DNA of 64,000 bases from the NCBI GenBank assembly GCA_965223705.1, contig OZ245015.1:1888001-1952000 (forward strand), written 5' to 3'. The DNA is from Myxococcota bacterium. Lineage in GTDB: Bacteria > Myxococcota_A > UBA9160 > UBA6930. The notes beneath the pieces are model-generated. The model saw nothing but the letters and a program-made list of their open reading frames with translations, was not told where the DNA came from and did no database searches. Within the stretch, counting starts at the first letter, position 1. The number at the start of each line of letters is the position of its first letter. This document shows, one piece after another, positions 1 to 64,000 of the stretch. A program made the translations under genes and the position numbers.

Positions 1-640
1 CGTCCGCGATCAAGACGGGCCGGTGAGCGACTCCGCCGTCGAGCTCTACTGGAAGCGCTTCGAGCCGGATAGCTCCCGAGCCCTGCTGCGGTTTACGGAT
101 CCGCCGCGACGCGCCGGGGTCGGCGTGCTCCTCATCGAAACCGAGGAGCCCGAGCCGGAGATGTACCTCTACTTGCCCGAGCTTCGGCAGACGCGCCGGG
201 TGACCGGGAAAACCCTGGCCGGATCGATGCTCGGAACCGATTTCAGCTACGAGGATTTCGCTCATTTTCAGGGGATTGCCCTCGCGAGCGAAGTCGAGCG
301 CATCGAGGATCGAGATCTCGACGGTCGGGCCGCGTTCGTCCTTGAGACGACGCCCCTCGACGAGAACTCCGGCTACCAGCGGATCCTGACCTTCATCGAT
401 CGGGAACAGTGCATCCCTGTGCGGATGGAGTTCTTCGCCCGGAACGGCAACCTCCGCAAAGAGCTCGTCGTGCATCGCGACCAGATCCGAGAGATCGGCA
501 ACCGGTTCATTCCGCATCGAATCGTGATGTCCGATCTCAAACAGGGCAGTCACACCGAGCTTGTCGTCGTCGACGTCGAAGTCGATCCGAAGTTGCGAGA
601 TCGTTTCTTCGAGCCGTCCGAGCTCGAGATCGGTCGCTAG
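1..640 (+). CDS. Outer membrane lipoprotein-sorting (LolA-like) protein, probably 5'-truncated
   Basis: The frame is open to the window edge. It carries the F.DP...G..L, YLYLPELRQTRRV and GTDFSYED motifs typical of LolA-like proteins that accompany MMPL/RND genes. Confidence 0.8.
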   Translation, partial: VRDQDGPVSDSAVELYWKRFEPDSSRALLRFTDPPRRAGVGVLLIETEEPEPEMYLYLPELRQTRRVTGKTLAGSMLGTDFSYEDFAHFQGIALASEVERIEDRDLDGRAAFVLETTPLDENSGYQRILTFIDREQCIPVRMEFFARNGNLRKELVVHRDQIREIGNRFIPHRIVMSDLKQGSHTELVVVDVEVDPKLRDRFFEPSELEIGR

Positions 641-647
641 GCACCGA

Positions 648-3359
648 ATGTGGGGTCACGTGCTCTTCGGGCCGGCCCGGCGGCCGTGGCTCATCGGCGC
701 GTTCGTCCTCGGCTTGAGCGTCGTCGCAGCGCACACCTTGTTCGATTTCCCGTCGGGTCGGTTGCGCCTCCCGATCGACGCCTCCATCGAAGGGCTCTTG
801 CCGGCCGGTGATCCGGCTCTCGAGGTCTTCGAAGCCACGAAGGAAACGTTCGGCGACGACGATGTGCTGTTGATCGCGTGGTTCTCCGATGCGCTGTTTT
901 CGCCGTCGGTCCTCACCGCGCTGAAGACATTTCACGGCGAGCTCGTCGCGATGGATTTCGTCGAGGCGGTCGACAGCCTGGTGTCCGCCGAGCGTCTGAC
1001 GACCGATGACGAGCAGACGCACGTCGAATCGTTCTTGGCCGAGATTCCGGAAGATGGGAAGGCTGCGCAGGACCTCGCCGATGCGCTCCTCAGCGACCCG
1101 CTCTACCGCGGCCAGATCGTTTCGAACGACGGCACGGGGACACTTTTCGTGGTTCGCTTCGCGCCCGGTGGGAGCGACGAGCTCGAAGCGCGGGTAGCGG
1201 CGGTGGCCGCCTCGGCCGCCGAGGCGGCACCGCCCGGCACGCAGAGCTTCGCGTCGGGACCGGTCTTCGCGCGGATCGAGACGAACCGGCTGCTGTTCCG
1301 GGATCTCCGCCTGGTGCTCCCGCTCGCCGTCCTCGGCACGCTCCTCGTGGCCACGCTCGGGATGAGGTCGCTCCACGGTGTGCTCCTGCCGCTGCTGGCG
1401 AACGGTGTGTCGCTCCTCGTGACCCTCGCGATCTACGCGGCGTCGGGCTTCTCGCTGAACTTCGTCACCGTCGTCATGCCGCCCGTCGTCTTTGTCGTGG
1501 GCTTCGCGTACGCGGTCCACGTGGTAAGCGATTTCGATCGTCAGGTAGCGAACGGGCTCGTGGGACGGGAGGCGATCGAAGCGGGGCTCACGGGCGCGAT
1601 CCTGCCGCTCACCTTGACTGCGTTCACGACGGCCATCGGTTTCGCTTCACTCGCGGCGAGCGCCATCGAGTCGATCCGGTTGTTCGGCCTGTTCTCGGCG
1701 CTGGGAACCCTCCTGGCCTGGGTCGCTTCCTGGGTCGTCGTGCCCATCGGCTTGCGGGCGATCGGAGCAAGCTCCGGCAAACGGGTCGGCACGGGCCGAC
1801 TCTTGGCGCTCGCCCCCAAGCTCGCGCATTTCGACGTTCGCCACCGCGGCGCGATCGTGATCGCCGGCGGGCTCATCGCTCTGGTGAGCCTACTCGCATC
1901 GACGCGGATCGAGGTCAGCACGGATTTCCTCGGGAACTTTCCGGAAGACAGCGCCGTGAGGCGAGACTTCGAAAGACTTTCGGGGAGCTTCTCCGGCGCC
2001 GTGCCGATTCAGGTGCTTCTCCGCGCGGACCGCGCCGGTGCGCTCCTCGAGCCCGGCGTCCTGCGCCAGATCGCCGAGCTCGATCGCTGGCTCACGGAAC
2101 AACCGGAAATCGGCGGCGTCGCGTCCTTCGCGGATGCCGTCGCGCTTCTCTACCGCGGTTTTGCGCCGGGCATCCCCGAGGAGGAAGTCCCCGGGAGCGC
2201 CGGGCTCACCGAGCAGCTGCTGCTCCTGGGCGGAGGCGACGAGATCGCTCGCTTCGTCGACGCGCGCCACCGCGAGACACTGCTTCACGTCCGAAGTCGG
2301 GCCGTCGCGTCCGGCGACCTCGCCGCGTTGATTTCTCGCATCGAGCATCGCCTCGCGGAACTGGGGGGCGGCATCGAGGCGCACGTCACGGGAAGTTCGG
2401 TCCTGGTCGCGCGCACCATCGACGACATCACCCGCGGCCAGATGCGGAGCTTGCTCGGCGCGCTGCTCGTGATCTACGGGGTGCTCGCGACCCTGTTCGG
2501 CTCCTTCCGTATCGGAGCGCTGGCCCTGGTTCCCAACGCGTTGCCCATCCTGGTGTACTTCGGGCTCCTCGGCTTGTCGGGGATCACGCTCAACGCGACG
2601 ACCGGCCTCGTCGCCTCCATCGTCCTCGGCATCGCCGTCGACGACAGCATTCACTTTCTGTCGCGCTTCAACACCGAAGCGCGTCGCGTGGCGGACGAAA
2701 GAATCGGTGTCGAGCGGGCGCTCTCGACGGTGATCCGCCCGGTGACGTTCACGACCGCGGCGATGTGCCTGGGCTTCTTGGCCCTGCTCGCCAGCGAGCT
2801 CCGCAATCCGATGGATTTCGGAGTGCTCGCCGCGGCAACACTCGCGTTCGCCTGGTTGCTCGACTTGACGTTCACGCCCGCACTCGCGAGTCGTTTGAGG
2901 TTCGTCACCTTGTGGGAGGCGCTCACCGTCGACCTGGGCGCGGCGCCCCACCGCACGATCCCGCTCTTCTCCGGCTTGACGCACCGACAAGCGCGGGTCG
3001 CCGCACTGATGGGGACGATTCAGTCCTTCGACGGGGGGACGCGGGTGCTTCAGATCGGCGACGAGGGGAGTGAGATCTGCGTTGTGATCGACGGGGAGCT
3101 CGTCGCGACGCTCCCCCGCGAAGGAGGTGACCGCGTGCTTCGCCCGCTCGAGCGCGGCGACCTCATCGGCGAGGTGGCGTTGTTTCACGGGACGCGCACG
3201 GCCAATGTCGATGCGCGCACTCCGGTTCGGGTGCTGCGGCTCAACGACCGGTGTCTCGAGCGCCTGCAGGATCGCTATCCCCGAATCGCCGCCCAGCTGT
3301 ATCGGAACCTGGGAGATATTCTCGCGTCGCGGCTCGCCGACACGACGGGCCGGCTGTAG
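648..3359 (+). CDS. MMPL/RND family transporter with C-terminal cyclic nucleotide-binding domain
   Basis: Two repeats of TM + soluble domain + 5 TM, GIAVDDSIH motif, and a C-terminal GDLIGEVALFHGTRTANV cNMP cassette. ATG at 648 lies 7 bp after the upstream stop. Confidence 0.88.
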   Translation: MWGHVLFGPARRPWLIGAFVLGLSVVAAHTLFDFPSGRLRLPIDASIEGLLPAGDPALEVFEATKETFGDDDVLLIAWFSDALFSPSVLTALKTFHGELVAMDFVEAVDSLVSAERLTTDDEQTHVESFLAEIPEDGKAAQDLADALLSDPLYRGQIVSNDGTGTLFVVRFAPGGSDELEARVAAVAASAAEAAPPGTQSFASGPVFARIETNRLLFRDLRLVLPLAVLGTLLVATLGMRSLHGVLLPLLANGVSLLVTLAIYAASGFSLNFVTVVMPPVVFVVGFAYAVHVVSDFDRQVANGLVGREAIEAGLTGAILPLTLTAFTTAIGFASLAASAIESIRLFGLFSALGTLLAWVASWVVVPIGLRAIGASSGKRVGTGRLLALAPKLAHFDVRHRGAIVIAGGLIALVSLLASTRIEVSTDFLGNFPEDSAVRRDFERLSGSFSGAVPIQVLLRADRAGALLEPGVLRQIAELDRWLTEQPEIGGVASFADAVALLYRGFAPGIPEEEVPGSAGLTEQLLLLGGGDEIARFVDARHRETLLHVRSRAVASGDLAALISRIEHRLAELGGGIEAHVTGSSVLVARTIDDITRGQMRSLLGALLVIYGVLATLFGSFRIGALALVPNALPILVYFGLLGLSGITLNATTGLVASIVLGIAVDDSIHFLSRFNTEARRVADERIGVERALSTVIRPVTFTTAAMCLGFLALLASELRNPMDFGVLAAATLAFAWLLDLTFTPALASRLRFVTLWEALTVDLGAAPHRTIPLFSGLTHRQARVAALMGTIQSFDGGTRVLQIGDEGSEICVVIDGELVATLPREGGDRVLRPLERGDLIGEVALFHGTRTANVDARTPVRVLRLNDRCLERLQDRYPRIAAQLYRNLGDILASRLADTTGRL

Positions 3360-3373
3360 CCCGCGAGCAGCGG

Positions 3374-3886
3374 CTAGGGGATTCGCCCCTTTTCCATCGC
3401 TTTTCGATAGGAGCAGTCCGCGGGCGAGCGGCACTCGGCATAGATCTCGTGCCGGTGGTCGCGGATCGTGAGCCCATGAGCGGCGGCGACCTCGCGCTGT
3501 CGCGCCTCGATCGCCTCGTCTTCGAACTCGAAAATCTGTCCGCAGGTGGTGCAGATCAGATGGTCGTGATGGGCGCCGAGATCCGCGAGTTCGTAGCGCG
3601 CCTGGCCGTCCGTGAAATGGCGCTCCTCGGCGACCGAGGCGTCCACCAGTAAACGCAGCGTTCGATATACCGTGGTGAGGCCAACACTTGGATCGAGTTT
3701 CTTAACGTTGTCTGTGAGCTCTTGGACGGTGAGGTGGCCGTTCGATTCCAAGAACACGTTGAGCACGAGGTCCCGTTGCCGCGTGTGCTTCAGCCCTTCA
3801 CCTTCCATGTGCCGAGCGAGGAGCGAGCGCGCGCGCTCCGCGCGGGCGACTGCCGCGCGGCTTCGTTCGCTGTCGCTGTTCTCCAC
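3374..3886 (-). CDS. fur: Fur family transcriptional regulator (start uncertain)
   Basis: TRQR, GLTTVYRTL and HHDHLICTTCG motifs, plus a C-terminal Cys pair. Confidence 0.88.
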   Translation of the reverse strand: MENSDSERSRAAVARAERARSLLARHMEGEGLKHTRQRDLVLNVFLESNGHLTVQELTDNVKKLDPSVGLTTVYRTLRLLVDASVAEERHFTDGQARYELADLGAHHDHLICTTCGQIFEFEDEAIEARQREVAAAHGLTIRDHRHEIYAECRSPADCSYRKAMEKGRIP

Positions 3887-3961
3887 CCGAACCCCCTCGC
3901 AGACCTCCCGGCAATGAAATCCCAGAATGGGATCGCTTGCCAACTCATCGCCTGCACGGGG

Positions 3962-4912
3962 CTACCGGACGGTGACTCCGAGCGCCTCGAGGGTTCGCAA
4001 GGTCAGCGTTCCCACCGGTAGCCCTTGCGCCGTCTGGAACGACTCGACCGCGTGCGCCGTCTCTCGCCCGTACACCCCGTCGATCTCACCGGGGCTGTGT
4101 CCGGCGTTTCGCAGGGCGCGTTGGACCTGGGTCACGGTTGCGGCGGACATGTTGGTCTCGCAGAGAATCTCCCGCCATTCCATCGCCCCGTCCCGAACGA
4201 GCTTCCGTTGGCTGACGGTCGCGTATTCGGCCGGTACCTCGACCTTCTCCTCCCGGGAGGGCTCGACCATCTTTCGGACCTTCACGGTCTTGTACTCGGC
4301 GGGAATCGGCACGCGGCGCGTGGTCGCAGGTCGCTTGAGCACGCGTTTCCGCACGGTGTCGTATTTCGCCGGCTGGATCACTTCGCGCGTTGACTCCGGC
4401 GTCTTCAGGACGCGGCGCCGGACGGTTTTGTACTCCGCGGGGACCTCCACGAGGCACATGATCTCGCCGGTCGCGTTGTCGACGCGTTGAATGGGGCCCG
4501 TCCCTTTTTTCCAGACCGTGTGGGCGGGTTTCACGAGGACTTGCTCCTCGATCCATTCAAACTGCGCGGGGACTTTCTCGAGCGTGGCCATTTCCGGAGA
4601 CACCAGCACTTGCTGAGATTCCCACGCGTAGACCGGCGGGACGACTTCGATTTTCTCTGAAGCCTCCTTTACGAGAACTTCTTCTTCGACCCAGGCGTAT
4701 TTCGGCGGAATCACTTCGATGCGCGACGACGCTTCTCGCGTAATCACCTGGCGGTTCTCCGTTTCGTACTGCGGCGGGACGAACACACGCGCGTAGCAAT
4801 GTCCGGGCTGCGCATTCGGCGGGAGGAACTCTTCCGAGGCGCGGGTTGCCGGGGAGGTGGTCAAGATGGTCACCGCAGCGGCCACGGCGGCGACGAAACG
4901 GGGGATGGACAT
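3962..4912 (-). CDS. Secreted repeat protein with C-terminal peptidoglycan-binding (PG_binding_1-like) domain
   Basis: Signal peptide, 23-aa P-x-x-Y...VL repeats, C-terminal VQRAL...G.IDGVYG.ET..AV..FQ..GL, and a GAGGAG RBS upstream. Confidence 0.82.
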   Translation of the reverse strand: MSIPRFVAAVAAAVTILTTSPATRASEEFLPPNAQPGHCYARVFVPPQYETENRQVITREASSRIEVIPPKYAWVEEEVLVKEASEKIEVVPPVYAWESQQVLVSPEMATLEKVPAQFEWIEEQVLVKPAHTVWKKGTGPIQRVDNATGEIMCLVEVPAEYKTVRRRVLKTPESTREVIQPAKYDTVRKRVLKRPATTRRVPIPAEYKTVKVRKMVEPSREEKVEVPAEYATVSQRKLVRDGAMEWREILCETNMSAATVTQVQRALRNAGHSPGEIDGVYGRETAHAVESFQTAQGLPVGTLTLRTLEALGVTVR

Positions 4913-5042
4913 CGAGCACGGCTCCTCGTTCAATCAGAAAGCGAACGGCGTTTTGTCTGCGAGTCTTCGCATGCTGCCCGGAGCGGCGAAACCATTTCAA
5001 GCGTTTCGATGCAGGCCCACAGGCGTTTTCGAAAAAGGCAAG

Positions 5043-5076
5043 AAAAAGCCCCTCAACCGCAATGGCGTTGAGGGGC
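5043..5076 (-). terminator. Intrinsic terminator after the sigma/anti-sigma operon
   Basis: Perfect 10-bp stem GCCCCTCAAC/GTTGAGGGGC (5048-5057/5067-5076), followed on the minus strand by a T5 run. Confidence 0.75.
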
Positions 5077-5103
5077 CTTCGCTACTCCGCTTTCCAAGGG
5101 CGT

Positions 5104-5961
5104 TCAGCGGTTGCTCTCGAAAACAACCGGTCCGTGAGGTTGGCTTCGCCACTTCTCCCACGGCTCTACCGTGACCATCAGATCTTTCGCGCGCGAAAGC
5201 GCGCGATCGGCGTAGGTGTGGAAACTCGCGTTTCCCGACGTGTCCGCGTCGAAGCTCCCGAGGTTCACGACGTCGCCGTCTTCCGTGCGCAGCCAGAGGA
5301 CGTAGACGCGACTCGGCCCGACCCGATCGACGCCGGTCGCCTCCAAGTAGCAGTTGAGGCCCTCGCGCAGGCAGACGATCGAGCCGATCGGCCGCCCGTC
5401 TCGGTCGCGCACGAGCCACGGATCGCGGTCGTGGAGCTCGTGGACCGCGGGCGCTGCGCGTCGGTCGTGTGCGAGCGCGACGTCGGGGTCGCCCGAGAGG
5501 CGACGCACTTCCGCCTCGCTGTGGGCCAGCGCCGCTTGGTAGCGGCGCTCCAAGGACCGGACTTTCTGTTTCGGCTCGTTCCACGGCGGCGTCACCCAAT
5601 ACGTGGACGAGAAGCCGACGCCCGTCGCCACGACTAGACTCGCCGCGACCGCCAACCGGCGCAGCAACCTGCGCCGACGGGGATTCCCGAGGCGGAACCG
5701 AGCCGTCTCGAGCGCGGGTCGACTCGCGTCGGCGACGACGCGAGCCATCAGTCGTCCCCGCACCGCCGCGGGCGGTTCTTCCGCGGGAAGCGCCAAGCAA
5801 AGCTCCGCCGTGAGCCGCTCTTCGCGCGCGAGACGCGCACGACACGTCGCGCAGGTCGCGATGTGTTGCTCCATCTTGTCGGCGACATCTTCCTCGAGCG
5901 AACCCGTCAACCACAGGAAGATGTCTTCAGCGGTGAAATCGCAAGACCGGTTGTCGCTCAT
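5104..5961 (-). CDS. Anti-sigma factor (zf-HC2 + TM + RskA-like C-terminal domain)
   Basis: HIATCATC zinc motif, a single TM, and a C-terminal YVLWL...LGSF...VTVEP...P.GP. ATGA overlap with the sigma gene. Confidence 0.85.
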   Translation of the reverse strand: MSDNRSCDFTAEDIFLWLTGSLEEDVADKMEQHIATCATCRARLAREERLTAELCLALPAEEPPAAVRGRLMARVVADASRPALETARFRLGNPRRRRLLRRLAVAASLVVATGVGFSSTYWVTPPWNEPKQKVRSLERRYQAALAHSEAEVRRLSGDPDVALAHDRRAAPAVHELHDRDPWLVRDRDGRPIGSIVCLREGLNCYLEATGVDRVGPSRVYVLWLRTEDGDVVNLGSFDADTSGNASFHTYADRALSRAKDLMVTVEPWEKWRSQPHGPVVFESNR

Positions 5962-6590
5962 CGGCGTGACTCCAAGTGTTCGAACTCCGGCAAGCCGTCG
6001 AGGATCGTCCGCAACGCGAGCAAGCCGCGCCGGATTCGCGTCTTCACCGTGCCCAACGGCTCGCCCAGGCGTTCGGCGATCTCCTTGTGGGTCAGGCCGC
6101 CGAAGAACGCCATCGTGATCGCGCGGCGATGCGCTTCGGACAGCTGCTCGAGACCGGCGTTCAACTTCGCCCGACGTTCGTACGCGAGGACACCGCCCAA
6201 AGGATCGGGTTGGGTCGGGGCGAGCGCGCGATCCCAATGCGCCTCGTCGACTTCCTCGCACCACACCGCCGCACGCCGCCTTCGGAAACGCAACCGATCA
6301 ATGGCGCGGCTCCGAGCCAGGGTCATGAGGTAGGTCAGCGGCGTTGCGCGCGTCGCGTCGTAGCGCTTTCGATGCTGCCAGAGTTGCCAGAAGACCTCTT
6401 CCAGCAGCTCTTCCGCTTCTCCTCGGTCGCCGAGGATTCGCGTGCAGAGGCCGAACACGGAAGCGCTGTGGCGCCGGTAGAACTCCTCGAGAGCGGCCGC
6501 GTCGTTCTGCGATACCCGCACCATCAGGGCTTCATCCGTGGCTCGGACCGGCACACGGGCTCGAGGATGCTCGCTCGGGGTCTCTCTCAT
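5958..6590 (-). CDS. ECF sigma factor (SigK-like)
   Basis: Region 2 (AEELLEEVFWQLW, ARSRAIDRLR) and region 4 (GLTHKEIAERLGEPLGTVKTRIRRGL). Confidence 0.92.
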   Translation of the reverse strand: MRETPSEHPRARVPVRATDEALMVRVSQNDAAALEEFYRRHSASVFGLCTRILGDRGEAEELLEEVFWQLWQHRKRYDATRATPLTYLMTLARSRAIDRLRFRRRRAAVWCEEVDEAHWDRALAPTQPDPLGGVLAYERRAKLNAGLEQLSEAHRRAITMAFFGGLTHKEIAERLGEPLGTVKTRIRRGLLALRTILDGLPEFEHLESRR

Positions 6591-6645
6591 CGGCCTCTAC
6601 TGGATAGTACGACGCCTCGAGACGATCAGATGTTTCCCCGAGGGG

Positions 6646-7440
6646 CTAGGCGTTCGCGCCCATCCGGTAGATCGCCCGGTGGAGTACGCGCATCACCGGG
6701 CGGTCCCCGGTCAGGATGGCAATGTCGAAATCCGCGTAGTCGTTCCCCTTGCGCTCGTAGAGCTTCCCGGCCTGGGCCCGCACGGAATAGGGGGCCCCGA
6801 GAGGGAGGGGCTCGAGAAGGTCGAGGTCACTCGCCGTGTGGATCCAAGGGCCCACGTCGAGATTCCGATCGATCACGATGTTGGCTTGCCGGAGCAGCCA
6901 TGCGGGGTGCACGAACTTCCGGAAGAGCGGAAGCGCGTCACCCAATTGCCGGTTGAGCGCCGCGAGTCGCTCCGTCGTCGCTTCGCCGTGAAGGGTTCCA
7001 AGCAGAGGCCGGGCGGCGAGCTCTTCGGGCGTCGCGGGACGCCGAACGTCGGGCAGCGGTGCTTCTTCGGGAAGCTCCACCGCATCGCGCCGCGGGAGGG
7101 GGTGTTGTCCTTCGCCGGTCGCGCAGACATCGCCCTCCTCGTTCGCGACGGAGACCTCGAAGCGGTCGCCTTCGAGCGGAGACGCGCTCGCCGAGACGTG
7201 CTGACCTTCGTAAACCGGGCGGCGCAGCCGGAGCGAGAACCGCCCATTCGCGAGAAACCGCTCTCCGAAGCGTTCCGCCACGGGCTGCAGTGCGAAGGCG
7301 AACACGGTGACGCCGGGCACCAGAGCGCCGCTGTACCCGAGGCGTTTCGCGGTCGCGTCGTCGTGGATCGCGTTGCGGCTGTCGGCCGCATCATTTTCCG
7401 CGCGGACGCGGAAGGTCGGAAAAACCTCTGTACTCGACAT
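6646..7440 (-). CDS. Double hotdog-fold (MaoC-like) protein
   Basis: NAIHDD..AKRLG..GALVPG hydratase-2-like motif and a second half containing PWIH. Confidence 0.7.
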   Translation of the reverse strand: MSSTEVFPTFRVRAENDAADSRNAIHDDATAKRLGYSGALVPGVTVFAFALQPVAERFGERFLANGRFSLRLRRPVYEGQHVSASASPLEGDRFEVSVANEEGDVCATGEGQHPLPRRDAVELPEEAPLPDVRRPATPEELAARPLLGTLHGEATTERLAALNRQLGDALPLFRKFVHPAWLLRQANIVIDRNLDVGPWIHTASDLDLLEPLPLGAPYSVRAQAGKLYERKGNDYADFDIAILTGDRPVMRVLHRAIYRMGANA

Positions 7441-7457
7441 GGATCCCTCGATCGGCC

Positions 7458-8228
7458 TCAGGGCGCCGTGTAACCCCCGTCGACCGGCATGGCCGTACCG
7501 GTGACGAACGACGAATCATCCGAAAGCAGGAATACCGTAGCCGCGGCGATTTCCTCGGGTTTCCCCAAGCGCCCGAGGGGTTCCAGCTGCGTCAGCTGTT
7601 CTCGCGCGACGGGACCCTCCCGCGTGAACTGCTCGATCATGGGGGTGTCGATGACGCCGGGGCACACCGCGTTGACTCGTATTCCCTTCCGCGCGTATTC
7701 GAGCGCCGCCGTGCGCGTCAGGCCCACGACGCCGTGTTTGGCAGCCGAGTAGACAGGCGTGCCGGCGGCGCCGACGAGCCCTGCGACCGACGCTGTGTTC
7801 ACGATCGCGCCGCCTCCGGCGTCGAGCATGGCGCGGATCTCTTCCTTCATGCACAGCCAGACACCTTTCAGGTTGATGGCCATGATGCGGTCGAAGTTGT
7901 CTTCGCTGCACCGCGCCGTGATCGCCGTATCCCCGCTGATCCCGGCGTTGTTGAAGGCGCCATCGAGCGCACCGAATCGCTCGACGGTCGAGAGGACGAG
8001 CTGCTTGACGGAAGCCGCATCGGACACATCGGTCGGGATGTAATGCGCCTCACCGCCGGCATCTGCGATCGCACGAACGGTCTGTCCGGCCGCCTCATCC
8101 GCGACGTCGGCGACGACCACGCGCGCACCGCGTTCCGCCGCGAGCTGTGCCGTTGCGCGTCCGATTCCGGTCGCGGCGCCCGTGATGAGAATCGTCTTTC
8201 CGTCGAGACGGCTCGCGGATGTCGGCAT
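7458..8228 (-). CDS. Short-chain dehydrogenase/reductase
   Basis: TGAATGIG, NNAG, YSAAKHG and NAVCPG motifs. Confidence 0.92.
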   Translation of the reverse strand: MPTSASRLDGKTILITGAATGIGRATAQLAAERGARVVVADVADEAAGQTVRAIADAGGEAHYIPTDVSDAASVKQLVLSTVERFGALDGAFNNAGISGDTAITARCSEDNFDRIMAINLKGVWLCMKEEIRAMLDAGGGAIVNTASVAGLVGAAGTPVYSAAKHGVVGLTRTAALEYARKGIRVNAVCPGVIDTPMIEQFTREGPVAREQLTQLEPLGRLGKPEEIAAATVFLLSDDSSFVTGTAMPVDGGYTAP

Positions 8229-8334
8229 GGTCCGTCGATCTCCGAGAGACGTGATATAGCAGACCGTTCGGTCCGTCGGGGTACCGCGCGGAACGCGCAT
8301 TCGAGATACTCTCGTCTAACCGGACAGAGGAGTG

Positions 8335-9474
8335 ATGGGTTTGGATAGCAACCGTGCTGTCGATCGCGCGTCGATTGGGGAGCGGCCGACGATCCGCGTG
8401 GGAATCGTGGGCGTCGGAAACTGCGCGAGTGCGCTGCTCCAGGGCATTGAATACTACCGGCGTCGCTCGGACGCTTCGGCCGAGGGCCTCATGCATTGGG
8501 AGATCGGAGGGTACCGGCCGGGAGACCTCGAGGTTTCGATCGCGTTCGATATCGACGTACGCAAGGTGGGCAAGGACGTCTCGGAAGCGATCTTCGAGGA
8601 CCCGAACTGTACGGCGGTCTTCTGCTCCGATCTGCCGAAGAGCGGCACCGTCGTTCGGATGGGACGACGACTCGACGGCGTTTCGCAGCACATGCTCGAC
8701 TACCGCGAGGACCGATCGTTCCAGCCTTCGGATGATCCCGAGCCGGATCACGGCGCGGTCGTCGGTGCACTGCAAAGCACGGGCACCCAGGTGCTGGTGA
8801 ACTACCTGCCCGTCGGTTCAGAGGAGGCGACGCGGTTCTACGCGGAGTGCGCGCTCGAAGCCGGCGTGGCTTTCGTGAACTGCATCCCGGTTTTTATCGC
8901 CAGCGATCCCGCGTTCTCCGAACGCTTTCGCGAAGCCGGGGTCCCGATCGTCGGAGACGACATCAAGGCGCAACTGGGGGCGACCATCACCCACCGAGCG
9001 TTGACCGATCTCTTCCGGCGGCGGGGCGTGTCCCTCGATCGGACGTACCAACTGAACACGGGCGGCAACACGGATTTCCTCAACATGCTGAATCGCGACC
9101 GGCTGGCGTCGAAGAAACGCTCGAAGACCGAGGCCGTGCAGTCCGTCGCAGCTTCGAGGATGGACGACACCGACATCCACGTCGGCCCGAGTGACTACGT
9201 GGCCTGGCAGAACGACAACAAGGTCTGCTTCATCCGTATGGAGGGGCGGCTCTTCGGAGACGTCCCGATGAACCTCGAACTTCGTCTCTCCGTCGAGGAT
9301 TCCCCGAACTCCGCGGGCGTGAGTATCGACGCGATTCGCTGCGCGAAGCTCGCCAGCGACCGCGGGATCGGCGGCGTGCTCGAAGGACCGTCCGCTTTCT
9401 TCATGAAGCATCCGCCGCGCCAGCTGCTCGATGACCAGGCCTACGACGAGACCGAAGCGTTCGTCCGCGGTTGA
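8335..9474 (+). CDS. ino1: myo-Inositol-1-phosphate synthase
   Basis: GVGNCAS, NYLPVGS, GDDIKAQLGAT, YQLNTGGNTDFLNM and DSPNSAG motifs. Confidence 0.95.
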   Translation: MGLDSNRAVDRASIGERPTIRVGIVGVGNCASALLQGIEYYRRRSDASAEGLMHWEIGGYRPGDLEVSIAFDIDVRKVGKDVSEAIFEDPNCTAVFCSDLPKSGTVVRMGRRLDGVSQHMLDYREDRSFQPSDDPEPDHGAVVGALQSTGTQVLVNYLPVGSEEATRFYAECALEAGVAFVNCIPVFIASDPAFSERFREAGVPIVGDDIKAQLGATITHRALTDLFRRRGVSLDRTYQLNTGGNTDFLNMLNRDRLASKKRSKTEAVQSVAASRMDDTDIHVGPSDYVAWQNDNKVCFIRMEGRLFGDVPMNLELRLSVEDSPNSAGVSIDAIRCAKLASDRGIGGVLEGPSAFFMKHPPRQLLDDQAYDETEAFVRG

Positions 9475-9487
9475 ACCGCCCGTCCCC

Positions 9488-10438
9488 TCAAGGCAGGGAG
9501 CGAGCCACCGGTTCGATCACCGTCTCATAGAGTTGCGCGATTTCATCGAGGGCACCCTCCGGCGGACCGGTCGGAATGAAGACGAAATGCCGAACCCCCG
9601 CTTCGATGTACTGGTGGAGGCGTTCCACGCAGGCCGCGGGCGAACCGGCCACGGCAAACCGCGCCACTTTTTCCGGGTCATAGCTCCGTCCATACCGCTC
9701 GCTCAGGTGTAGGGCCGCCTGATTCTTCGCCTGGGCTGCGTCGGGAGCGACGGCGATCGGGAGGGTTTGACCGAAGACAATCTCGTCGACGGAGCGTCCG
9801 CAGGCGTCCGCTTCGCGCGCGATCGCTTCCCAGTCGGAGCGCACGCGCTCGGGTGAGGCGGGGTACGCGAGCCAGCCGTCTCCATGCCGGCCGGTTCTGC
9901 GCAGCGCAGCCTCGGAACGACCGCCGACCCAAATGGGTGGCCCGGGGCGTTGAAGCGGCGGCGGCGCGATGTGAACGTCGGAAAAGTTGAAGAAGCGCCC
10001 GGCGTGGGACACGGACTCGCCGGTGAACAACAAGCGCAGCACGTCGATCGCCTCGTCGGTTCGCGCGCCGCGCTCCCGAATGGGAATTTCCACCGCCTCG
10101 AAGTCTTTGGCGCCTTCGCCGCCAACGCCGATTCCCAGGATCGTTCGGCCGCCCGACAAGTAATCGATCGAAGCCACTTGTTTTGCCACGAGGCTCGGGT
10201 GTCGGAGGGGCAAGAGCAGAACACCAACGCCCAGGGCAACGCGTTCTGTCGCGCCCGCGAGCGCTGCCAGAGCGACCAGGCCTTCGAGGATCGGGTTGAC
10301 GAAAGAGATGTGGTCCGTGGTCCAAAGCGAGTCGAAGCCGAGTGCCTCGCCCCGCTGCGCGAGAGCGCGAAACCGCTCAGGCGGAGGCATCCCGCCCGGG
10401 TTTTGCCCACTGACAACGAGACCAAACCGCACCGGCAC
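9488..10438 (-). CDS. Luciferase-like (LLM) flavin- or F420-dependent oxidoreductase
   Basis: GFDSLWTTDH, LAKQVAS.D.LSGGR-like and PPIWVGG motifs. Confidence 0.88.
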   Translation of the reverse strand: MPVRFGLVVSGQNPGGMPPPERFRALAQRGEALGFDSLWTTDHISFVNPILEGLVALAALAGATERVALGVGVLLLPLRHPSLVAKQVASIDYLSGGRTILGIGVGGEGAKDFEAVEIPIRERGARTDEAIDVLRLLFTGESVSHAGRFFNFSDVHIAPPPLQRPGPPIWVGGRSEAALRRTGRHGDGWLAYPASPERVRSDWEAIAREADACGRSVDEIVFGQTLPIAVAPDAAQAKNQAALHLSERYGRSYDPEKVARFAVAGSPAACVERLHQYIEAGVRHFVFIPTGPPEGALDEIAQLYETVIEPVARSLP

Positions 10439-10483
10439 GAGCGCAGGCTACCCCGACGGACCAAAGCGCGCGACTATGGGGCG

Positions 10484-11689
10484 GTGTCGATCTCCCGCTA
10501 TGCCAGCCGCCTCGCTTCCATGGGGCACTCCGACGTCGTCGAGATCCTCAGGCTCTCCGAAGAACCCGGTGTGCTTTCACTCGCCGGAGGTCTTCCGGCG
10601 CCGGAATCGTTCCTGCTGGAGGACACTGCCGGCGTCATCGCCTCTCTTCTCCACGAGCGGGGGCGGGTCGCGTTGGGGTACGGACCGACCGAGGGCGTCG
10701 GCTCGCTGCGCGAAGCACTGGCCGAGCGGATGTGCGACAAGGGACGCCGGACGACGCCCGGAGAAGTCCTGGTCACCACGGGCGGTGTTGCGGCACTCGA
10801 CTTGGTGGCGAAAGCGCTCGTCGATCCAGGCGACGTGGTTCTGGTGGAAGACCCGAGCTACTTGGCCGCTCTACACGTCTTCCGCAGCTACCAAGCTCGC
10901 TTTGTCGGGGTGGCGACGGACGAAGGCGGCGTCGATCTCGCGTCGTTGCGGGATGTTCTGGCCGATTGCGAGCGGCGGGGTAGCCCGCCGAAGCTCTTCT
11001 ACATCGTCCCGAACTTCCAGAATCCAACCGGTCGCTGTCTCGACACCGATCGCCGAGACGAACTGCTCGAGATCTGCCGTTCGTTTGGCGTTCCGGTCGT
11101 CGAAGACGCGGCCTACGAAGACCTTCGGTTTCGAGGCGACGACTCACCGAATTTGGCGGCGCGCGATTCCGACGTCATCTACGTCAATACGTTCTCGAAA
11201 ATCCTCCATCCGGGCGTTCGGCTCGGTTGGATCACGGCGCCTCGCAGCGTGATCGACGTCGCGGCCCTGTGCAAACAGGGACAGGATCAGTGCTCTGCGA
11301 CGTTGGGACAACAAATGGCCGACCGATTCCTTCGCGAGCGATTGGTTGAGCGCCAACTCGAGAGCGCACGGCGGATTTACAGGGCTCGTTGCGACATCAC
11401 GCTCGAGGCGGTGCGCTCCGCTTTTCCGTCGGGGACGCAGGCGACCGAGCCCGAAGGCGGGTTCTACTGTTGGATCACGCTTCCGGAAGGTCTTCATGCA
11501 GGCGATCTCTTGCCGAAGGTCGTCGCGGACGAGCGCGTCGCCTACGTCGCCGGTCCCGCGTTCTTCCACGACCGAGAGCGCGGAGGCAGGAACCTCCGCG
11601 TCGCGTTCAGTTACGTCGACGAGGCGGAGCTGGGCGACGCGGTTCGCCGGTTGGGACGATTCTTTGAGCGGATGCTGACCGGCGGGTAG
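10484..11689 (+). CDS. PLP-dependent aminotransferase class I (LysN/ARO8-like)
   Basis: LSLAGGLP, PNFQNPTG, VEDAAY and TFSKILHPGVRLGW (PLP Lys). GTG start at 10484. Confidence 0.9.
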   Translation: MSISRYASRLASMGHSDVVEILRLSEEPGVLSLAGGLPAPESFLLEDTAGVIASLLHERGRVALGYGPTEGVGSLREALAERMCDKGRRTTPGEVLVTTGGVAALDLVAKALVDPGDVVLVEDPSYLAALHVFRSYQARFVGVATDEGGVDLASLRDVLADCERRGSPPKLFYIVPNFQNPTGRCLDTDRRDELLEICRSFGVPVVEDAAYEDLRFRGDDSPNLAARDSDVIYVNTFSKILHPGVRLGWITAPRSVIDVAALCKQGQDQCSATLGQQMADRFLRERLVERQLESARRIYRARCDITLEAVRSAFPSGTQATEPEGGFYCWITLPEGLHAGDLLPKVVADERVAYVAGPAFFHDRERGGRNLRVAFSYVDEAELGDAVRRLGRFFERMLTGG

Positions 11690-11719
11690 CCTCCAGACCG
11701 AACGGAAGAAGGAGCCTCG

Positions 11720-12940
11720 ATGACCGAACCGAACCACATCCTCGACGGGCTGCGGGTTCTCGACTTTACGCAAGTCTTGGCGGGGCCGACGACCACGCGA
11801 CTTATGGCGGAGCTCGGCGCCGAAGTGATCAAGCTCGAGCTGGCGCCGACCGGCGACTTCTCGCGATTCTTGCCGTTCCGCAATGAAGCGGGTCGCAGCG
11901 CTTATCACGTTCAGCAAAATCGCGGCAAGAAGAGCTTGTGCCTCGACGCGAAGAGCCCGGAAGGTCGCGAGATTATCTCGGAGCTGATCGGTCGAGCGGA
12001 CGTGGTGATCGAAAACTACGCGCCGGGCACCATCGGACGGCTCGGTTTTTCCTGGGAGAAAGTTCACGAGATCAATCCGAGTGCGGTGATGTGTTCCCTG
12101 TCGGCTTTCGGCCAATCGGGTCCGCTCGCTCATTTGCCCGGTTACGACTACATCGCCCAGGCGTACGCGGCAGTCACCCACATGATCGGAGATCCGGACG
12201 GTGCCCCTTCTTTCCCTGTGTTGGGGATCGGCGACGTCATGACCGGGGTACACGCGGCGGCGGCCATCGGTTTTGCATTGCTCTACCGGGAGCGGACGGG
12301 ACGGGGACAACACCTCGACATTTCGCTCCTCGACTCATACTTCCACTGTCACGAAGTCAACATCCAGATGTACAGCGCGACGCGCGGCGCCTTCGAACCG
12401 AACCGCTCGGGCTCTCACCACTATGCCGTCGCTCCCCTGGGCTTGTTCAAGGGCAAGGACCGCTACATGTTCATCATCGCGCTGGACCACCAATGGCCGT
12501 CGCTTTGTCGGGCGATGGGACGTCCCGAGTTGATCGATGACGAGCGGTACAGCGACAACGCGAAACGGACGGAACGGATCACCGAGGTCGCCAGCCTGAT
12601 CGAGGATTGGCTTCGAAGCACGCCCGACGATGAGACGGCGCTCAAGCAGCTCGAAGAAGCGCGCGTTCCCTGTGCCCCGGTCCTCTCGATCGCCGAGGCA
12701 GTCGCACACCCGCACCTCCGGGAGCGCAAGACGATTCGGACCATCGAAGACCGGATCCTGGGAGAGCTCGATATCCCCGGGATGCCGCTTCGCTTCTCCG
12801 AGTTTCCCGACGCGCTAGAACTCGAAGCGCCGCTACTCGGGGAGCACAACGCCGACGTTCTCGGAGCCGTCCTCGGCTACGACGCCGCCCGCGTCGAAGA
12901 CCTGACGAACCGAGGCATCCTCGTGCGAGGCGATACCTAG
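11720..12940 (+). CDS. CaiB/BaiF family (class III) CoA transferase
   Basis: LDGLRVLDFTQVLAGP, NRGKKSL, ENYAPG, GYDYIAQ and APLLGEHN motifs. Confidence 0.93.
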   Translation: MTEPNHILDGLRVLDFTQVLAGPTTTRLMAELGAEVIKLELAPTGDFSRFLPFRNEAGRSAYHVQQNRGKKSLCLDAKSPEGREIISELIGRADVVIENYAPGTIGRLGFSWEKVHEINPSAVMCSLSAFGQSGPLAHLPGYDYIAQAYAAVTHMIGDPDGAPSFPVLGIGDVMTGVHAAAAIGFALLYRERTGRGQHLDISLLDSYFHCHEVNIQMYSATRGAFEPNRSGSHHYAVAPLGLFKGKDRYMFIIALDHQWPSLCRAMGRPELIDDERYSDNAKRTERITEVASLIEDWLRSTPDDETALKQLEEARVPCAPVLSIAEAVAHPHLRERKTIRTIEDRILGELDIPGMPLRFSEFPDALELEAPLLGEHNADVLGAVLGYDAARVEDLTNRGILVRGDT

Positions 12941-12980
12941 GGAGCGTGTCACCAACGGCGCGGGGCCGCGGTTGGGCAGT

Positions 12981-13033
12981 GCGTCGCGAGGCCGTGGCAG
13001 GTGGGGGTACCGCGCGCAGTTCCGCAGCGCCGC
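12981..13033. repeat. Dispersed 53-bp intergenic repeat, copy 1
   Basis: 47/53 identical to 57331-57383, with an identical 24-bp core GGGGGTACCGCGCGCAGTTCCGCA. Confidence 0.85.
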
Positions 13034-13059
13034 CGACTGCCACGGCCCGACCGCGATCT

Positions 13060-13650
13060 CTACTGCTTGTGCGCTTCGACCTCGATCCAGATCGTGACGT
13101 CCGAGCCGATGCCGCCTTCTCCGTATTTCATGCCGAAGTCGGTGCGGTCGATCGTGAGCTTTCCGGAGAAGCCCGCGACCAGCACCCCGTTCATGGCGGG
13201 AATCGGGTGCGGGGCGTGCTTGTTGAACGTCACTTCCATCGTCACGGGCGCCGTCTTGCCGAGCAGGGTGAGGTCGCCCGCGATCTTCGCGGTCTTGTCG
13301 CCCGTCATTTCGACCGATGTCGACGAGAATTTCATCGTCGAGAACTCGGCCGCGTTGAAGAAGTCCGGTGATCGGAGATGCTCGTCGCGCTTCGCCTGGC
13401 CCGTATCGACGGAGTTCGTCTGAATCGTGACCGAGACCGTAGACGCCGCGAGGTTTTCCGGGTCGAGCGAGAGCTCCCCCTCAATTTCGTTGAAGCGTCC
13501 GGCCACCCTCGCGTAACCGAAATGATCGACGGCGAAGAATACGCCGGTGTGCGCGGGATCGAACTTGTAGGAAGCGGTCGCTGCGCTGGCGCCAGCGGAC
13601 ATTCCGCAAGCGACCAGAGCCGACATCAAGAACCTGAACAGGGGAGCCAT
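13060..13650 (-). CDS. YceI family lipid/polyprenyl-binding protein
   Basis: Signal peptide, DPAHT.V.F.V.H.G, RDEHLRSPDFF and IDRTDFGM motifs. GGAG RBS before ATG 13650. Confidence 0.92.
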   Translation of the reverse strand: MAPLFRFLMSALVACGMSAGASAATASYKFDPAHTGVFFAVDHFGYARVAGRFNEIEGELSLDPENLAASTVSVTIQTNSVDTGQAKRDEHLRSPDFFNAAEFSTMKFSSTSVEMTGDKTAKIAGDLTLLGKTAPVTMEVTFNKHAPHPIPAMNGVLVAGFSGKLTIDRTDFGMKYGEGGIGSDVTIWIEVEAHKQ

Positions 13651-13691
13651 AAACTCTTCTCCTTCGAACTTTCTTCGTAAATCACTTCTAG

Positions 13692-14498
13692 TTAGTAGCC
13701 ACTCGAGGTCTGCTGAGACCAGGAGACGAGGACGGCGAGAGCCGTCGGAATGAGACATAGACCCGCTAGGGCGAGCGCGCGCGTCGCCCGACCGCGTGCC
13801 GGTAGACCTTTCGGAAGCCACACGACCAGGAACGAGCACGCGAGCAGGAGAAGTGCCGCGTTCGAGGTTCGCGAGAACAGAGCCGCTTGGTGGGAAAGGA
13901 GAAGAAAGCTCCCGATGCCCACGACAACCGCCGCCGTGCCGTGATGCCACCGCTGGCGCGGCCAGTTCCAGAGCAGAAGACCGCCGGTGGCTGCCGCGAG
14001 GCCGCCCGATGCCTGCGCGATCGACGCGGAAGAGCCGAAAAAAGCCACGGGGATGAGACCCAAGGACGCGACGAGCAACATCACCAACACATCCTGCTGT
14101 TCTCGCCACAAACAGATCGCGAGGAGTGCCGAAGCGAGAGCCGTTGCGACGATCGCCTCGAGCGTCCCGTCGCCGCCGAGCCGCGGCCATGCGACATAGG
14201 CACACGAGACCACGGACCAAAGCACGGTGCCGGACACCCGCCACGGCAAAGCCGCCGGCAGTACGGCGAGGAGCACGCCTCCAGCCGCGATGAGATACGG
14301 GATCTTCTGTGTCGACGAAACGGGTGGGAACGCGGGAACGCCGATCGCGGCTACGTAGGCCGCGATGAAACCGATCCCGACCGCGAATCCCGTCCAGTCG
14401 TGGCGCAGAGCGGCCCAGGCCGGCGCGCTGATCAGCGCGAGGGCGAGTGGGATGATCGCCGACTGGACCGCCGGGTTTTGGAGGGAGAAGAATTCCAT
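13692..14498 (-). CDS. Multi-pass membrane protein of unknown function
   Basis: Roughly 9-10 hydrophobic segments. Starts 3 bp after the kinase stop. Confidence 0.7.
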   Translation of the reverse strand: MEFFSLQNPAVQSAIIPLALALISAPAWAALRHDWTGFAVGIGFIAAYVAAIGVPAFPPVSSTQKIPYLIAAGGVLLAVLPAALPWRVSGTVLWSVVSCAYVAWPRLGGDGTLEAIVATALASALLAICLWREQQDVLVMLLVASLGLIPVAFFGSSASIAQASGGLAAATGGLLLWNWPRQRWHHGTAAVVVGIGSFLLLSHQAALFSRTSNAALLLLACSFLVVWLPKGLPARGRATRALALAGLCLIPTALAVLVSWSQQTSSGY

Positions 14499-14501
14499 GA
14501 T

Positions 14502-16763
14502 TCAGTCCGTTTCGTCAGCCTCGCCGAGCACGCTCCGGAGCGCCGACGAGAGCGTCTCGATACGAAACGGTTTCTTGACGAAGGCGGTCTTTCCTTTGCC
14601 CGCGACGAGGTCATTTCCGAATCCCTCGGCGTGCCCGCTGAAGAATACGACGCCGATGTCCGGGCGGGCCTTGCGAACTTCTTCGAACACGTCTTCGGCG
14701 CGGCAATCGGGCATCGTCACGTCCAGGATCGCCGCGGAAAACGCGTCCGGGTCGCGTCCGAATGCCTCCAAGGCATCGGTGGCGGTGGTGTAGGTCGCGA
14801 CCTCGAACGCCTCCAGCCGCAGCGCGCGCTCGGTCATCGTGAGAACTTGCGATTCGTCATCGAGGATGAGGACACGCCGAACCGATCGGCCCAAACGGGC
14901 TTCTTCTCTGCCCTCGGTTCCCTCGCCACGAGGCACTTCCGCGAGCGGCAGCAACACGCGAAACCGCGTTCCTTGCCCCGGGCAGCTTTCCACTCGAAGC
15001 GCGCCGCGATGCCCGCGCACGATGCCCAAGACGGCGGCCAACCCGAGCCCGCGACCGGCGAACTTCGTCGAGTAGAACGGATCAAAAATTCTGGGCAGCG
15101 CTTCGTCGTCGATGCCGGCGCCGGTGTCCTCGACATCGAGGAAGGCGGATGAGCCGATCACGAGAGGGTCGCTGATGACATAGTCGTCGAGATCGCCAGC
15201 TTCGACGGAGACGACTCCCGTCGCGATGCGAACGCGCCCCCCCGCCGCCGGCAGTGACTCCGCACCGTTGGTCGCGAGATTCATCAAGACCTGGCGGATC
15301 TGAGTCACGTCGGCGCGCACCCAAGGGATCTCCTCGCCGGCGTCGAGGTCGAAGAGGGCGCGCTTGGACACGGCGCTCTGTACGAGGGGCACCGTATCGT
15401 TCACCAAAGCCGTCAGGTTGACCTTGCGGGGCACCAGTTCGTGCCCGCCGGAGTACGCCAACAGTGCGTTCACCAACTCCGCCGCTTGTTCGCCGGCCTT
15501 CGCGATCTCCGCGAGGGCGCTGCGATTTTCCTCGGGATCATCGCTTCGCATCGCGTACTGAGCGTTTCCGAGGATCCCCACGAGCAGATTGTTGAAGTCA
15601 TGGGCGATGCCCCCGGCCATGACGCCCAGGCTTTCGAGTTTTTGGGTCTGGAGCATCTGTTCGCTCAGCCGTCGTCGCTCCGCGTCGATCCGAAGGCGTT
15701 CGGCGACTTCGCTCTCGAGGGCGCGGTTCTTTGCCTGGATCTCCGCATAAGCGCGCGCGTTCTCGAGGGCCACCGCGATCCACGGCAGGATGTCATCGAG
15801 GTCGAGCGCGTTTTCGTCTGCAACCGCCGCATCCCAAAGCTTGAGCCGGCCGATACAGCGCCCGCCGACGCGAAGCATGTGCTCTGAAGCGGCGTCTCCC
15901 GCGGAAAGTGGATCCGCATAGAGGACCCGCAAAGAGCCGTCGCGTTCTTCGAGGCCGATGGAGATCCGCTGGAACGGGCCATTCGCTTTCAGCAGCGCCA
16001 CGATGGTGCGCGTCAGCGGTTCCAGCTCGATTTGATTCGTGAGCTCTCGCGCCCACACGTTTTGTCGCTCCAGGCGGCGCGCTTGCCGCGCGATGCGCGC
16101 GTGGGCTCGCGACAAGGCCTGGTACCCCTCGGCGACCCGTCGCTGTTGGTCTCCCAGCTCGCGCAGAGCGGCGGGTGCGTCGACCGTGCGGCGCAGCAGA
16201 CGCTTGAGAACCGAGGGCAGGGAACCCGATGGTGGCGGCGTGATCGTGTAGCGCGCGCGTCGCGGTTCGAGCTCCATGTCGACCTGTGCATCGGGAAGGT
16301 CGAGTTGTCTCGGGGCCGCACGCATCGCTCCCCGCATGGCGTAAAAGAACTCGGGGCAATCGCGATAGGGTTCCGGGATCCGCAGCGTCTCGCGGATGCG
16401 GCCGTCCGGCAGCGTCTCCAGGTGGTCCCGGACGATCGTGAACAGCGCCCGCCCCACTCGGAGGCTGCCCTTCGAATAGAGCGCGCGCGGGTGGACCACC
16501 AAGCGCGCGATTTTTCGGACGCTGCGGAGGCTCGGAGCGTCGCGGTGGTCCAAAGCGAGGTTCTCGAGGGCCTCGTGGGAGCCCAGGAGCTTGCCGGCAC
16601 GGCGCATCAGCTCCGCGAAGACGTCCCAATCGATGCGGCGTTCCGGGTCTCGCAGGAGGTCCGGGGTGACGGGGAGTTCACCACAGATATCGGCGATGTC
16701 GTGGCCTTTTGAACGCAGGCCACTCATCAGTAAGGCGCTGACGCGGCACGAGACCTCGTTCAT
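14502..16763 (-). CDS. Soluble hybrid sensor histidine kinase/response regulator with uncharacterised N-terminal domain
   Basis: H-box GGIAHDFNNLL, N-box QVLMNLATN, G-boxes DTGAGI and GRGLGL, a C-terminal REC domain (LILDDE, DVTMP, KPF) and a GAF-like segment ending ALENARAY. No obvious TM helix. Confidence 0.92.
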   Translation of the reverse strand: MNEVSCRVSALLMSGLRSKGHDIADICGELPVTPDLLRDPERRIDWDVFAELMRRAGKLLGSHEALENLALDHRDAPSLRSVRKIARLVVHPRALYSKGSLRVGRALFTIVRDHLETLPDGRIRETLRIPEPYRDCPEFFYAMRGAMRAAPRQLDLPDAQVDMELEPRRARYTITPPPSGSLPSVLKRLLRRTVDAPAALRELGDQQRRVAEGYQALSRAHARIARQARRLERQNVWARELTNQIELEPLTRTIVALLKANGPFQRISIGLEERDGSLRVLYADPLSAGDAASEHMLRVGGRCIGRLKLWDAAVADENALDLDDILPWIAVALENARAYAEIQAKNRALESEVAERLRIDAERRRLSEQMLQTQKLESLGVMAGGIAHDFNNLLVGILGNAQYAMRSDDPEENRSALAEIAKAGEQAAELVNALLAYSGGHELVPRKVNLTALVNDTVPLVQSAVSKRALFDLDAGEEIPWVRADVTQIRQVLMNLATNGAESLPAAGGRVRIATGVVSVEAGDLDDYVISDPLVIGSSAFLDVEDTGAGIDDEALPRIFDPFYSTKFAGRGLGLAAVLGIVRGHRGALRVESCPGQGTRFRVLLPLAEVPRGEGTEGREEARLGRSVRRVLILDDESQVLTMTERALRLEAFEVATYTTATDALEAFGRDPDAFSAAILDVTMPDCRAEDVFEEVRKARPDIGVVFFSGHAEGFGNDLVAGKGKTAFVKKPFRIETLSSALRSVLGEADETD

Positions 16764-16995
16764 GGCACTGATCTCCCCCCGAGGATCCTAACGCCTGCGG
16801 GGATCACCCGGTACCAAGGTACGTCCTTCCACCGGGTTTGGTTTCGAAAAATCTGCGTCTTTCCGCTGAGTTTGGACTCGGCGAATCACTCGAAGCACGT
16901 TCAGGCAAACCCCCAATGCGCCGAAAGGAACCGTAGCGAGACTAGAACAGCGATTTCATCACCTGATTCTGTCGATTTCAGACGTTGGAGATCAT

Positions 16996-18276
16996 TTGTC
17001 GGACCGTTTAGAGGAAGCGCACCGCATCATCGGCGCGGCGAGAGATCTCGGACTGGCGCATCAGGTGGCGGAAGACGACGCGTTCAGCGGCCGAACGTTC
17101 AGGCTCGGCGGTCGAGACCTCGTCCACTTCGGCTCCTGCAGCTACCTCGGGCTCGAGCTGGACCCACGGTTGATCGACGCGGGGATCGACGCGTTACGCC
17201 GCTACGGCGCGCACTTCTCTTCGTCGCGAAGCTACGTGTCGTGTCCGCTGTATCGCGGCTTGGAAGAGCGGCTGGAAGAGCTCTTCGGTCGGCCCGTGCT
17301 GGTCACGGCGACCACCACCCTGGGTCATTTGGCGGCCCTGCCGATTCTCTGTCAAACGGGTGACGTCGTGCTCGTCGATCAGCAGGCTCACTCGAGCCTG
17401 CAGCTCGCGGCGAATCAACTGCGTGCTCTCGGCGTGCGCGTGGAGACCGCGGCGCACAATCAAGTCGGCCGTCTACGCCGTCAGGTCGCTTCGCTGCGAG
17501 AGGGGGCGCGACACATCTGGTATGTCGGTGACGGTGTCTACTCGATGTACGGAGATCGGGCTCCCCTCGAGACGCTGCTCGAATTGACGCGGCAATACGA
17601 ACAATTCCACGTCTATCTCGACGACGCGCACGGCATCTCCTGGTCGGGACGACGCGGGGTCGGTTTCGTCCTCGACCGCGTCCCCGATGAGGAACGCTGG
17701 GTCGTCGCCGTAACCCTGGGGAAAGCTTTCGGTGCAGGAGGAGCGGCCCTCGTACTGCCGAAGCGGGACTGGCAGCGCCGTATCCAACACTGTGGAGGGA
17801 CCGTCGTGTTTACCGGTCCCGTGCCTCCGGCGATGCTCGGGGCGGCGATCGCGTCCGCCGACATTCACCTGTCGGGAGAAATCGAAACGCTGCAGGCACT
17901 GCTTCACGATCGCATCGAGCGCTGCAACCGGGCATTGATCGAAGCGGACGTCCCTTTGGTATCGCGGGAAAAGACGCCCGTTCGTTTTGTGGCGACGGGT
18001 GCTGCCGCTGTGACGCAGGCCGTGCTCGGTCGTGCCATCGCGCGCGGCTACTTCATCAACCCGGCCGTCTTCCCCGCGGTTTCTCGAAAGCGCTCCGGAC
18101 TCCGCTTCACCCTGACGCTGCACCAGCGAGACGACGACGTGGAACATCTCGTTGCGTGTCTGGCGGAAGAGCTTCCGAAGGCGCTCCGCGCCGCTGGGTT
18201 GTCGATGTCGGAGCTGCGTCGCCGTTTTCGATTACCGCCGCCGGCGTTCGCCGAAAGAGACTCCCGCGCCGCTTGA
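16996..18276 (+). CDS. Alpha-oxoamine synthase family (BioF/KBL/SPT/CqsA-like) PLP enzyme
   Basis: FGSCSYLGL, AHSSL, AHN, DGVYSMYGD, DDAHG, TLGKAFG (PLP Lys) and FPAV...LRFTLT motifs. TTG start with GGAG RBS. Confidence 0.88.
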   Translation: MSDRLEEAHRIIGAARDLGLAHQVAEDDAFSGRTFRLGGRDLVHFGSCSYLGLELDPRLIDAGIDALRRYGAHFSSSRSYVSCPLYRGLEERLEELFGRPVLVTATTTLGHLAALPILCQTGDVVLVDQQAHSSLQLAANQLRALGVRVETAAHNQVGRLRRQVASLREGARHIWYVGDGVYSMYGDRAPLETLLELTRQYEQFHVYLDDAHGISWSGRRGVGFVLDRVPDEERWVVAVTLGKAFGAGGAALVLPKRDWQRRIQHCGGTVVFTGPVPPAMLGAAIASADIHLSGEIETLQALLHDRIERCNRALIEADVPLVSREKTPVRFVATGAAAVTQAVLGRAIARGYFINPAVFPAVSRKRSGLRFTLTLHQRDDDVEHLVACLAEELPKALRAAGLSMSELRRRFRLPPPAFAERDSRAA

Positions 18277-18321
18277 CCGACGCCCGGGGTTGCGGTGTGA
18301 TCCACTTCGCGGGGTGGATCC

Positions 18322-19512
18322 ATGGCAACTTCCATCAGTCACTCGGCGCGAGCAGGGTCGCCGCTTCGCTTGGTCGCCGCGCGGCGTATCGACGAGCTGG
18401 ATACCGCGAGCTGGGACGCCGCTTTCGCTGGCCGAGGCCTTTGTGTGAGCTCTGCGCTGCGGGTTCTCGAACGGGCCTACGACGCGCCGGGTGCGCTTCC
18501 CGAACACGAGTGGCGGTTCTTCTACTTCGAAGTCTATTCGGGCGGCCGCTGCGTGCTGCGCACGTTCTTTACGAGCGCGCTGTGCAAGGAAGACATGCTC
18601 GCGCCGGCGCCGGTCTCGCGGCTCGCGGAAGAAAAGCGCGCCGACGACCCCGATTTCCTCGTCTCGCGCCTGTTCCTCATGGGAACGCTGCTCGGGGAAT
18701 GCCGACAGATGTGGTGGGACGAAGACGCCGCGTGGCGCGACGCTCTCGATCTGGTGCTCGACGCGGCGGCACAAGAAGCGGAGCGCGAGGGGGCAGCGAC
18801 CCTGGTGCTCGGTCAGTTCGCCCGCGAGGCCGAGTCGCTCGCCGAGCCCCTGATCGCCGCCGGTTTCCACCCGAGTCCGTTTCCGCGGGCCTATGACCTA
18901 CGCGGATTTTCAGTCCCGGAGACGTGGCTCGCGGGCTTGTCGCCGAAGTCGCGCCGGCACGTTCGGACCGAGGTTCTTCCCTACACCGAACAGTTCGTTG
19001 CGGAGGCGTCGCCGGCAAGTGGCGCAAGCGCCGCCGAACTCCGCTGCGCCTACGAGCTTCACCTGCGGCTCAAAGCGCGCTCGTTCGAAGTGAATGATTT
19101 CCCGCTGCCCGCATCGCTCTGGCGCGAAGCGGCCGCCCCCGGCACCGGTTTCGACTTGCTGCGTCTGCGGCGGCCCGGTGGGGAACTGCTCGCGGCGGGG
19201 TTGGGATTCGCCGAGAGCGGGGCGTACACGCCGGTGGTTCTCGGATTGGCGGCCGGGCCGCAGCGAATACCGGGTCTCTACCGACGCGCGCTCCTACAGG
19301 CGATCGAACGCGCTCGGGAGCTCCACTGTGAGGTGGTTCGTTTCGGCCCCGGGGCCGATCTCGAAAAGAGGAGAATGGGCGCCACACCCGTTCCCCTGCG
19401 CTTGTTCGTCCGCTTCCTGCAGCCCGAACGTCTCAAAGCCCTGGCGGAGCTCGTGGCCGAAACCGAGGCGCGCCGCGCGCCTTCGCTTGACAGCGCCGAC
19501 GCTCTCGCCTGA
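18322..19512 (+). CDS. GNAT/FemAB-like acyltransferase
   Basis: WLAGLSPKSRRHVR helix, LYRRALLQAIERA and the C-terminal FGPGADLEKRRMGA, all typical of Acetyltransf_6/FemAB-like GNATs. Confidence 0.75.
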   Translation: MATSISHSARAGSPLRLVAARRIDELDTASWDAAFAGRGLCVSSALRVLERAYDAPGALPEHEWRFFYFEVYSGGRCVLRTFFTSALCKEDMLAPAPVSRLAEEKRADDPDFLVSRLFLMGTLLGECRQMWWDEDAAWRDALDLVLDAAAQEAEREGAATLVLGQFAREAESLAEPLIAAGFHPSPFPRAYDLRGFSVPETWLAGLSPKSRRHVRTEVLPYTEQFVAEASPASGASAAELRCAYELHLRLKARSFEVNDFPLPASLWREAAAPGTGFDLLRLRRPGGELLAAGLGFAESGAYTPVVLGLAAGPQRIPGLYRRALLQAIERARELHCEVVRFGPGADLEKRRMGATPVPLRLFVRFLQPERLKALAELVAETEARRAPSLDSADALA

Positions 19513-19544
19513 AGCTTCCTTCTGACAACCCTCAAGGAGACTCT

Positions 19545-20441
19545 ATGTCGCAAGCACAGCTAGATCAGGTGATCGAGGACGTCGTCGCCACGTTCTCGTC
19601 ATGGGGTCCGGACACCACCCTCGACGAAATGCGCGCGGGTTGGGACGGAATTTTTGCCGATGTCGTTCCCTCGGTGGGCGCGAGCTCCGAAGCGGTCGAC
19701 GCCGGTGGCGTCAAAGCCGAATGGATCACCGCGCCGGGCGCCGCACCGGACCGGGTGATCCTCTACCTGCACGGCGGCGGCTACGTCCTCGGATCGATCG
19801 ACTCCCACCGCGACCTTTGCGAACGCTACTCCCGAGCGGCGAGCGCGCGCGTCCTGGCCCTCGACTATCGGCTCGCTCCAGAGAACCCGTTCCCGGCCGC
19901 AGTGGACGATGCGACGGCGGCGTACCGCTGGCTCCTCGACCAGGGGATCGCGCCCGCGCATATCGCGATCGCCGGCGACTCGGCGGGCGGCGGCTTGACC
20001 TTTGCCACGCTCGTCGCACTGCGCGACGCCGGTACTCCGTTGCCCGCTTGTGCGACGCCCATCTCACCGTGGGTCGACCTCGAGGCCACGGGTGACAGCA
20101 TGGCGCTTCGCGCCGACGTCGATCCGATGGTCCAGAAGGAGATGATCCAGCAGATGGGTCACACCTACACGGCGGGCGGCGACCTGCGCAACCCGTTGGC
20201 GGCGCCCCTCCACGCGGATCTCAGCGGTCTGCCGCCGTTGCTGATCCATGTCGGATCCCGCGAGACGCTCCACGATGACGCGGCTCGCATGGCCGAGAAG
20301 GCGAGGGCCGCCGGCGTCGATGTCGAGCTCGACGTGTGGGACGGGCAAATCCACGTGTGGCACGTCTTCGCAAGTCGGCTCGACGAAGGCGAAGAAGCGA
20401 TTCAGCAGCTCGGCGCTTTCGTGCGCAAGCACACGACGTAA
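19545..20441 (+). CDS. HSL-family alpha/beta hydrolase (esterase)
   Basis: HGGGY, DYRLAPE.PFPA, GDSAGG and HVW motifs. AAGGAG RBS. Confidence 0.93.
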   Translation: MSQAQLDQVIEDVVATFSSWGPDTTLDEMRAGWDGIFADVVPSVGASSEAVDAGGVKAEWITAPGAAPDRVILYLHGGGYVLGSIDSHRDLCERYSRAASARVLALDYRLAPENPFPAAVDDATAAYRWLLDQGIAPAHIAIAGDSAGGGLTFATLVALRDAGTPLPACATPISPWVDLEATGDSMALRADVDPMVQKEMIQQMGHTYTAGGDLRNPLAAPLHADLSGLPPLLIHVGSRETLHDDAARMAEKARAAGVDVELDVWDGQIHVWHVFASRLDEGEEAIQQLGAFVRKHTT

Positions 20442-20474
20442 GCGCCAACCGTTTCGCGCAAGCACACGACGTAA
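20423..20474. repeat. 19-bp direct repeat duplicating the esterase 3' end
   Basis: GCGCAAGCACACGACGTAA at 20423-20441 and 20456-20474. Confidence 0.85.
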
Positions 20475-20488
20475 CCGTCGTCCGGTTT

Positions 20489-20515
20489 CGCGCGGGGCGC
20501 CCGTCGCCCCGCGCG
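20489..20515. terminator. Strong hairpin between convergent genes
   Basis: Perfect 11-bp stem CGCGCGGGGCG/CGCCCCGCGCG with a 5-nt loop. No U-tract. Confidence 0.5.
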
Positions 20516-21613
20516 CTACAGCTCCCGCAACCCCGAGCCCGGCTTTACCAACACCTTGGCGTGTCGCTCGGGATTCCCCAGCGCGGAAAACGCTTCGGCG
20601 ACGTGCTCGAGGTCGACCCGCCCCGTGATCAGGGGAGCGACGTCGATCTCGCCCTCCGCGATATGTCGCAGGGTCCTTTCGAATTCTTCCGCGCTGTAGC
20701 CGAGTACGTACTGCAGGTTGAGCTCCTTGTTGATCGCGTACATCGGCTCGAAGTGATCGCGCTCCATACAGACGCCCGCGACCACAATCCGCGCGCCCGA
20801 GGGCGCCTGCGTGACGATCTCGTCGAGGACGCCCGGAACGCCGACGCATTCGAAGATGACGGCGGGACGCAGGAGCGGTCCGGTGACCCACGGCGGCGGT
20901 GCCGGCGCATCCGCGGGGTCGGGCCAGGGCGCCCGGGCCGCCCATGCTTCGTACGGAGAATTCGCGCGCGGGTCGACGACTTCGTCGGCACCCATGGCAA
21001 TCGCCAATTCGCGCCGCCTCGGCGAGTAGTCCGCGGCGACGATCGGACCCGCGCCGGCCAGCTTCAGTGCCGCGACGACGGAGAGGCCCACGGGTCCACA
21101 GCCCACGACGAGCGGGACGTCGTGCCGTTCGAGGCGGGCCTTCTCCACGGCGTGCACGCCGACCGCCAGAGGCTCGGTGAGCGCGGCGTGTTCTGGTGCC
21201 AACCCGTTCGGCACCGGAAGTAGGAGCGATTCCATGAGCCGCATCGACTCACCGTAGCCGCCGGGGTGGTCGTTCGAGTAGCCGACGGTCGAGAGCGCGC
21301 TCGAGCGGAGCAGCAGAGGCATGGAACACACCGCGCTTCCGGTCTTGATCCGGCGCTGGGTGTCGGGGCCGTAGTCGAGCACCTCCGCGCAAAACTCGTG
21401 TCCCATGACGACGCCGCGGTCGAGGTCCATGTCGAATACTCCCCCACAACGCCGCCCGACTTCGACGAGTTTCTCGGTGTGCACCAGAGCGTGGAGGTCC
21501 GAGCCGCAGATGCCACACGCCAATGTCTTGACCAAGACCTCGCCAGGTCCCGGGTCGGGTGTCGCGATGTCTCGAACTTCGAGTTCATGGTTTTGCATAA
21601 CCACTGCGCGCAT
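20516..21613 (-). CDS. Zinc-binding (MDR) dehydrogenase
   Basis: CGICGSDLH, GHE, EPLAVG.H and GCGPVG motifs. Confidence 0.92.
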   Translation of the reverse strand: MRAVVMQNHELEVRDIATPDPGPGEVLVKTLACGICGSDLHALVHTEKLVEVGRRCGGVFDMDLDRGVVMGHEFCAEVLDYGPDTQRRIKTGSAVCSMPLLLRSSALSTVGYSNDHPGGYGESMRLMESLLLPVPNGLAPEHAALTEPLAVGVHAVEKARLERHDVPLVVGCGPVGLSVVAALKLAGAGPIVAADYSPRRRELAIAMGADEVVDPRANSPYEAWAARAPWPDPADAPAPPPWVTGPLLRPAVIFECVGVPGVLDEIVTQAPSGARIVVAGVCMERDHFEPMYAINKELNLQYVLGYSAEEFERTLRHIAEGEIDVAPLITGRVDLEHVAEAFSALGNPERHAKVLVKPGSGLREL

Positions 21614-21635
21614 ACGTCCTCCGGTCGCCTTCCTC

Positions 21636-21644
21636 TGATAGACT
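21636..21644 (+). promoter_or_regulatory. Extended -10 element, probably driving a leaderless transcript
   Basis: TGaTAGACT ends 7 nt before ATG 21652. Confidence 0.45.
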
Positions 21645-21651
21645 GGGAACT

Positions 21652-22404
21652 ATGCCGGAAAACACGACGGAACGCGTCGCTTTCGTGACGGGCGGAGGCG
21701 GCGGTATCGGCGGTGCCATTTGCGACGCATTGGCGGCGGACGGTCACCGGGTCGCGGTAGCGGACCTCGCGCTTGAGAATGCCGAGGCCGTCGCTAAGCG
21801 ATGCGGCGGTCTTGCCGTCCATCTGGACGTGGCCGACGCCGAATCCCTCGAGCGCGCGGCGGAGTCGGTCGAGGCGCAACTGGGAGCGGTCGACATCCTG
21901 GTCAACTGCGCGGGCTGGGACCGCTTCATGCCGTTCCTCGATACGGACGACGCATTCAGTGATCGCGTCCTGGCCATCAACCTCGCCGGGCCGATTCGCA
22001 TCACGCGCCGGTTCCTGCGCGGCATGGTCGAGCGCCGCTACGGGCGGGTGGTGAACGTCGCATCCGATGCCGGGCGCGTCGGCTCCTCCCTCGAGGCGGT
22101 CTACTCCGGCGCCAAAGGCGGGCTCATCGCGTTCACGAAAACGGTTGCGCGCGAATCGGCGAGCCGCGGAGTGACGGCGAACTGTGTCTGCCCGGGCCCG
22201 ACAGACACCCCTCTCCTCCGGGAGATTATCGGCGAAGGTGAGCGCTCCGATCGCGTGATGCAGGCGATCGTGCAAGCCGTGCCGATGAAACGTCTCGGTG
22301 AACCCGCCGATCTGGCGCCGGCCGTCGCGTTCTTGGCTTCGGACGGGGCGGCTTTCATCACCGGCCAGACGCTCTCGGTGAGCGGCGGCTTGACGATGTC
22401 CTAG
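21652..22404 (+). CDS. SDR, BadH (2-hydroxycyclohexanecarboxyl-CoA dehydrogenase)-like
   Basis: TGGGGGIG, NCAGWD, ASDAGRVGSSLEAVYSGAKGG and CPGPTDTPL motifs. Confidence 0.85.
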   Translation: MPENTTERVAFVTGGGGGIGGAICDALAADGHRVAVADLALENAEAVAKRCGGLAVHLDVADAESLERAAESVEAQLGAVDILVNCAGWDRFMPFLDTDDAFSDRVLAINLAGPIRITRRFLRGMVERRYGRVVNVASDAGRVGSSLEAVYSGAKGGLIAFTKTVARESASRGVTANCVCPGPTDTPLLREIIGEGERSDRVMQAIVQAVPMKRLGEPADLAPAVAFLASDGAAFITGQTLSVSGGLTMS

Positions 22405-22412
22405 GCCGGTTC

Positions 22413-23642
22413 ATGGCTCACCGACCGTCCGACCCGTTTGTCAGTGCCTACCTCGAGCCGCCGAAGGAATCGCTCGTCTGCGCGCCGCTCCTTCCGGCCA
22501 TCGCGGCACAAGCGGCCGAAGCGGATCGCACGCGGAGCGTGTCCTCCGACGTGATCGCAGAGATCAAAGCGTCGGATCTGATGCAAATGAGCGCATCACG
22601 CGAGCTCGGCGGCGGCGAAGCGACCGTTGCGGCCATCGCCGATGAACTCGAAGCCGTCGCAGGTTGCTGTTCGTCGACGTCGTGGTGCCTCTGGAATCAC
22701 TTGTGCGTGTTCCATTTTTATTGCGGCACCCTCGGGCCTTCGGGGAAGAACCTGCTCGCCGGAATTACGGCCGCCCGAGAATGGGTGAGCTTGCCCGCGG
22801 GAGCGGGCAGCCAAGTGATCGGCCGCCGCGACGGCGACGATTGGGTGATCAGCGGAAGCGCGTCGTTCGCTTCCGGCGCTCGCTACGGCGAGTGGGCCGG
22901 TGTGGTCTTCACCGATGACGGGGGGACCGGGGCCAAGGGAAGCGCTCCCGAACTCCTATTCGGAGTGGTTCGGACCGATCAGCCCGGCGTGCGCGTCGAA
23001 GCGACGTGGAACGGCTCGGCGCTGCGCGCTTCCGCGACGGATCACATCCACTACGAAGACGCGCGGATCCCGCCCGAGGCGCAAGGGCGCTGGCTCGACG
23101 AGTACCGCAAGACCTATCGCCGTTCGGACTACGCGGTCTTCTCCGAGCGCTACCGTGAAGACTGGGTCGGTTTGTCCGACCTGTGGTTGGGCGCCCAGGC
23201 CGTGGGATGCGCTCACGCGGCACTCGACGACGTGGCGAGCAGCGTGCGCAACCGCATCGCCATTTTCGGCGTCAAGATGTCCGAACGTCCGATGGTCCAG
23301 GTGAACCTCGGACAGGCCGCCGCGAAAATCGCCAGCGCGCGGAGTGTCGTCCAGACGGGCTGTCGCGAGACCGACGAACGGATTCACGCGGGCGTCGCGC
23401 CGACGGAAGCGGACTACCTGCGGCAGCTTTCTCTCTCGATGGCCGCGCTCGAGCTCTGCGACGACGCGATGAAGCTCCTGCTGCGCGTCCTCGGCGGCAA
23501 CGGGCTCCGCGAGGGCAACGATTTCGAGCGTCGCTACCGCGACATGCAGGCGATGCCGCTTCACATCAACGCTCACCGGGATCGCGTCTCCGAGCAGCTG
23601 GGTCGCCACGTGCTCGGGCTCGATACCGACAACCCATTCTGA
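22413..23642 (+). CDS. ACAD-fold flavin-dependent monooxygenase (HsaA/DszC-like)
   Basis: W.ISGSASFASG, W...ALRASATD and FERRYRDMQ motifs. Lacks the TEP.AGSD motif of true acyl-CoA dehydrogenases. Confidence 0.7.
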   Translation: MAHRPSDPFVSAYLEPPKESLVCAPLLPAIAAQAAEADRTRSVSSDVIAEIKASDLMQMSASRELGGGEATVAAIADELEAVAGCCSSTSWCLWNHLCVFHFYCGTLGPSGKNLLAGITAAREWVSLPAGAGSQVIGRRDGDDWVISGSASFASGARYGEWAGVVFTDDGGTGAKGSAPELLFGVVRTDQPGVRVEATWNGSALRASATDHIHYEDARIPPEAQGRWLDEYRKTYRRSDYAVFSERYREDWVGLSDLWLGAQAVGCAHAALDDVASSVRNRIAIFGVKMSERPMVQVNLGQAAAKIASARSVVQTGCRETDERIHAGVAPTEADYLRQLSLSMAALELCDDAMKLLLRVLGGNGLREGNDFERRYRDMQAMPLHINAHRDRVSEQLGRHVLGLDTDNPF

Positions 23643-23654
23643 GCCCAAAGGACT

Positions 23655-25256
23655 ATGCAGAGAATCGAAACGGCCCTGGATATCAACGGCCGCGCGTTTC
23701 GCGAGAACCGTGAGGCGAGCGAGACGCGCAACGCCACCCTTCGAGAGCGACTGCAGCACGTCGTTTCAGGCGGACGTGCGAGGTCCATCGAGCGTCACAA
23801 GAGCCGCGGCAAGATCATGGTCCGCGACCGCATCGACATGGTGGTCGACCCGGACAGCGCCTTTCTCGAGCTGTCGAGCTTGGCGGGTTTCGGTCAGTAC
23901 GGCGACGAGGCTCCCGGCGCCGCCATCGTGACCGGCATCGGCGTCGTGCACGGAACGCCCTGCATGTTCATCGCGAACGACGCGACCGTGAAAGGCGGAT
24001 CGCTACTCCCGGCATCGATCAAGAAGCACGTTCGCGCTCAGGAGATCGCCCTCGAGAACGAGCTTCCGACGCTCTACCTCGTCGATAGTGGGGGCGCCTT
24101 CCTGCCGCTGCAGGACGAAGTCTTCCCCGACAAGGACCACTTCGGCGGCACGTTCTATCAACAAGCCCGGATGTCGGCAGCTGGCCTGCCGCAGATCTCG
24201 GTCGTCCTCGGCGGGTGCACCGCCGGCGGCGCCTACGTGCCGGCGCTGTCCGACGAAGTTGTCATCGTGAAGGGGATCGGTCGGATCTTCCTGGGCGGAC
24301 CGCCCATCGTAAAAGCGGCGCTCAACGAAATCGTCGACGCGGAGACGCTGGGCGGAGCGGACGTGCACACCCTCGAATCCGGGGTCGCCGACTACGTCGC
24401 GTACGATGAGGCGGAGGCGTACGGAAAAGTCCGCGACCTCGTGAAGCACCTGAATCGGCCGCGCGGGAACTTCGTCACGCCTCGCGAAGCGAAGCCGCCG
24501 CGGTACGCGCCGGAGGAGCTCGGCGGCGTCATCAGTGCCGACCCCCGAATCCCGTTCGACGTGAAGGAGATCATCGCGCGCATCGTGGACGATTCGGAGT
24601 TTCAAGAATGGAAGCCGCGCTATGGCACGTCCATCGTCTGCGGCACGGCCTGGATCCACGGGTATCCCGTCGGGATCATCGGAAACAACGGCATCATTTT
24701 CTCGGAGGCCGCGCTCAAAGCGACCCACTTCATCGAAATGTGCAATCAGCGCGAGATCCCGCTGTTGTTCCTGCAGAACACCACGGGGTACATGGTGGGA
24801 AAGGACGCCGAGGCCGGCGGCATCGCGAAGGATGGCGCGAAGATGGTCGCCGCGGTCGCCAACAGCACGGTCCCGAAGTTCACCGTGCTCGTCGGAGGCT
24901 CCTACGGCGCGGGCAACTACGGGATGTGCGGTCGTGGCTTCCGACCGCGATTTCTCTTCTCGTGGCCGAACGCGCGGATCGCGACGATGAGCGCCGAGAC
25001 CGCTGAAACGGTACTGGTCGATATCCGCCTCGGGGGTCTCAAGGCGGAGGAGACGAGCGAAGACCAGATCGAGGCGCTGCGCGCCGAAGTGCGCGACCAG
25101 TACGAGACCCAGTCGGATCCCTACTACGCGACCTCGCGTATCTGGGACGACGGACTCATAGAACCGGCACAAACCCGCGACGTGATCGGCCTTTGCCTGG
25201 CCCTGGCGGCGGGGCAGGAGCCGACACCCGGGCGCTACCGCGTCTTCCGGATGTAG
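23655..25256 (+). CDS. Acyl-CoA carboxylase carboxyltransferase subunit (methylcrotonyl/geranyl-CoA type)
   Basis: ANDATVKGG, LVDSGGAFLPLQDEVFPD, CTAGGAYVP and GSYGAGNYGMCGR motifs. Confidence 0.92.
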   Translation: MQRIETALDINGRAFRENREASETRNATLRERLQHVVSGGRARSIERHKSRGKIMVRDRIDMVVDPDSAFLELSSLAGFGQYGDEAPGAAIVTGIGVVHGTPCMFIANDATVKGGSLLPASIKKHVRAQEIALENELPTLYLVDSGGAFLPLQDEVFPDKDHFGGTFYQQARMSAAGLPQISVVLGGCTAGGAYVPALSDEVVIVKGIGRIFLGGPPIVKAALNEIVDAETLGGADVHTLESGVADYVAYDEAEAYGKVRDLVKHLNRPRGNFVTPREAKPPRYAPEELGGVISADPRIPFDVKEIIARIVDDSEFQEWKPRYGTSIVCGTAWIHGYPVGIIGNNGIIFSEAALKATHFIEMCNQREIPLLFLQNTTGYMVGKDAEAGGIAKDGAKMVAAVANSTVPKFTVLVGGSYGAGNYGMCGRGFRPRFLFSWPNARIATMSAETAETVLVDIRLGGLKAEETSEDQIEALRAEVRDQYETQSDPYYATSRIWDDGLIEPAQTRDVIGLCLALAAGQEPTPGRYRVFRM

Positions 25257-25258
25257 CG

Positions 25259-27223
25259 ATGATCGAGTCGCTTCTCATCGCCAACCGCGGGGAAATCGCG
25301 GTACGGATCATCGAAACCTGCCGCCGTCTCGGCATCCGTTCGGTCGCCGTCTATTCCGACGCCGATCGCGAAGCGCTCCACGCACGAAGTGCGGACGCCG
25401 CCGTCGGCATCGGGCCGCCGCCGGCCGCGGAGAGTTATCTCGATCCGGAGCGACTGCTTCGCGCGGCCGCCGTCGCCGACGTCGAAGCGGTGCATCCGGG
25501 CTACGGATTCTTGTCGGAGAACGCGGCTTTCGCCGAGGCCGTCGTCGCGGCGGGACTCACCTGGGTGGGGCCCCATCCCGAAGCGATGCGCCGGATGGCC
25601 TCGAAGATCGAGGCTCGAAAACTCGCCGAAGAGCTCGGCATTCCGATCATTCCAGGGACCGACGACGTCAAAGATCCCGCGCTGTGGTCGCGCGCCGCAG
25701 AATCGGTCGGCTTTCCCCTGATGATCAAGGCGAGCGCGGGAGGGGGGGGCCGCGGCATCCGCATTGTTCACGCCGCCGGCGACCTCGAGAGCTCCGCGAA
25801 GCAAGCCCGTGCGGAGGCCGAGGCGGCTTTCGGCGACGGGCGGCTGATCTTCGAGCGTTACGTCGCGGTGCCTCGCCACGTCGAAGTGCAGGTTCTGGGA
25901 GACCGCCACGGGAACGCCGTCCACCTGTTCGAACGAGAGTGCTCGATCCAGCGCCGCCACCAAAAGGTCGTCGAGGAGGCGCCGGCTGCGTACCTGACGG
26001 AAGATCAGCGCGCCGCACTGTACGGCCACGCGCTGCGCCTCTGCGAGGCGATCGGCTACGACTCTGCCGGGACCGTCGAGTTCTTGATCGATTCCGAATC
26101 GGGTGACGTCTTCTTTCTCGAGATGAACACCCGGCTTCAGGTCGAGCACCCGGTGACGGAGTGTGTGACGGGTGTCGATCTCGTGGCGTTGCAGCTGCGG
26201 AGTGCTTCGGGAGAGGTGCTTCCCATGAGGCAAGAGGATCTTCGCGTCGAAGGTTCCTCGATCGAAGTGCGCGTCAACGCAGAGGATCCGGATCGCGGCT
26301 TCCTACCCCAGACCGGTCGGATCTGGGCCTATCGGCCGCCGCCCGGTGCGCGCCTCGACAGCGGCGTGGCGTCCGGCAGCGAGATTCCCCAGCACTACGA
26401 TTCGCTGCTCGCGAAGTTGATCGTGCACGGTGCGGATCGCGATGCGGCGTGCGGCAAGCTCGCGCGCGCGTTGACCGAGACCGTGCTCGCTGGCGTGACC
26501 ACGAACTTGGGGTATTTGCAACGCCTGGTTCGGTTGCCGGCGTTTCGCACCGGGCGTCTGTCGACGCGTTTCCTCGAAGACAACGAAGCGGCGCTCTCTG
26601 CGGCGGGGAAGGGGCTTCCCGCCCCGGTGTTCGCCGCCTTGGCCCTCTCGACGCCGTCGGGCCCGTCGGCGGGCTCGCCGTGGCAAGCCCTCGGTCGCTG
26701 GCGCTTGCTGGCAGAAGCCGGCCATCCCGGCGTGACACGCTGGTTCCTCGAGGGAGCGGACGGCGTCGAAGAAGTCGAGATCGAGGGCGAGATCGCGCGG
26801 CACCGTGGCCGGACGTACGACGTCGAAGCTTCGTGGCTCGGCGAAGATCAGCTCTCGGTGACCTGGGACGGTGTGCGCCACCGCGTGGCCGTCGCGCGGG
26901 CGATGGACCACATCGAGGTCACCGCCCCCGACGTGCGCGCCGCGTTTCGGATCGTGCCGGCCGAAGAAGTGTGGGCCCGCCGCTCAGGGGGCTCGACCGG
27001 CGAGGCCGAAGGCATCGTCGCGCCGTTCCCGGGCCTCGTCACGGAAGTCCGGGTCGCCGCCGGTGACCACGTCGAAGAAGGTTCGGTCGTGGTCGTTCTC
27101 GAGGCGATGAAAATGATGCACAACCTGGTCGCGAGCGGCGCGGGCGAGGTCGACGCCGTGCTGTGCGAGGTCGGCGCGTCCGTCGAGGGCGGCCAGGTCT
27201 TGGTGCGCTTTACCGACGCTTGA
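25259..27223 (+). CDS. Acyl-CoA carboxylase biotin carboxylase/BCCP subunit
   Basis: LIANRGEIA, HPGYGFLSEN, GGGGRG, EMNTRLQVEHPVTE and the EAMKM biotinylation motif. Confidence 0.93.
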   Translation: MIESLLIANRGEIAVRIIETCRRLGIRSVAVYSDADREALHARSADAAVGIGPPPAAESYLDPERLLRAAAVADVEAVHPGYGFLSENAAFAEAVVAAGLTWVGPHPEAMRRMASKIEARKLAEELGIPIIPGTDDVKDPALWSRAAESVGFPLMIKASAGGGGRGIRIVHAAGDLESSAKQARAEAEAAFGDGRLIFERYVAVPRHVEVQVLGDRHGNAVHLFERECSIQRRHQKVVEEAPAAYLTEDQRAALYGHALRLCEAIGYDSAGTVEFLIDSESGDVFFLEMNTRLQVEHPVTECVTGVDLVALQLRSASGEVLPMRQEDLRVEGSSIEVRVNAEDPDRGFLPQTGRIWAYRPPPGARLDSGVASGSEIPQHYDSLLAKLIVHGADRDAACGKLARALTETVLAGVTTNLGYLQRLVRLPAFRTGRLSTRFLEDNEAALSAAGKGLPAPVFAALALSTPSGPSAGSPWQALGRWRLLAEAGHPGVTRWFLEGADGVEEVEIEGEIARHRGRTYDVEASWLGEDQLSVTWDGVRHRVAVARAMDHIEVTAPDVRAAFRIVPAEEVWARRSGGSTGEAEGIVAPFPGLVTEVRVAAGDHVEEGSVVVVLEAMKMMHNLVASGAGEVDAVLCEVGASVEGGQVLVRFTDA

Positions 27224-27305
27224 TGGCAGCGGGAGCTTGCTAGCCTCAGCCGGTGTCTAACGGCGAGTAGGCATGCCGAAGGGCATGGGATAGGGGGACG
27301 CAACT

Positions 27306-28202
27306 ATGCGCATCATGTTGTTTTTATTGACGAACGTGGCCGTCATCGTCGTGGCCAGCATCGTGCTGAGTTTGCTCGGGGTCGAGAGCATCCTCCAAGA
27401 GAACGGAGTCGATCTCAACCTAACGAGCCTGCTCATCTTTTCGGCCGTCTTCGGCATGGCGGGTTCTTTCGTCTCGCTGTTGATGTCGAAATGGATCGCC
27501 GTCCGCAGCACGGGCGCGCAGGTCATCAAAGAGCCCCGCGGTGAGGGGGAGATCTGGCTGGTCGAGACCGTCCGCCAGCAGGCCGCCGCTGCCGGGATCG
27601 GCATGCCCGACGTCGCCATCTTTCAGTCCGACACGCCGAATGCGTTCGCCACGGGGGCCAAGAGGAATTCCGCGCTGGTCGCCGTCAGCACCGGGCTCCT
27701 TCGCGGGATGAACCGGGATGAAGTCGAGGCCGTGCTCGCCCACGAAGTGAGTCATGTCGCGAACGGCGACATGATCACCCTCACGTTGATCCAAGGGGTG
27801 GTGAACACGTTCGTGATCTTCTTCTCGCGCGTCGTCGGCCACGTCGTCGATCGCACGGTCTTCAAGACCGAGCGAGGCTACGGCCCGGGCTACTACATCA
27901 CGTCGATCGCCGCGCAAATCATCTTCGGCATTCTCGCGAGCGTTATCGTCCACTGGTTCTCGCGGCGCCGCGAGTTCCGCGCGGACGCGGGCGGCGCGCG
28001 TTTGGCCGGCGCCGACAAGATGATCGCTGCGCTCGAACGCCTCAAGCGCGGCGTCGAAGGCGAGCCGCTGCCGGAGTCCCTGTCGGCCTTCGGTATCTCG
28101 AGCGGAGGCAAGAAGAGCCTCGCGGCGATGTTCTCGACGCACCCGAGTCTCGACGACCGGATCGCGGCGCTACGCGCCGCTTCCGGTCACTCGCGCGCCT
28201 AG
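27306..28202 (+). CDS. htpX: Zinc metalloprotease HtpX
   Basis: [29 protein letters not shown] and STHP motifs. Confidence 0.95.
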
Positions 28203-28678
28203 CGGCGCACTTCTGCGATGAGGTGGAGGCGCAGATCCGGCGCGTGCAGCGGCGCTTCGATCTCGCCGGCGCGGACTTCCTCGCTACCGCGCAGCCGGAT
28301 CTTCGTGCCGCGGCGCTGGCCGTTCGCGTCGGTCACTTCGAGCCGTAGCCAACGTCGGCGCTCGAGCGACAGGGGGCGGACTTCGACGGGGCCGTGACCC
28401 TCGACCTCGATGCGCAGCGGCTGGAACAACGCCAGCCGCACTCGCTCGTCGTGGAGCGGCAGAGCCTGCCGTTCTCGCAACACACGGACGTGTAAGTCGA
28501 CGATGACCGGGCGCGGACGGATGCGCGGCGGGGATCCGAACTGAGCCCGGCCGGGGAGCGCCGAGCACACGCTGAACAGGATCGCCCAGAGCCACGTCCA
28601 AACCCATGTTCGAGTGGGGATCGGTCGCCTCTTGAAAACGCCTCGGGTAGGGTGCGGGGCGATGACTGTGAGGACCAT
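28199..28678 (-). CDS. Hypothetical, possibly secreted protein (start uncertain)
   Basis: Only ORF that fills the gap between htpX and the next gene. It has a hydrophobic segment followed by a beta-rich region. Confidence 0.35.
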
Positions 28679-28681
28679 GCC

Positions 28682-30913
28682 GTGAGGATAGTCGCGTGGG
28701 CGCTGTGGGTGTGCCTTCTGTGTGCCACCCCTGCCTTCTCGGAGATTCCGGTCTCCGAGCTGCCGGCGCGTGCGCAGGCCTTGGCCGCTCGAGTCGCTTC
28801 AGGCGCGCGTCCACCGGCTCTGGCCGCAGCGGCCGAAGAGTTCGGTCAGTTGGTCGATCGGGCTCGAGCCGCGAACGCCCGGGCGCCCGCCGTCGATCGG
28901 CTGCTCTCCGCGGGCGTGGCCCTCGCGGATGCCATCGAGCGTGAGCGGGACCGCCTCGAAGATGCGACCGGCGATCGCGAAGACGCGCTCGAAGCCCTCT
29001 ACGCGTCCGACGATTGGCGACGGCTCGATTACGCCGCCGTGTTGCACCGCTACTGGACGGGCTGGGCCGAGATCCGCCGCGGTGAGGTCTCGGAAGGCGC
29101 CGCGCGCAAGAAAGCCTTCCAACGCGCGGAGCGGGCGTTCTCGCGGACGTCCCTCGAAGTCTCGCTCCCGCGCGTCGCGACGCTCTCGCTTCTCGGGGCG
29201 GCGATCGCTCGGCGTGAGCTGGGAGCGACGGCCCGGGCCCGGCAGGCCCTCGAGCGATTCGAGGCGCAAGTCACGCGTTCGGGAGATGCCGAGCTCCTGG
29301 CACCGGCGCTGCTCGAAGCGACGCGACTGGCTCTCGACGAAGGGGATCTCGAGCGAGCGGATGCCTTGTTTGCGCGGATTCCCGCCGATCGGATCGGGAC
29401 CGAACAGCGCATGGGTTTCGAGCAGCTCCGCACCGAAGCGCTGCTCGCCGCGGCGAAGAAAGGGGATCCGGGCGCTGCAGCTCGCGCCGCCACCTCGCTG
29501 CGAAAACTGCTCGCCGCCGGGGGCGACTACGCTCGCGCTGCGGTGGCCATGGCGATGACCCACCGCGAGCAACTGGCCGCTGCGGACCTTGGAACGCTCG
29601 GCGCCTGGCTCGCCGCGGAAGACGCCTACGCCGACGGACGCTACGCCGACGCCCGGGATCGCTACGCCGCGCTTCTCGGCGAAGGGAACGCACCGCCCGG
29701 TCTCGATCGCAACGTCGCCCGCTACAAGTTCGCCGCTGCGGTCAGTCAGGCGGGCGGGAACCGCGCCGCGGCCCTTGCGGCGCTCGACGCTCTCCTCGCC
29801 GGCGACCAGGGCGGGGAGCTCCGACAGCCGGCGGCCCGCATGGCCTTCGCACTCGCCGCCCTCGAGCACGACGCGAAACGCGACGCGAACAGCGAGGCGC
29901 GCCTTTCGCGCGAAGCGCGTCGCCTCCTCGCCGTCGATCCCGGGGCGCCGGCGGCCGATCAAGCCCGAGTGATTGTCGCCCGTTCGGGCAAGGGAGACTC
30001 CCTCGCACTGCTCGACGCCGTCGCACCTGAGAGCCCGACGTTCGGGAACGCGCTCGCCGAGCGCGTTCGCCTCCGCGGCGTGCGTCTTCAGCGGCGAGAG
30101 AATCGCGGTCGACGTCCGGACGCGTCCGAAGCGCGACGGCTCCTCGCGGATCTCGACACGTTGGTGGCGCGCGAACGCGCGCCCGACCCGACGAGGGATC
30201 GCCAGCTGCGTCTCCTCGCCGCCAAGGCGAGCCAATGGTCCGGGGCGCCGGTCGACCGCGTGCTCGCGCGCGTCGCGGCAGCGGAGGTGCCAGGGCAGAG
30301 CGCTTCGCAGAGCCGCGCCCTGCTGCGGGTGAGGCTCGCAGCACTCGCGGGAGCGCGTCGCTTCGACGCCGCCCTCGCCGAGTTTGCACGCGCCACGGAC
30401 CGGGACGTGCGCCGCGACTACGCCGTCTGGAGCGAGGCCGCCAGGCGCCTGGCCGCAGCCGGGCTCCCCGCGCGCCGGCGCGAGCCCCTGTGGGCGAGGC
30501 TCGCGCGCAATGCACCGGACGCGTCCGAGGCGTCCGCGCGGCTCGAGTGGGCGAAGACCCTCCACGCGACGGGAGACTCAGCCGGCGCGGTCCGCGAAGC
30601 CGACCTCCTCCTGGCCGCCGATCCGACCTGGGGCGATCCGGCCCTCCTGAGGGCGCGGGCACTCACCGGATTGCCCGACCACGCCGCGAGCGTCGAAGCC
30701 TGGGGGGCGGTGGTGAGCGGCGTCGAGCCAGGCGAGCCTCTCTGGGCGGAAGCGCTGCTCGAGATGGCGGCCGCCGCACGGCGCGCTGACGACGAAAAGG
30801 CGGCATGCCTCCCGGTCGCAGCTCTCCGGGCGCCGGAGTGGGCCGACGCCCCTTGGATGAAAAAGGTCGAGGAAAGGCTCGCCGAACTCGAGGTCGGTTG
30901 CCCCGGAAGCTGA
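28682..30913 (+). CDS. Large secreted alpha-helical/TPR-like protein
   Basis: Signal peptide after GTG 28682 and Ala/Arg-rich helical repeats such as AEDAYADGRYADARDRY. Confidence 0.6.
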   Translation: MRIVAWALWVCLLCATPAFSEIPVSELPARAQALAARVASGARPPALAAAAEEFGQLVDRARAANARAPAVDRLLSAGVALADAIERERDRLEDATGDREDALEALYASDDWRRLDYAAVLHRYWTGWAEIRRGEVSEGAARKKAFQRAERAFSRTSLEVSLPRVATLSLLGAAIARRELGATARARQALERFEAQVTRSGDAELLAPALLEATRLALDEGDLERADALFARIPADRIGTEQRMGFEQLRTEALLAAAKKGDPGAAARAATSLRKLLAAGGDYARAAVAMAMTHREQLAAADLGTLGAWLAAEDAYADGRYADARDRYAALLGEGNAPPGLDRNVARYKFAAAVSQAGGNRAAALAALDALLAGDQGGELRQPAARMAFALAALEHDAKRDANSEARLSREARRLLAVDPGAPAADQARVIVARSGKGDSLALLDAVAPESPTFGNALAERVRLRGVRLQRRENRGRRPDASEARRLLADLDTLVARERAPDPTRDRQLRLLAAKASQWSGAPVDRVLARVAAAEVPGQSASQSRALLRVRLAALAGARRFDAALAEFARATDRDVRRDYAVWSEAARRLAAAGLPARRREPLWARLARNAPDASEASARLEWAKTLHATGDSAGAVREADLLLAADPTWGDPALLRARALTGLPDHAASVEAWGAVVSGVEPGEPLWAEALLEMAAAARRADDEKAACLPVAALRAPEWADAPWMKKVEERLAELEVGCPGS

Positions 30914-30925
30914 GCGTCTGCCAGA

Positions 30926-31222
30926 ATGCGCCCCGTGCCGAAGCAGGACGACTCGGAGCCGAAGGAAAGCACCCGCGCAACCGCCTACTGGCGCGCCAAT
31001 CTCCGCATCATGGGGTGTCTGCTCTTGGTGTGGGCACTCGTGTCCTACGGGCTGGGCATCGTTTTCTCCGAAGCGCTCGACGCCTACCGACTCGGCGGCT
31101 TTCCCCTGGGCTTCTGGTTCGGGCAGCAGGGCGCGATCTACGTCTTCGTCGTCCTGATTTTCGTCTACGCGATTTGGATGGACCGGCTCGATCGTCGCTA
31201 CGAAGGGGATGACGCGCGGTGA
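30926..31222 (+). CDS. DUF4212-type small subunit of a solute:sodium symporter
   Basis: YWRANL, GGFPLGFWFGQQG and MDRLDRRY motifs. Overlaps the symporter start. Confidence 0.88.
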   Translation: MRPVPKQDDSEPKESTRATAYWRANLRIMGCLLLVWALVSYGLGIVFSEALDAYRLGGFPLGFWFGQQGAIYVFVVLIFVYAIWMDRLDRRYEGDDAR

Positions 31223-32916
31223 GCGTCCAGGCGTGGACCTACCTCCTGGTCGGCGTGACCTTCGCGATCTACGTCGGGATCGCGGTCTGGAGCCGCGTGG
31301 GCTCGACCAGTGGGTTCTATGTCGCGGGCCGGGGTGTGCCCGCCCTCGCAAACGGAATGGCGACCGGGGCGGACTGGATGAGCGCGGCGTCGTTTATCTC
31401 CCTGGCCGGCCTCGTCTCGTTCATGGGCTGGACCGGCGCGATGTATCTCATGGGGTGGACCGGCGGGTACGTGCTCCTCGCGCTCCTGCTCGCCCCGTAC
31501 CTCCGCAAGTACGGGAAGTTCACCACCTCGGAGTTCATCGGCGATCGTTACGATTCCCAGACGGCGCGCGTCGTCGCTGCGCTCTGCACCCTTTTTGTCT
31601 CCTTCACCTACGTCGCGGGCCAGATGCGCGGGGTCGGGGTCGTGTTCTCGCGCTTCCTCGAAGTGCCGGTCGACGTCGGCGTCGTCATCGGGATGGGGCT
31701 GGTGTTCCTCTACGCGACTCTCGGCGGGATGCGTGGGATCACATACACCCAAGTCGCGCAGTACGGCGTGCTCATCGTCGCGTATCTCATCCCGGCGGCC
31801 GCCATCTCGTGGCAAATGACGGGGCACGTCGTTCCACAAATAGGTTTCGGGGCTGAGATCCAAGTCGGCGAAAATGCTGGGATGTTTCTTCTCGAGACAC
31901 TCGATGCGCTGCATCGCGAACTCGGCCTTCCCGAATACACCGCAGCGTTCGTGCCGGGTAAGCGCACGATGGCCGACGTGCTGGCGATCACCCTCGCGCT
32001 GATGGTGGGCACGGCCGGACTACCCCATGTGTTGATCCGTTTCTACACCGTGAAGACCGCTCGCGCGGCACGCTGGAGCGCCGCCTGGGCGCTGGTCTTC
32101 ATCGCGATCCTCTACACGACGGCGCCGGCGGTCGCGGCGTTTGCGCGCGTCAACATGATCCAGTCGCTTCACGGCGTCGCCTATGCCGACGCGCCGGAGT
32201 GGTTCAAGACGTGGGAAGTGACCGGCCTGATCGGTTTCGAAGATCGCGATGGCGACGGCGTCATCCGCTACAGCGAGGATGCTGACAGCGAACTCCGAAT
32301 CGATCGCGACATCATGGTGCTCGCCAACCCCGAGATCGCGCGATTGCCGGCGTGGGTCGTTGCGCTCCTCGCGGCTGGGGCGCTCGCAGCGGCTCTCTCG
32401 ACGGCGGCAGCACTCCTGCTGGTCATTGCGTCCGCCGTCTCGCACGACCTCGCGAAATCGATCTTCCTGCCGGACATGACCGAGAAGAATGAGCTCCGTC
32501 TGGCCCGGGTATCGGCGGGCGCGGCCGTGCTCGTCGCCGGCGTCCTCGGCATCTATCCGCCGGCCTACGTCGCCGAGGTCGTCGCATTCGCCTTCGGGCT
32601 CGCCGCGGCGAGCTTTTTCCCGGTCTTGGTGCTCGGAATCTTCGCGAAACGAACGACGAAGGAAGGGGCCATCGCCGGCATGTTGTCGGGGCTCCTGCTG
32701 ACGACCGGTTACATCGTCTACTTCCGCTTCATCGAGCGCGATGCGGGCGCCGAAGCCTGGTGGTTCGGGATCAGCCCCCAGGGCATCGGTTCGATCGGGA
32801 TGCTGGTGAACTTCGCGGTGGCCATGCTGGTGAGCCGGGTGACCCCGCCGCCCCCCGAGCACGTTCAAGAGCTGGTCGAGCGAGTTCGTCTGCCCGGCGA
32901 GCGGGGAACTCAGTAG
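31219..32916 (+). CDS. Sodium:solute symporter (ActP-like)
   Basis: NGMATGADWMSAASF, GTAGLPHVLIRFYTV and AFGLAAASFFP motifs. Confidence 0.93.
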   Translation: MSVQAWTYLLVGVTFAIYVGIAVWSRVGSTSGFYVAGRGVPALANGMATGADWMSAASFISLAGLVSFMGWTGAMYLMGWTGGYVLLALLLAPYLRKYGKFTTSEFIGDRYDSQTARVVAALCTLFVSFTYVAGQMRGVGVVFSRFLEVPVDVGVVIGMGLVFLYATLGGMRGITYTQVAQYGVLIVAYLIPAAAISWQMTGHVVPQIGFGAEIQVGENAGMFLLETLDALHRELGLPEYTAAFVPGKRTMADVLAITLALMVGTAGLPHVLIRFYTVKTARAARWSAAWALVFIAILYTTAPAVAAFARVNMIQSLHGVAYADAPEWFKTWEVTGLIGFEDRDGDGVIRYSEDADSELRIDRDIMVLANPEIARLPAWVVALLAAGALAAALSTAAALLLVIASAVSHDLAKSIFLPDMTEKNELRLARVSAGAAVLVAGVLGIYPPAYVAEVVAFAFGLAAASFFPVLVLGIFAKRTTKEGAIAGMLSGLLLTTGYIVYFRFIERDAGAEAWWFGISPQGIGSIGMLVNFAVAMLVSRVTPPPPEHVQELVERVRLPGERGTQ

Positions 32917-32925
32917 CGCTCGCCG

Positions 32926-32950
32926 TGGGTTCAGGAAAAGCCCGTTTTTT
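32926..32950 (+). terminator. Possible weak intrinsic terminator
   Basis: Short G:U-containing stem (TGGGTT/AGCCCG) followed by T6, just after the symporter stop. Confidence 0.3.
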
Positions 32951-32973
32951 CCGTTGGTTATACTGAGTTTCGG

Positions 32974-33471
32974 ATGCGATTGATCCTTTTTCGACACGGG
33001 CCGGCGGAACCTCGCGAGAACTATCGCGGGGGCGCGGACGCGGGCCGCCCGCTCACCGCAGAAGGTCGGTCGAAGACGCGCCAGGCGGCCCGCGGCCTCG
33101 GGCGGCAACTCGATCGCGTCACCGACATCCTGACGAGCCCGTACGTGCGGGCGCGCGAAACGGCCGACATCCTCGCGACTGTGTTCGAGGTCGCCGTCGT
33201 CGAATTCGAGGGACTCGCGCCCGGCGACGAGGCCGCGCGACTCGAAACCTGGCTGGCGGAGCGCCCGCCGGACACGGTTGCGATCGCGGTCGGACACGAG
33301 CCCGGTCTCGGCGACGCCGCGAGCTTTTTCTTGGCGGGTCGCACCACGGGCTTCGCTCCGCTGAAGAAAGCCGGGGCGATCGCGCTCGGGTTTGATGAAA
33401 AGCCGGCTTCTGGGAACGCTTGGCTCGAGTTCGCGATGACCGGGAAGCAGCTCCGACGGGCGGCGTCATGA
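32974..33471 (+). CDS. sixA: SixA-like histidine phosphatase
   Basis: RHG.AE, RPLT.EG, TSPYVRARETA and VGHEP motifs. Confidence 0.88.
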   Translation: MRLILFRHGPAEPRENYRGGADAGRPLTAEGRSKTRQAARGLGRQLDRVTDILTSPYVRARETADILATVFEVAVVEFEGLAPGDEAARLETWLAERPPDTVAIAVGHEPGLGDAASFFLAGRTTGFAPLKKAGAIALGFDEKPASGNAWLEFAMTGKQLRRAAS

Positions 33472-34952
33472 CCCAGCCCGTCGCGCTGTCGGCGTTGCCG
33501 GACGACTTGCTCGAACGCGCCGCGGAGGAGGGCGCCCGTCGTGTGGCCCTGGTTCTTCTCGAACGCGCGGAAGGCCGACTCGCAGCCCTCGAAGCCGGCG
33601 ATGATCCCGAAGCCCTTCACGACTTCCGCGTGGCGATCCGCCGGTTGCGCAGCTGGCTGCGCTCCTTCCCCGACGAGCTCGGTCGCGAGCGCATGCACAA
33701 GGCGGAGATCGCCCTCGGCGTGCTGACGCAAAACACGGGCGGTGCGCGCGACGCCGAAGTCCAACTCGAGTGGCTGGCGGAGCGTCGGGGGGCCATCGCG
33801 CGCTCCCAACGCGCTGGCTTCCGACATCTCGAGGAGCGTCTCACCGAGCGAACGGAGCGCGCGTACGCCGAACTCGATCGCGGCGTCGCGGAGGGGTTTC
33901 GTTCTCTCGCGAAAGAACTGCGCGGACACCTTCGCGAGTACCGCGCGAGGATTCAGCCGGCGGGAAGTCCGGGGGGCTTCGCCGCGACCTTGGTCACGCG
34001 GCTCGAAGAACAGTGCGATGTCCTGGCGAGCGATCTGGAAGCGATCGATGGGCCTTCGGATCTCGCCCAAGCGCATCGCGCTCGGATCGAGGTGAAGCGC
34101 CTCCGCTACCTCCTCGAGCCCATCGCGGCTCACGTCAAAGGAGCCAAGCCGGCGATCAAACGCCTCAAGGCGCTTCAAGAAGTGCTCGGAGAGATGAACG
34201 ATCTCCGCGTCTTCGAGCAGACCTTGGCCCGCGAGTCGGAGCGCGAAGCGCTGCTCCGCGTCCAGGAATCGCTCGACCTTGCCCGAGCGGGCGACACCGC
34301 CGCCGTCGACAAACTCGGACGCGCCGGCCGCGAGCGCGAGCGCGGGATGCTCGCCGTCGCGACCCTCGTCGGGAAACGCATGCGGAAGCTCTTTGCCGAG
34401 CTTGCAAACGACTGGCTGCCGAACCGCGCAACACACGCGACGGCGCCCGTCGCTCGGGTTTGCCAGGCGCTCGGGTCAGCGGCCGGAGCTTCCCTCGAAG
34501 TGGAGCGGAAGTACTTGTTGCGCGGACTGCCCACCGAGGCCCGCCAAGTCGAGCCGACGGAGATTGAGCAGGGCTGGTTGCCCGGGGAGCAAGTGCGCGA
34601 GCGGCTGCGCCGCGCGGCGGGCCCGGTCGATGAGCGCTTCACACGCACCGTCAAGCTCGGGAGCGGTCTCCGCCGGGCCGAGTTCGAAGAAGAAATCCAC
34701 GCCGAACTCTTTTCGCAGTTGTGGCCTCTCACTGCGGGATGTCGCGTGCGGAAACGCAGGTATCGGATCGAAGTCGACGGACACACGTGGGAGATCGACG
34801 AGTTCCTCGATCGCGAGCTGTTTCTCGCCGAAGTCGAGTTCCCCGCCGACGACGCCGAGGCGCGCGCTCCGATCCCGGCGTGGCTCGAGCACTTCATCGT
34901 GCGCGAGGTCACCGAGGACTCGCGCTACACGAACTTGCAGCTGGCCCGCTAG
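33468..34952 (+). CDS. CHAD + CYTH domain protein (polyphosphate-related)
   Basis: CHAD motifs LHDFRVAIRRLRS, RDAEV, HRARIEVKRLRY and LQEVLGEMND. CYTH motifs EVERKYL, KRRY and AEVEF. Confidence 0.9.
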   Translation: MTQPVALSALPDDLLERAAEEGARRVALVLLERAEGRLAALEAGDDPEALHDFRVAIRRLRSWLRSFPDELGRERMHKAEIALGVLTQNTGGARDAEVQLEWLAERRGAIARSQRAGFRHLEERLTERTERAYAELDRGVAEGFRSLAKELRGHLREYRARIQPAGSPGGFAATLVTRLEEQCDVLASDLEAIDGPSDLAQAHRARIEVKRLRYLLEPIAAHVKGAKPAIKRLKALQEVLGEMNDLRVFEQTLARESEREALLRVQESLDLARAGDTAAVDKLGRAGRERERGMLAVATLVGKRMRKLFAELANDWLPNRATHATAPVARVCQALGSAAGASLEVERKYLLRGLPTEARQVEPTEIEQGWLPGEQVRERLRRAAGPVDERFTRTVKLGSGLRRAEFEEEIHAELFSQLWPLTAGCRVRKRRYRIEVDGHTWEIDEFLDRELFLAEVEFPADDAEARAPIPAWLEHFIVREVTEDSRYTNLQLAR

Positions 34953-35037
34953 GGTCGAGCCTAAGGGGTGCGGGCGGGGAGGCCGATGTAGCTTGGACGT
35001 TCGCCTCGACTGCGCTAGCACTTCGGGCGATGGGGAG

Positions 35038-35310
35038 ATGCGCATGATTCGACAACGCGAAACGCAGAGAATCCGCCGCGGACGCGTAAGCACCGCTGTC
35101 ATCGCCGCGGTTTTTAGCGCCGCGTTGGTCCTTCCCGGCCAGGCGTGGGCTCACGACCACGATCCCGAGCGCTCTGGGCACCCCTTGCGCATCCTTGCCT
35201 ACGCCCTGCACCCGGTGGGGTATGTGATCGATCTGGTGGTCTTCCGGCCGTTCCACTGGTTGGGTCATCAGAACGGCGTCCGGGAAGTCTTCGGCCACGA
35301 CGACCGCTAG
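35038..35310 (+). CDS. Small exported His-rich hypothetical protein
   Basis: GGGGAG RBS, a signal peptide ending AWA, then HDHDPERSGHPLR...HPVG...RPFHW. Confidence 0.6.
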   Translation: MRMIRQRETQRIRRGRVSTAVIAAVFSAALVLPGQAWAHDHDPERSGHPLRILAYALHPVGYVIDLVVFRPFHWLGHQNGVREVFGHDDR

Positions 35311-35345
35311 GCGGTCGCCGACCGAGCCTACCTGTGATCCACACC

Positions 35346-35373
35346 TTGGCCTCTCGGCTGAGGTCGGTATATT
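35346..35373 (+). promoter_or_regulatory. Sigma70-like promoter, probably leaderless lptC transcript
   Basis: TTGGCC-16 nt-TATATT, ending 6 nt before ATG 35380. No RBS. Confidence 0.45.
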
Positions 35374-35379
35374 TTTTGC

Positions 35380-35889
35380 ATGAGGTACGGGTTCCTGTGC
35401 GCCGCGTTCGTGCTCCTATCCGCGATTGCGGTGGGGTCGCTCGGCGCGGAGTCTCCGTTTCAGCAGTTCGAGCTGACGCCCATGACGTACGTCGCCACCC
35501 AAGAGGGGCGCAACGAAGTGGTGCTGCAGGCGACCTACGCGCGCTACGAGCCCGAGGACAATCAAATCTCACTGCGCGACTTCACGGCCGTCATGTCCGA
35601 CGCAGACGGAGGCAAGACGTTCGAGCTGAGCGCCACCCAGGGCCGAATCGATCTCGACACCTCGGCATTCACCGCGGAGGGAACGGTCCGCGGGGAGACG
35701 GCCGATGGCCGCCGTTTGGAGACCGATCGCATGGAGTACCAGCAAGCGACCGGCAAGGTCTCGACGGATTCTCCGGTCCTCATTCGCGAAGGGGGAATCG
35801 CGTACCGAGGTCGCAAAGGTTTCATTTATGAAGTGAGGAAGGGGCGTTTCCGCTTACTCGGAGGAGCAAGTGTGGAGCAGCACCGGTGA
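35380..35889 (+). CDS. lptC: LPS export protein LptC
   Basis: N-terminal hydrophobic anchor, beta-jellyroll pattern (LETDRMEY...VSTDSPV) and position before lptA/lptB. Confidence 0.75.
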   Translation: MRYGFLCAAFVLLSAIAVGSLGAESPFQQFELTPMTYVATQEGRNEVVLQATYARYEPEDNQISLRDFTAVMSDADGGKTFELSATQGRIDLDTSAFTAEGTVRGETADGRRLETDRMEYQQATGKVSTDSPVLIREGGIAYRGRKGFIYEVRKGRFRLLGGASVEQHR

Positions 35890-36845
35890 CTAAACGTCCG
35901 ATCGGCAAGGTCTTCGCCGTCTTGGCGTCGATCTTGCTAACCGCATTGAGTGGATCGTCGGTTGAACCGAAAACACAACAGGCCGTGGGCGTCGTTCCGT
36001 TTCGGGTCACCGCTCCGGCCGGCGCCAAGGTTCCGCGCGTTGCGACGCAACTGGCTCAGCGACTCGGCACGCTGGGCGTCGAGCGCGCTGTCGTGTTTGA
36101 GGGCGAGATTTCGCCGGCACTGCTGGCGGGTGACGCCGGGGCAGTAGCCGCGGCGGGGAAGGCTACAGGGACGGACGTCGTGCTGTTGGGCAAGACCACG
36201 AAGTTGGGGAACCGCCTGAGTTTCGACGGTGAGCTGCGCTCCGTACGAACCGGAGCGCGGATCGGCAAGCCGTTTTTTGTGGAAAGCCCGTCGGACGAAG
36301 GTGCCGAGGTCGGTCGCATCGTCGACCTCCTCGCGAAGCGCGCGTTGGCCGAGCTCGGCGCTACGCAACAGGCGGCCGCCGAAGAGGACGAGCCGGACGG
36401 GTCTGCATCGCTCCTACCCACAGTCGGCGGGGGCGGGGGGCAGCCGGTTTCGATCAAGTCGGACGGACTCGAAGCGATCGAGAAAGACGGCAAGCGCCAT
36501 CTCCGCTTCTCGGGCAACGTGCGCGTGGTCCAGGGCGACATGACACTCCACTGCGACACCGCCGAGGCGTTTTATCCTCCCGGCGAGTCGCAGCCCGATC
36601 GCCTGGTCGCCACCGGGCAAGTCGTGATGCGCTCGGGCACCCGAGTCGCCCGTTGCGAGGAAGCGACCTTCATTCGCGATCGCGACCTGGTGGTGTGCGC
36701 CCGCAACGCCCGGGTCGACGACGGCTGCGATCGCATCACGGCGAACGAAATCCATTTCAATACGCGCAAGGAAACGTTCTCGGCGCGCGACAACGTGCAG
36801 GTGCAGATGAACCGCGACGCGCCCGGGTGCGGAGAGGCGCGATGA
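35886..36845 (+). CDS. lptA: LptA/OstA family protein with an extra N-terminal domain
   Basis: C-terminal PVSIKSD.LE, FSGNVRVVQGDMTL.CD and ATGQV motifs. Position between lptC and lptB. Confidence 0.75.
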   Translation: MTKRPIGKVFAVLASILLTALSGSSVEPKTQQAVGVVPFRVTAPAGAKVPRVATQLAQRLGTLGVERAVVFEGEISPALLAGDAGAVAAAGKATGTDVVLLGKTTKLGNRLSFDGELRSVRTGARIGKPFFVESPSDEGAEVGRIVDLLAKRALAELGATQQAAAEEDEPDGSASLLPTVGGGGGQPVSIKSDGLEAIEKDGKRHLRFSGNVRVVQGDMTLHCDTAEAFYPPGESQPDRLVATGQVVMRSGTRVARCEEATFIRDRDLVVCARNARVDDGCDRITANEIHFNTRKETFSARDNVQVQMNRDAPGCGEAR

Positions 36846-37576
36846 CCGCGGGCCACGCACTTTCCGCACACGGCCTGACGAAGCGCTTCGGCTCGAAAGA
36901 AGTGGTGCGGGGGCTCAACCTGGCGGTGATGCCCGGCGAAGTGGTCGGCCTCCTGGGCCCGAACGGCGCGGGGAAGACGACGAGCTTCAACATGATTGTC
37001 GGCGGGCTCCGTCCGACCTCCGGCGCCGTTCATCTCGACGGAAAAGACGTGACGCGGCTCCCGATGTATCGGCGTGCGCGCCTCGGCATCGTGTATCTGC
37101 CCCAGGAGGCGTCGGTCTTCCGCCGTTTGTCCGTCGCCGACAACATCAACGCGATTCTCGAGACCGTGCAGCCCGACCGCCGACTCCGGCGCGAGCGGTT
37201 GCGCGATCTGCTGACGGAGCTCGGTCTCCGAGACAAGGCCCGCCAGCGCGCGGAATCCCTTTCTGGAGGCGAGCGACGCCGGGTCGAGATCGCGCGGGCG
37301 CTGGTGCTCGACCCGAAATTCCTGCTTCTCGACGAGCCCTTCACGGGCATCGACCCGATCGCCGTGATCGACATCCAGAAGATCGTCTCCCAGCTGAAAG
37401 AACGAGGGATCGGCGTCGTCATCACGGAACACAAAGTCCGCGAGGCGCTCGAGATCTGCGATCGGGCGTACATCATCAAGGACGGCGCGGTCATTCGGCA
37501 GGGGCGACCCGAAGAAATCGCCGCGGATCCCCAGGTGAGAGAAATCTACCTGGGCCAGAACTTCAGGCTCGGCTAA
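36842..37576 (+). CDS. lptB: LPS export ABC ATPase LptB
   Basis: GLLGPNGAGKTT, YLPQEASVFR, LSGGERRRVEIARAL and LDEPF motifs. Confidence 0.96.
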   Translation: MTAGHALSAHGLTKRFGSKEVVRGLNLAVMPGEVVGLLGPNGAGKTTSFNMIVGGLRPTSGAVHLDGKDVTRLPMYRRARLGIVYLPQEASVFRRLSVADNINAILETVQPDRRLRRERLRDLLTELGLRDKARQRAESLSGGERRRVEIARALVLDPKFLLLDEPFTGIDPIAVIDIQKIVSQLKERGIGVVITEHKVREALEICDRAYIIKDGAVIRQGRPEEIAADPQVREIYLGQNFRLG

Positions 37577-37581
37577 CCGCG

Positions 37582-39042
37582 ATGGCCATCGAGCTCAAGC
37601 AACAACTCAAGCTCTCCCAGCAGCTGGTCATGACGCCGCAGCTGCAGCAGGCGATCAAGCTGCTGCAGTTGTCGCGCCTCGAGCTCGTCAACATGGTCAA
37701 TCAAGAACTCCAGGAGAACCCGGTTCTCGAGGAGGGCATCGAAGCCGACGAAGAGTTGCCGAGCGAGGTGCAGGCCGAGGCGGAAGCTCCCGATGAATCG
37801 CTCTCACAGGCGGCTTCGGAGCCCGGCGAGTCCCGCGAGCCGACCGATCTCGAGAAGATCGCGGACGTCGACTGGCAGAACTACATGGACGCCTTCCCGC
37901 AGACCGGGATGGGTGTCGTCCGCGACGACGACGAGCGGCCTTCGTTCGAAGCCACGCTGACCCGGCGGCCGACGCTTGCCGAGCATCTGGAATGGCAGCT
38001 CCAGATGGCGGGCGTCTGCGAGAAGACCAAGGAAGCGGCCAGCTGGATCATCGGCAACCTCGACGAGCGGGGCTATCTGATGACCAGCCTCGACGAGATC
38101 GCCGAACAGTCCGGGGTTTCGGCGGAGTGGCTGCAGCCCGCTCTGCTGGCGGTGCAGGCCTTCGATCCGGCCGGAGTCGCTGCGCGCGATCTCGCGGAAT
38201 GCCTGACGCTTCAGCTCGACGCGCTGGGCGAGCGAGACCCGCTGGTCCGGGCCCTGGCCGCCGAGCATCTGGACGAGCTCCAGAAGAAGGATTACCGCAA
38301 GATCGCGAAGTTGCGGGATGTCTCTGTCGAGGAAGTCTCGGCGGCGGCGAAGGTCTTGGCGCAGCTCGATCCCCGGCCGGGGCGCCCGTTCGGCGGGGAC
38401 GAGCCGGTCTACATCACACCCGACATCTACGTCTACAAGGTCGGAGACGACTACCACGTCCTACTGAACGAAGACGGGCTCCCGAAGCTCCGCATCAACA
38501 ACGTCTATCGCGGGGTGCTGGCCCGAGAGCGGGGTGAGGTCCCGAAGGAGACCCGCGAGTACGTCCAGGACAAGGTGCGTTCGGCGGTCTGGCTCATCAA
38601 ATCGATCCACCAGCGGCAACGGACGATCTACAAGGTGATGCAGAGCATCATCAAATTTCAGCGCGATTTCTTCGATCGCGGAATCAGCCAGCTCAAGCCG
38701 CTCAATCTGCGCGATATCGCCGAGGATATCGAGATGCACGAGTCCACGGTGAGTCGGGTCACGTCGAACAAATACGCCCACACACCCCAGGGCATCTTCG
38801 AGCTCAAGTACTTTTTCAACTCGAGCATCAGCCGGGTCGACGGAGACGCCATCGCGAGCGAGAGCGTCAAGGAGAAGATCCGGAAGATCATCGCCGCGGA
38901 GGACGGTCGCCGGCCCCTTTCCGATCAGCGAATCTCCGAGATGCTGCGGCGTCTCAACATCGACATCGCACGGCGCACGGTGACAAAATACCGCGAGTCG
39001 ATGAACATATTGTCTTCGACCCGACGCCGACAGGTCGGCTGA
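37582..39042 (+). CDS. rpoN: RNA polymerase sigma-54 factor
   Basis: MTPQLQQAIKLLQL, HESTVSR and the RpoN box ARRTVTKYRE. Confidence 0.97.
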   Translation: MAIELKQQLKLSQQLVMTPQLQQAIKLLQLSRLELVNMVNQELQENPVLEEGIEADEELPSEVQAEAEAPDESLSQAASEPGESREPTDLEKIADVDWQNYMDAFPQTGMGVVRDDDERPSFEATLTRRPTLAEHLEWQLQMAGVCEKTKEAASWIIGNLDERGYLMTSLDEIAEQSGVSAEWLQPALLAVQAFDPAGVAARDLAECLTLQLDALGERDPLVRALAAEHLDELQKKDYRKIAKLRDVSVEEVSAAAKVLAQLDPRPGRPFGGDEPVYITPDIYVYKVGDDYHVLLNEDGLPKLRINNVYRGVLARERGEVPKETREYVQDKVRSAVWLIKSIHQRQRTIYKVMQSIIKFQRDFFDRGISQLKPLNLRDIAEDIEMHESTVSRVTSNKYAHTPQGIFELKYFFNSSISRVDGDAIASESVKEKIRKIIAAEDGRRPLSDQRISEMLRRLNIDIARRTVTKYRESMNILSSTRRRQVG

Positions 39043-39077
39043 GCAGCTGGAGAAGGCCCGCGAATGAAGGCCACGCA

Positions 39078-39539
39078 ATGAAAGTCATGGATATCCTCGT
39101 GCGGGACGCGGTGATCCTCGACATCGAGGCCACCGAGAAAGCGGGCGTCTTGGAAGAGCTTTCCCGCGCACTGTCCCAGGCCGAGGGCTCGCTCGACGCG
39201 GTCCGCCTGTGCCAGGTGTTGGAAGAGCGCGAAGCCCTACAGAGCACGGGCATCGGCGACGGTGTCGCGATTCCCCACGGCAAGATCGCCGGCTTGCCGC
39301 GCTTGATGGCGTCGTTTGCGCGAAGCAAACCAGGTGTCGACTTCGAATCGATCGACGGCCAGCCGACCCAACTGTTTTTTCTCCTAGTGGTCCCAGAGCA
39401 TTCCGGTGGTCAGCACTTGAAAGCGCTGGCTCGCATCTCGCGCTTCTTCCGCGATGCCGCGTTCCGAAAGACGCTTCTCGAGGCGGGGAGCCTCGACGAC
39501 GTCTTCCGGGCCATCGAGGAAGAGGACGCCAAGTTTTAG
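39078..39539 (+). CDS. ptsN: PTS EIIA (Ntr/Fru-type)
   Basis: REALQSTGIGDGVAIPH and HLKALARISR motifs. Confidence 0.93.
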   Translation: MKVMDILVRDAVILDIEATEKAGVLEELSRALSQAEGSLDAVRLCQVLEEREALQSTGIGDGVAIPHGKIAGLPRLMASFARSKPGVDFESIDGQPTQLFFLLVVPEHSGGQHLKALARISRFFRDAAFRKTLLEAGSLDDVFRAIEEEDAKF

Positions 39540-39551
39540 CAGCGACACCCG

Positions 39552-40088
39552 GTGAGCGAACGAACCCACGACGAAAAGATTCACGGTGATCTCGTCGAGG
39601 TTCACGGCGTGGGCATCCTCATCCTCGGCCCGAGTGGGTCCGGCAAGAGCGAAACGGCGCTCGAACTCGTGTCTCGGGGGCAGCGTCTCATCGCAGACGA
39701 TCTCGTGTGTGTCCGTCGCGAAGGTGATTACATCATCGGTCACTCGCCCGAACTCATCCGCCACCATGTCGCAATCCGCGGCTTGGGCATCCTCAACATC
39801 GCCGAGTTGTTTGGCCCGGGATCCGTCCGAGACGAAGCGCGGATCGATCTCGTATGTCGGTTCGAGCCCAGCCAGAGCCCGGATCGCTACGAGCGGCTCG
39901 GGCTTCGCCGCGAAGACGAGTCGATTCTCGGCGTGCCGGTACCGCGGGTGACGCTGCCCGCTCGGGTGATCGCGTCGCCCGCGACCCTTGTCGATGTCGC
40001 GGCGCGCGACCACGCGCATCGCCGCGCCGGAGAAGTCGCCGCCCAGTCGCTCGATCAGCGGGTGCGCCGCCGCCTGGGGCGGCGCTGA
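39552..40088 (+). CDS. hprK: Short HPr kinase/phosphorylase (catalytic domain only)
   Basis: HG.LV...G.GILILGPSGSGKSETALEL, LIADD and IRGLGILNI motifs. Confidence 0.88.
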   Translation: MSERTHDEKIHGDLVEVHGVGILILGPSGSGKSETALELVSRGQRLIADDLVCVRREGDYIIGHSPELIRHHVAIRGLGILNIAELFGPGSVRDEARIDLVCRFEPSQSPDRYERLGLRREDESILGVPVPRVTLPARVIASPATLVDVAARDHAHRRAGEVAAQSLDQRVRRRLGRR

Positions 40089-40954
40089 TGGAGAAGGACG
40101 TCGAGGTCATCTTCGTGAGTGGCCTGTCGGGCAGCGGCAAAACGACGGCGATGGCCGCTCTCGAAGATCTGTCCTTCTACTGTGTCGACAACCTGCCGCC
40201 CGAGCTCGTCGATCAGTTCCTCGAGCTCTGCAGCCTCAAGTCGCCACCGATTCGCAAGATCGCGTTGGCGATCGACGGGCGCGAAGACGCGTTCCTATCC
40301 GGAGTGCCCGACGTCATCGACCGCTTGCGGGCGTCCGGTGCGTCGGTTCGCCTGCTCTGCCTCGACTGCGAAAACGACGCCCTGATCGACCGCTACCGGG
40401 AGACGCGCCGCGTTCACCCGCTGTCGCCGGAGGGTTCCGTGCAGGAGGGCATCGAGCGAGAGCGGCACCTGCTCCTCGAGGTCTTTCGCCGGGCGGATTT
40501 TCTCGTCGACACTTCCCGATTGAACGTGCATCAGCTCCGCGACACGGTGATCCAGTACGTCGCCGGGGGCAGTCGATCGATCGTGGTCAACCTCGTGTCC
40601 TTCGGTTTCCGCTCCGGGCCCCCGCACTCCGCCGAGCTTCTGTTCGACGTGCGTTTTCTGCCGAACCCGCATTTCGAAGCGTCCCTCCGCGACGAGACCG
40701 GCCGCAATCCCGCCGTCGCGGACTACGTCCTCAACAACGACCGCGCCGAGAGCTTCCTCGAGCGCCTCCGGGACTTGTTTCACTTCTTGCTACCGTTGTA
40801 CGAGACCGAGGGAAAAGCGTATTTGACCATCGGCATCGGGTGCACCGGGGGGCAGCACCGCTCGGTCGCCGTGGTGGAGAAGCTGGCGGAGGAGCTCCGC
40901 CTGGAAGGGCGAGAAGTGAACGTCAGCCACCGCGACTCGAGACCCTCCGAGTAG
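40088..40954 (+). CDS. rapZ: RNase adapter RapZ (YvcJ)
   Basis: SGLSGSGKT, CVDNLP, ETRR.HPL, FDVRFLPNP and GCTGGQHRSV motifs. Confidence 0.95.
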   Translation: MEKDVEVIFVSGLSGSGKTTAMAALEDLSFYCVDNLPPELVDQFLELCSLKSPPIRKIALAIDGREDAFLSGVPDVIDRLRASGASVRLLCLDCENDALIDRYRETRRVHPLSPEGSVQEGIERERHLLLEVFRRADFLVDTSRLNVHQLRDTVIQYVAGGSRSIVVNLVSFGFRSGPPHSAELLFDVRFLPNPHFEASLRDETGRNPAVADYVLNNDRAESFLERLRDLFHFLLPLYETEGKAYLTIGIGCTGGQHRSVAVVEKLAEELRLEGREVNVSHRDSRPSE

Positions 40955-41021
40955 GCTGCTGGAGCGGGTCGTCATGCTGAACGAGCGGCGGGTTGAGGGT
41001 CAAGGGGTTGAGGGTTAAGTG

Positions 41022-41456
41022 ATGGGCGAAGCGAACGGGCTCAAAGTCGGTGTCTTGATCGTCGCCCACTACCGGTTGGGCGAGGAGTTCCTCCAAGCCC
41101 TGCGCCTGATTCTGCCCGAGGCAGAAGGCTTCGCGGCCGTGGGCATCCGCCCCGATCAGTCTCTCGACGACATGCGACAAGAGATCCAGGAAGCCCTCCG
41201 GAAAGCCGACTGCGGCGAGGGCGTGCTGATTCTGACCGATATGTTCGGCGGCACGCCGTCGAATATCAGTCTCTCCTTTCACGCGGAGCACCGTGTGGAG
41301 GTCGTCACGGGAATGAATCTGCCGATGCTGATCAAGCTCGCGACGCTCGCAGAAGACAAGAGCCTCGAAGAGCTCGCCGGTTTCATCAAAGACTACGGGC
41401 GGCGGAACATTTCGGTGGCGAGCGAGCTCCTTCCCGCCGGCGAAGAGCCGTCGTGA
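41022..41456 (+). CDS. PTS EIIA mannose-type
   Basis: IVAH, ILTDMFGGTPSN and GMNLPML motifs. Confidence 0.9.
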   Translation: MGEANGLKVGVLIVAHYRLGEEFLQALRLILPEAEGFAAVGIRPDQSLDDMRQEIQEALRKADCGEGVLILTDMFGGTPSNISLSFHAEHRVEVVTGMNLPMLIKLATLAEDKSLEELAGFIKDYGRRNISVASELLPAGEEPS

Positions 41457-41752
41457 GCGACGACTGGGTCGAGATCGTCTGCCGGGTCAACAACGAGCTG
41501 GGCCTCCACGCACGGCCCGCGGGCCGGTTGGCGGCGCTGGCTTCGACGTTCGAGGCCGAGATCGAACTCGCCACGCACGATGAGTGGGTGAACGCCCAGA
41601 GCGTCTTGTCGCTTCTGTCCCTCGCTGCGAGCTCCGGCGTCGAGGTGCGCGTCCGCGCTCGAGGAGGCGATGCCGACGAAGCCCTTGCCGCGATCGCCCA
41701 GCTCTTCGACAATCTCGACGGCGACCCCGATACTGCGGGCGCTTCGGCGTAG
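41453..41752 (+). CDS. ptsH: Phosphocarrier HPr
   Basis: GLHARPA (His15) and NAQSVLSLL (Ser46 region). Confidence 0.92.
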   Translation: MSDDWVEIVCRVNNELGLHARPAGRLAALASTFEAEIELATHDEWVNAQSVLSLLSLAASSGVEVRVRARGGDADEALAAIAQLFDNLDGDPDTAGASA

Positions 41753-41829
41753 GCCGATTCTCTGGGATTTCGACGCTCGGGCTCTGCCCTCGGCGCTGGC
41801 CCCAACTAAATAACTGACTTGAGGAATGC

Positions 41830-42990
41830 ATGTCCAACCCGAACGTCTTTACTTCTGAATCGGTCTCGATGGGCCACCCCGACAAGATGTGCGACCAGGT
41901 CTCCGACGCGATCTTGGACGCGATGCTCGCCGAGGATCCGAACTCCCGAGTCGCCTGCGAGACCGCTACGACGACGGGGCTCATCTTGGTCGCTGGAGAG
42001 GTCACGACGGCCGCGCAGGTCGACATCCCGACGACGGTGCGCCAGGTCGTGCACGACATCGGTTACACCGATTCGTCGATGGGTTTCGATGCGGTGACCT
42101 GCGCCGTGACGGTCGCACTCGGCAAGCAGTCCCCCGACATCTCCCAAGGTGTGAGCGAAGGCGAAGGGCTCCATAAAGAGCAGGGCGCCGGCGATCAGGG
42201 AATGATGTTCGGTTACGCCTGTGACGAGACGCCGGAGCTCATGCCGGCGCCGATCCGGCTGTCACACCGATTGATCGAGGCGCATCGCGAGCGGTTCGAA
42301 TCGGGCGAGCTCGAGTATCTGCGTCCCGATGCCAAGTCTCAAGTCACCATCGAATACGACGGCATGAAGCCGAAGCGCGTGAGCGCCGTTGTCCTGTCGA
42401 CGCAGCACAGCCCGGACGTCTCCTACGACCAGCTGCGCAAGGACGTGATCGATCAGATCATCCGCCCGACGCTGCCCGCCGAGCTTCTCGACAGCGACAC
42501 CATCTTTCACATCAACCCGACCGGTCGCTTCGTGGTCGGCGGCCCGATGGGCGACGCGGGTCTGACGGGCCGCAAGATCATCGTCGACACGTACGGCGGC
42601 ATGGGACGTCACGGCGGAGGCGCGTTCTCCGGCAAGGATCCCTCCAAGGTCGACCGGAGCGCGGCTTACGCGGCACGCTGGGTCGCCAAGAACATCGTGC
42701 GCTCCGGGTTGGCTTCGCGTTGCGAAGTGCAGCTCGCCTATGCGATCGGCGTCGCCGAACCCGTTTCGATTCGCGTCGAAAGCTTTGGAACGAGCTCCGT
42801 CGACGAAGCGAAGCTCGCCCAGATCGTCCGCAAGCACTTCGACCTGACGCCGCGCGGGATCATCGATGGCCTGTCGCTCATGCGACCCATCTACCGCGCG
42901 ACGTCCTACCACGGTCACTTCGGCCGCGAAGACCAGGGCTTTCCCTGGGAAGAAACCGACCGCGCCGAGGCGATCGCCCGAGAAGCCTGA
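41830..42990 (+). CDS. metK: S-adenosylmethionine synthetase
   Basis: [33 protein letters not shown] and [16 protein letters not shown] motifs. Confidence 0.98.
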
Positions 42991-43016
42991 GCGCGGAAAT
43001 CGGCGCAGCGGCGTTC

Positions 43017-43044
43017 TTGACCCGCGGGACACGGGGGCTATACC
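43017..43044 (+). promoter_or_regulatory. Sigma70-like promoter for yajC-secDF
   Basis: TTGACC-16 nt-TATACC in the metK-yajC intergenic region. Confidence 0.45.
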
Positions 43045-43095
43045 ACCGCTCCCGGGGCCCGTGAAGCGTGGGTCCGGAGGGGGAGGGCCGCGAGC

Positions 43096-43443
43096 GTGTC
43101 ATTCGCATGGCTGGGGTCATTGTCACCCGTTTTGCTGCAGGCGCCGGCCGGGGGGAGTCCGCTCGGCGCGCTCTTCCCGATTGCGGCCATCATGGTCATT
43201 TTCTACCTGCTGATTATCCGCCCCCAGCAGAAGCGCCAGAACGAGCACGAGAAGATGCTCAAGTCGATCGTCAAAGGCGACCGAATCGTCACGTCTGGGG
43301 GGATCCACGGTGAAGTCACCGGTGCTTCGGAAGAGATCCTCACGGTCGAAATCGCCAATATGAAGGGCGAGCGCCTGCGGGTGAAAGTCGACCGCGCACG
43401 CATCGATCGACGCGTGGCGCGCGCGGAGGAAATCGAAGAGTGA
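43096..43443 (+). CDS. yajC: Preprotein translocase subunit YajC
   Basis: IFYLLIIRPQQKR and KGDRIVTSGGIHG motifs. Confidence 0.93.
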   Translation: MSFAWLGSLSPVLLQAPAGGSPLGALFPIAAIMVIFYLLIIRPQQKRQNEHEKMLKSIVKGDRIVTSGGIHGEVTGASEEILTVEIANMKGERLRVKVDRARIDRRVARAEEIEE

Positions 43444-45008
43444 GTCAGCGCTTGCGCCTGGTCTTGGTGGCGGCCCTTATCGCGGTGCTCGGTTATTTCG
43501 CCGCGGCGAACTTCGTGGGGGAAGACGCACGCCAAGGCGATTTTTGGCCGGATTCCGCGATACGACTCGGCCTCGACCTCCGAGGCGGTGTGCACATGGT
43601 GCTCTCCCCGGATCTCGAGATCGCCGTGGGGAACGAGCTCGAACACATCCGAAGCGGCTTGGTCGACGAGCTCGAAGGCGAAGCCGAACTCGCGTCGCGC
43701 GTCGAGGGCGCCCGAGTCATCCTGGAAGCGTCGAGCGAAGCGGGCAGCGACGCTCTCGCGAAAGAACTCGAGGACTACGAGATCGTCCGCGTCGATCGGC
43801 CCGATCCGCAGCGCTTTGAGCTGACCCTCTCCCGCGAGTGGAACGACGAGGTTCGAGAGCGCGCGATGCTCCAGGCGCTCGAGGTCATGCGCCGGCGGAT
43901 CTCCGATCCCGCCACGGGGATCCTGGAGTCGGTCGTCACACGCCAGGGAGACTCGCGCATCCTGGTGCAGATCCCCGGGGTCAGCAAGATCCCCAAGGAG
44001 TTCCTCGAGACCACGGGCTTTCTCGAGTTCAAGATCGTTCGAGACAGCGATTTGAGCGAGGAGCTTCTCCGCGCAAAGTACGAGGACGGCCTGCCCGACG
44101 GCACGGAAATCGGCCTCGAGCTCGATCCCGAATCTCAGGAAGTGACCGCGGCGTACTTGGTGCCGACCGAAGCGGCTCTGACGGGCGCGCTACTCGAAGA
44201 CGCGCGCGTGCAGTTCGACAACCGGCGATCCGAGTGGCAGGTGGCTTTCGCGTGGAATGCCGAGGGTGCGGGGCTCTTCGGCGAGCTCACCGAGGCGAAC
44301 ATCGGAGCTCCGCTGGCGATTATCCTCGACGAGCAGGTCTACAGCGCGCCAATCATCCGCGACCGCATTTCGCGGCAGGGAACCATCTCGGGAAACTTCT
44401 CGTCGGAAGACGCGGCCGCTCTCGCCGTCATCCTGCGGTCCGGAGCGTTGCCGATCCCCGTCATCCTCGAGGAAGAGCGGACCATCGGTCCGGCACTCGG
44501 CGCCGATTCGATCCGTTCGGGTGTCCGCGCGTCGGTGATCGGCATCCTCTTGGTGATGGCGTTTGCCATCGGCTACTACCGGATGTCCGGCGGCTTCGCG
44601 AGCATCGCGTTGGTCGTCAACTTGACGCTCCTCGTCGGGTTGCTCTCGATGTTCGGCGCGACGCTGACCTTGCCCGGGATCGCCGGCCTGGTGCTGACCG
44701 TCGGCATGGCCGTCGACGCGAACGTCATCATCTTCGAACGGATTCGCGAAGAGTTACGCGACGGGAAGGCGGTCCGCGCCGCGATTTCCACCGGTTTCGA
44801 GAAGGCGCGCTGGACGATTCTCGACGCGAATATCACGACGCTCATCACCGCCATCATTCTCTACGAATACGGGACCGGTCCGATCAAGGGCTTCGCCGTG
44901 ACCCTGTCCGTCGGCATTCTCACGAGCGTGTTCTCGGCGCTGATCGTGACCCGCCTCCTCTATTCGTTCTATCCGGGCCAGCGCAACGTCGCTGAGCTGT
45001 CGATCTGA
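43440..45008 (+). CDS. secD: Protein translocase subunit SecD
   Basis: LGLDLRGG, LRSGALP, IGPALG and GMAVDANVIIFERIREE motifs. Confidence 0.96.
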   Translation: MSQRLRLVLVAALIAVLGYFAAANFVGEDARQGDFWPDSAIRLGLDLRGGVHMVLSPDLEIAVGNELEHIRSGLVDELEGEAELASRVEGARVILEASSEAGSDALAKELEDYEIVRVDRPDPQRFELTLSREWNDEVRERAMLQALEVMRRRISDPATGILESVVTRQGDSRILVQIPGVSKIPKEFLETTGFLEFKIVRDSDLSEELLRAKYEDGLPDGTEIGLELDPESQEVTAAYLVPTEAALTGALLEDARVQFDNRRSEWQVAFAWNAEGAGLFGELTEANIGAPLAIILDEQVYSAPIIRDRISRQGTISGNFSSEDAAALAVILRSGALPIPVILEEERTIGPALGADSIRSGVRASVIGILLVMAFAIGYYRMSGGFASIALVVNLTLLVGLLSMFGATLTLPGIAGLVLTVGMAVDANVIIFERIREELRDGKAVRAAISTGFEKARWTILDANITTLITAIILYEYGTGPIKGFAVTLSVGILTSVFSALIVTRLLYSFYPGQRNVAELSI

Positions 45009-45021
45009 GCAGGAGGCTCCG

Positions 45022-46068
45022 TTGCCGTTCCAAATCGTTAAGCCCGGCAGCCACTGGAATTTCCTGGGGAAACGCCGCATTTGCCTGACGATCTCGATCT
45101 CGCTGATCGTCCTGGGCTTGCTGGCGATCCCCGTCCGCGGACTGCGCCTCGGCATCGATTTCGACGGCGGCACCGAGATGCAGCTCCGCTTCGAACCCGG
45201 AAGCGCCATCGACGAGGGCGCGATTCGAGCGGCGGCGGGCGCCGCCGGCGTCGAGAATCCGAGTGTCGTGCGCTACGGCGTCGGAGATCAGAACGATTTC
45301 TTGCTGCGGTTCCGCACGGAACTTCCCGAGGACGCGCTTCCCGACGTGAGCGCGGACGGGGATGACGCCGCGGAAGCAGCGACCGATAGGGCGGATGCTT
45401 CCGCGGAACCTGCGGCCGATACGGCGGACGCCTCCGCGGACAGCGCGGCCGTGGCGCGCCTGGCATTCGTCAAGAGCATCGAGGACGTCATCGCGCGTGA
45501 CGTCGGACCGGTGAGCGTCGAACGCGTCGAATTCGTCGGCCCCAAGGTCGGGCAAGAGTTGCGCAGCGCGGGTCTCAAATCGCTCGGCCTCGCGTGCGTC
45601 CTCATTCTGATCTACATCGCGTTCCGGTTCTCGGCGCGCTTTGCACCCGGTGCGGTGCTCGCCCTCGTCCACGACGTGTTGATCACGTCCGGTCTGTGGG
45701 TGCTCTTCGGCCTCGAGTTCGACTTGCGGGTCCTAGCAGCGCTGCTCGCCATCATCGGTTACAGCCTGAACGACACGATCATCGTGTATGACCGCGTTCG
45801 CGAGAACATGGCGTTGCGAACGACCTACGACCTCGAGGATGTGCTGAACCGGAGCGTCAATCAAACGCTGTCTCGAACGCTCCTCACCTCGATGACAACG
45901 CTGCTGGCACTGCTCTCACTGTACGTGCTCGGCGGCGAGGTGATCCGTCCGTTCGCCCTTGCGATGACCATGGGCATCCTCGTCGGCACGTATTCGTCGG
46001 TCTACGTCGCCGCGCCCGTCCTGCTGTTCCTCGAGTCGCGCTCCGGCGGCCAGAAAGCCGCGGCTTAG
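45022..46068 (+). CDS. secF: Protein translocase subunit SecF
   Basis: GIDFDGG, VGPKVG, GYSLNDTIIVYDRVRE and GTYSS motifs. Confidence 0.95.
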   Translation: MPFQIVKPGSHWNFLGKRRICLTISISLIVLGLLAIPVRGLRLGIDFDGGTEMQLRFEPGSAIDEGAIRAAAGAAGVENPSVVRYGVGDQNDFLLRFRTELPEDALPDVSADGDDAAEAATDRADASAEPAADTADASADSAAVARLAFVKSIEDVIARDVGPVSVERVEFVGPKVGQELRSAGLKSLGLACVLILIYIAFRFSARFAPGAVLALVHDVLITSGLWVLFGLEFDLRVLAALLAIIGYSLNDTIIVYDRVRENMALRTTYDLEDVLNRSVNQTLSRTLLTSMTTLLALLSLYVLGGEVIRPFALAMTMGILVGTYSSVYVAAPVLLFLESRSGGQKAAA

Positions 46069-46070
46069 CC

Positions 46071-46099
46071 CTCAAAGTGCCCGTTCTCGGCGTTTTGAG
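46071..46099. terminator. Hairpin between convergent secF and bactofilin genes
   Basis: 11-bp stem CTCAAAGTGCC/GGCGTTTTGAG (two G:U pairs) with a 7-nt loop. Confidence 0.55.
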
Positions 46100-46102
46100 A
46101 AC

Positions 46103-46648
46103 CTAAGCGGCGTCGACGGCCGCTTTCGGAGTGATCGCCTTCGTCGCCGCCGCCGGCTGATCGCCCATATCGACGGAACCGTTCAGGCGAGCGCCTTCTT
46201 GGATCACGAGACGCGGACCGCGGACATCCCCCTCGACGAGACCCGTGGCCTGGATTTCGACGCGCTCGACGGCGCTGACGTTGCCTGAGACCGTGCCCAC
46301 GACGATGACGGACTTGGCGTGCACATCCGCGCGTACTTTCCCCTCGGCGCCGATCGTCAACTCGTTGTTGGGGAGGTCCACTTTGCCCTCAACTGTGCCC
46401 TCGATCACCAAATCTTCATTGCCGGTGAGGTCGCCCTTAATCGAGATCGACTTACCGATATTCGCCATTCCACCTTCTCCTTCGCGCGGGCGAGCTGTGA
46501 GATCGAGCCGCGACCCTGGTTTCGACTGGGAACTTGCCTTCGGAGCGTCTTCCGAACGCTGCTCCCCGCTACGTGAAGTCACCTGGGCTTCCGACTCGCG
46601 CTGGCGTGTTTCGTCCGGCTCGTGCTGGTTTTTCCCGAAGATGCTCAC
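46103..46648 (-). CDS. Bactofilin (polymer-forming cytoskeletal protein)
   Basis: IGKSISIKGDL...EDLVIEG.VEG...L.I.EGA..NG beta-helix pattern. GGAGG RBS. Confidence 0.92.
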   Translation of the reverse strand: MSIFGKNQHEPDETRQRESEAQVTSRSGEQRSEDAPKASSQSKPGSRLDLTARPREGEGGMANIGKSISIKGDLTGNEDLVIEGTVEGKVDLPNNELTIGAEGKVRADVHAKSVIVVGTVSGNVSAVERVEIQATGLVEGDVRGPRLVIQEGARLNGSVDMGDQPAAATKAITPKAAVDAA

Positions 46649-46677
46649 GAGGACCTCCCTTGTCCCGTCGCCGAAGC

Positions 46678-48324
46678 TTATCGTAGCCCCCGCGCGGCTT
46701 CGATCGAGATCTTTCGATCTTCTAACAGGGTTCCCTGTGCGGTGTCCAGTCGCGCGATCGCTTCGCGATAACGTTGTAGCGCAGCGATCCGTTGACTCTC
46801 CGCCTCGACCAGATCGCGCTCCCGTTGCAATACCTCAAACGGCGTGGACTCGCCGTACTCGAGACGGACGCGCTCGGCGTTCAACTGTTCGTCGGCGGCG
46901 GCGCGCCGACGCTCGGCGGCTTCGATTCCCTTCCGCGACGACAAGAGGTCCCGCACCGCGACGCGCGCCTCGAGAATGATGCTTTGTTCGGTGCGCTTCA
47001 GGCGTGTCCGCGCGCGTCGCAGCTCGAGCTCTCTCGCGCGCGCGTCGGAAAGCGCACGGACATTGCCGAGGGGTACAGACAGATTCGCTCGGAGAGACCA
47101 ACTCCGCGCGCCGCTCGCATCGAAGAGGTCGTCATCGGCGTCGCCAAAGTCGCGATCGATCAAAAGCGGTGCGGGCGGGTCGGGCATCCCGTCGCCGTCG
47201 ATGTCGCGCGGAATGATGAGGCGGTTCGAATTCTCTTGCCCCGCGAGCCCGGCGAACCCGTAGCGACCGACCAAGTCGAGCTCCGGAAGCCGTTGGTTCT
47301 TCGCGAACTGCACGCGCAGCTCTTCCTGTTCGACCTGCTGGCGCGCCGTCGCGAGCTCCGGGCGCCGCGAAAACGCGCGCGCTGTGATCGCCTCGAGGTC
47401 GACTTCGTATTCCGTGACCTCGGGCTTGTCGACGGGCCGGATCAACACGTTCGACGTCGGCGTGAGGCGCGGCCCGAAGACGCGATCGACGAGGTCGTCC
47501 TGTGCGTTGAAGAAGGCGTTCTCCGCGACGATGCGGTTGACTTCGCGCTCGGCGACACCGGCTTCGGATTCCGTGACTTCGACTTTCGAAACCGTGCCCA
47601 CTTCGTATTGCGCCTCGGTGAGATCGCGCAGGGCGATCGACGTGTCGAGGCTCTTCTCGGCGACGCGCAGGTTTTCTTCCGAGGAGACGAGGGCCCAGTA
47701 ACTGAGCTCGATGTCCCGCACCGCTTCGATCAGCCGCGCGCGGAAATCCTCGACGGCGCTCTCCTCGCGGAGACCCGACAAGCGCACCTCGATCCACGGT
47801 TCGTTGACCAGGAAGTTCCGAAGAAGGGGGACTTCGGCGCTGGCGCTCAGCGTCGAGCGGTAACGGGGGGACAGGGATTCGATCGACGAGTTCGTTTCGA
47901 GGGACTCTCCGACGTACCCGATTTCCCAGTTTCCGCCGAGTCGAGGGAACAGACCGCGGATTCCCGCGCCGCCTTCGAGGCGTCGCTCACCGAGGATGTT
48001 GTCGCTCTGAAGCGAGCTCGCCACCGGCGTCTCATCGCTCCGATACCCGTAGTTGGCGAAGACCTCCGGGTCGTACACGCCGAGGGCGGACGTTCGCGCC
48101 TCGCTCGCGATCAGCGGAGCGTGGCGTTCGATCTCGACGTCGAGGTTGTTTTCGACCCCGCGGGCGATCGCCTCGAGGAGCGTCAGGGGAACCTCTTCGC
48201 CGCTTTGCGAAGTGAGCACGGCGGCGGCCTTGTCGTCGGCTTCCACCGACTGCGACGGTGCGGCGAACGCGAGGCACGAGAGTAGGGCCCACGCTCGCAG
48301 CCGTCGCTGCGAAACCATCTGCAT
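46678..48324 (-). CDS. TolC family outer membrane efflux protein
   Basis: Signal peptide, LTLLEAI...NNL, RRPEL, LPELDL and two OEP repeats with G.ST..EVL. Confidence 0.88.
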   Translation of the reverse strand: MQMVSQRRLRAWALLSCLAFAAPSQSVEADDKAAAVLTSQSGEEVPLTLLEAIARGVENNLDVEIERHAPLIASEARTSALGVYDPEVFANYGYRSDETPVASSLQSDNILGERRLEGGAGIRGLFPRLGGNWEIGYVGESLETNSSIESLSPRYRSTLSASAEVPLLRNFLVNEPWIEVRLSGLREESAVEDFRARLIEAVRDIELSYWALVSSEENLRVAEKSLDTSIALRDLTEAQYEVGTVSKVEVTESEAGVAEREVNRIVAENAFFNAQDDLVDRVFGPRLTPTSNVLIRPVDKPEVTEYEVDLEAITARAFSRRPELATARQQVEQEELRVQFAKNQRLPELDLVGRYGFAGLAGQENSNRLIIPRDIDGDGMPDPPAPLLIDRDFGDADDDLFDASGARSWSLRANLSVPLGNVRALSDARARELELRRARTRLKRTEQSIILEARVAVRDLLSSRKGIEAAERRRAAADEQLNAERVRLEYGESTPFEVLQRERDLVEAESQRIAALQRYREAIARLDTAQGTLLEDRKISIEAARGLR

Positions 48325-48407
48325 CCTGGAAACCTCCGTTTCGGATTTAGCGGCACCGAGGAGAGGATGCCACGCTCCGTCGGCGGCCTCGGCTATTCTC
48401 GTCGGCT

Positions 48408-49130
48408 ATGGGGGCACGTGATCAGCGTGTGGCGGCCATCGTCGTCGGAGGCGGTGCGGGAACTCGGCTCGTCGAGAGCTCGGGAGAGGCACAGCTGCCG
48501 CCGAAAGCGCTGGTTTCCGTTGCGGGTCGTCCCCTGATCTCGTGGTCGCTCCGGGCGTTGCTCGCGTCAAGAACCGTAATGTCGGTTCTTCCCGTGCTTC
48601 CCGCGGAGTCGCTCGGCGCGTGGGCGGAGATCGCTTCGGAGTTCTCATCGCTGCCCGGGTTGTCGACACCGGTCGCGGGCGGCGGGACGCGACAGGAATC
48701 CGTGGCCGCCGGCCTCGCTGCGCTCTCACCCGGAGCGGCGTACGTCGCCGTTCACGACGCGGCGCGGCCGCTCATAGCGCCCGACGCGATCGATCGCGTC
48801 GTCGAAACTGCGCTCGCGCACGGCGCAGCCATCCTCGCGGCTCCGGTGTCGGATACGATCAAGCTCGTGTCCGAAGGCGCGATCGCTTCGACGCCGCCTC
48901 GGCCCCATTGCTACGCCGCACAGACGCCTCAAGTCTTTCGGGTGGATTGGCTGCGCGAAGCGCACGAGAAAGCCGCCGCAGAGGGTTACACGGGAACCGA
49001 CGACGCAGAGCTCGTCGAGCGGCTCGGCGTACCGGTGCGCGTCGTCACGGGAGATCCCCGCAATCGAAAAGTCACCGACGCGGAGGACCTGGCCTGGGTC
49101 GAAGCGCGCCTGCGACAGGGCGCCCCGTGA
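48408..49130 (+). CDS. ispD: 2-C-methyl-D-erythritol 4-phosphate cytidylyltransferase
   Basis: GGGAGTR, GGGTRQESV, VHDAARP, QTPQVF and TDDA motifs. Confidence 0.93.
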   Translation: MGARDQRVAAIVVGGGAGTRLVESSGEAQLPPKALVSVAGRPLISWSLRALLASRTVMSVLPVLPAESLGAWAEIASEFSSLPGLSTPVAGGGTRQESVAAGLAALSPGAAYVAVHDAARPLIAPDAIDRVVETALAHGAAILAAPVSDTIKLVSEGAIASTPPRPHCYAAQTPQVFRVDWLREAHEKAAAEGYTGTDDAELVERLGVPVRVVTGDPRNRKVTDAEDLAWVEARLRQGAP

Positions 49131-49618
49131 GGATCGGCCACGGCTTCGATGTCCACGCGTTGGCAGAGGGCCGCGATCTCTATTTGGGCGGGCAGTTCGT
49201 CCCCTGCGATCGCGGCCTCGAAGGTCACTCCGACGGCGACGTGCTCCTCCACGCCGTGGCTTCGGCGATGCTCGGGGCGCTCGGGGAAGGCGACCTCGGC
49301 ACTCACTTTCCTTCGAGCGACCCGAAGCTCGCCGGGATTTCGAGTCGGGACATCCTCGACGATGTCTTGACGAAAGCTTCTCAGGCGGGGTTTGTGCTCT
49401 CCAACGCGGATACGACGGTGATTGCGCAGGAACCGCGGCTCGCGCCGTACCGCGATGGTATAACCACCTCCCTCGCCGACGCGCTCGGCGTGGATCGCGA
49501 CCGGGTCAACGTCAAGGTGACGAGCACCGATCACTTGGGCGCGATCGGCCGCGGTGAGGGCATCGCGGCCCACGCGGTGGTGCTTCTCGTTCCCAGAACC
49601 CGAGGATTGGGCTCTTGA
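49127..49618 (+). CDS. ispF: MECDP synthase
   Basis: RIGHGFDVH, GHSDGDVLLHA and GRGEGIAA motifs. Confidence 0.95.
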   Translation: MRIGHGFDVHALAEGRDLYLGGQFVPCDRGLEGHSDGDVLLHAVASAMLGALGEGDLGTHFPSSDPKLAGISSRDILDDVLTKASQAGFVLSNADTTVIAQEPRLAPYRDGITTSLADALGVDRDRVNVKVTSTDHLGAIGRGEGIAAHAVVLLVPRTRGLGS

Positions 49619-51018
49619 CGCTCACGCTCTACAACACGCGGACCCGGCAGAAGGAGCCGTTCACGCCCCTCGAACCCGGCTGCGTCGGGGTCTATTCATG
49701 CGGACCGACGGTGTATTCCGCGCAACACATCGGAAACATGCGCCCTTACATGTTCGCGGATCTCCTCTGTCGGGCCCTCGAGGGCGAGGGACTTAGCGTC
49801 ACCCATGTTGTCAATATCACCGACGTCGGGCACCTGACCGACGACGCCGATGCCGGTGACGACAAAATGGAAGTCGCAGCGAAAACTGCGGGCAAGCGGG
49901 CCTCCGACATCGCCGAGGAGTACACCGCCCAGTGGCTGAACGACCGCCGACGCCTGAATTGCCGGGATCCCGACGTGCTGTGCAAGGCCACCGACCATAT
50001 TGCCGAGCAAGTCGAGCTTGCACTCGAGCTCGAGCGTCGCGGCTTCACGTACCGCATCGAGGACGGGATTTACTTCGACGTGGCGAAGTTTCCCCGCTAC
50101 GCCGAGTTCGCGGGCCTCGACCTCGAGCAGGGGGGCGAAGCTCGGATCGAAGGCGTCGCCGGGAAGCGTCACTTCGCGGATTTCGCCCTGTGGAAGTTCG
50201 CGGCGCCGGGCGTGGTGCGGCAGCAGGAATGGGATTCGCCGTGGGGGCGCGGCTTCCCGGGTTGGCACCTCGAGTGTTCGGCGATGAGCACGAAATTTCT
50301 GGGCCAGCGGTTCGATATCCACACCGGCGGTGTCGATCACATCAAGGTCCACCACACCAATGAGATCGCGCAGAGCGAAGCGGCTTTCGGGACGCACCCG
50401 TGGGTCGGTGTGTGGATGCACAACGAGTTTCTCGATTTTCGCGGCGAGAAGATGTCGAAGTCGCTCGGCAACATCTACGTGCTCGACGATCTGGTGGAGC
50501 GCGGCTTTCATCCGCTCGGCTACCGCTACTTCTTCCTGCAAGCGCACTACCGGCGTCAGCAGACGTTTACCGACGAGGCCATGGAAGCGGCGGATCGCGG
50601 CTATCGGCGGCTCCGCACGGCGACGTCGGAGCTGCGGGAGGCGTCCGGAGCACCCGACGACGCGGCCGTCGAGCAACATGCGAAGACGTTTCGGGGATTC
50701 GTCGCGGATGACCTCAACGCGCCGCGTGCGCTCGCGCTGGCGATCGAGGTCGCGCGAGACGGGACCCTCGAACCCGCGACACGCCGGGCACTCATCGAGC
50801 GGTTCGATTCCTGGCTGGGTCTCGACCTCCTCGAGGGGCCCCTTCCGGAGGAGGCAGCGGAAAGCGATCCTCGGATCGACGCCTTGGTTGCGGAGCGTGA
50901 CGCCGCGCGGGCGGCGAAGGATTTCGCCCGGGCGGACGAGATCCGCGACCTCCTGGCGGAGGAAGGGATTACCATTGCCGACTCACCGGCCGGCACGGTC
51001 TGGAAGCGCGAATCATGA
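49615..51018 (+). CDS. cysS: Cysteine-tRNA ligase
   Basis: [24 protein letters not shown] and KMSKSLGN motifs. Confidence 0.96.
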
Positions 51019-51074
51019 GTGGCGTCGGACACGCTCTCTGGAAGCGCGAATCATGAGTGGCGTCGGACACGCTC
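50999..51074. repeat. Perfect 38-bp tandem duplication at the cysS/uvrB junction
   Basis: TCTGGAAGCGCGAATCATGAGTGGCGTCGGACACGCTC at 50999-51036 and 51037-51074. Confidence 0.95.
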
Positions 51075-53083
51075 TCGAAGAACGCAGCGGTCCGCCTTTC
51101 CGGTTGGTATCGCCCTTCGAACCGCAGGGCGATCAGCCGAAGGCCATCGATCGCTTGGCCGCTGGTCTCGAAGCCGGCCTGGCGCACCAGACGCTATTGG
51201 GCGTCACCGGGAGCGGTAAATCCTTTTCCATGGCGTGCGTCGTCGAGCGGCTGAACCGACCGGCGCTCGTCATGGCGCCGAACAAGACGCTCGCCGCCCA
51301 GCTGTATTCCGAATTCAAGGCGCTCTTCCCGGAAAACGCGGTCGAGTACTTCGTCTCCTACTACGACTACTACCAGCCCGAGGCCTATCTCCCGACGACC
51401 GACACGTACATCGAAAAAGACTCATCGATCAACGACGAGATCGACAAGCTCCGCCACTCCGCAACCCACTCGTTGCTGACGCGCCGAGACGCGCTCGTGG
51501 TCGCGAGCGTCTCGTGCATCTACGGACTCGGCGCTCCGGGGACGTACGGCTCCATGCACGCGTACGTCGAAACGGGGATGACCCTCTCGCGAGACGACCT
51601 CCTGCACCGGCTCGTCGACATGCTGTACGAACGCAACGACGTCGATTTCCATCGCGGCACGTTCCGGGTGCGGGGCGACGTCGTCGAGGTCTTCCCCCAG
51701 TACGAGAGCGAGCGGGCGATCCGGATCGAGTTCTTCGGGGATGAAGTCGAGAGCATCGCCGAGATCGATCCCTTGCGGGGGCGCGCGTTGACGCGACCGA
51801 AGCGCGCGATGATCTACCCCGCGAGCCACTACGTCGCGACCGACGAACGCCTGAAGAACGCCGTCGCGGGAATTCGGGAAGAGCTGCGGGAGCGCCTCGG
51901 CGAGCTGCGCTCGGAGAACAAGCTCCTCGAGGCCCAACGGCTCGAGCAGCGCACGATGTACGACCTCGAAATGCTCGAAGAAATGGGGTTTTGCCACGGG
52001 GTCGAGAACTATTCGCGCTGGCTCGACGGGCGCTCGCCGGGACAGGCGCCGTACACGCTGTACGACTACTTCCCGGACGACCTGATCGTGTTTCTCGACG
52101 AGAGCCACATGACCGTTCCGCAGATCGGCGGGATGTTCCGCGGTGATCGGGCCCGCAAGGAAACCCTCGTCGAATACGGTTTTCGGCTCCCCTCGGCTCT
52201 GGACAACCGTCCCCTGCGCTTCGAAGAGTGGGAGGAGCGGGTCGGGCAGGCGATCTACGTTTCGGCGACGCCTGCGGAGTTCGAGCTCAAGCTGTCGGGC
52301 GATGCGGTCGCCGAGCAAGTGATTCGACCGACCGGGTTGATGGACCCCGAAGTCGAGGTGCGCCCCGCCCAGGGGCAGGTCGACGATCTTCTCTCGGAAA
52401 TCCGCGCACGCGTGGAGAAGAAGGACCGCGTGTTGGTCACGACGCTGACCAAACGCATGGCCGAGGAGTTGACCGACTACTACGCGGACCACGACGTGCG
52501 GATCCGCTACTTGCACAGCGACATCAAGACCATTGAGCGGACAGAAATCATTCGAGAGCTCCGGGAAGGCGGATTCGACGTGCTCGTCGGGATCAATCTG
52601 TTGCGCGAAGGACTCGATATCCCCGAAGTCGCGCTGGTCGCGATCCTCGATGCCGACAAAGAGGGGTTCCTCCGTTCCACGCGCTCCTTGATCCAGACCA
52701 TCGGGCGGGCCGCGCGGAACGTCGAGGGCAAGGTCATTCTGTACGCCGACAAAGAGACGGATTCGATCCGGGCGACGCTCGAAGAAACCGAGCGTCGGCG
52801 AGAACGCCAGCGGCAATACAACGAGGAGCACGGCATCACGCCGCGTTCCGTGGCGAAACGCATCGATAGCCTGCGCGACTCGATCTGGGAAGCGGACTAC
52901 GTGACCGTCACGAAGGGCGACGAGCCCGAGGCTTCCGGGGTCCCGGCCCACGAGCTGCCGTCGCTGATCGAGGCCCTTCGCACGGAGATGGTTGCGGCCG
53001 CGAAAGAGCTCGAATTCGAGCATGCGGCGGAGCTTCGGGATCGAATCCAAGCGCTCGAAAGGGAGCGCTTGAAGCAGAGTTGA
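51053..53083 (+). CDS. uvrB: Excinuclease ABC subunit B
   Basis: [29 protein letters not shown] and QTIGRAAR motifs. The in-frame ATG is in the second repeat copy. Confidence 0.97.
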
Positions 53084-54996
53084 GCGGCGTGGATCTCGAG
53101 CAACGAGCGGCGGAGCTCCCCAAGGAGCCCGGTGTCTACCTGTTCAAGACGGCCCGCGGCAAAGTTCTCTACGTCGGCAAGGCTCAGAATCTGCGCTCTC
53201 GCGTGCGCTCCTACCTGTCTCCCGGCGGCGACGGCCGCTACCGCGTGCCGTACTTGGTCGAGCGTTCCGAGGACATCGACGTCCTCGTAACGGCCAACGT
53301 CAAGGACGCACTTCTTCTCGAAAACGAGCTCATCAAACAGCACAAGCCGACGTTCAACGTCCGGCTCCGCGACGACAAGCAGTACTTAGCGCTCCGCATC
53401 GATCCGAGTGATCCGTGGCCGCGTCTACTGCCCGTGCGGAAGTTCGCGCGGGACGGCGCACAGTACTTCGGGCCCTACACGTCGAGCCAGAGTATGCGCG
53501 ACGCGATCTCGAACTTGCGCAGGATCTTTCCGCTGCGCTCGTGCCGCGACGGCACGTTTCGAGACTACGAGCGCCGCGGACGTCCGTGTATCGAATACGA
53601 GATGAAACGCTGTTCAGGGCCGTGCTGCGGCCTCGTGACGCGCGAGGCCTACGCCGAGACCGTCGAAGGAACGATTCTCTTTCTCAAAGGCGAGTCGACG
53701 CGCCTCGTCGAAGAGCTCGAGTCGAAGATGCGGGCCGCCGCGGAGGCGGAGCGCTTTGAGGACGCGGCTCGGTTGCGGGATCGCATCACCGCGGTTGAAC
53801 GAACCGTCGAGCGACAACAGATCGTGAGTGAAAAGCCCATCGATCGCGACGTCTTCGGTTTGGCGCGACGCGGAGGAGAAGTCGCGGTCCAGGCCCTGCT
53901 GGTGCGCGAGGGGCGGGTGATCGGGACCGGCGAGTACGGCTTTTCGGACGTTCGCATCGACGATGCCGAAGTGATGGAGTCGTTTCTCGGCCAGTACTAC
54001 ACGACTCGCGGTGATACGTCCTGGCCGAGCGAGGTGTTGACCTCGACGGAAGTGCGCGACGGGGAAGCGCTGGTGGGCTTCCTCAGCGAGCGAAGTCCGA
54101 ACCGGGTCGCGTTGCGGAAACCGCAGCGGGGCAAGTTGCGAGAACTCGTCGACATGGCGGTGCGAAACGCCGAACTCGCTCTGACGACCCGTCTCGAGGC
54201 GCGAGACAGCGTGGTCCGATCGCTCGAGGAGCTGCAGCGCAAATTGCATCTCGACGACCTGCCGCGACACATCGAGTGCTACGACATCTCGAACTTGCAG
54301 GGCACGCTGCCCGTCGGGAGTCGCGTCGTGTTCATCGACGGCCGACCGGAAAAATCACTCTACCGCCGCTACCGGATCAAACAGGCGCAGGGCGGCGACG
54401 ATCTCGCGTGTCTCCGGGAAGTGTTCGAGCGCCGCCTCGCGAAAGTCGATCGAGATCCCTTGCCCGATCTGTTGGTCGTCGATGGCGGTCGCGGGCAGGT
54501 CGCGGTGACGACGGCGGCCCTCGCTGACGCTGGGTTGTCCGTCGACCACGTGGGCATCGCGAAAGAGAAAGACGAGGAGAGCCCGTCTCCTCGGGTCAAA
54601 CGCTCCGGTGGGCTGAAAGCCGATCGAATCTTTCTCGCGGGTCGAACGAACCCCGTGATGTTGTTACCGAACTCGCGCGGCTTGTTGCTGTTGCAGCGCG
54701 TGCGCGACGAAGCGCATCGCTTTGCGATCGAATACCAACGCGAGCTGCGCAGGCGACTCAACCTGACTTCGATTCTCGAGGAGCTCCCCGGGATCGGACC
54801 CCGCAAGCGCCGCGCTTTGCTGCGACACTTCGGGTCGCTCCGACGCGTTCGCGAAGCGACGGTCGATGAACTGGGCTTGGTCGAAGGCATTCACGCAGCC
54901 GATGCCGAAGCCATCTCGGCGTTCTTCCGCGCCGTCACGTCGGACACGGCGACGGACGACGCCGGGGAAGATGCCGGCGAGGCGCCCTCGGGTTAG
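53080..54996 (+). CDS. uvrC: Excinuclease ABC subunit C
   Basis: GIY-YIG (PGVYLF...YVGKA), [22 protein letters not shown] and a C-terminal HhH motif. Confidence 0.96.
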
Positions 54997-55028
54997 TCTC
55001 CGGACGACGCGGTCCCGCCGAGTGCCCC

Positions 55029-57326
55029 GTGCCGCTCCGCCTCGCTTTGTGCTTCGCAGCGGGCATTGTCTTGGCCGACGCCTTCTCGTGGGATGCCGGT
55101 CCCCTGACACGCGTGTTCCTGCTCGGCTGTGCGTGTGCCGTGCTGCGCCCCCGCCCTCTCTTGCGAGATCTTTGCGTCGCCCTCGCCGGCGCCGTGTCTC
55201 TGGCAGCTTCGCTCGAAGCGGCGCGCGGGAGCGAGCCGCCCGAGACGACGGTCCTCGCCGAAGGACGCGTGGAGGCCGTCTACCGTTTTGGCGACCGAAC
55301 GGGATGGCGCGTGTGCGAACTCGCGCTGGCGGAGCTTGCCCCTTTCTCGCCCCCTCGGTGCGCTCGCGTCTGGACCGTCCGCTCGTCGCAGATCCTGCCG
55401 GGCGACCGCGTGCGATTCGCGGCGAAGTTTCGCCGACCCGCAGGTGCGCGGAACCCGGGGGACGTCGACCGCCGAAGGGTCCTCGCGAGGCGCGGGGTCG
55501 GGTGGGAAGGGAGCGTGCGCAACGGGTCGGTCGTCGTGCGGCTGGAGCCGCCGCCTAGGCTTCGCGCGCTTCGTGCGTTTCGCGCGCGTATCGCCGACGA
55601 GCTCGGTCGGCGCGGCCCCGGCGGTGCTCTCCTCGCGGGTCTTGCCCTCGGCCACCGCGATCACCTGCCCGCGAGCTTGCGCGGTTCTTTCGCATCACTG
55701 GGCGTCGCACATCTGCTCGCTGTGTCGGGGCTCCACGTCGGTCTCGTCGCGGGCGGAGCTTTCCTCGGCGCGCGCGCCGGATTGCTGCGCGCGACCTTCT
55801 TCGCGAGCCGGATCGATCCGAGGCCCGTCGCGTGGCTCGCCGCAGGCATCGCCGCGCTGCTCTACGCGTGGCTTTCGGGGCAAGCGGTTTCGGCACAGCG
55901 TGCCTTCCTGTTTTTCTCGCTCGGCGGGATTGCGACCGCCCTCGGTCGCCGACCCTCGCTGCCCGGAATGTTCGGCGCGACGGCATTGCTGCTTCTCGCA
56001 GGGAGACCGGGACTGTTGTTTTCGGCGGGTTTTCAGTTGTCGTTCGCCGCGGTCGCGGCGCTGTGTTTCAGTCGCCATCCCGATCTCGGCGGTCCGGAGG
56101 GAAGGTTGCGTCGCGGGTTCCGCGGCGTCGTGGCGGCCAGCGCTGCAGCCGCCATCGCTACGCTCCCGCTCACCGCGTGGCACTTTCAATCGATTCCTCT
56201 CGTCGGCGTACCCGCGAACGTGCTCGCCGTACCGTGGTTTGCGGCGTTCGTCCTCCCGGCGGCGCTTTGCGCGGTTCCTCTAGCGGCTTTGCCGGCCGCA
56301 GGGGCCGAGGTCGCCTTGGCACCCCTCGTGTGGCTCGCCGAAGCGACGGCCAATGCCGTGGAAGCCTGTGCTTTCTACGTACCCGCTGGGTCGCGAGCTC
56401 CCGTCTCGGCCTTCGCCTGCATCGCGTTTGCCCTCGGCGGTGCCGTGGCTCTCGCTCGGCGCCAGAGTCTTCGAGGGCGGGTCGCTGCCGCGATTGCGGC
56501 CAGCCTGTGTCTCGCGGCGGCGCAGCATTGCGCGCCGACCGTCACCCGACCGGAAGCGTGGTTCTTCGCGGTGGGGCACGGCGACGCCGCTCTCATACGA
56601 GATCGGAGGGCGGCGATCGTGATCGACGCCGGCGGCTCGGTTGGCGACGGTTTTCGGCGCGGCGCGGTGGCACGGACGCTCGATCACCTGCACGCCACAG
56701 ACGTGGCGCTCCTCGTCGTTTCGCACGCCGACCTCGATCATCGGAGTGGCGTACCCGAGATCATCGAGACACGACGGGTACACGAGCTCTGGCTTCCGCC
56801 GGGCGGCTTGTCGGCCCCGCAGTTTCAACCCGTCGTTGACCGAGCGCGTGAGCGGGGCACGAGGATCCGCGAACGCGGAGCCGGTGATCCGGCGAAGACG
56901 ATGGGCTCACTCCGCGTGACGCCGCTCTGGCCGCCGCACGCTCTCGATCCGCGGCGCGCGAGTGAGAACAATCGCTCGCTCGTCGTGCGCATCGACTCGC
57001 CCGGTCGCGCGGTGTTGTTTGCGGGAGATCTCGAGCGGGAAGGCGAGATCGCTCTCGTCGCGGCCGCGAGTGAGGCGCGGGAGCTACGCGCCGACATCCT
57101 GAAAGTCGGGCACCACGGCAGCGCGACGTCTTCCCACCCGGCGTTTCTGCGCGCTGTGAAGCCCTCCGACGCGGTGATCTCCGCCGCGTGGCCACCGCGT
57201 TTCGAACTCCCCGCGTCCGAAGTGTTGGACCGGCTCGAAGAAATCGGCGCCCGCATCCACACGACCGGCCGCCGTGCCGTCCGACTCGACCTCGCGACAA
57301 GCGACGCGCGAGCGCGACGCGATTAG
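55029..57326 (+). CDS. comEC: ComEC/Rec2 DNA uptake protein
   Basis: RNPG, HLLAVSGLH, GFQLSF, and a metallo-beta-lactamase domain (SHADLDH, GDLE, KVGHHGS). Confidence 0.92.
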   Translation: MPLRLALCFAAGIVLADAFSWDAGPLTRVFLLGCACAVLRPRPLLRDLCVALAGAVSLAASLEAARGSEPPETTVLAEGRVEAVYRFGDRTGWRVCELALAELAPFSPPRCARVWTVRSSQILPGDRVRFAAKFRRPAGARNPGDVDRRRVLARRGVGWEGSVRNGSVVVRLEPPPRLRALRAFRARIADELGRRGPGGALLAGLALGHRDHLPASLRGSFASLGVAHLLAVSGLHVGLVAGGAFLGARAGLLRATFFASRIDPRPVAWLAAGIAALLYAWLSGQAVSAQRAFLFFSLGGIATALGRRPSLPGMFGATALLLLAGRPGLLFSAGFQLSFAAVAALCFSRHPDLGGPEGRLRRGFRGVVAASAAAAIATLPLTAWHFQSIPLVGVPANVLAVPWFAAFVLPAALCAVPLAALPAAGAEVALAPLVWLAEATANAVEACAFYVPAGSRAPVSAFACIAFALGGAVALARRQSLRGRVAAAIAASLCLAAAQHCAPTVTRPEAWFFAVGHGDAALIRDRRAAIVIDAGGSVGDGFRRGAVARTLDHLHATDVALLVVSHADLDHRSGVPEIIETRRVHELWLPPGGLSAPQFQPVVDRARERGTRIRERGAGDPAKTMGSLRVTPLWPPHALDPRRASENNRSLVVRIDSPGRAVLFAGDLEREGEIALVAAASEARELRADILKVGHHGSATSSHPAFLRAVKPSDAVISAAWPPRFELPASEVLDRLEEIGARIHTTGRRAVRLDLATSDARARRD

Positions 57327-57330
57327 CTGG

Positions 57331-57383
57331 GCGCCGCGAGGCCGCGGGAAGCGGGGGTACCGCGCGCAGTTCCGCACCGCCGC
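57331..57383. repeat. Dispersed 53-bp intergenic repeat, copy 2
   Basis: 47/53 identical to 12981-13033, in the same orientation. Confidence 0.85.
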
Positions 57384-57484
57384 TTGCGCGCGTGAATGAT
57401 CTCGTCAGCCCGCGGCGCGAGGATGTTTGAGCACGGTGCGCCCACTTCCCACGGCCCTGCCTCGGTCGACCGTTCGACGCGCCC

Positions 57485-59146
57485 CTAGCGCGTCAGCCAT
57501 TCAAACTTCTGCGGCTTTCGCTTCGCGTGGGGATCGATCATCACGTTGACCAAGTTCGGAAGCGGGTCGCGGACGGCTTCTTTCAGCGCCGTTCCGAACT
57601 CGTCCGGAGTCGTCGCGAAGTAGCCCTTGCCGCCGAACCCCTCGATGATGCGTTCGTAGTGTGCCGCGATGGTGTACTGCGCTGGGTTGGGCGCCGCAGG
57701 GTCGAGGTCGTCAAAGCCTCCGCCGATTCCGTTGTTGTTGACGACGACGAACGTGATCGGCAGCTGGTAGCGGCACGCCACCTCGACTTCCATGCCGCTG
57801 AAGCCGAACGCGGAATCCCCCTGCACGCAGATGGTCTTGCGCGTGGGTTCTGCCGCAGCGGCTGCGATCGCAAAGCCGGTACCCACACCCATCGTTCCGA
57901 ACGACCCGGCGTCGAGACGTCGCCGCGGCTCGTCGTGCATCAGGACGCTTCGGCTGATATCCATCGTGTTCGCGCCCTCACAGACCAGCATGTGGTCGGG
58001 AGGGAGTTGATCGCGGATCTCGCGAAGGACGCGGTAGTACCCCATCGGCACGCCGTCGTCTTCGCACATCGCAGCGACCGCCTGCTCGTTTTCGTCGGCC
58101 TTCGCGCGCAGGGCCTGTCGCCATGGAGACTTCTCGTCGAAGCGCCACGGGTTCTTTTCGAGGGCTTGGTTGAGCTGGTCGACCACCGCCCCGGCATCGC
58201 CCACGAGCCCGACTTCGCAAGGTACGTTGGTGCCGATCTCCTCCGGCTCGATATCGATCTGCACGACGCGCACGGTTTCCGAGAAACGCGGCGGCAGCCC
58301 GAAATGAAGGATCCAGTTGAGTCGCGCACCGATCAGCAGGACGAGATCCGCCTGACCGAGGGCGTCCGAGCGGGCCGAGGCGGCCGACAGCGGGTGGCTG
58401 TCGGGGACGACGCCTTTCCCCATCGGCGTCGGGAGGAACGGAAGCTGCGTCGTCTCGATGAACCGGCGAACCTCGTTTTCCGCGCGCGCATAGGCGGCGC
58501 CCTTACCGACGATCACGAGCGGCCGCTCGGCGCTTCGCAGAGCCGCAAGCGCTCGATCGATCGCATTCGGGTCCGCGAGGCTGCGGGGCGGTTCGGGACA
58601 GCAGGGCGGCAGCGCGACCTCGGCTTCGTTCAATTCGCCTGTGATGATGTCATTCGGCAAGTCGAGATAGGCAGCGCCCGGGGCTCCGTAAATCGACGTG
58701 CGAACCGCCTGCTCGACGTAGTACGGCACCCGCTCGAGACTGTCGGGTCGCGCGGCGTACTTGACGAAGGGCCGGGCCGCTTCGATTTGCGGCGCTTCTT
58801 GGAAGGCGCCCCCGCCGTTCTGATAGGAATCGTTCGCTCCGCCGAGCAGCAGCATCGGCCACCGGTTCGACCAGGCGTTCGAGAGCCCGGCGATGGCGTG
58901 GATCATGCCGGGGCCGGAGACCGCGAGGCAGGCGCCCGGTCGTCCCGTCAGATAGCCGACGGCGCCGGCGGCGTAACTCGCGGCCTGCTCATTGCGGAAG
59001 CCGTAGTAGGAGATCCCTTCTTTTTGAGCCGCGCTCGCGATGGGGACCACGGGAAAACCGACAACGCCGAACATCGTGTCGATGCCTTGGGATTTCAGGG
59101 AGCGCGCGATCAGTCGGGCGCCGTCGATGGTTTTCTGCTCAGCCAT
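57485..59146 (-). CDS. ThDP-dependent 2-hydroxyacyl-CoA lyase / oxalyl-CoA decarboxylase family
   Basis: RNEQAASYAA, GARLNWILHFG, EGANTMDI, RLDAGSFGTMGVG, GDSAFGFSGME and the C-terminal RKPQKFEWLT. Confidence 0.9.
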   Translation of the reverse strand: MAEQKTIDGARLIARSLKSQGIDTMFGVVGFPVVPIASAAQKEGISYYGFRNEQAASYAAGAVGYLTGRPGACLAVSGPGMIHAIAGLSNAWSNRWPMLLLGGANDSYQNGGGAFQEAPQIEAARPFVKYAARPDSLERVPYYVEQAVRTSIYGAPGAAYLDLPNDIITGELNEAEVALPPCCPEPPRSLADPNAIDRALAALRSAERPLVIVGKGAAYARAENEVRRFIETTQLPFLPTPMGKGVVPDSHPLSAASARSDALGQADLVLLIGARLNWILHFGLPPRFSETVRVVQIDIEPEEIGTNVPCEVGLVGDAGAVVDQLNQALEKNPWRFDEKSPWRQALRAKADENEQAVAAMCEDDGVPMGYYRVLREIRDQLPPDHMLVCEGANTMDISRSVLMHDEPRRRLDAGSFGTMGVGTGFAIAAAAAEPTRKTICVQGDSAFGFSGMEVEVACRYQLPITFVVVNNNGIGGGFDDLDPAAPNPAQYTIAAHYERIIEGFGGKGYFATTPDEFGTALKEAVRDPLPNLVNVMIDPHAKRKPQKFEWLTR

Positions 59147-59197
59147 GGTCTCCTCCGGGTTTCATGCGATGATACGCGAACCTCGTAGGAGAGAGCG

Positions 59198-59878
59198 ATG
59201 ATTAAGGTCGTAGCGAGCTTCAAACGCAAAGCCGGTTCCTCGGTCGAGGATTTTCAGCGCTACTGGCACGACGTCCACGGCCCACTCGCAGCGGAGCTTC
59301 CGGGCCTTCGGCGCTACGTGCAGTGCCACACCCTGCACGGTGGCTACCGGAAGGGGGAGCCGGTGTACGACGGCGTCGCGGAGGTGTGGTTCGATGACAC
59401 CGAGGCCTTACGGAAGCTCGCGGGTCATCCGGCGTTCAAAGCGGTTCAAGAGGATGAGCCGCGCTTTATGGACGTCGCCACCATGGCTCAGATCGTCACC
59501 GACGATCATCTCGTGAAAGACGGCCCGATCCCCGAAGAGGGGGTCAAGAATATCGAGTTCGTCTCTCGTCGTCCCGACCTCGACGTCCCCGCGTTCCAGA
59601 AACACTGGCGCGAGATTCACGGTCCCCTCGGCGCGTCGATTCCGCAGGTGAAACGCTATGTGCAGAGCCACACCCGGGCATCGGCCTACACGTCGGGCAA
59701 AACGCCGCGTTGGGACGGGGTCGCGCTCACGTGGTTCGAAGACACGAAGGCGATGCGCGCTTCGGCGGAAACCGCGGAATACGAAACCACTCGGCGAGAC
59801 GAACCGAACTTCGTCGCTGCCGAGCTGCCGTTTCTCATCACGCGCGAACGCGTGATCGTCGACGGCCCAGCCTTCTAG
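59198..59878 (+). CDS. Tandem EthD domain protein
   Basis: Two repeats of F..YW...HGPL...P...RYVQ.H...DGVA..WF.D. Confidence 0.85.
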   Translation: MIKVVASFKRKAGSSVEDFQRYWHDVHGPLAAELPGLRRYVQCHTLHGGYRKGEPVYDGVAEVWFDDTEALRKLAGHPAFKAVQEDEPRFMDVATMAQIVTDDHLVKDGPIPEEGVKNIEFVSRRPDLDVPAFQKHWREIHGPLGASIPQVKRYVQSHTRASAYTSGKTPRWDGVALTWFEDTKAMRASAETAEYETTRRDEPNFVAAELPFLITRERVIVDGPAF

Positions 59879-60486
59879 CGGCGCAGCGGCTTTCCGTTCC
59901 GGTAGCAGATCAGGGGAGGCGTGCGCCGCGCGCCGGCGATGTACTTATCCACCTCGGAGAGCACGATTTCCGTCACGTCGACGATGGGAAGTCTCCGCGC
60001 CGCCTCGAGCGTTTCCCAACGGAGATCGAGAAGCTCGCCGTTGCTGCGAACGGAGCCTGCAAACGCGTCGCGGTCGGCGACGAAGAAGCGTGCGTGGAAG
60101 CGCGTCGGTTGGTGCGCCGGCGTGATCGCCCGCGCGAGGTAGGTCAGCTTAGAGAGGTCGGGGCGGAGTTCGCCGTCGACGAGCTTTCCGAGGCGGAGCC
60201 CGGTCTCCTCGTGCGTCTCCCGGATCGCCGCCGCTCCGACGGCTCGAGGCGACGGCGTTCTTGAGGCGCCCGCGAGGGCCTTGCGCGTACTCGCTCGCAG
60301 GGAACTCACGAGGGGGCGCGTAGCGTCGTCTCTCTGGACGCCACCGCCCGGAAACACGTAGACGTCGGGCATGAAGCGGTTCTTCGGCGCGCGGCGCCCA
60401 AGGAGGATCTCGGCGCGCCCCCGGACGCGGCGCACCACGACGAGGCTCGCGGCGTGCCTGGGACGGGCGGGTTGGCTGTTCGGCAT
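59875..60486 (-). CDS. NUDIX hydrolase
   Basis: PRHAASL, YVFPGG, AAIRETHEETG, ITP and RFHARFF motifs. Confidence 0.88.
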   Translation of the reverse strand: MPNSQPARPRHAASLVVVRRVRGRAEILLGRRAPKNRFMPDVYVFPGGGVQRDDATRPLVSSLRASTRKALAGASRTPSPRAVGAAAIRETHEETGLRLGKLVDGELRPDLSKLTYLARAITPAHQPTRFHARFFVADRDAFAGSVRSNGELLDLRWETLEAARRLPIVDVTEIVLSEVDKYIAGARRTPPLICYRNGKPLRR

Positions 60487-60578
60487 GGCACCGGGTGGTT
60501 ACCAGAGCCGTGCGCCGCTCGCCTGCCGGGGTACCCGTGGCCTGCTACGGTCGCTTCGCAATCCATTGCGAGGCACCG

Positions 60579-61727
60579 ATGTACGACTTCCAGTTCGACA
60601 CTTGCGAACTGCCGCCTGAGGCCGCCCAGCTGCGGGCCGAAGTGCGCGAGTTTCTGGACAAGACACTGCGCGACTATCCGCTTTCAAAACGGGCCTTTAC
60701 GTGGCAAGGTTTCGATCCCGACTTCAGCCTGAAGCTCGCCGAGCAGGGCTGGATCGGGATGACCTGGCCGAAGGCCTACGGCGGGCACGAGCGGAGTGCG
60801 CTCGAGCGGTACGTCGTGCTCGAGGAAATGCTCGCGGCCGGTGCTCCAGTCGCCGCGCACTGGATCGGCGACCGTCAGAGCGGTCCGCTTCTTCTGCGCT
60901 ACGGCACGGAGGAACAGCGCCAGGCCTTCGTGCCGCCGATCGCGCGGGGCGAGGCGTATTACTGCATCGGCATGAGCGAGCCCGACTCGGGCTCGGACCT
61001 GGCATCCATGCGCACGCGGGCCGAGCGGGTGGACGGCGGCTGGATCGTCAACGGGTCGAAGCTCTGGACGACCCACGCGCATCGCTGCAACCGCATGGTG
61101 TGCCTGATCCGCACGAACCCGGACCCCGACAGCAAGCACGCGGGCTTGTCGCAATTCCTGATCGACATGGATTTCGATGGCATCGATGCGCGGCCGATTC
61201 GCGATCTCTCGGGCCACGAGCATTTCAACGAAGTGGTCTTCAAGGACGTCTACGTTCCCCACGACCGACTCGTCGGTGAAGAAGGGCAGGGTTGGCAGCA
61301 GGTGATGGCGGAACTCGCGTTCGAACGAAGCGGGCCCGAGCGCTACCTGAGCAGCTTCCATCTCCTGCAGGAGCTGATTCGCGAACTCGGGCCGAACGAC
61401 ACGTCGGCGGGCCGGCGGTTGGTGGGCCGCGCGATGGCGCACCTGGCCACGCTGCGGCAAATGTCGCTCTCGGTCGCGGGCATGCTGAACGAAGGGAAGG
61501 CGCCGGCGCTCGAAGCTTCGGTCGTGAAGGATGTCGGCACCGGGTTCGAGCAGGACCTCCCCGAATGGGTCCACGAACTCTTGGGGCTCGAGCCCGATCT
61601 CGAAGGTGACAGCGACCTCATCCAGGTGCTGGCCTACTTGACGCAGGTCGCGCCGTCGTTCTCGTTGCGAGGCGGTACCCGCGAAATTCTGCGCGGCATC
61701 ATCGCCCGCGGGTTGGGTCTCCGATGA
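60579..61727 (+). CDS. Acyl-CoA dehydrogenase (catalytic-type chain)
   Basis: GMSEPDSGSDLA, NGSKLWT, FNEVVF, LAFERSG and GGTREIL motifs. Confidence 0.92.
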   Translation: MYDFQFDTCELPPEAAQLRAEVREFLDKTLRDYPLSKRAFTWQGFDPDFSLKLAEQGWIGMTWPKAYGGHERSALERYVVLEEMLAAGAPVAAHWIGDRQSGPLLLRYGTEEQRQAFVPPIARGEAYYCIGMSEPDSGSDLASMRTRAERVDGGWIVNGSKLWTTHAHRCNRMVCLIRTNPDPDSKHAGLSQFLIDMDFDGIDARPIRDLSGHEHFNEVVFKDVYVPHDRLVGEEGQGWQQVMAELAFERSGPERYLSSFHLLQELIRELGPNDTSAGRRLVGRAMAHLATLRQMSLSVAGMLNEGKAPALEASVVKDVGTGFEQDLPEWVHELLGLEPDLEGDSDLIQVLAYLTQVAPSFSLRGGTREILRGIIARGLGLR

Positions 61728-62740
61728 ACGAGCTCGCGACGATGCTGCACGAGTCGGTGACACGACTCTTCGAAGATCTCGCCGGCCGAGAAACCCTCGA
61801 AGCGGCGGAGGAAGGCACGTGGCCCGAAGCGCTTTGGAAAGCGCTCGAGGAAACGGCGGTCACCCAGGCGCTCGTCCCCGAAGAGGTCGGAGGTGTCGGG
61901 GCATCTTGGCGCGAGGCCGAAGTCGTGTTGCGCGCCGCCGGGCGGCACACCGCACCGGTCCCGCTCGCCGAGACGATCGTCGCCGCCTGGCTCTGCGCTC
62001 GCGCCGGTCTCGAGACCCCTTCGGGCATTCTGACGCTCGCACCCGAGGCGACGGTCCGCCGAGACGGCGGCCGTTACAGCGGCACCCTCAAGCGCGTGCC
62101 GTGGGGTACGCGCGCGACGGCGGTGTTGGCCGAAGCCGGGGATGAGCTCGTGCTACTCGACCCGTCGGGTGCCGAGGTCTCCGAGGGCTCGAACCTCGCG
62201 AAGGAGCCGCGGGACACCCTGGGCTTCAGCGGGGCCGAGCCGATCGCGGTTGCCGCGAACCCCGTCGCCGGTGGCGTGAAACGCTTTGGCGCGTTGGCTC
62301 GCGCGTGTCAGATGGCCGGTGCCCTCGAACATCTCCTCGGGGAGTCCGTGCAGTTCGCGAACGACCGCGTCCAGTTCGGCCGCCCGATCGCGAAGTTCCA
62401 AGCGATCCAGCATCAGCTCGCCGTGCTGGCTTCGGAAACCGCCGCCGCGCGTGCTTCCGCGAGCGGAGCCTGTCACGTCGCCAACGGTTCGGACCCAGGC
62501 TTCGAAATCGCGGTCGCCAAGGTGCGCTGCGGCGAGGCTGCGGGCATCGGTGCCCGGATCGCGCACGCGGCCCATGGAGCGATCGGTTTCACCTACGAAC
62601 ACGCGCTCCACTTCGCGACACGGCGTCTCTGGTCGTGGCGAGCGGAATTCGGCGCGGAATCGTACTGGGCGGACGAACTCGGAAGCGGCGCGCTCACGCG
62701 CGGAGCGGATCGGCTCTGGGACTACGTCACGAGCCGGTAG
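61724..62740 (+). CDS. Short acyl-CoA dehydrogenase partner chain
   Basis: RVQFGRPIAKFQAIQH and HGAIGFTYEH present. Lacks the N-terminal FAD motif. ATGA-coupled to the upstream gene. Confidence 0.88.
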   Translation: MNELATMLHESVTRLFEDLAGRETLEAAEEGTWPEALWKALEETAVTQALVPEEVGGVGASWREAEVVLRAAGRHTAPVPLAETIVAAWLCARAGLETPSGILTLAPEATVRRDGGRYSGTLKRVPWGTRATAVLAEAGDELVLLDPSGAEVSEGSNLAKEPRDTLGFSGAEPIAVAANPVAGGVKRFGALARACQMAGALEHLLGESVQFANDRVQFGRPIAKFQAIQHQLAVLASETAAARASASGACHVANGSDPGFEIAVAKVRCGEAAGIGARIAHAAHGAIGFTYEHALHFATRRLWSWRAEFGAESYWADELGSGALTRGADRLWDYVTSR

Positions 62741-62799
62741 CGGAGTCGCCGATAGCGGCGTAATCCAGCGACCGTTAGGTTGTCGCGCGAGGGGGGTCC

Positions 62800-64000
62800 A
62801 TGAGCGATTACCTGCGCGACGGCGTACTGATCTACCTCCGCGACGACGCGGCCGACGGCCTGGTAGATTGGGACACACACTTCCGGTTTCTCAAGGGCGA
62901 TGGCGTCGACGTCGAGGCCGAGCGTGAGACCTTGCGCGCGGTCCTCGATGCCGCCGCCGAGATCTGCGAAAGCATCGAAGAAGACGCGCGCGCCGGCTGG
63001 GATGAAGCGGCGGTTCTCGAAGCCGGCGAGGTCCGACACCCGGCCCACATCGCCAAAGCCTACGAACTCCTTCGCGAAGCGGGCATCGTGAGCTTTGGCG
63101 TGGAGGAAGCTTACGAGGGCGTCGAGTTGCCGAGCCTCGTGGCGACCGTCGTCTTGCAAATGATCTCCCGAGCGGACGCCGGGTTGATGACCATCGTCGG
63201 TCTCCAGGCCGGTGTCGCCGAGGACATCCAGAAATACGCGTCCGAGGAACTGAAAGCGGCCTACCTGCCTCGCTTCGCACGCGGCGAAGTCCAAGGGGCC
63301 ATGGATCTGACCGAGCCCCAAGCGGGTTCCGACCTCGGTGCGATCACCACCCGGGCGACCGAGGAAGACGGGAAGATCTACCTCGACGGTCAGAAGATTT
63401 TCATCACCAACGGCGGCGCCGAAATCCACCTGGTCCTGGCGCGCGACGACGATACGTTCGAGCAGAGCAAAGGGACGACCCAAGGGCTTTCGTTGTTTCT
63501 CTGCCCGCGCACACTCCCGGACGGAACGAAGAACCACGTGACCGTCGAAAGACTCGAGGAGAAGCTCGGGATTCACGGGTCGCCGACCTGCGCGATCCGT
63601 TTCGACCGCGCCGAGGCGTTCCGCATCGCGGAGAAAGGTGCCGGGTTCCGGGCGATGCTCGACCTGATGAACAACGCTCGGTTGGGCGTTGCCGCACAGG
63701 GCGTCGGAATCTCGGAGGCGGCGATCTCCGAGGCTGTGCGGTACGCCCGGGAGCGCAAGCAGTTTGGTGTGCCGATCGCCGATCACGCGTTGATGAAGAA
63801 CATGCTCGCTCGGATGATTCTCGCCGCCGAGGGGAGCCGCGCGCTCCTCTATCGTTGTTGCGTCCTCGTCGATCGCAACCGCGCGATCACGGCGAAGCTC
63901 GCACGAGACGCGGATCTGTCGGAGCCCGAGCGCGTCGAATTGGAGAAGACGCTCGAGCGCAACCAGACGCGGATCCGGCTCTTGACGCCCCTCGCGAAGT
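62800..64000 (+). CDS. Acyl-CoA dehydrogenase, 3'-truncated by the window
   Basis: Manual translation from ATG 62800 gives AMDLTEPQAGSDLG, GQKIFITNG, EEKLGIHGSPT, MNNARLG and RKQFG. No stop before the window end. Confidence 0.9.
   Translation, partial: MSDYLRDGVLIYLRDDAADGLVDWDTHFRFLKGDGVDVEAERETLRAVLDAAAEICESIEEDARAGWDEAAVLEAGEVRHPAHIAKAYELLREAGIVSFGVEEAYEGVELPSLVATVVLQMISRADAGLMTIVGLQAGVAEDIQKYASEELKAAYLPRFARGEVQGAMDLTEPQAGSDLGAITTRATEEDGKIYLDGQKIFITNGGAEIHLVLARDDDTFEQSKGTTQGLSLFLCPRTLPDGTKNHVTVERLEEKLGIHGSPTCAIRFDRAEAFRIAEKGAGFRAMLDLMNNARLGVAAQGVGISEAAISEAVRYARERKQFGVPIADHALMKNMLARMILAAEGSRALLYRCCVLVDRNRAITAKLARDADLSEPERVELEKTLERNQTRIRLLTPLAK

Follow-up and report, generated by a model that had tools for sequence, protein, structure and literature searches.

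The closest described systems are CqsA/CqsS of Vibrio and LqsA/LqsS of Legionella, which are responsible for alpha-hydroxyketone signalling and in which the gene of an alpha-oxoamine synthase adjoins that of its cognate sensor histidine kinase (PMC3376566). The locus analysed here shares this arrangement, but its synthase belongs to another clade, a FemX-like domain is attached to the enzyme or follows it, and the receptor is soluble with a predicted H-NOX-fold input domain, while CqsS and LqsS are trans-membrane proteins. As judged by description, there is also a likeness to LgsGA3/TetRGA3 of Bacteroides fragilis, where an oxoamine synthase gene is divergent from that of a cytoplasmic receptor, as in our case, and a small molecule is released; that receptor, however, is a TetR protein and not a kinase, and no GNAT partner is described for it (bioRxiv 10.1101/2025.08.20.671311). 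According to the same text, a ketosynthase-like enzyme adjoins related TetR genes (bioRxiv 10.1101/2025.08.20.671311), which parallels the second synthase type (KAS-III) found beside the sensor domain here.

The locus and its three-gene module

The window, i.e., the whole analysed stretch of 64,000 nucleotides, contains six open reading frames that the preliminary description had listed together with the gaps between them (41, 3, 232, 45, and 32 bp, in order); ORF coordinates and Pfam matches confirmed that all of these are real (Table 1). The module itself consists of three genes, encoding the kinase, the PLP enzyme, and the GNAT. The outer genes, which had been suspected to be incidental neighbours, indeed appear to be such: the YceI, membrane protein, and esterase genes adjoin this site in two congeners lacking the module, and among 40 relatives the membrane protein was found only in these two congeners. 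The proposed roles of YceI as a carrier and of the esterase as a turnover enzyme did not hold, as both genes are syntenic in the two congeners without the module and each is present at 0 of the 124 loci of the synthase family. No sigma-70-type site was found in the region 12900-20600, and the terminator counts are at the chance level. A Zn-dehydrogenase (20516-21613) was considered as a Tdh-like converter and rejected (108 bits against the Tdh cut-off of 380).

Table 1. Features of the locus (positions in the window).
Feature	Position	Strand	Basis and remarks
YceI-family protein	13060..13650	-	Pfam YceI; flanking gene, outside the conserved module
Membrane protein, 8 hydrophobic segments, no Pfam family	13692..14498	-	Flanking gene
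Soluble hybrid histidine kinase, 753 aa	14502..16763	-	Pfam HisKA/HATPase/REC; module member
Kinase input domain (residues 1-180)	16224..16763	-	Predicted H-NOX / AraC-N (VirS) fold
Intergenic region, 232 bp, between divergent kinase and synthase	16764..16995		ORF coordinates
Alpha-oxoamine synthase (PLP), 426 aa	16996..18276	+	Pfam Aminotran_1_2; module member
In-frame spacer, 45 bp	18277..18321	+	Matches linker of fused homologues; second TGA at 18298
Tandem GNAT, 396 aa	18322..19512	+	Weak Pfam Acetyltransf_6; FemX-like model; module member
Hormone-sensitive-lipase-type esterase	19545..20441	+	Pfam Abhydrolase_3; flanking gene, outside the conserved module

The synthase and its linkage to a sensor domain

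Judging from its sequence, the PLP enzyme is a member of the alpha-oxoamine synthase superfamily, and, as in the family, it would be expected to condense an amino acid decarboxylatively with an acyl-thioester. It has a fold-type I PLP domain (PF00155) with the Schiff-base Lys, the stacking His, and the DxAH motif, retains 82 of the 87 family-conserved columns, and possesses Lys243, His132, and Asp209-His212, all invariant across 60 aligned sequences. In the phylogenetic tree the family forms a separate clade (support 100/100) apart from BioF, KBL, SPT, ALAS, and CqsA; its sister (100/100) is PRK07505 (NF005697), of which the enzyme is not a member, although this NCBIfam model is the best one (265 bits against a cut-off of 342; 274 bits for P0001). 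The scores with other models are likewise below the cut-offs: 163 bits for BioF (TIGR00858; cut-off 426), 95-105 for KBL (460-493), 91-130 for SPT (500-670), and 93 for ALAS (339). The phylogenetic check proposed in the preliminary description revealed no grouping with BioF, KBL, or SPT. A true bioF is located elsewhere in the genome (479 bits with the BioF model). Orthology to CqsA/LqsA was ruled out by the score with the family NF005526 (70 bits, cut-off 428) and by the separate clade, the four NF005526 members exceeding the cut-off being placed in a different one. The closest solved relative is Alb29 (PDB 8XHA, E 1e-42), described as condensing L-glutamate with acyl-CoAs (PMC11906848).

The preliminary description had also proposed that synthase homologues be examined for neighbours with the kinase's N-terminal domain, and they proved both to adjoin and to co-diverge with proteins bearing it. 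In 401 genomes of the phylum, a direct neighbour with the sensor domain is present at 22 of 41 synthase loci, or at 16 of 35 when the rows from which the profiles were built are left aside; well under one such neighbour is expected by chance, as estimated from 147 domain matches in 401 genomes, kin not being independent. The linkage is concentrated in the window's class (19/21 loci, against 3/20 outside it). The pair survives rearrangement, being divergent in 20 cases, tandem with the sensor first in 13, and tandem with the sensor after the synthase in five, and the output domain joined to the sensor varies as well. Synthase and sensor distances correlate with r=0.77 over 34 pairs (the best of 2000 permutations reached 0.22), a correlation that kinship inflates. 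Five genomes have two pairs each, and in every one of these the partners are sorted by locus, not by genome. In two genomes (G290 and G307), where synthase and sensor are unlinked, they still fall into matching clades. The scan of genome contigs with a single-enzyme query returned one locus.

The evolution of synthase and sensor together across many bacteria suggests that they likely represent a self-made chemical signal and its receptor, a system so far undescribed. The core idea of a synthesis and sensing module is supported by genomic evidence, namely by the clade, the linkage to the sensor, and the co-divergence, although the latter also fits any long-linked regulator-target pair. With moderate confidence, we suppose that the kinase, PLP enzyme, and GNAT together likely make a small acyl amino-ketone, which is likely sensed in the cytoplasm via a heme-less H-NOX-fold domain; the genomic data are best read as a CqsA/CqsS-like, likely independently evolved, synthase-receptor pair. 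Against this reading stand the 125 of 147 sensor-domain matches that do not adjoin this synthase, the scarcity of the domain at synthase loci outside the window's class, and, in the window itself, the diverged GNAT and the replacement of Trp102 in the sensor (see below). As suggested by the chemistry of the family and by the fatty acyl-AMP ligase/ACP genes at 9 of the 41 loci, the PLP enzyme would condense an amino-acid substrate with acyl-CoA or acyl-ACP and release an alpha-aminoketone, whose amine the FemX-like domain could cap with an amino acid delivered by a charged tRNA, this step being optional and possibly weakened in this genome. The product may then bind to the pocket occupied by heme in H-NOX and by a small ligand in VirS, and its binding would alter the autophosphorylation of His388 and the transfer to Asp681. 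If so, an independently evolved synthase-receptor pair from a largely uncultured lineage would be added to bacterial chemical signalling, and the enzyme would be predicted to couple PLP condensation with tRNA-dependent capping, a combination in one enzyme that was not found in the literature searched. Genomes with two pairs would provide built-in specificity controls.

The likeliest alternative, though we consider it unlikely, is that the product of the fusion is a structural or storage aminolipid, namely an aminoacylated long-chain aminoketone, and that the sensor only follows its level inside the cell as feedback, with no signal between cells. At 9 of the 41 synthase loci in the phylum, genes for fatty acyl-AMP ligase/ACP adjoin the synthase gene or are fused to it; all nine are among the 20 loci outside the window's class and none has a sensor domain (0/9), which fits lipid synthesis. 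A search of this genome at E 1e-30 revealed no close homologue of fatty acyl-AMP ligase. The aminolipid would also be in line with the match of the GNAT model to MprF / aminoacyl-phosphatidylglycerol synthases (Z 17-18), with the cytoplasmic position of the sensor, and with the lack of a conserved exporter in the loci examined; neither a transporter nor a downstream regulator is conserved there. However, a housekeeping lipid enzyme is not expected to be as patchy as this family (37/401 genomes of the phylum), nor to occur sometimes as two diverged pairs per genome, and the synthase partners several unrelated receptor types. In the phylum of locus L001 the synthase is present in 4 of 301 genomes; no sensor was found near L001 itself.

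The transferase half and the split fusion

In homologues, the synthase and the GNAT form a single polypeptide, a widespread fusion of ~810 aa, of which the window contains a split form, the only one among the family rows compared. The two halves share one frame, interrupted by two TGA codons (18274 and 18298). Both a sequencing error and recoding were rejected as causes of the split: the two stops are matched in four short-read assemblies from one sample, possibly the window's own source sample, and TGA also terminates neighbouring genes. In genomes G139, G117, and G141 the fusion is a single open frame, and in G144 the frame is broken within the synthase.

The structural model of the GNAT has a tandem GNAT fold nearest to FemX/FemA (the top four matches with Z 20-23). 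Its best matches are FemX (Z 22.9, rmsd 4.6, 301 aligned residues) and FemA together with the aminoacyl-tRNA-dependent peptide synthases Sba18 and Sbb17 (for the latter, Z 22.2, rmsd 2.9, 272 aligned), from all of which it differs by low identity (12-17%). A profile search of PDB sequences gave no match, and PF04339 is matched by 22 of the 78 GNAT family members. By its modelled fold, this domain resembles transferases that depend on aminoacyl-tRNA more than ordinary acetyltransferases; the aminoacyl-tRNA donor is, however, only a presumed one, because acyl-CoA-dependent tandem GNATs match as well (Z 16-17.5). In Mycobacterium tuberculosis, BioF2 (Rv0032) presumably also has a GNAT as its second domain. 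Like the fusion, BioF2 is described as an oxoamine synthase carrying an additional domain, but this domain is N-terminal and the enzyme is reported to be closest to SPT; it fails to complement bioF, and its function is not known (PMC12910592).

Considering the split, we regard as also unlikely, and slightly more so than the aminolipid, that this genome's copy is decaying, i.e., that the fusion has come apart and its transferase part is losing function, which would be compatible with the other readings. Apart from the unique split with its two in-frame stops, it is indicated by the conserved columns of the GNAT, 15 of 46 of which are altered, including Arg151-Asp152 (the 31 retained, against a family median of 44, are tied for the lowest among 78 members), and by the di-heme cytochrome c, the gene of which is located 3' of the fusion at 20 of the 124 family loci and was not found in this genome. 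Against decay, the GNAT gene has no internal stop, its GC3 (0.77) is similar to that of its neighbours, and all nine invariant columns are intact; the synthase half is normal. Moreover, the stand-alone GNAT fragment P0272, which has its own start and is 60% identical to the window GNAT, shares the substitutions, and synthase-only loci adjoining a sensor also exist (L057 and L058).

The cytoplasmic sensor domain

The kinase comprises the input domain (residues 1-180), a GAF-like segment (~225-350; an Atlas lead, score 0.92), HisKA with His388, HATPase, and a receiver with Asp681. It has no hydrophobic segment (the maximum 19-residue mean is 1.15), in agreement with the initial suggestion of a cytoplasmic kinase, unlike the membrane-bound CqsS and LqsS. 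The model of the input domain (pLDDT 89.8) matches H-NOX (4u99; Z 13.8, rmsd 3.5, 172 aligned) and, tied with it, the N-terminal domain of VirS (Z 13.6, rmsd 3.4, 177 aligned), both of which bind ligands, and we predict an H-NOX/VirS-like fold without heme residues. Heme-containing H-NOX domains are characterized by a proximal His and the YxSxR motif. In the family of the input domain no heme-ligating His is conserved (the best His column, position 141, reaches 30%), and YxSxR is present in 4 of 230 sequences, which provides no support for heme sensing. In the window's sensor, the usual Trp102 is replaced by Arg.

An AraC-type ligand domain with the same predicted fold forms the N-terminal part of VirS and CdpR (PF12625), but there it is joined to an AraC DNA-binding domain, while the domain considered here is fused to kinases and other outputs (receiver-only, PAS, LuxR-type HTH, and GGDEF-EAL). 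PF12625 itself gave weak matches in 4 of 75 homologues of the input domain and in two locus neighbours; the Atlas leads for the sensor domain were all below 0.8, and a word-index search with the sensor region returned one protein. SphR is taken by us to carry the same N-terminal domain. The family of the input domain, unnamed and comprising 1053 clusters, would be assigned a ligand class if the proposed signalling is real, and the H-NOX fold would then act as a signal receptor without heme.

It is rather improbable that the kinase responds to a cue from outside (redox, a gas, or an unrelated lipid) and does no more than regulate the expression of the enzyme, the product not being its ligand. 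The H-NOX fold is known above all from gas sensors, the cytochrome gene follows the fusion at the loci mentioned above, and most copies of the domain (125 of 147) do not adjoin this synthase; nevertheless, the paucity of His and YxSxR, the failure to find the cytochrome in this genome, and the grouping of linked sensors by the type of the neighbouring synthase speak against such a cue. Very improbable is a trigger enzyme, i.e., a synthase contacting the sensor domain directly and relaying the state of its substrate with no diffusible product: co-divergence is expected of binding partners too, and both proteins are cytoplasmic, but the domain also pairs with the unrelated KAS-III/ThDP fold and the synthase also with sensors of unrelated kinds, for which a small molecule is the easier explanation. 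The predicted complex of synthase, GNAT, and sensor domain scored 0.00 and was counted neither way.

As an extension of the proposed signalling, we tentatively consider, as possible though rather doubtful, that the heme-less H-NOX domain is a general receptor for self-made ketone signals throughout the phylum, probably Myxococcota. It would be fed by two unrelated chemistries, that of PLP oxoamine synthases, with capping dependent on tRNA, and that of ThDP/KAS-III synthases of the acyloin type. Roughly one quarter of the sampled genomes have the receptor, mostly as synthase-free solos that would listen to neighbours, and a widespread undescribed class of quorum sensing with an aminoacylated aminoketone signal would be at hand. 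The domain does have a second, unrelated synthase partner (ThDP and/or KAS-III), which also favours the main reading: at 9 of the 46 solo sensor loci examined a ThDP enzyme and/or KAS-III is present, the other 37 being without a recognised synthase, and three of the four new members of the KAS-III subclade directly adjoin the sensor domain.

Gene layout and the PLP-GNAT pair

The gene calls reproduce the six ORFs, strands and gaps (41, 3, 232, 45 and 32 bp) of the preliminary description. The base composition of the window shows nothing unusual; the source genome, in which the window spans C1:1888001-1952000, is of 4.56 Mb and 95% complete, and the labels of homologues suggest Myxococcota as the probable lineage. 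In two congeners (G001 and G002) the genes of CoA-transferase, YceI, the membrane protein and the divergent esterase are retained in order, the membrane protein gene directly adjoining the esterase gene, with the kinase, PLP enzyme and GNAT absent between them. Both congener genomes are of small size (2.1-2.3 Mb; completeness 75-87%), and at the G001 locus the nearby dehydrogenase and acyl-CoA dehydrogenase are missing as well; this module-free site may thus reflect either a gain in the window genome or a loss in the congeners. YceI, the membrane protein, the esterase and the Zn-dehydrogenase have zero matches in the 124 family loci, and the module comprises the kinase, PLP enzyme and GNAT. 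The membrane protein, which has no Pfam or NCBIfam match, accompanies YceI in 3/3 genomes of the genus; synteny of an ORF that by eye we take to resemble inositol-3-phosphate synthase is kept in L236.

Coordinates of the features discussed (L numbers, loci with their neighbours)
Feature	Locus	Positions (strand)
Inositol-3-phosphate synthase-like ORF (presumed)	window	8332-9474
YceI	window	13060-13650 (-)
8-helix membrane protein	window	13692-14498 (-)
8-helix membrane protein	L236, L237	
Module	window	14502-19512
Hybrid kinase	window	14502-16763 (-)
PLP enzyme	window	16996-18276 (+)
Inverted repeat	window	18299-18321
GNAT	window	18322-19512 (+)
Esterase	window	19545-20441 (+)
Di-heme cytochrome c	L051	10081-10983
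Triple fusion	L040	3895-7044
Triple fusion	L041	2930-6079
Fusion, acyl-AMP ligase	L029	4389-11861
Fusion, acyl-AMP ligase	L037	4393-11803
Synthase only	L085	7971-9722
Synthase only	L128	2186-4012
Synthase only	L129	4031-5815
ThDP/KAS-III run	L208	2031-7909
ThDP/KAS-III run	L219	4658-10601
ThDP/KAS-III run	L225	4228-12001
ThDP/KAS-III run	L233	2352-8068
ThDP/KAS-III run	L215, L218, L227, L238	
Stand-alone PF13480 GNAT	L207	3557-4621
Stand-alone PF13480 GNAT	L226	2595-3575
Stand-alone PF13480 GNAT	L220	9024-10004
Low-GC fusions near kinase with HAMP-like repeat	L079, L084, L090, L094, L097, L101, L104, L105, L113, L115, L120, L124, L133, L135, L138, L139	

Homologues of the PLP enzyme are PLP-GNAT fusions of about 810 aa (406 matches among longer proteins; 42-56% identity among the 120 matches listed), with which the two window ORFs align end to end. 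These ORFs share one frame, interrupted by two TGA codons that are reproduced in four assemblies from one sample, possibly the window's own source sample; a short inverted repeat, seen by eye just 5' of the GNAT start, overlaps the second TGA. Scores against named oxoamine-synthase models were all far under the cut-off (the top one, PRK07505, 265 vs. 342), and a true bioF (479 bits) is located elsewhere in the same genome. In a tree of 31 rows, with references assigned by NCBIfam or E. coli annotation (a 174-row version was also built), 12 family members formed one clade (support 100/100), sister to PRK07505. The phylogeny places the enzyme outside BioF, KBL, SPT and CqsA, as well as ALAS.

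The catalytic residues are intact, 82/87 conserved columns being kept, and the nearest solved structure is 8XHA, i.e. Alb29, which condenses glutamate and acyl-CoA (PMC11906848). In 9/41 phylum loci the synthase has a fatty acyl-AMP ligase and/or ACP as neighbour or fusion partner, which points to an acyl-thioester as the substrate. Two loci encode a triple fusion of ACP, AMP-ligase and oxoamine synthase without GNAT; in L029 and L037 the fusion is followed by an acyl-AMP ligase, with a divergent cNMP-binding histidine kinase (L029 additionally contains acyl-CoA dehydrogenase and ACP). Three synthase-only loci have in their vicinity kinases whose N-terminal regions are hydrophobic (MASE7 in L129) and are, in this respect, nearer to the CqsS layout.

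The predicted GNAT model (pLDDT 95.8) matches FemX, Sbb17, FemA and FemXWv (Z 20-23) ahead of MprF and CoA-dependent tandem GNATs (Z 16-18), and therefore aminoacyl-tRNA would be the likely donor. The window GNAT keeps only 31/46 conserved columns (the other 77 have a median of 44); as the same changes occur in a fragment of 60% identity that has a start of its own, it looks like a diverged lineage variant. With lower probability, the gene may be decaying in this genome.

Linkage and co-divergence of synthase and sensor domain

In relatives of the window genome, all 8 synthase loci (5/40 genomes) adjoin the sensor domain, i.e. the kinase N-terminus; these loci then served as profile training rows. 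Of the 401 phylum genomes, 37 encode the synthase, at 41 loci in total (43 rows, as two loci are duplicated), and the sensor domain is present in at least 147 places in at least 105 genomes (8 candidates per genome scored). The synthase-sensor association suggested in the preliminary description was recovered at 22/41 loci, namely 6 training loci (including the window) and 16/35 others, a locus broken by a contig end (G295) being scored as a miss. Adjacency amounts to 19/21 within the window's class and 3/20 outside it. Among the best 80 of 487 metagenome loci, many on short contigs, the sensor domain was present at 11/23 with GC of at least 60% and at 2/57 with lower GC; 16 of the latter 57 have a different soluble kinase with an HAMP-like repeat (profile seeded from 7 of these loci). 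This repeat is N-terminal, with PAS mostly after it, and in L079 two fusions face each other with two such kinases between them. An N-terminally anchored di-heme cytochrome c lies directly 3' of the fusion in 20/124 loci (L051 and 19 others), 17/20 of them sensor-linked; it was not found in the window's genome. SphB of the Pseudomonas sphingosine regulon, a similar cbb3-type cytochrome c, is a candidate parallel (PMC5150637).

Over 34 pairs, after removal of one identical pair, synthase and sensor distances correlate with r=0.77 (highest value on permutation 0.22). In 29/34 cases the partner of the nearest sensor ranks among the three nearest synthases. Kinship inflates these values. Because of this inflation, the five genomes with two pairs are the better control: intra-genome identity is 40-51% for synthases and 23-32% for sensors, and each synthase and sensor is closer to the partner-matched locus of another genome.

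The sensor domain and a second synthase type

Kinase residues 1-345 match 1053 clusters; the 75 inspected of 150 listed matches include 54 kinase cores, 30 receivers, 13 PAS, 4 LuxR-type HTH and 1 GGDEF-EAL. P0136 and P0262 carry the domain in two or three tandem copies; the latter has PAS domains and an HTH-like tail at its end, and may be the DUF835-matching member of the 75. The predicted model of the first 185 residues (pLDDT 89.8) matches H-NOX and the VirS ligand domain. As no His column exceeds 30% in 230 sequences, 4 of which carry YxSxR, the domain is unlikely to bind heme in the manner of H-NOX. Residues 225-350 may be GAF-like, a lead only.

Among 46 loci with the sensor domain but without oxoamine synthase (6, plus 40 picked by score and contig size), 0 contained oxoamine synthase, its GNAT or acyl-AMP ligase, 9 had a ThDP enzyme and/or KAS-III in the sensor's gene run, and 37 had no recognised synthase. 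In the reverse search this KAS-III was found at E <1e-100 in 9 genomes, 5 being training rows; 3 of the other 4 directly adjoin the sensor domain, as does none of 10 weaker matches. KAS-linked sensors group separately from oxoamine-synthase-linked ones. ThDP enzymes can partner with FabH-like enzymes. Acyloins, i.e. alpha-hydroxyketones, are the products of ThDP enzymes such as NzsH (PMC9822442). The strongest indication that the sensor domain binds a self-made molecule comes from the two unrelated ketone-forming chemistries adjoining it. The ThDP/KAS-III runs with a sensor kinase are a candidate second signal system; a second receiver-kinase is often next, and the L225 run includes P450s. In L207, L226 and L220 a different stand-alone GNAT, divergent from the sensor kinase, sits in a conserved three-gene block.

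Proposed mechanism and known systems

What the analysis shows is limited to the genes, the synthase clade, the predicted folds, the linkage and the co-divergence. The reading towards which we lean is that the synthase would make a product, optionally capped by the GNAT, that would bind the heme-less pocket of the sensor domain and thereby change kinase output. A possible, clearly less probable alternative is that the sensor monitors an aminolipid internally; regulation by the kinase in response to an unrelated cue is unlikely, and direct synthase-sensor protein contact very improbable.

No description of this PLP-GNAT fusion with a receptor of the predicted heme-less H-NOX fold was found in the literature covered, outside of which most subscription papers lie. 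CqsA/CqsS and LqsA/LqsS (PMC3376566), as well as LgsGA3/TetR (bioRxiv 2025.08.20.671311), follow the same logic as the window module; however, the module departs from them in its enzyme clade, its capping domain and its receptor, and is therefore not a member of these systems.
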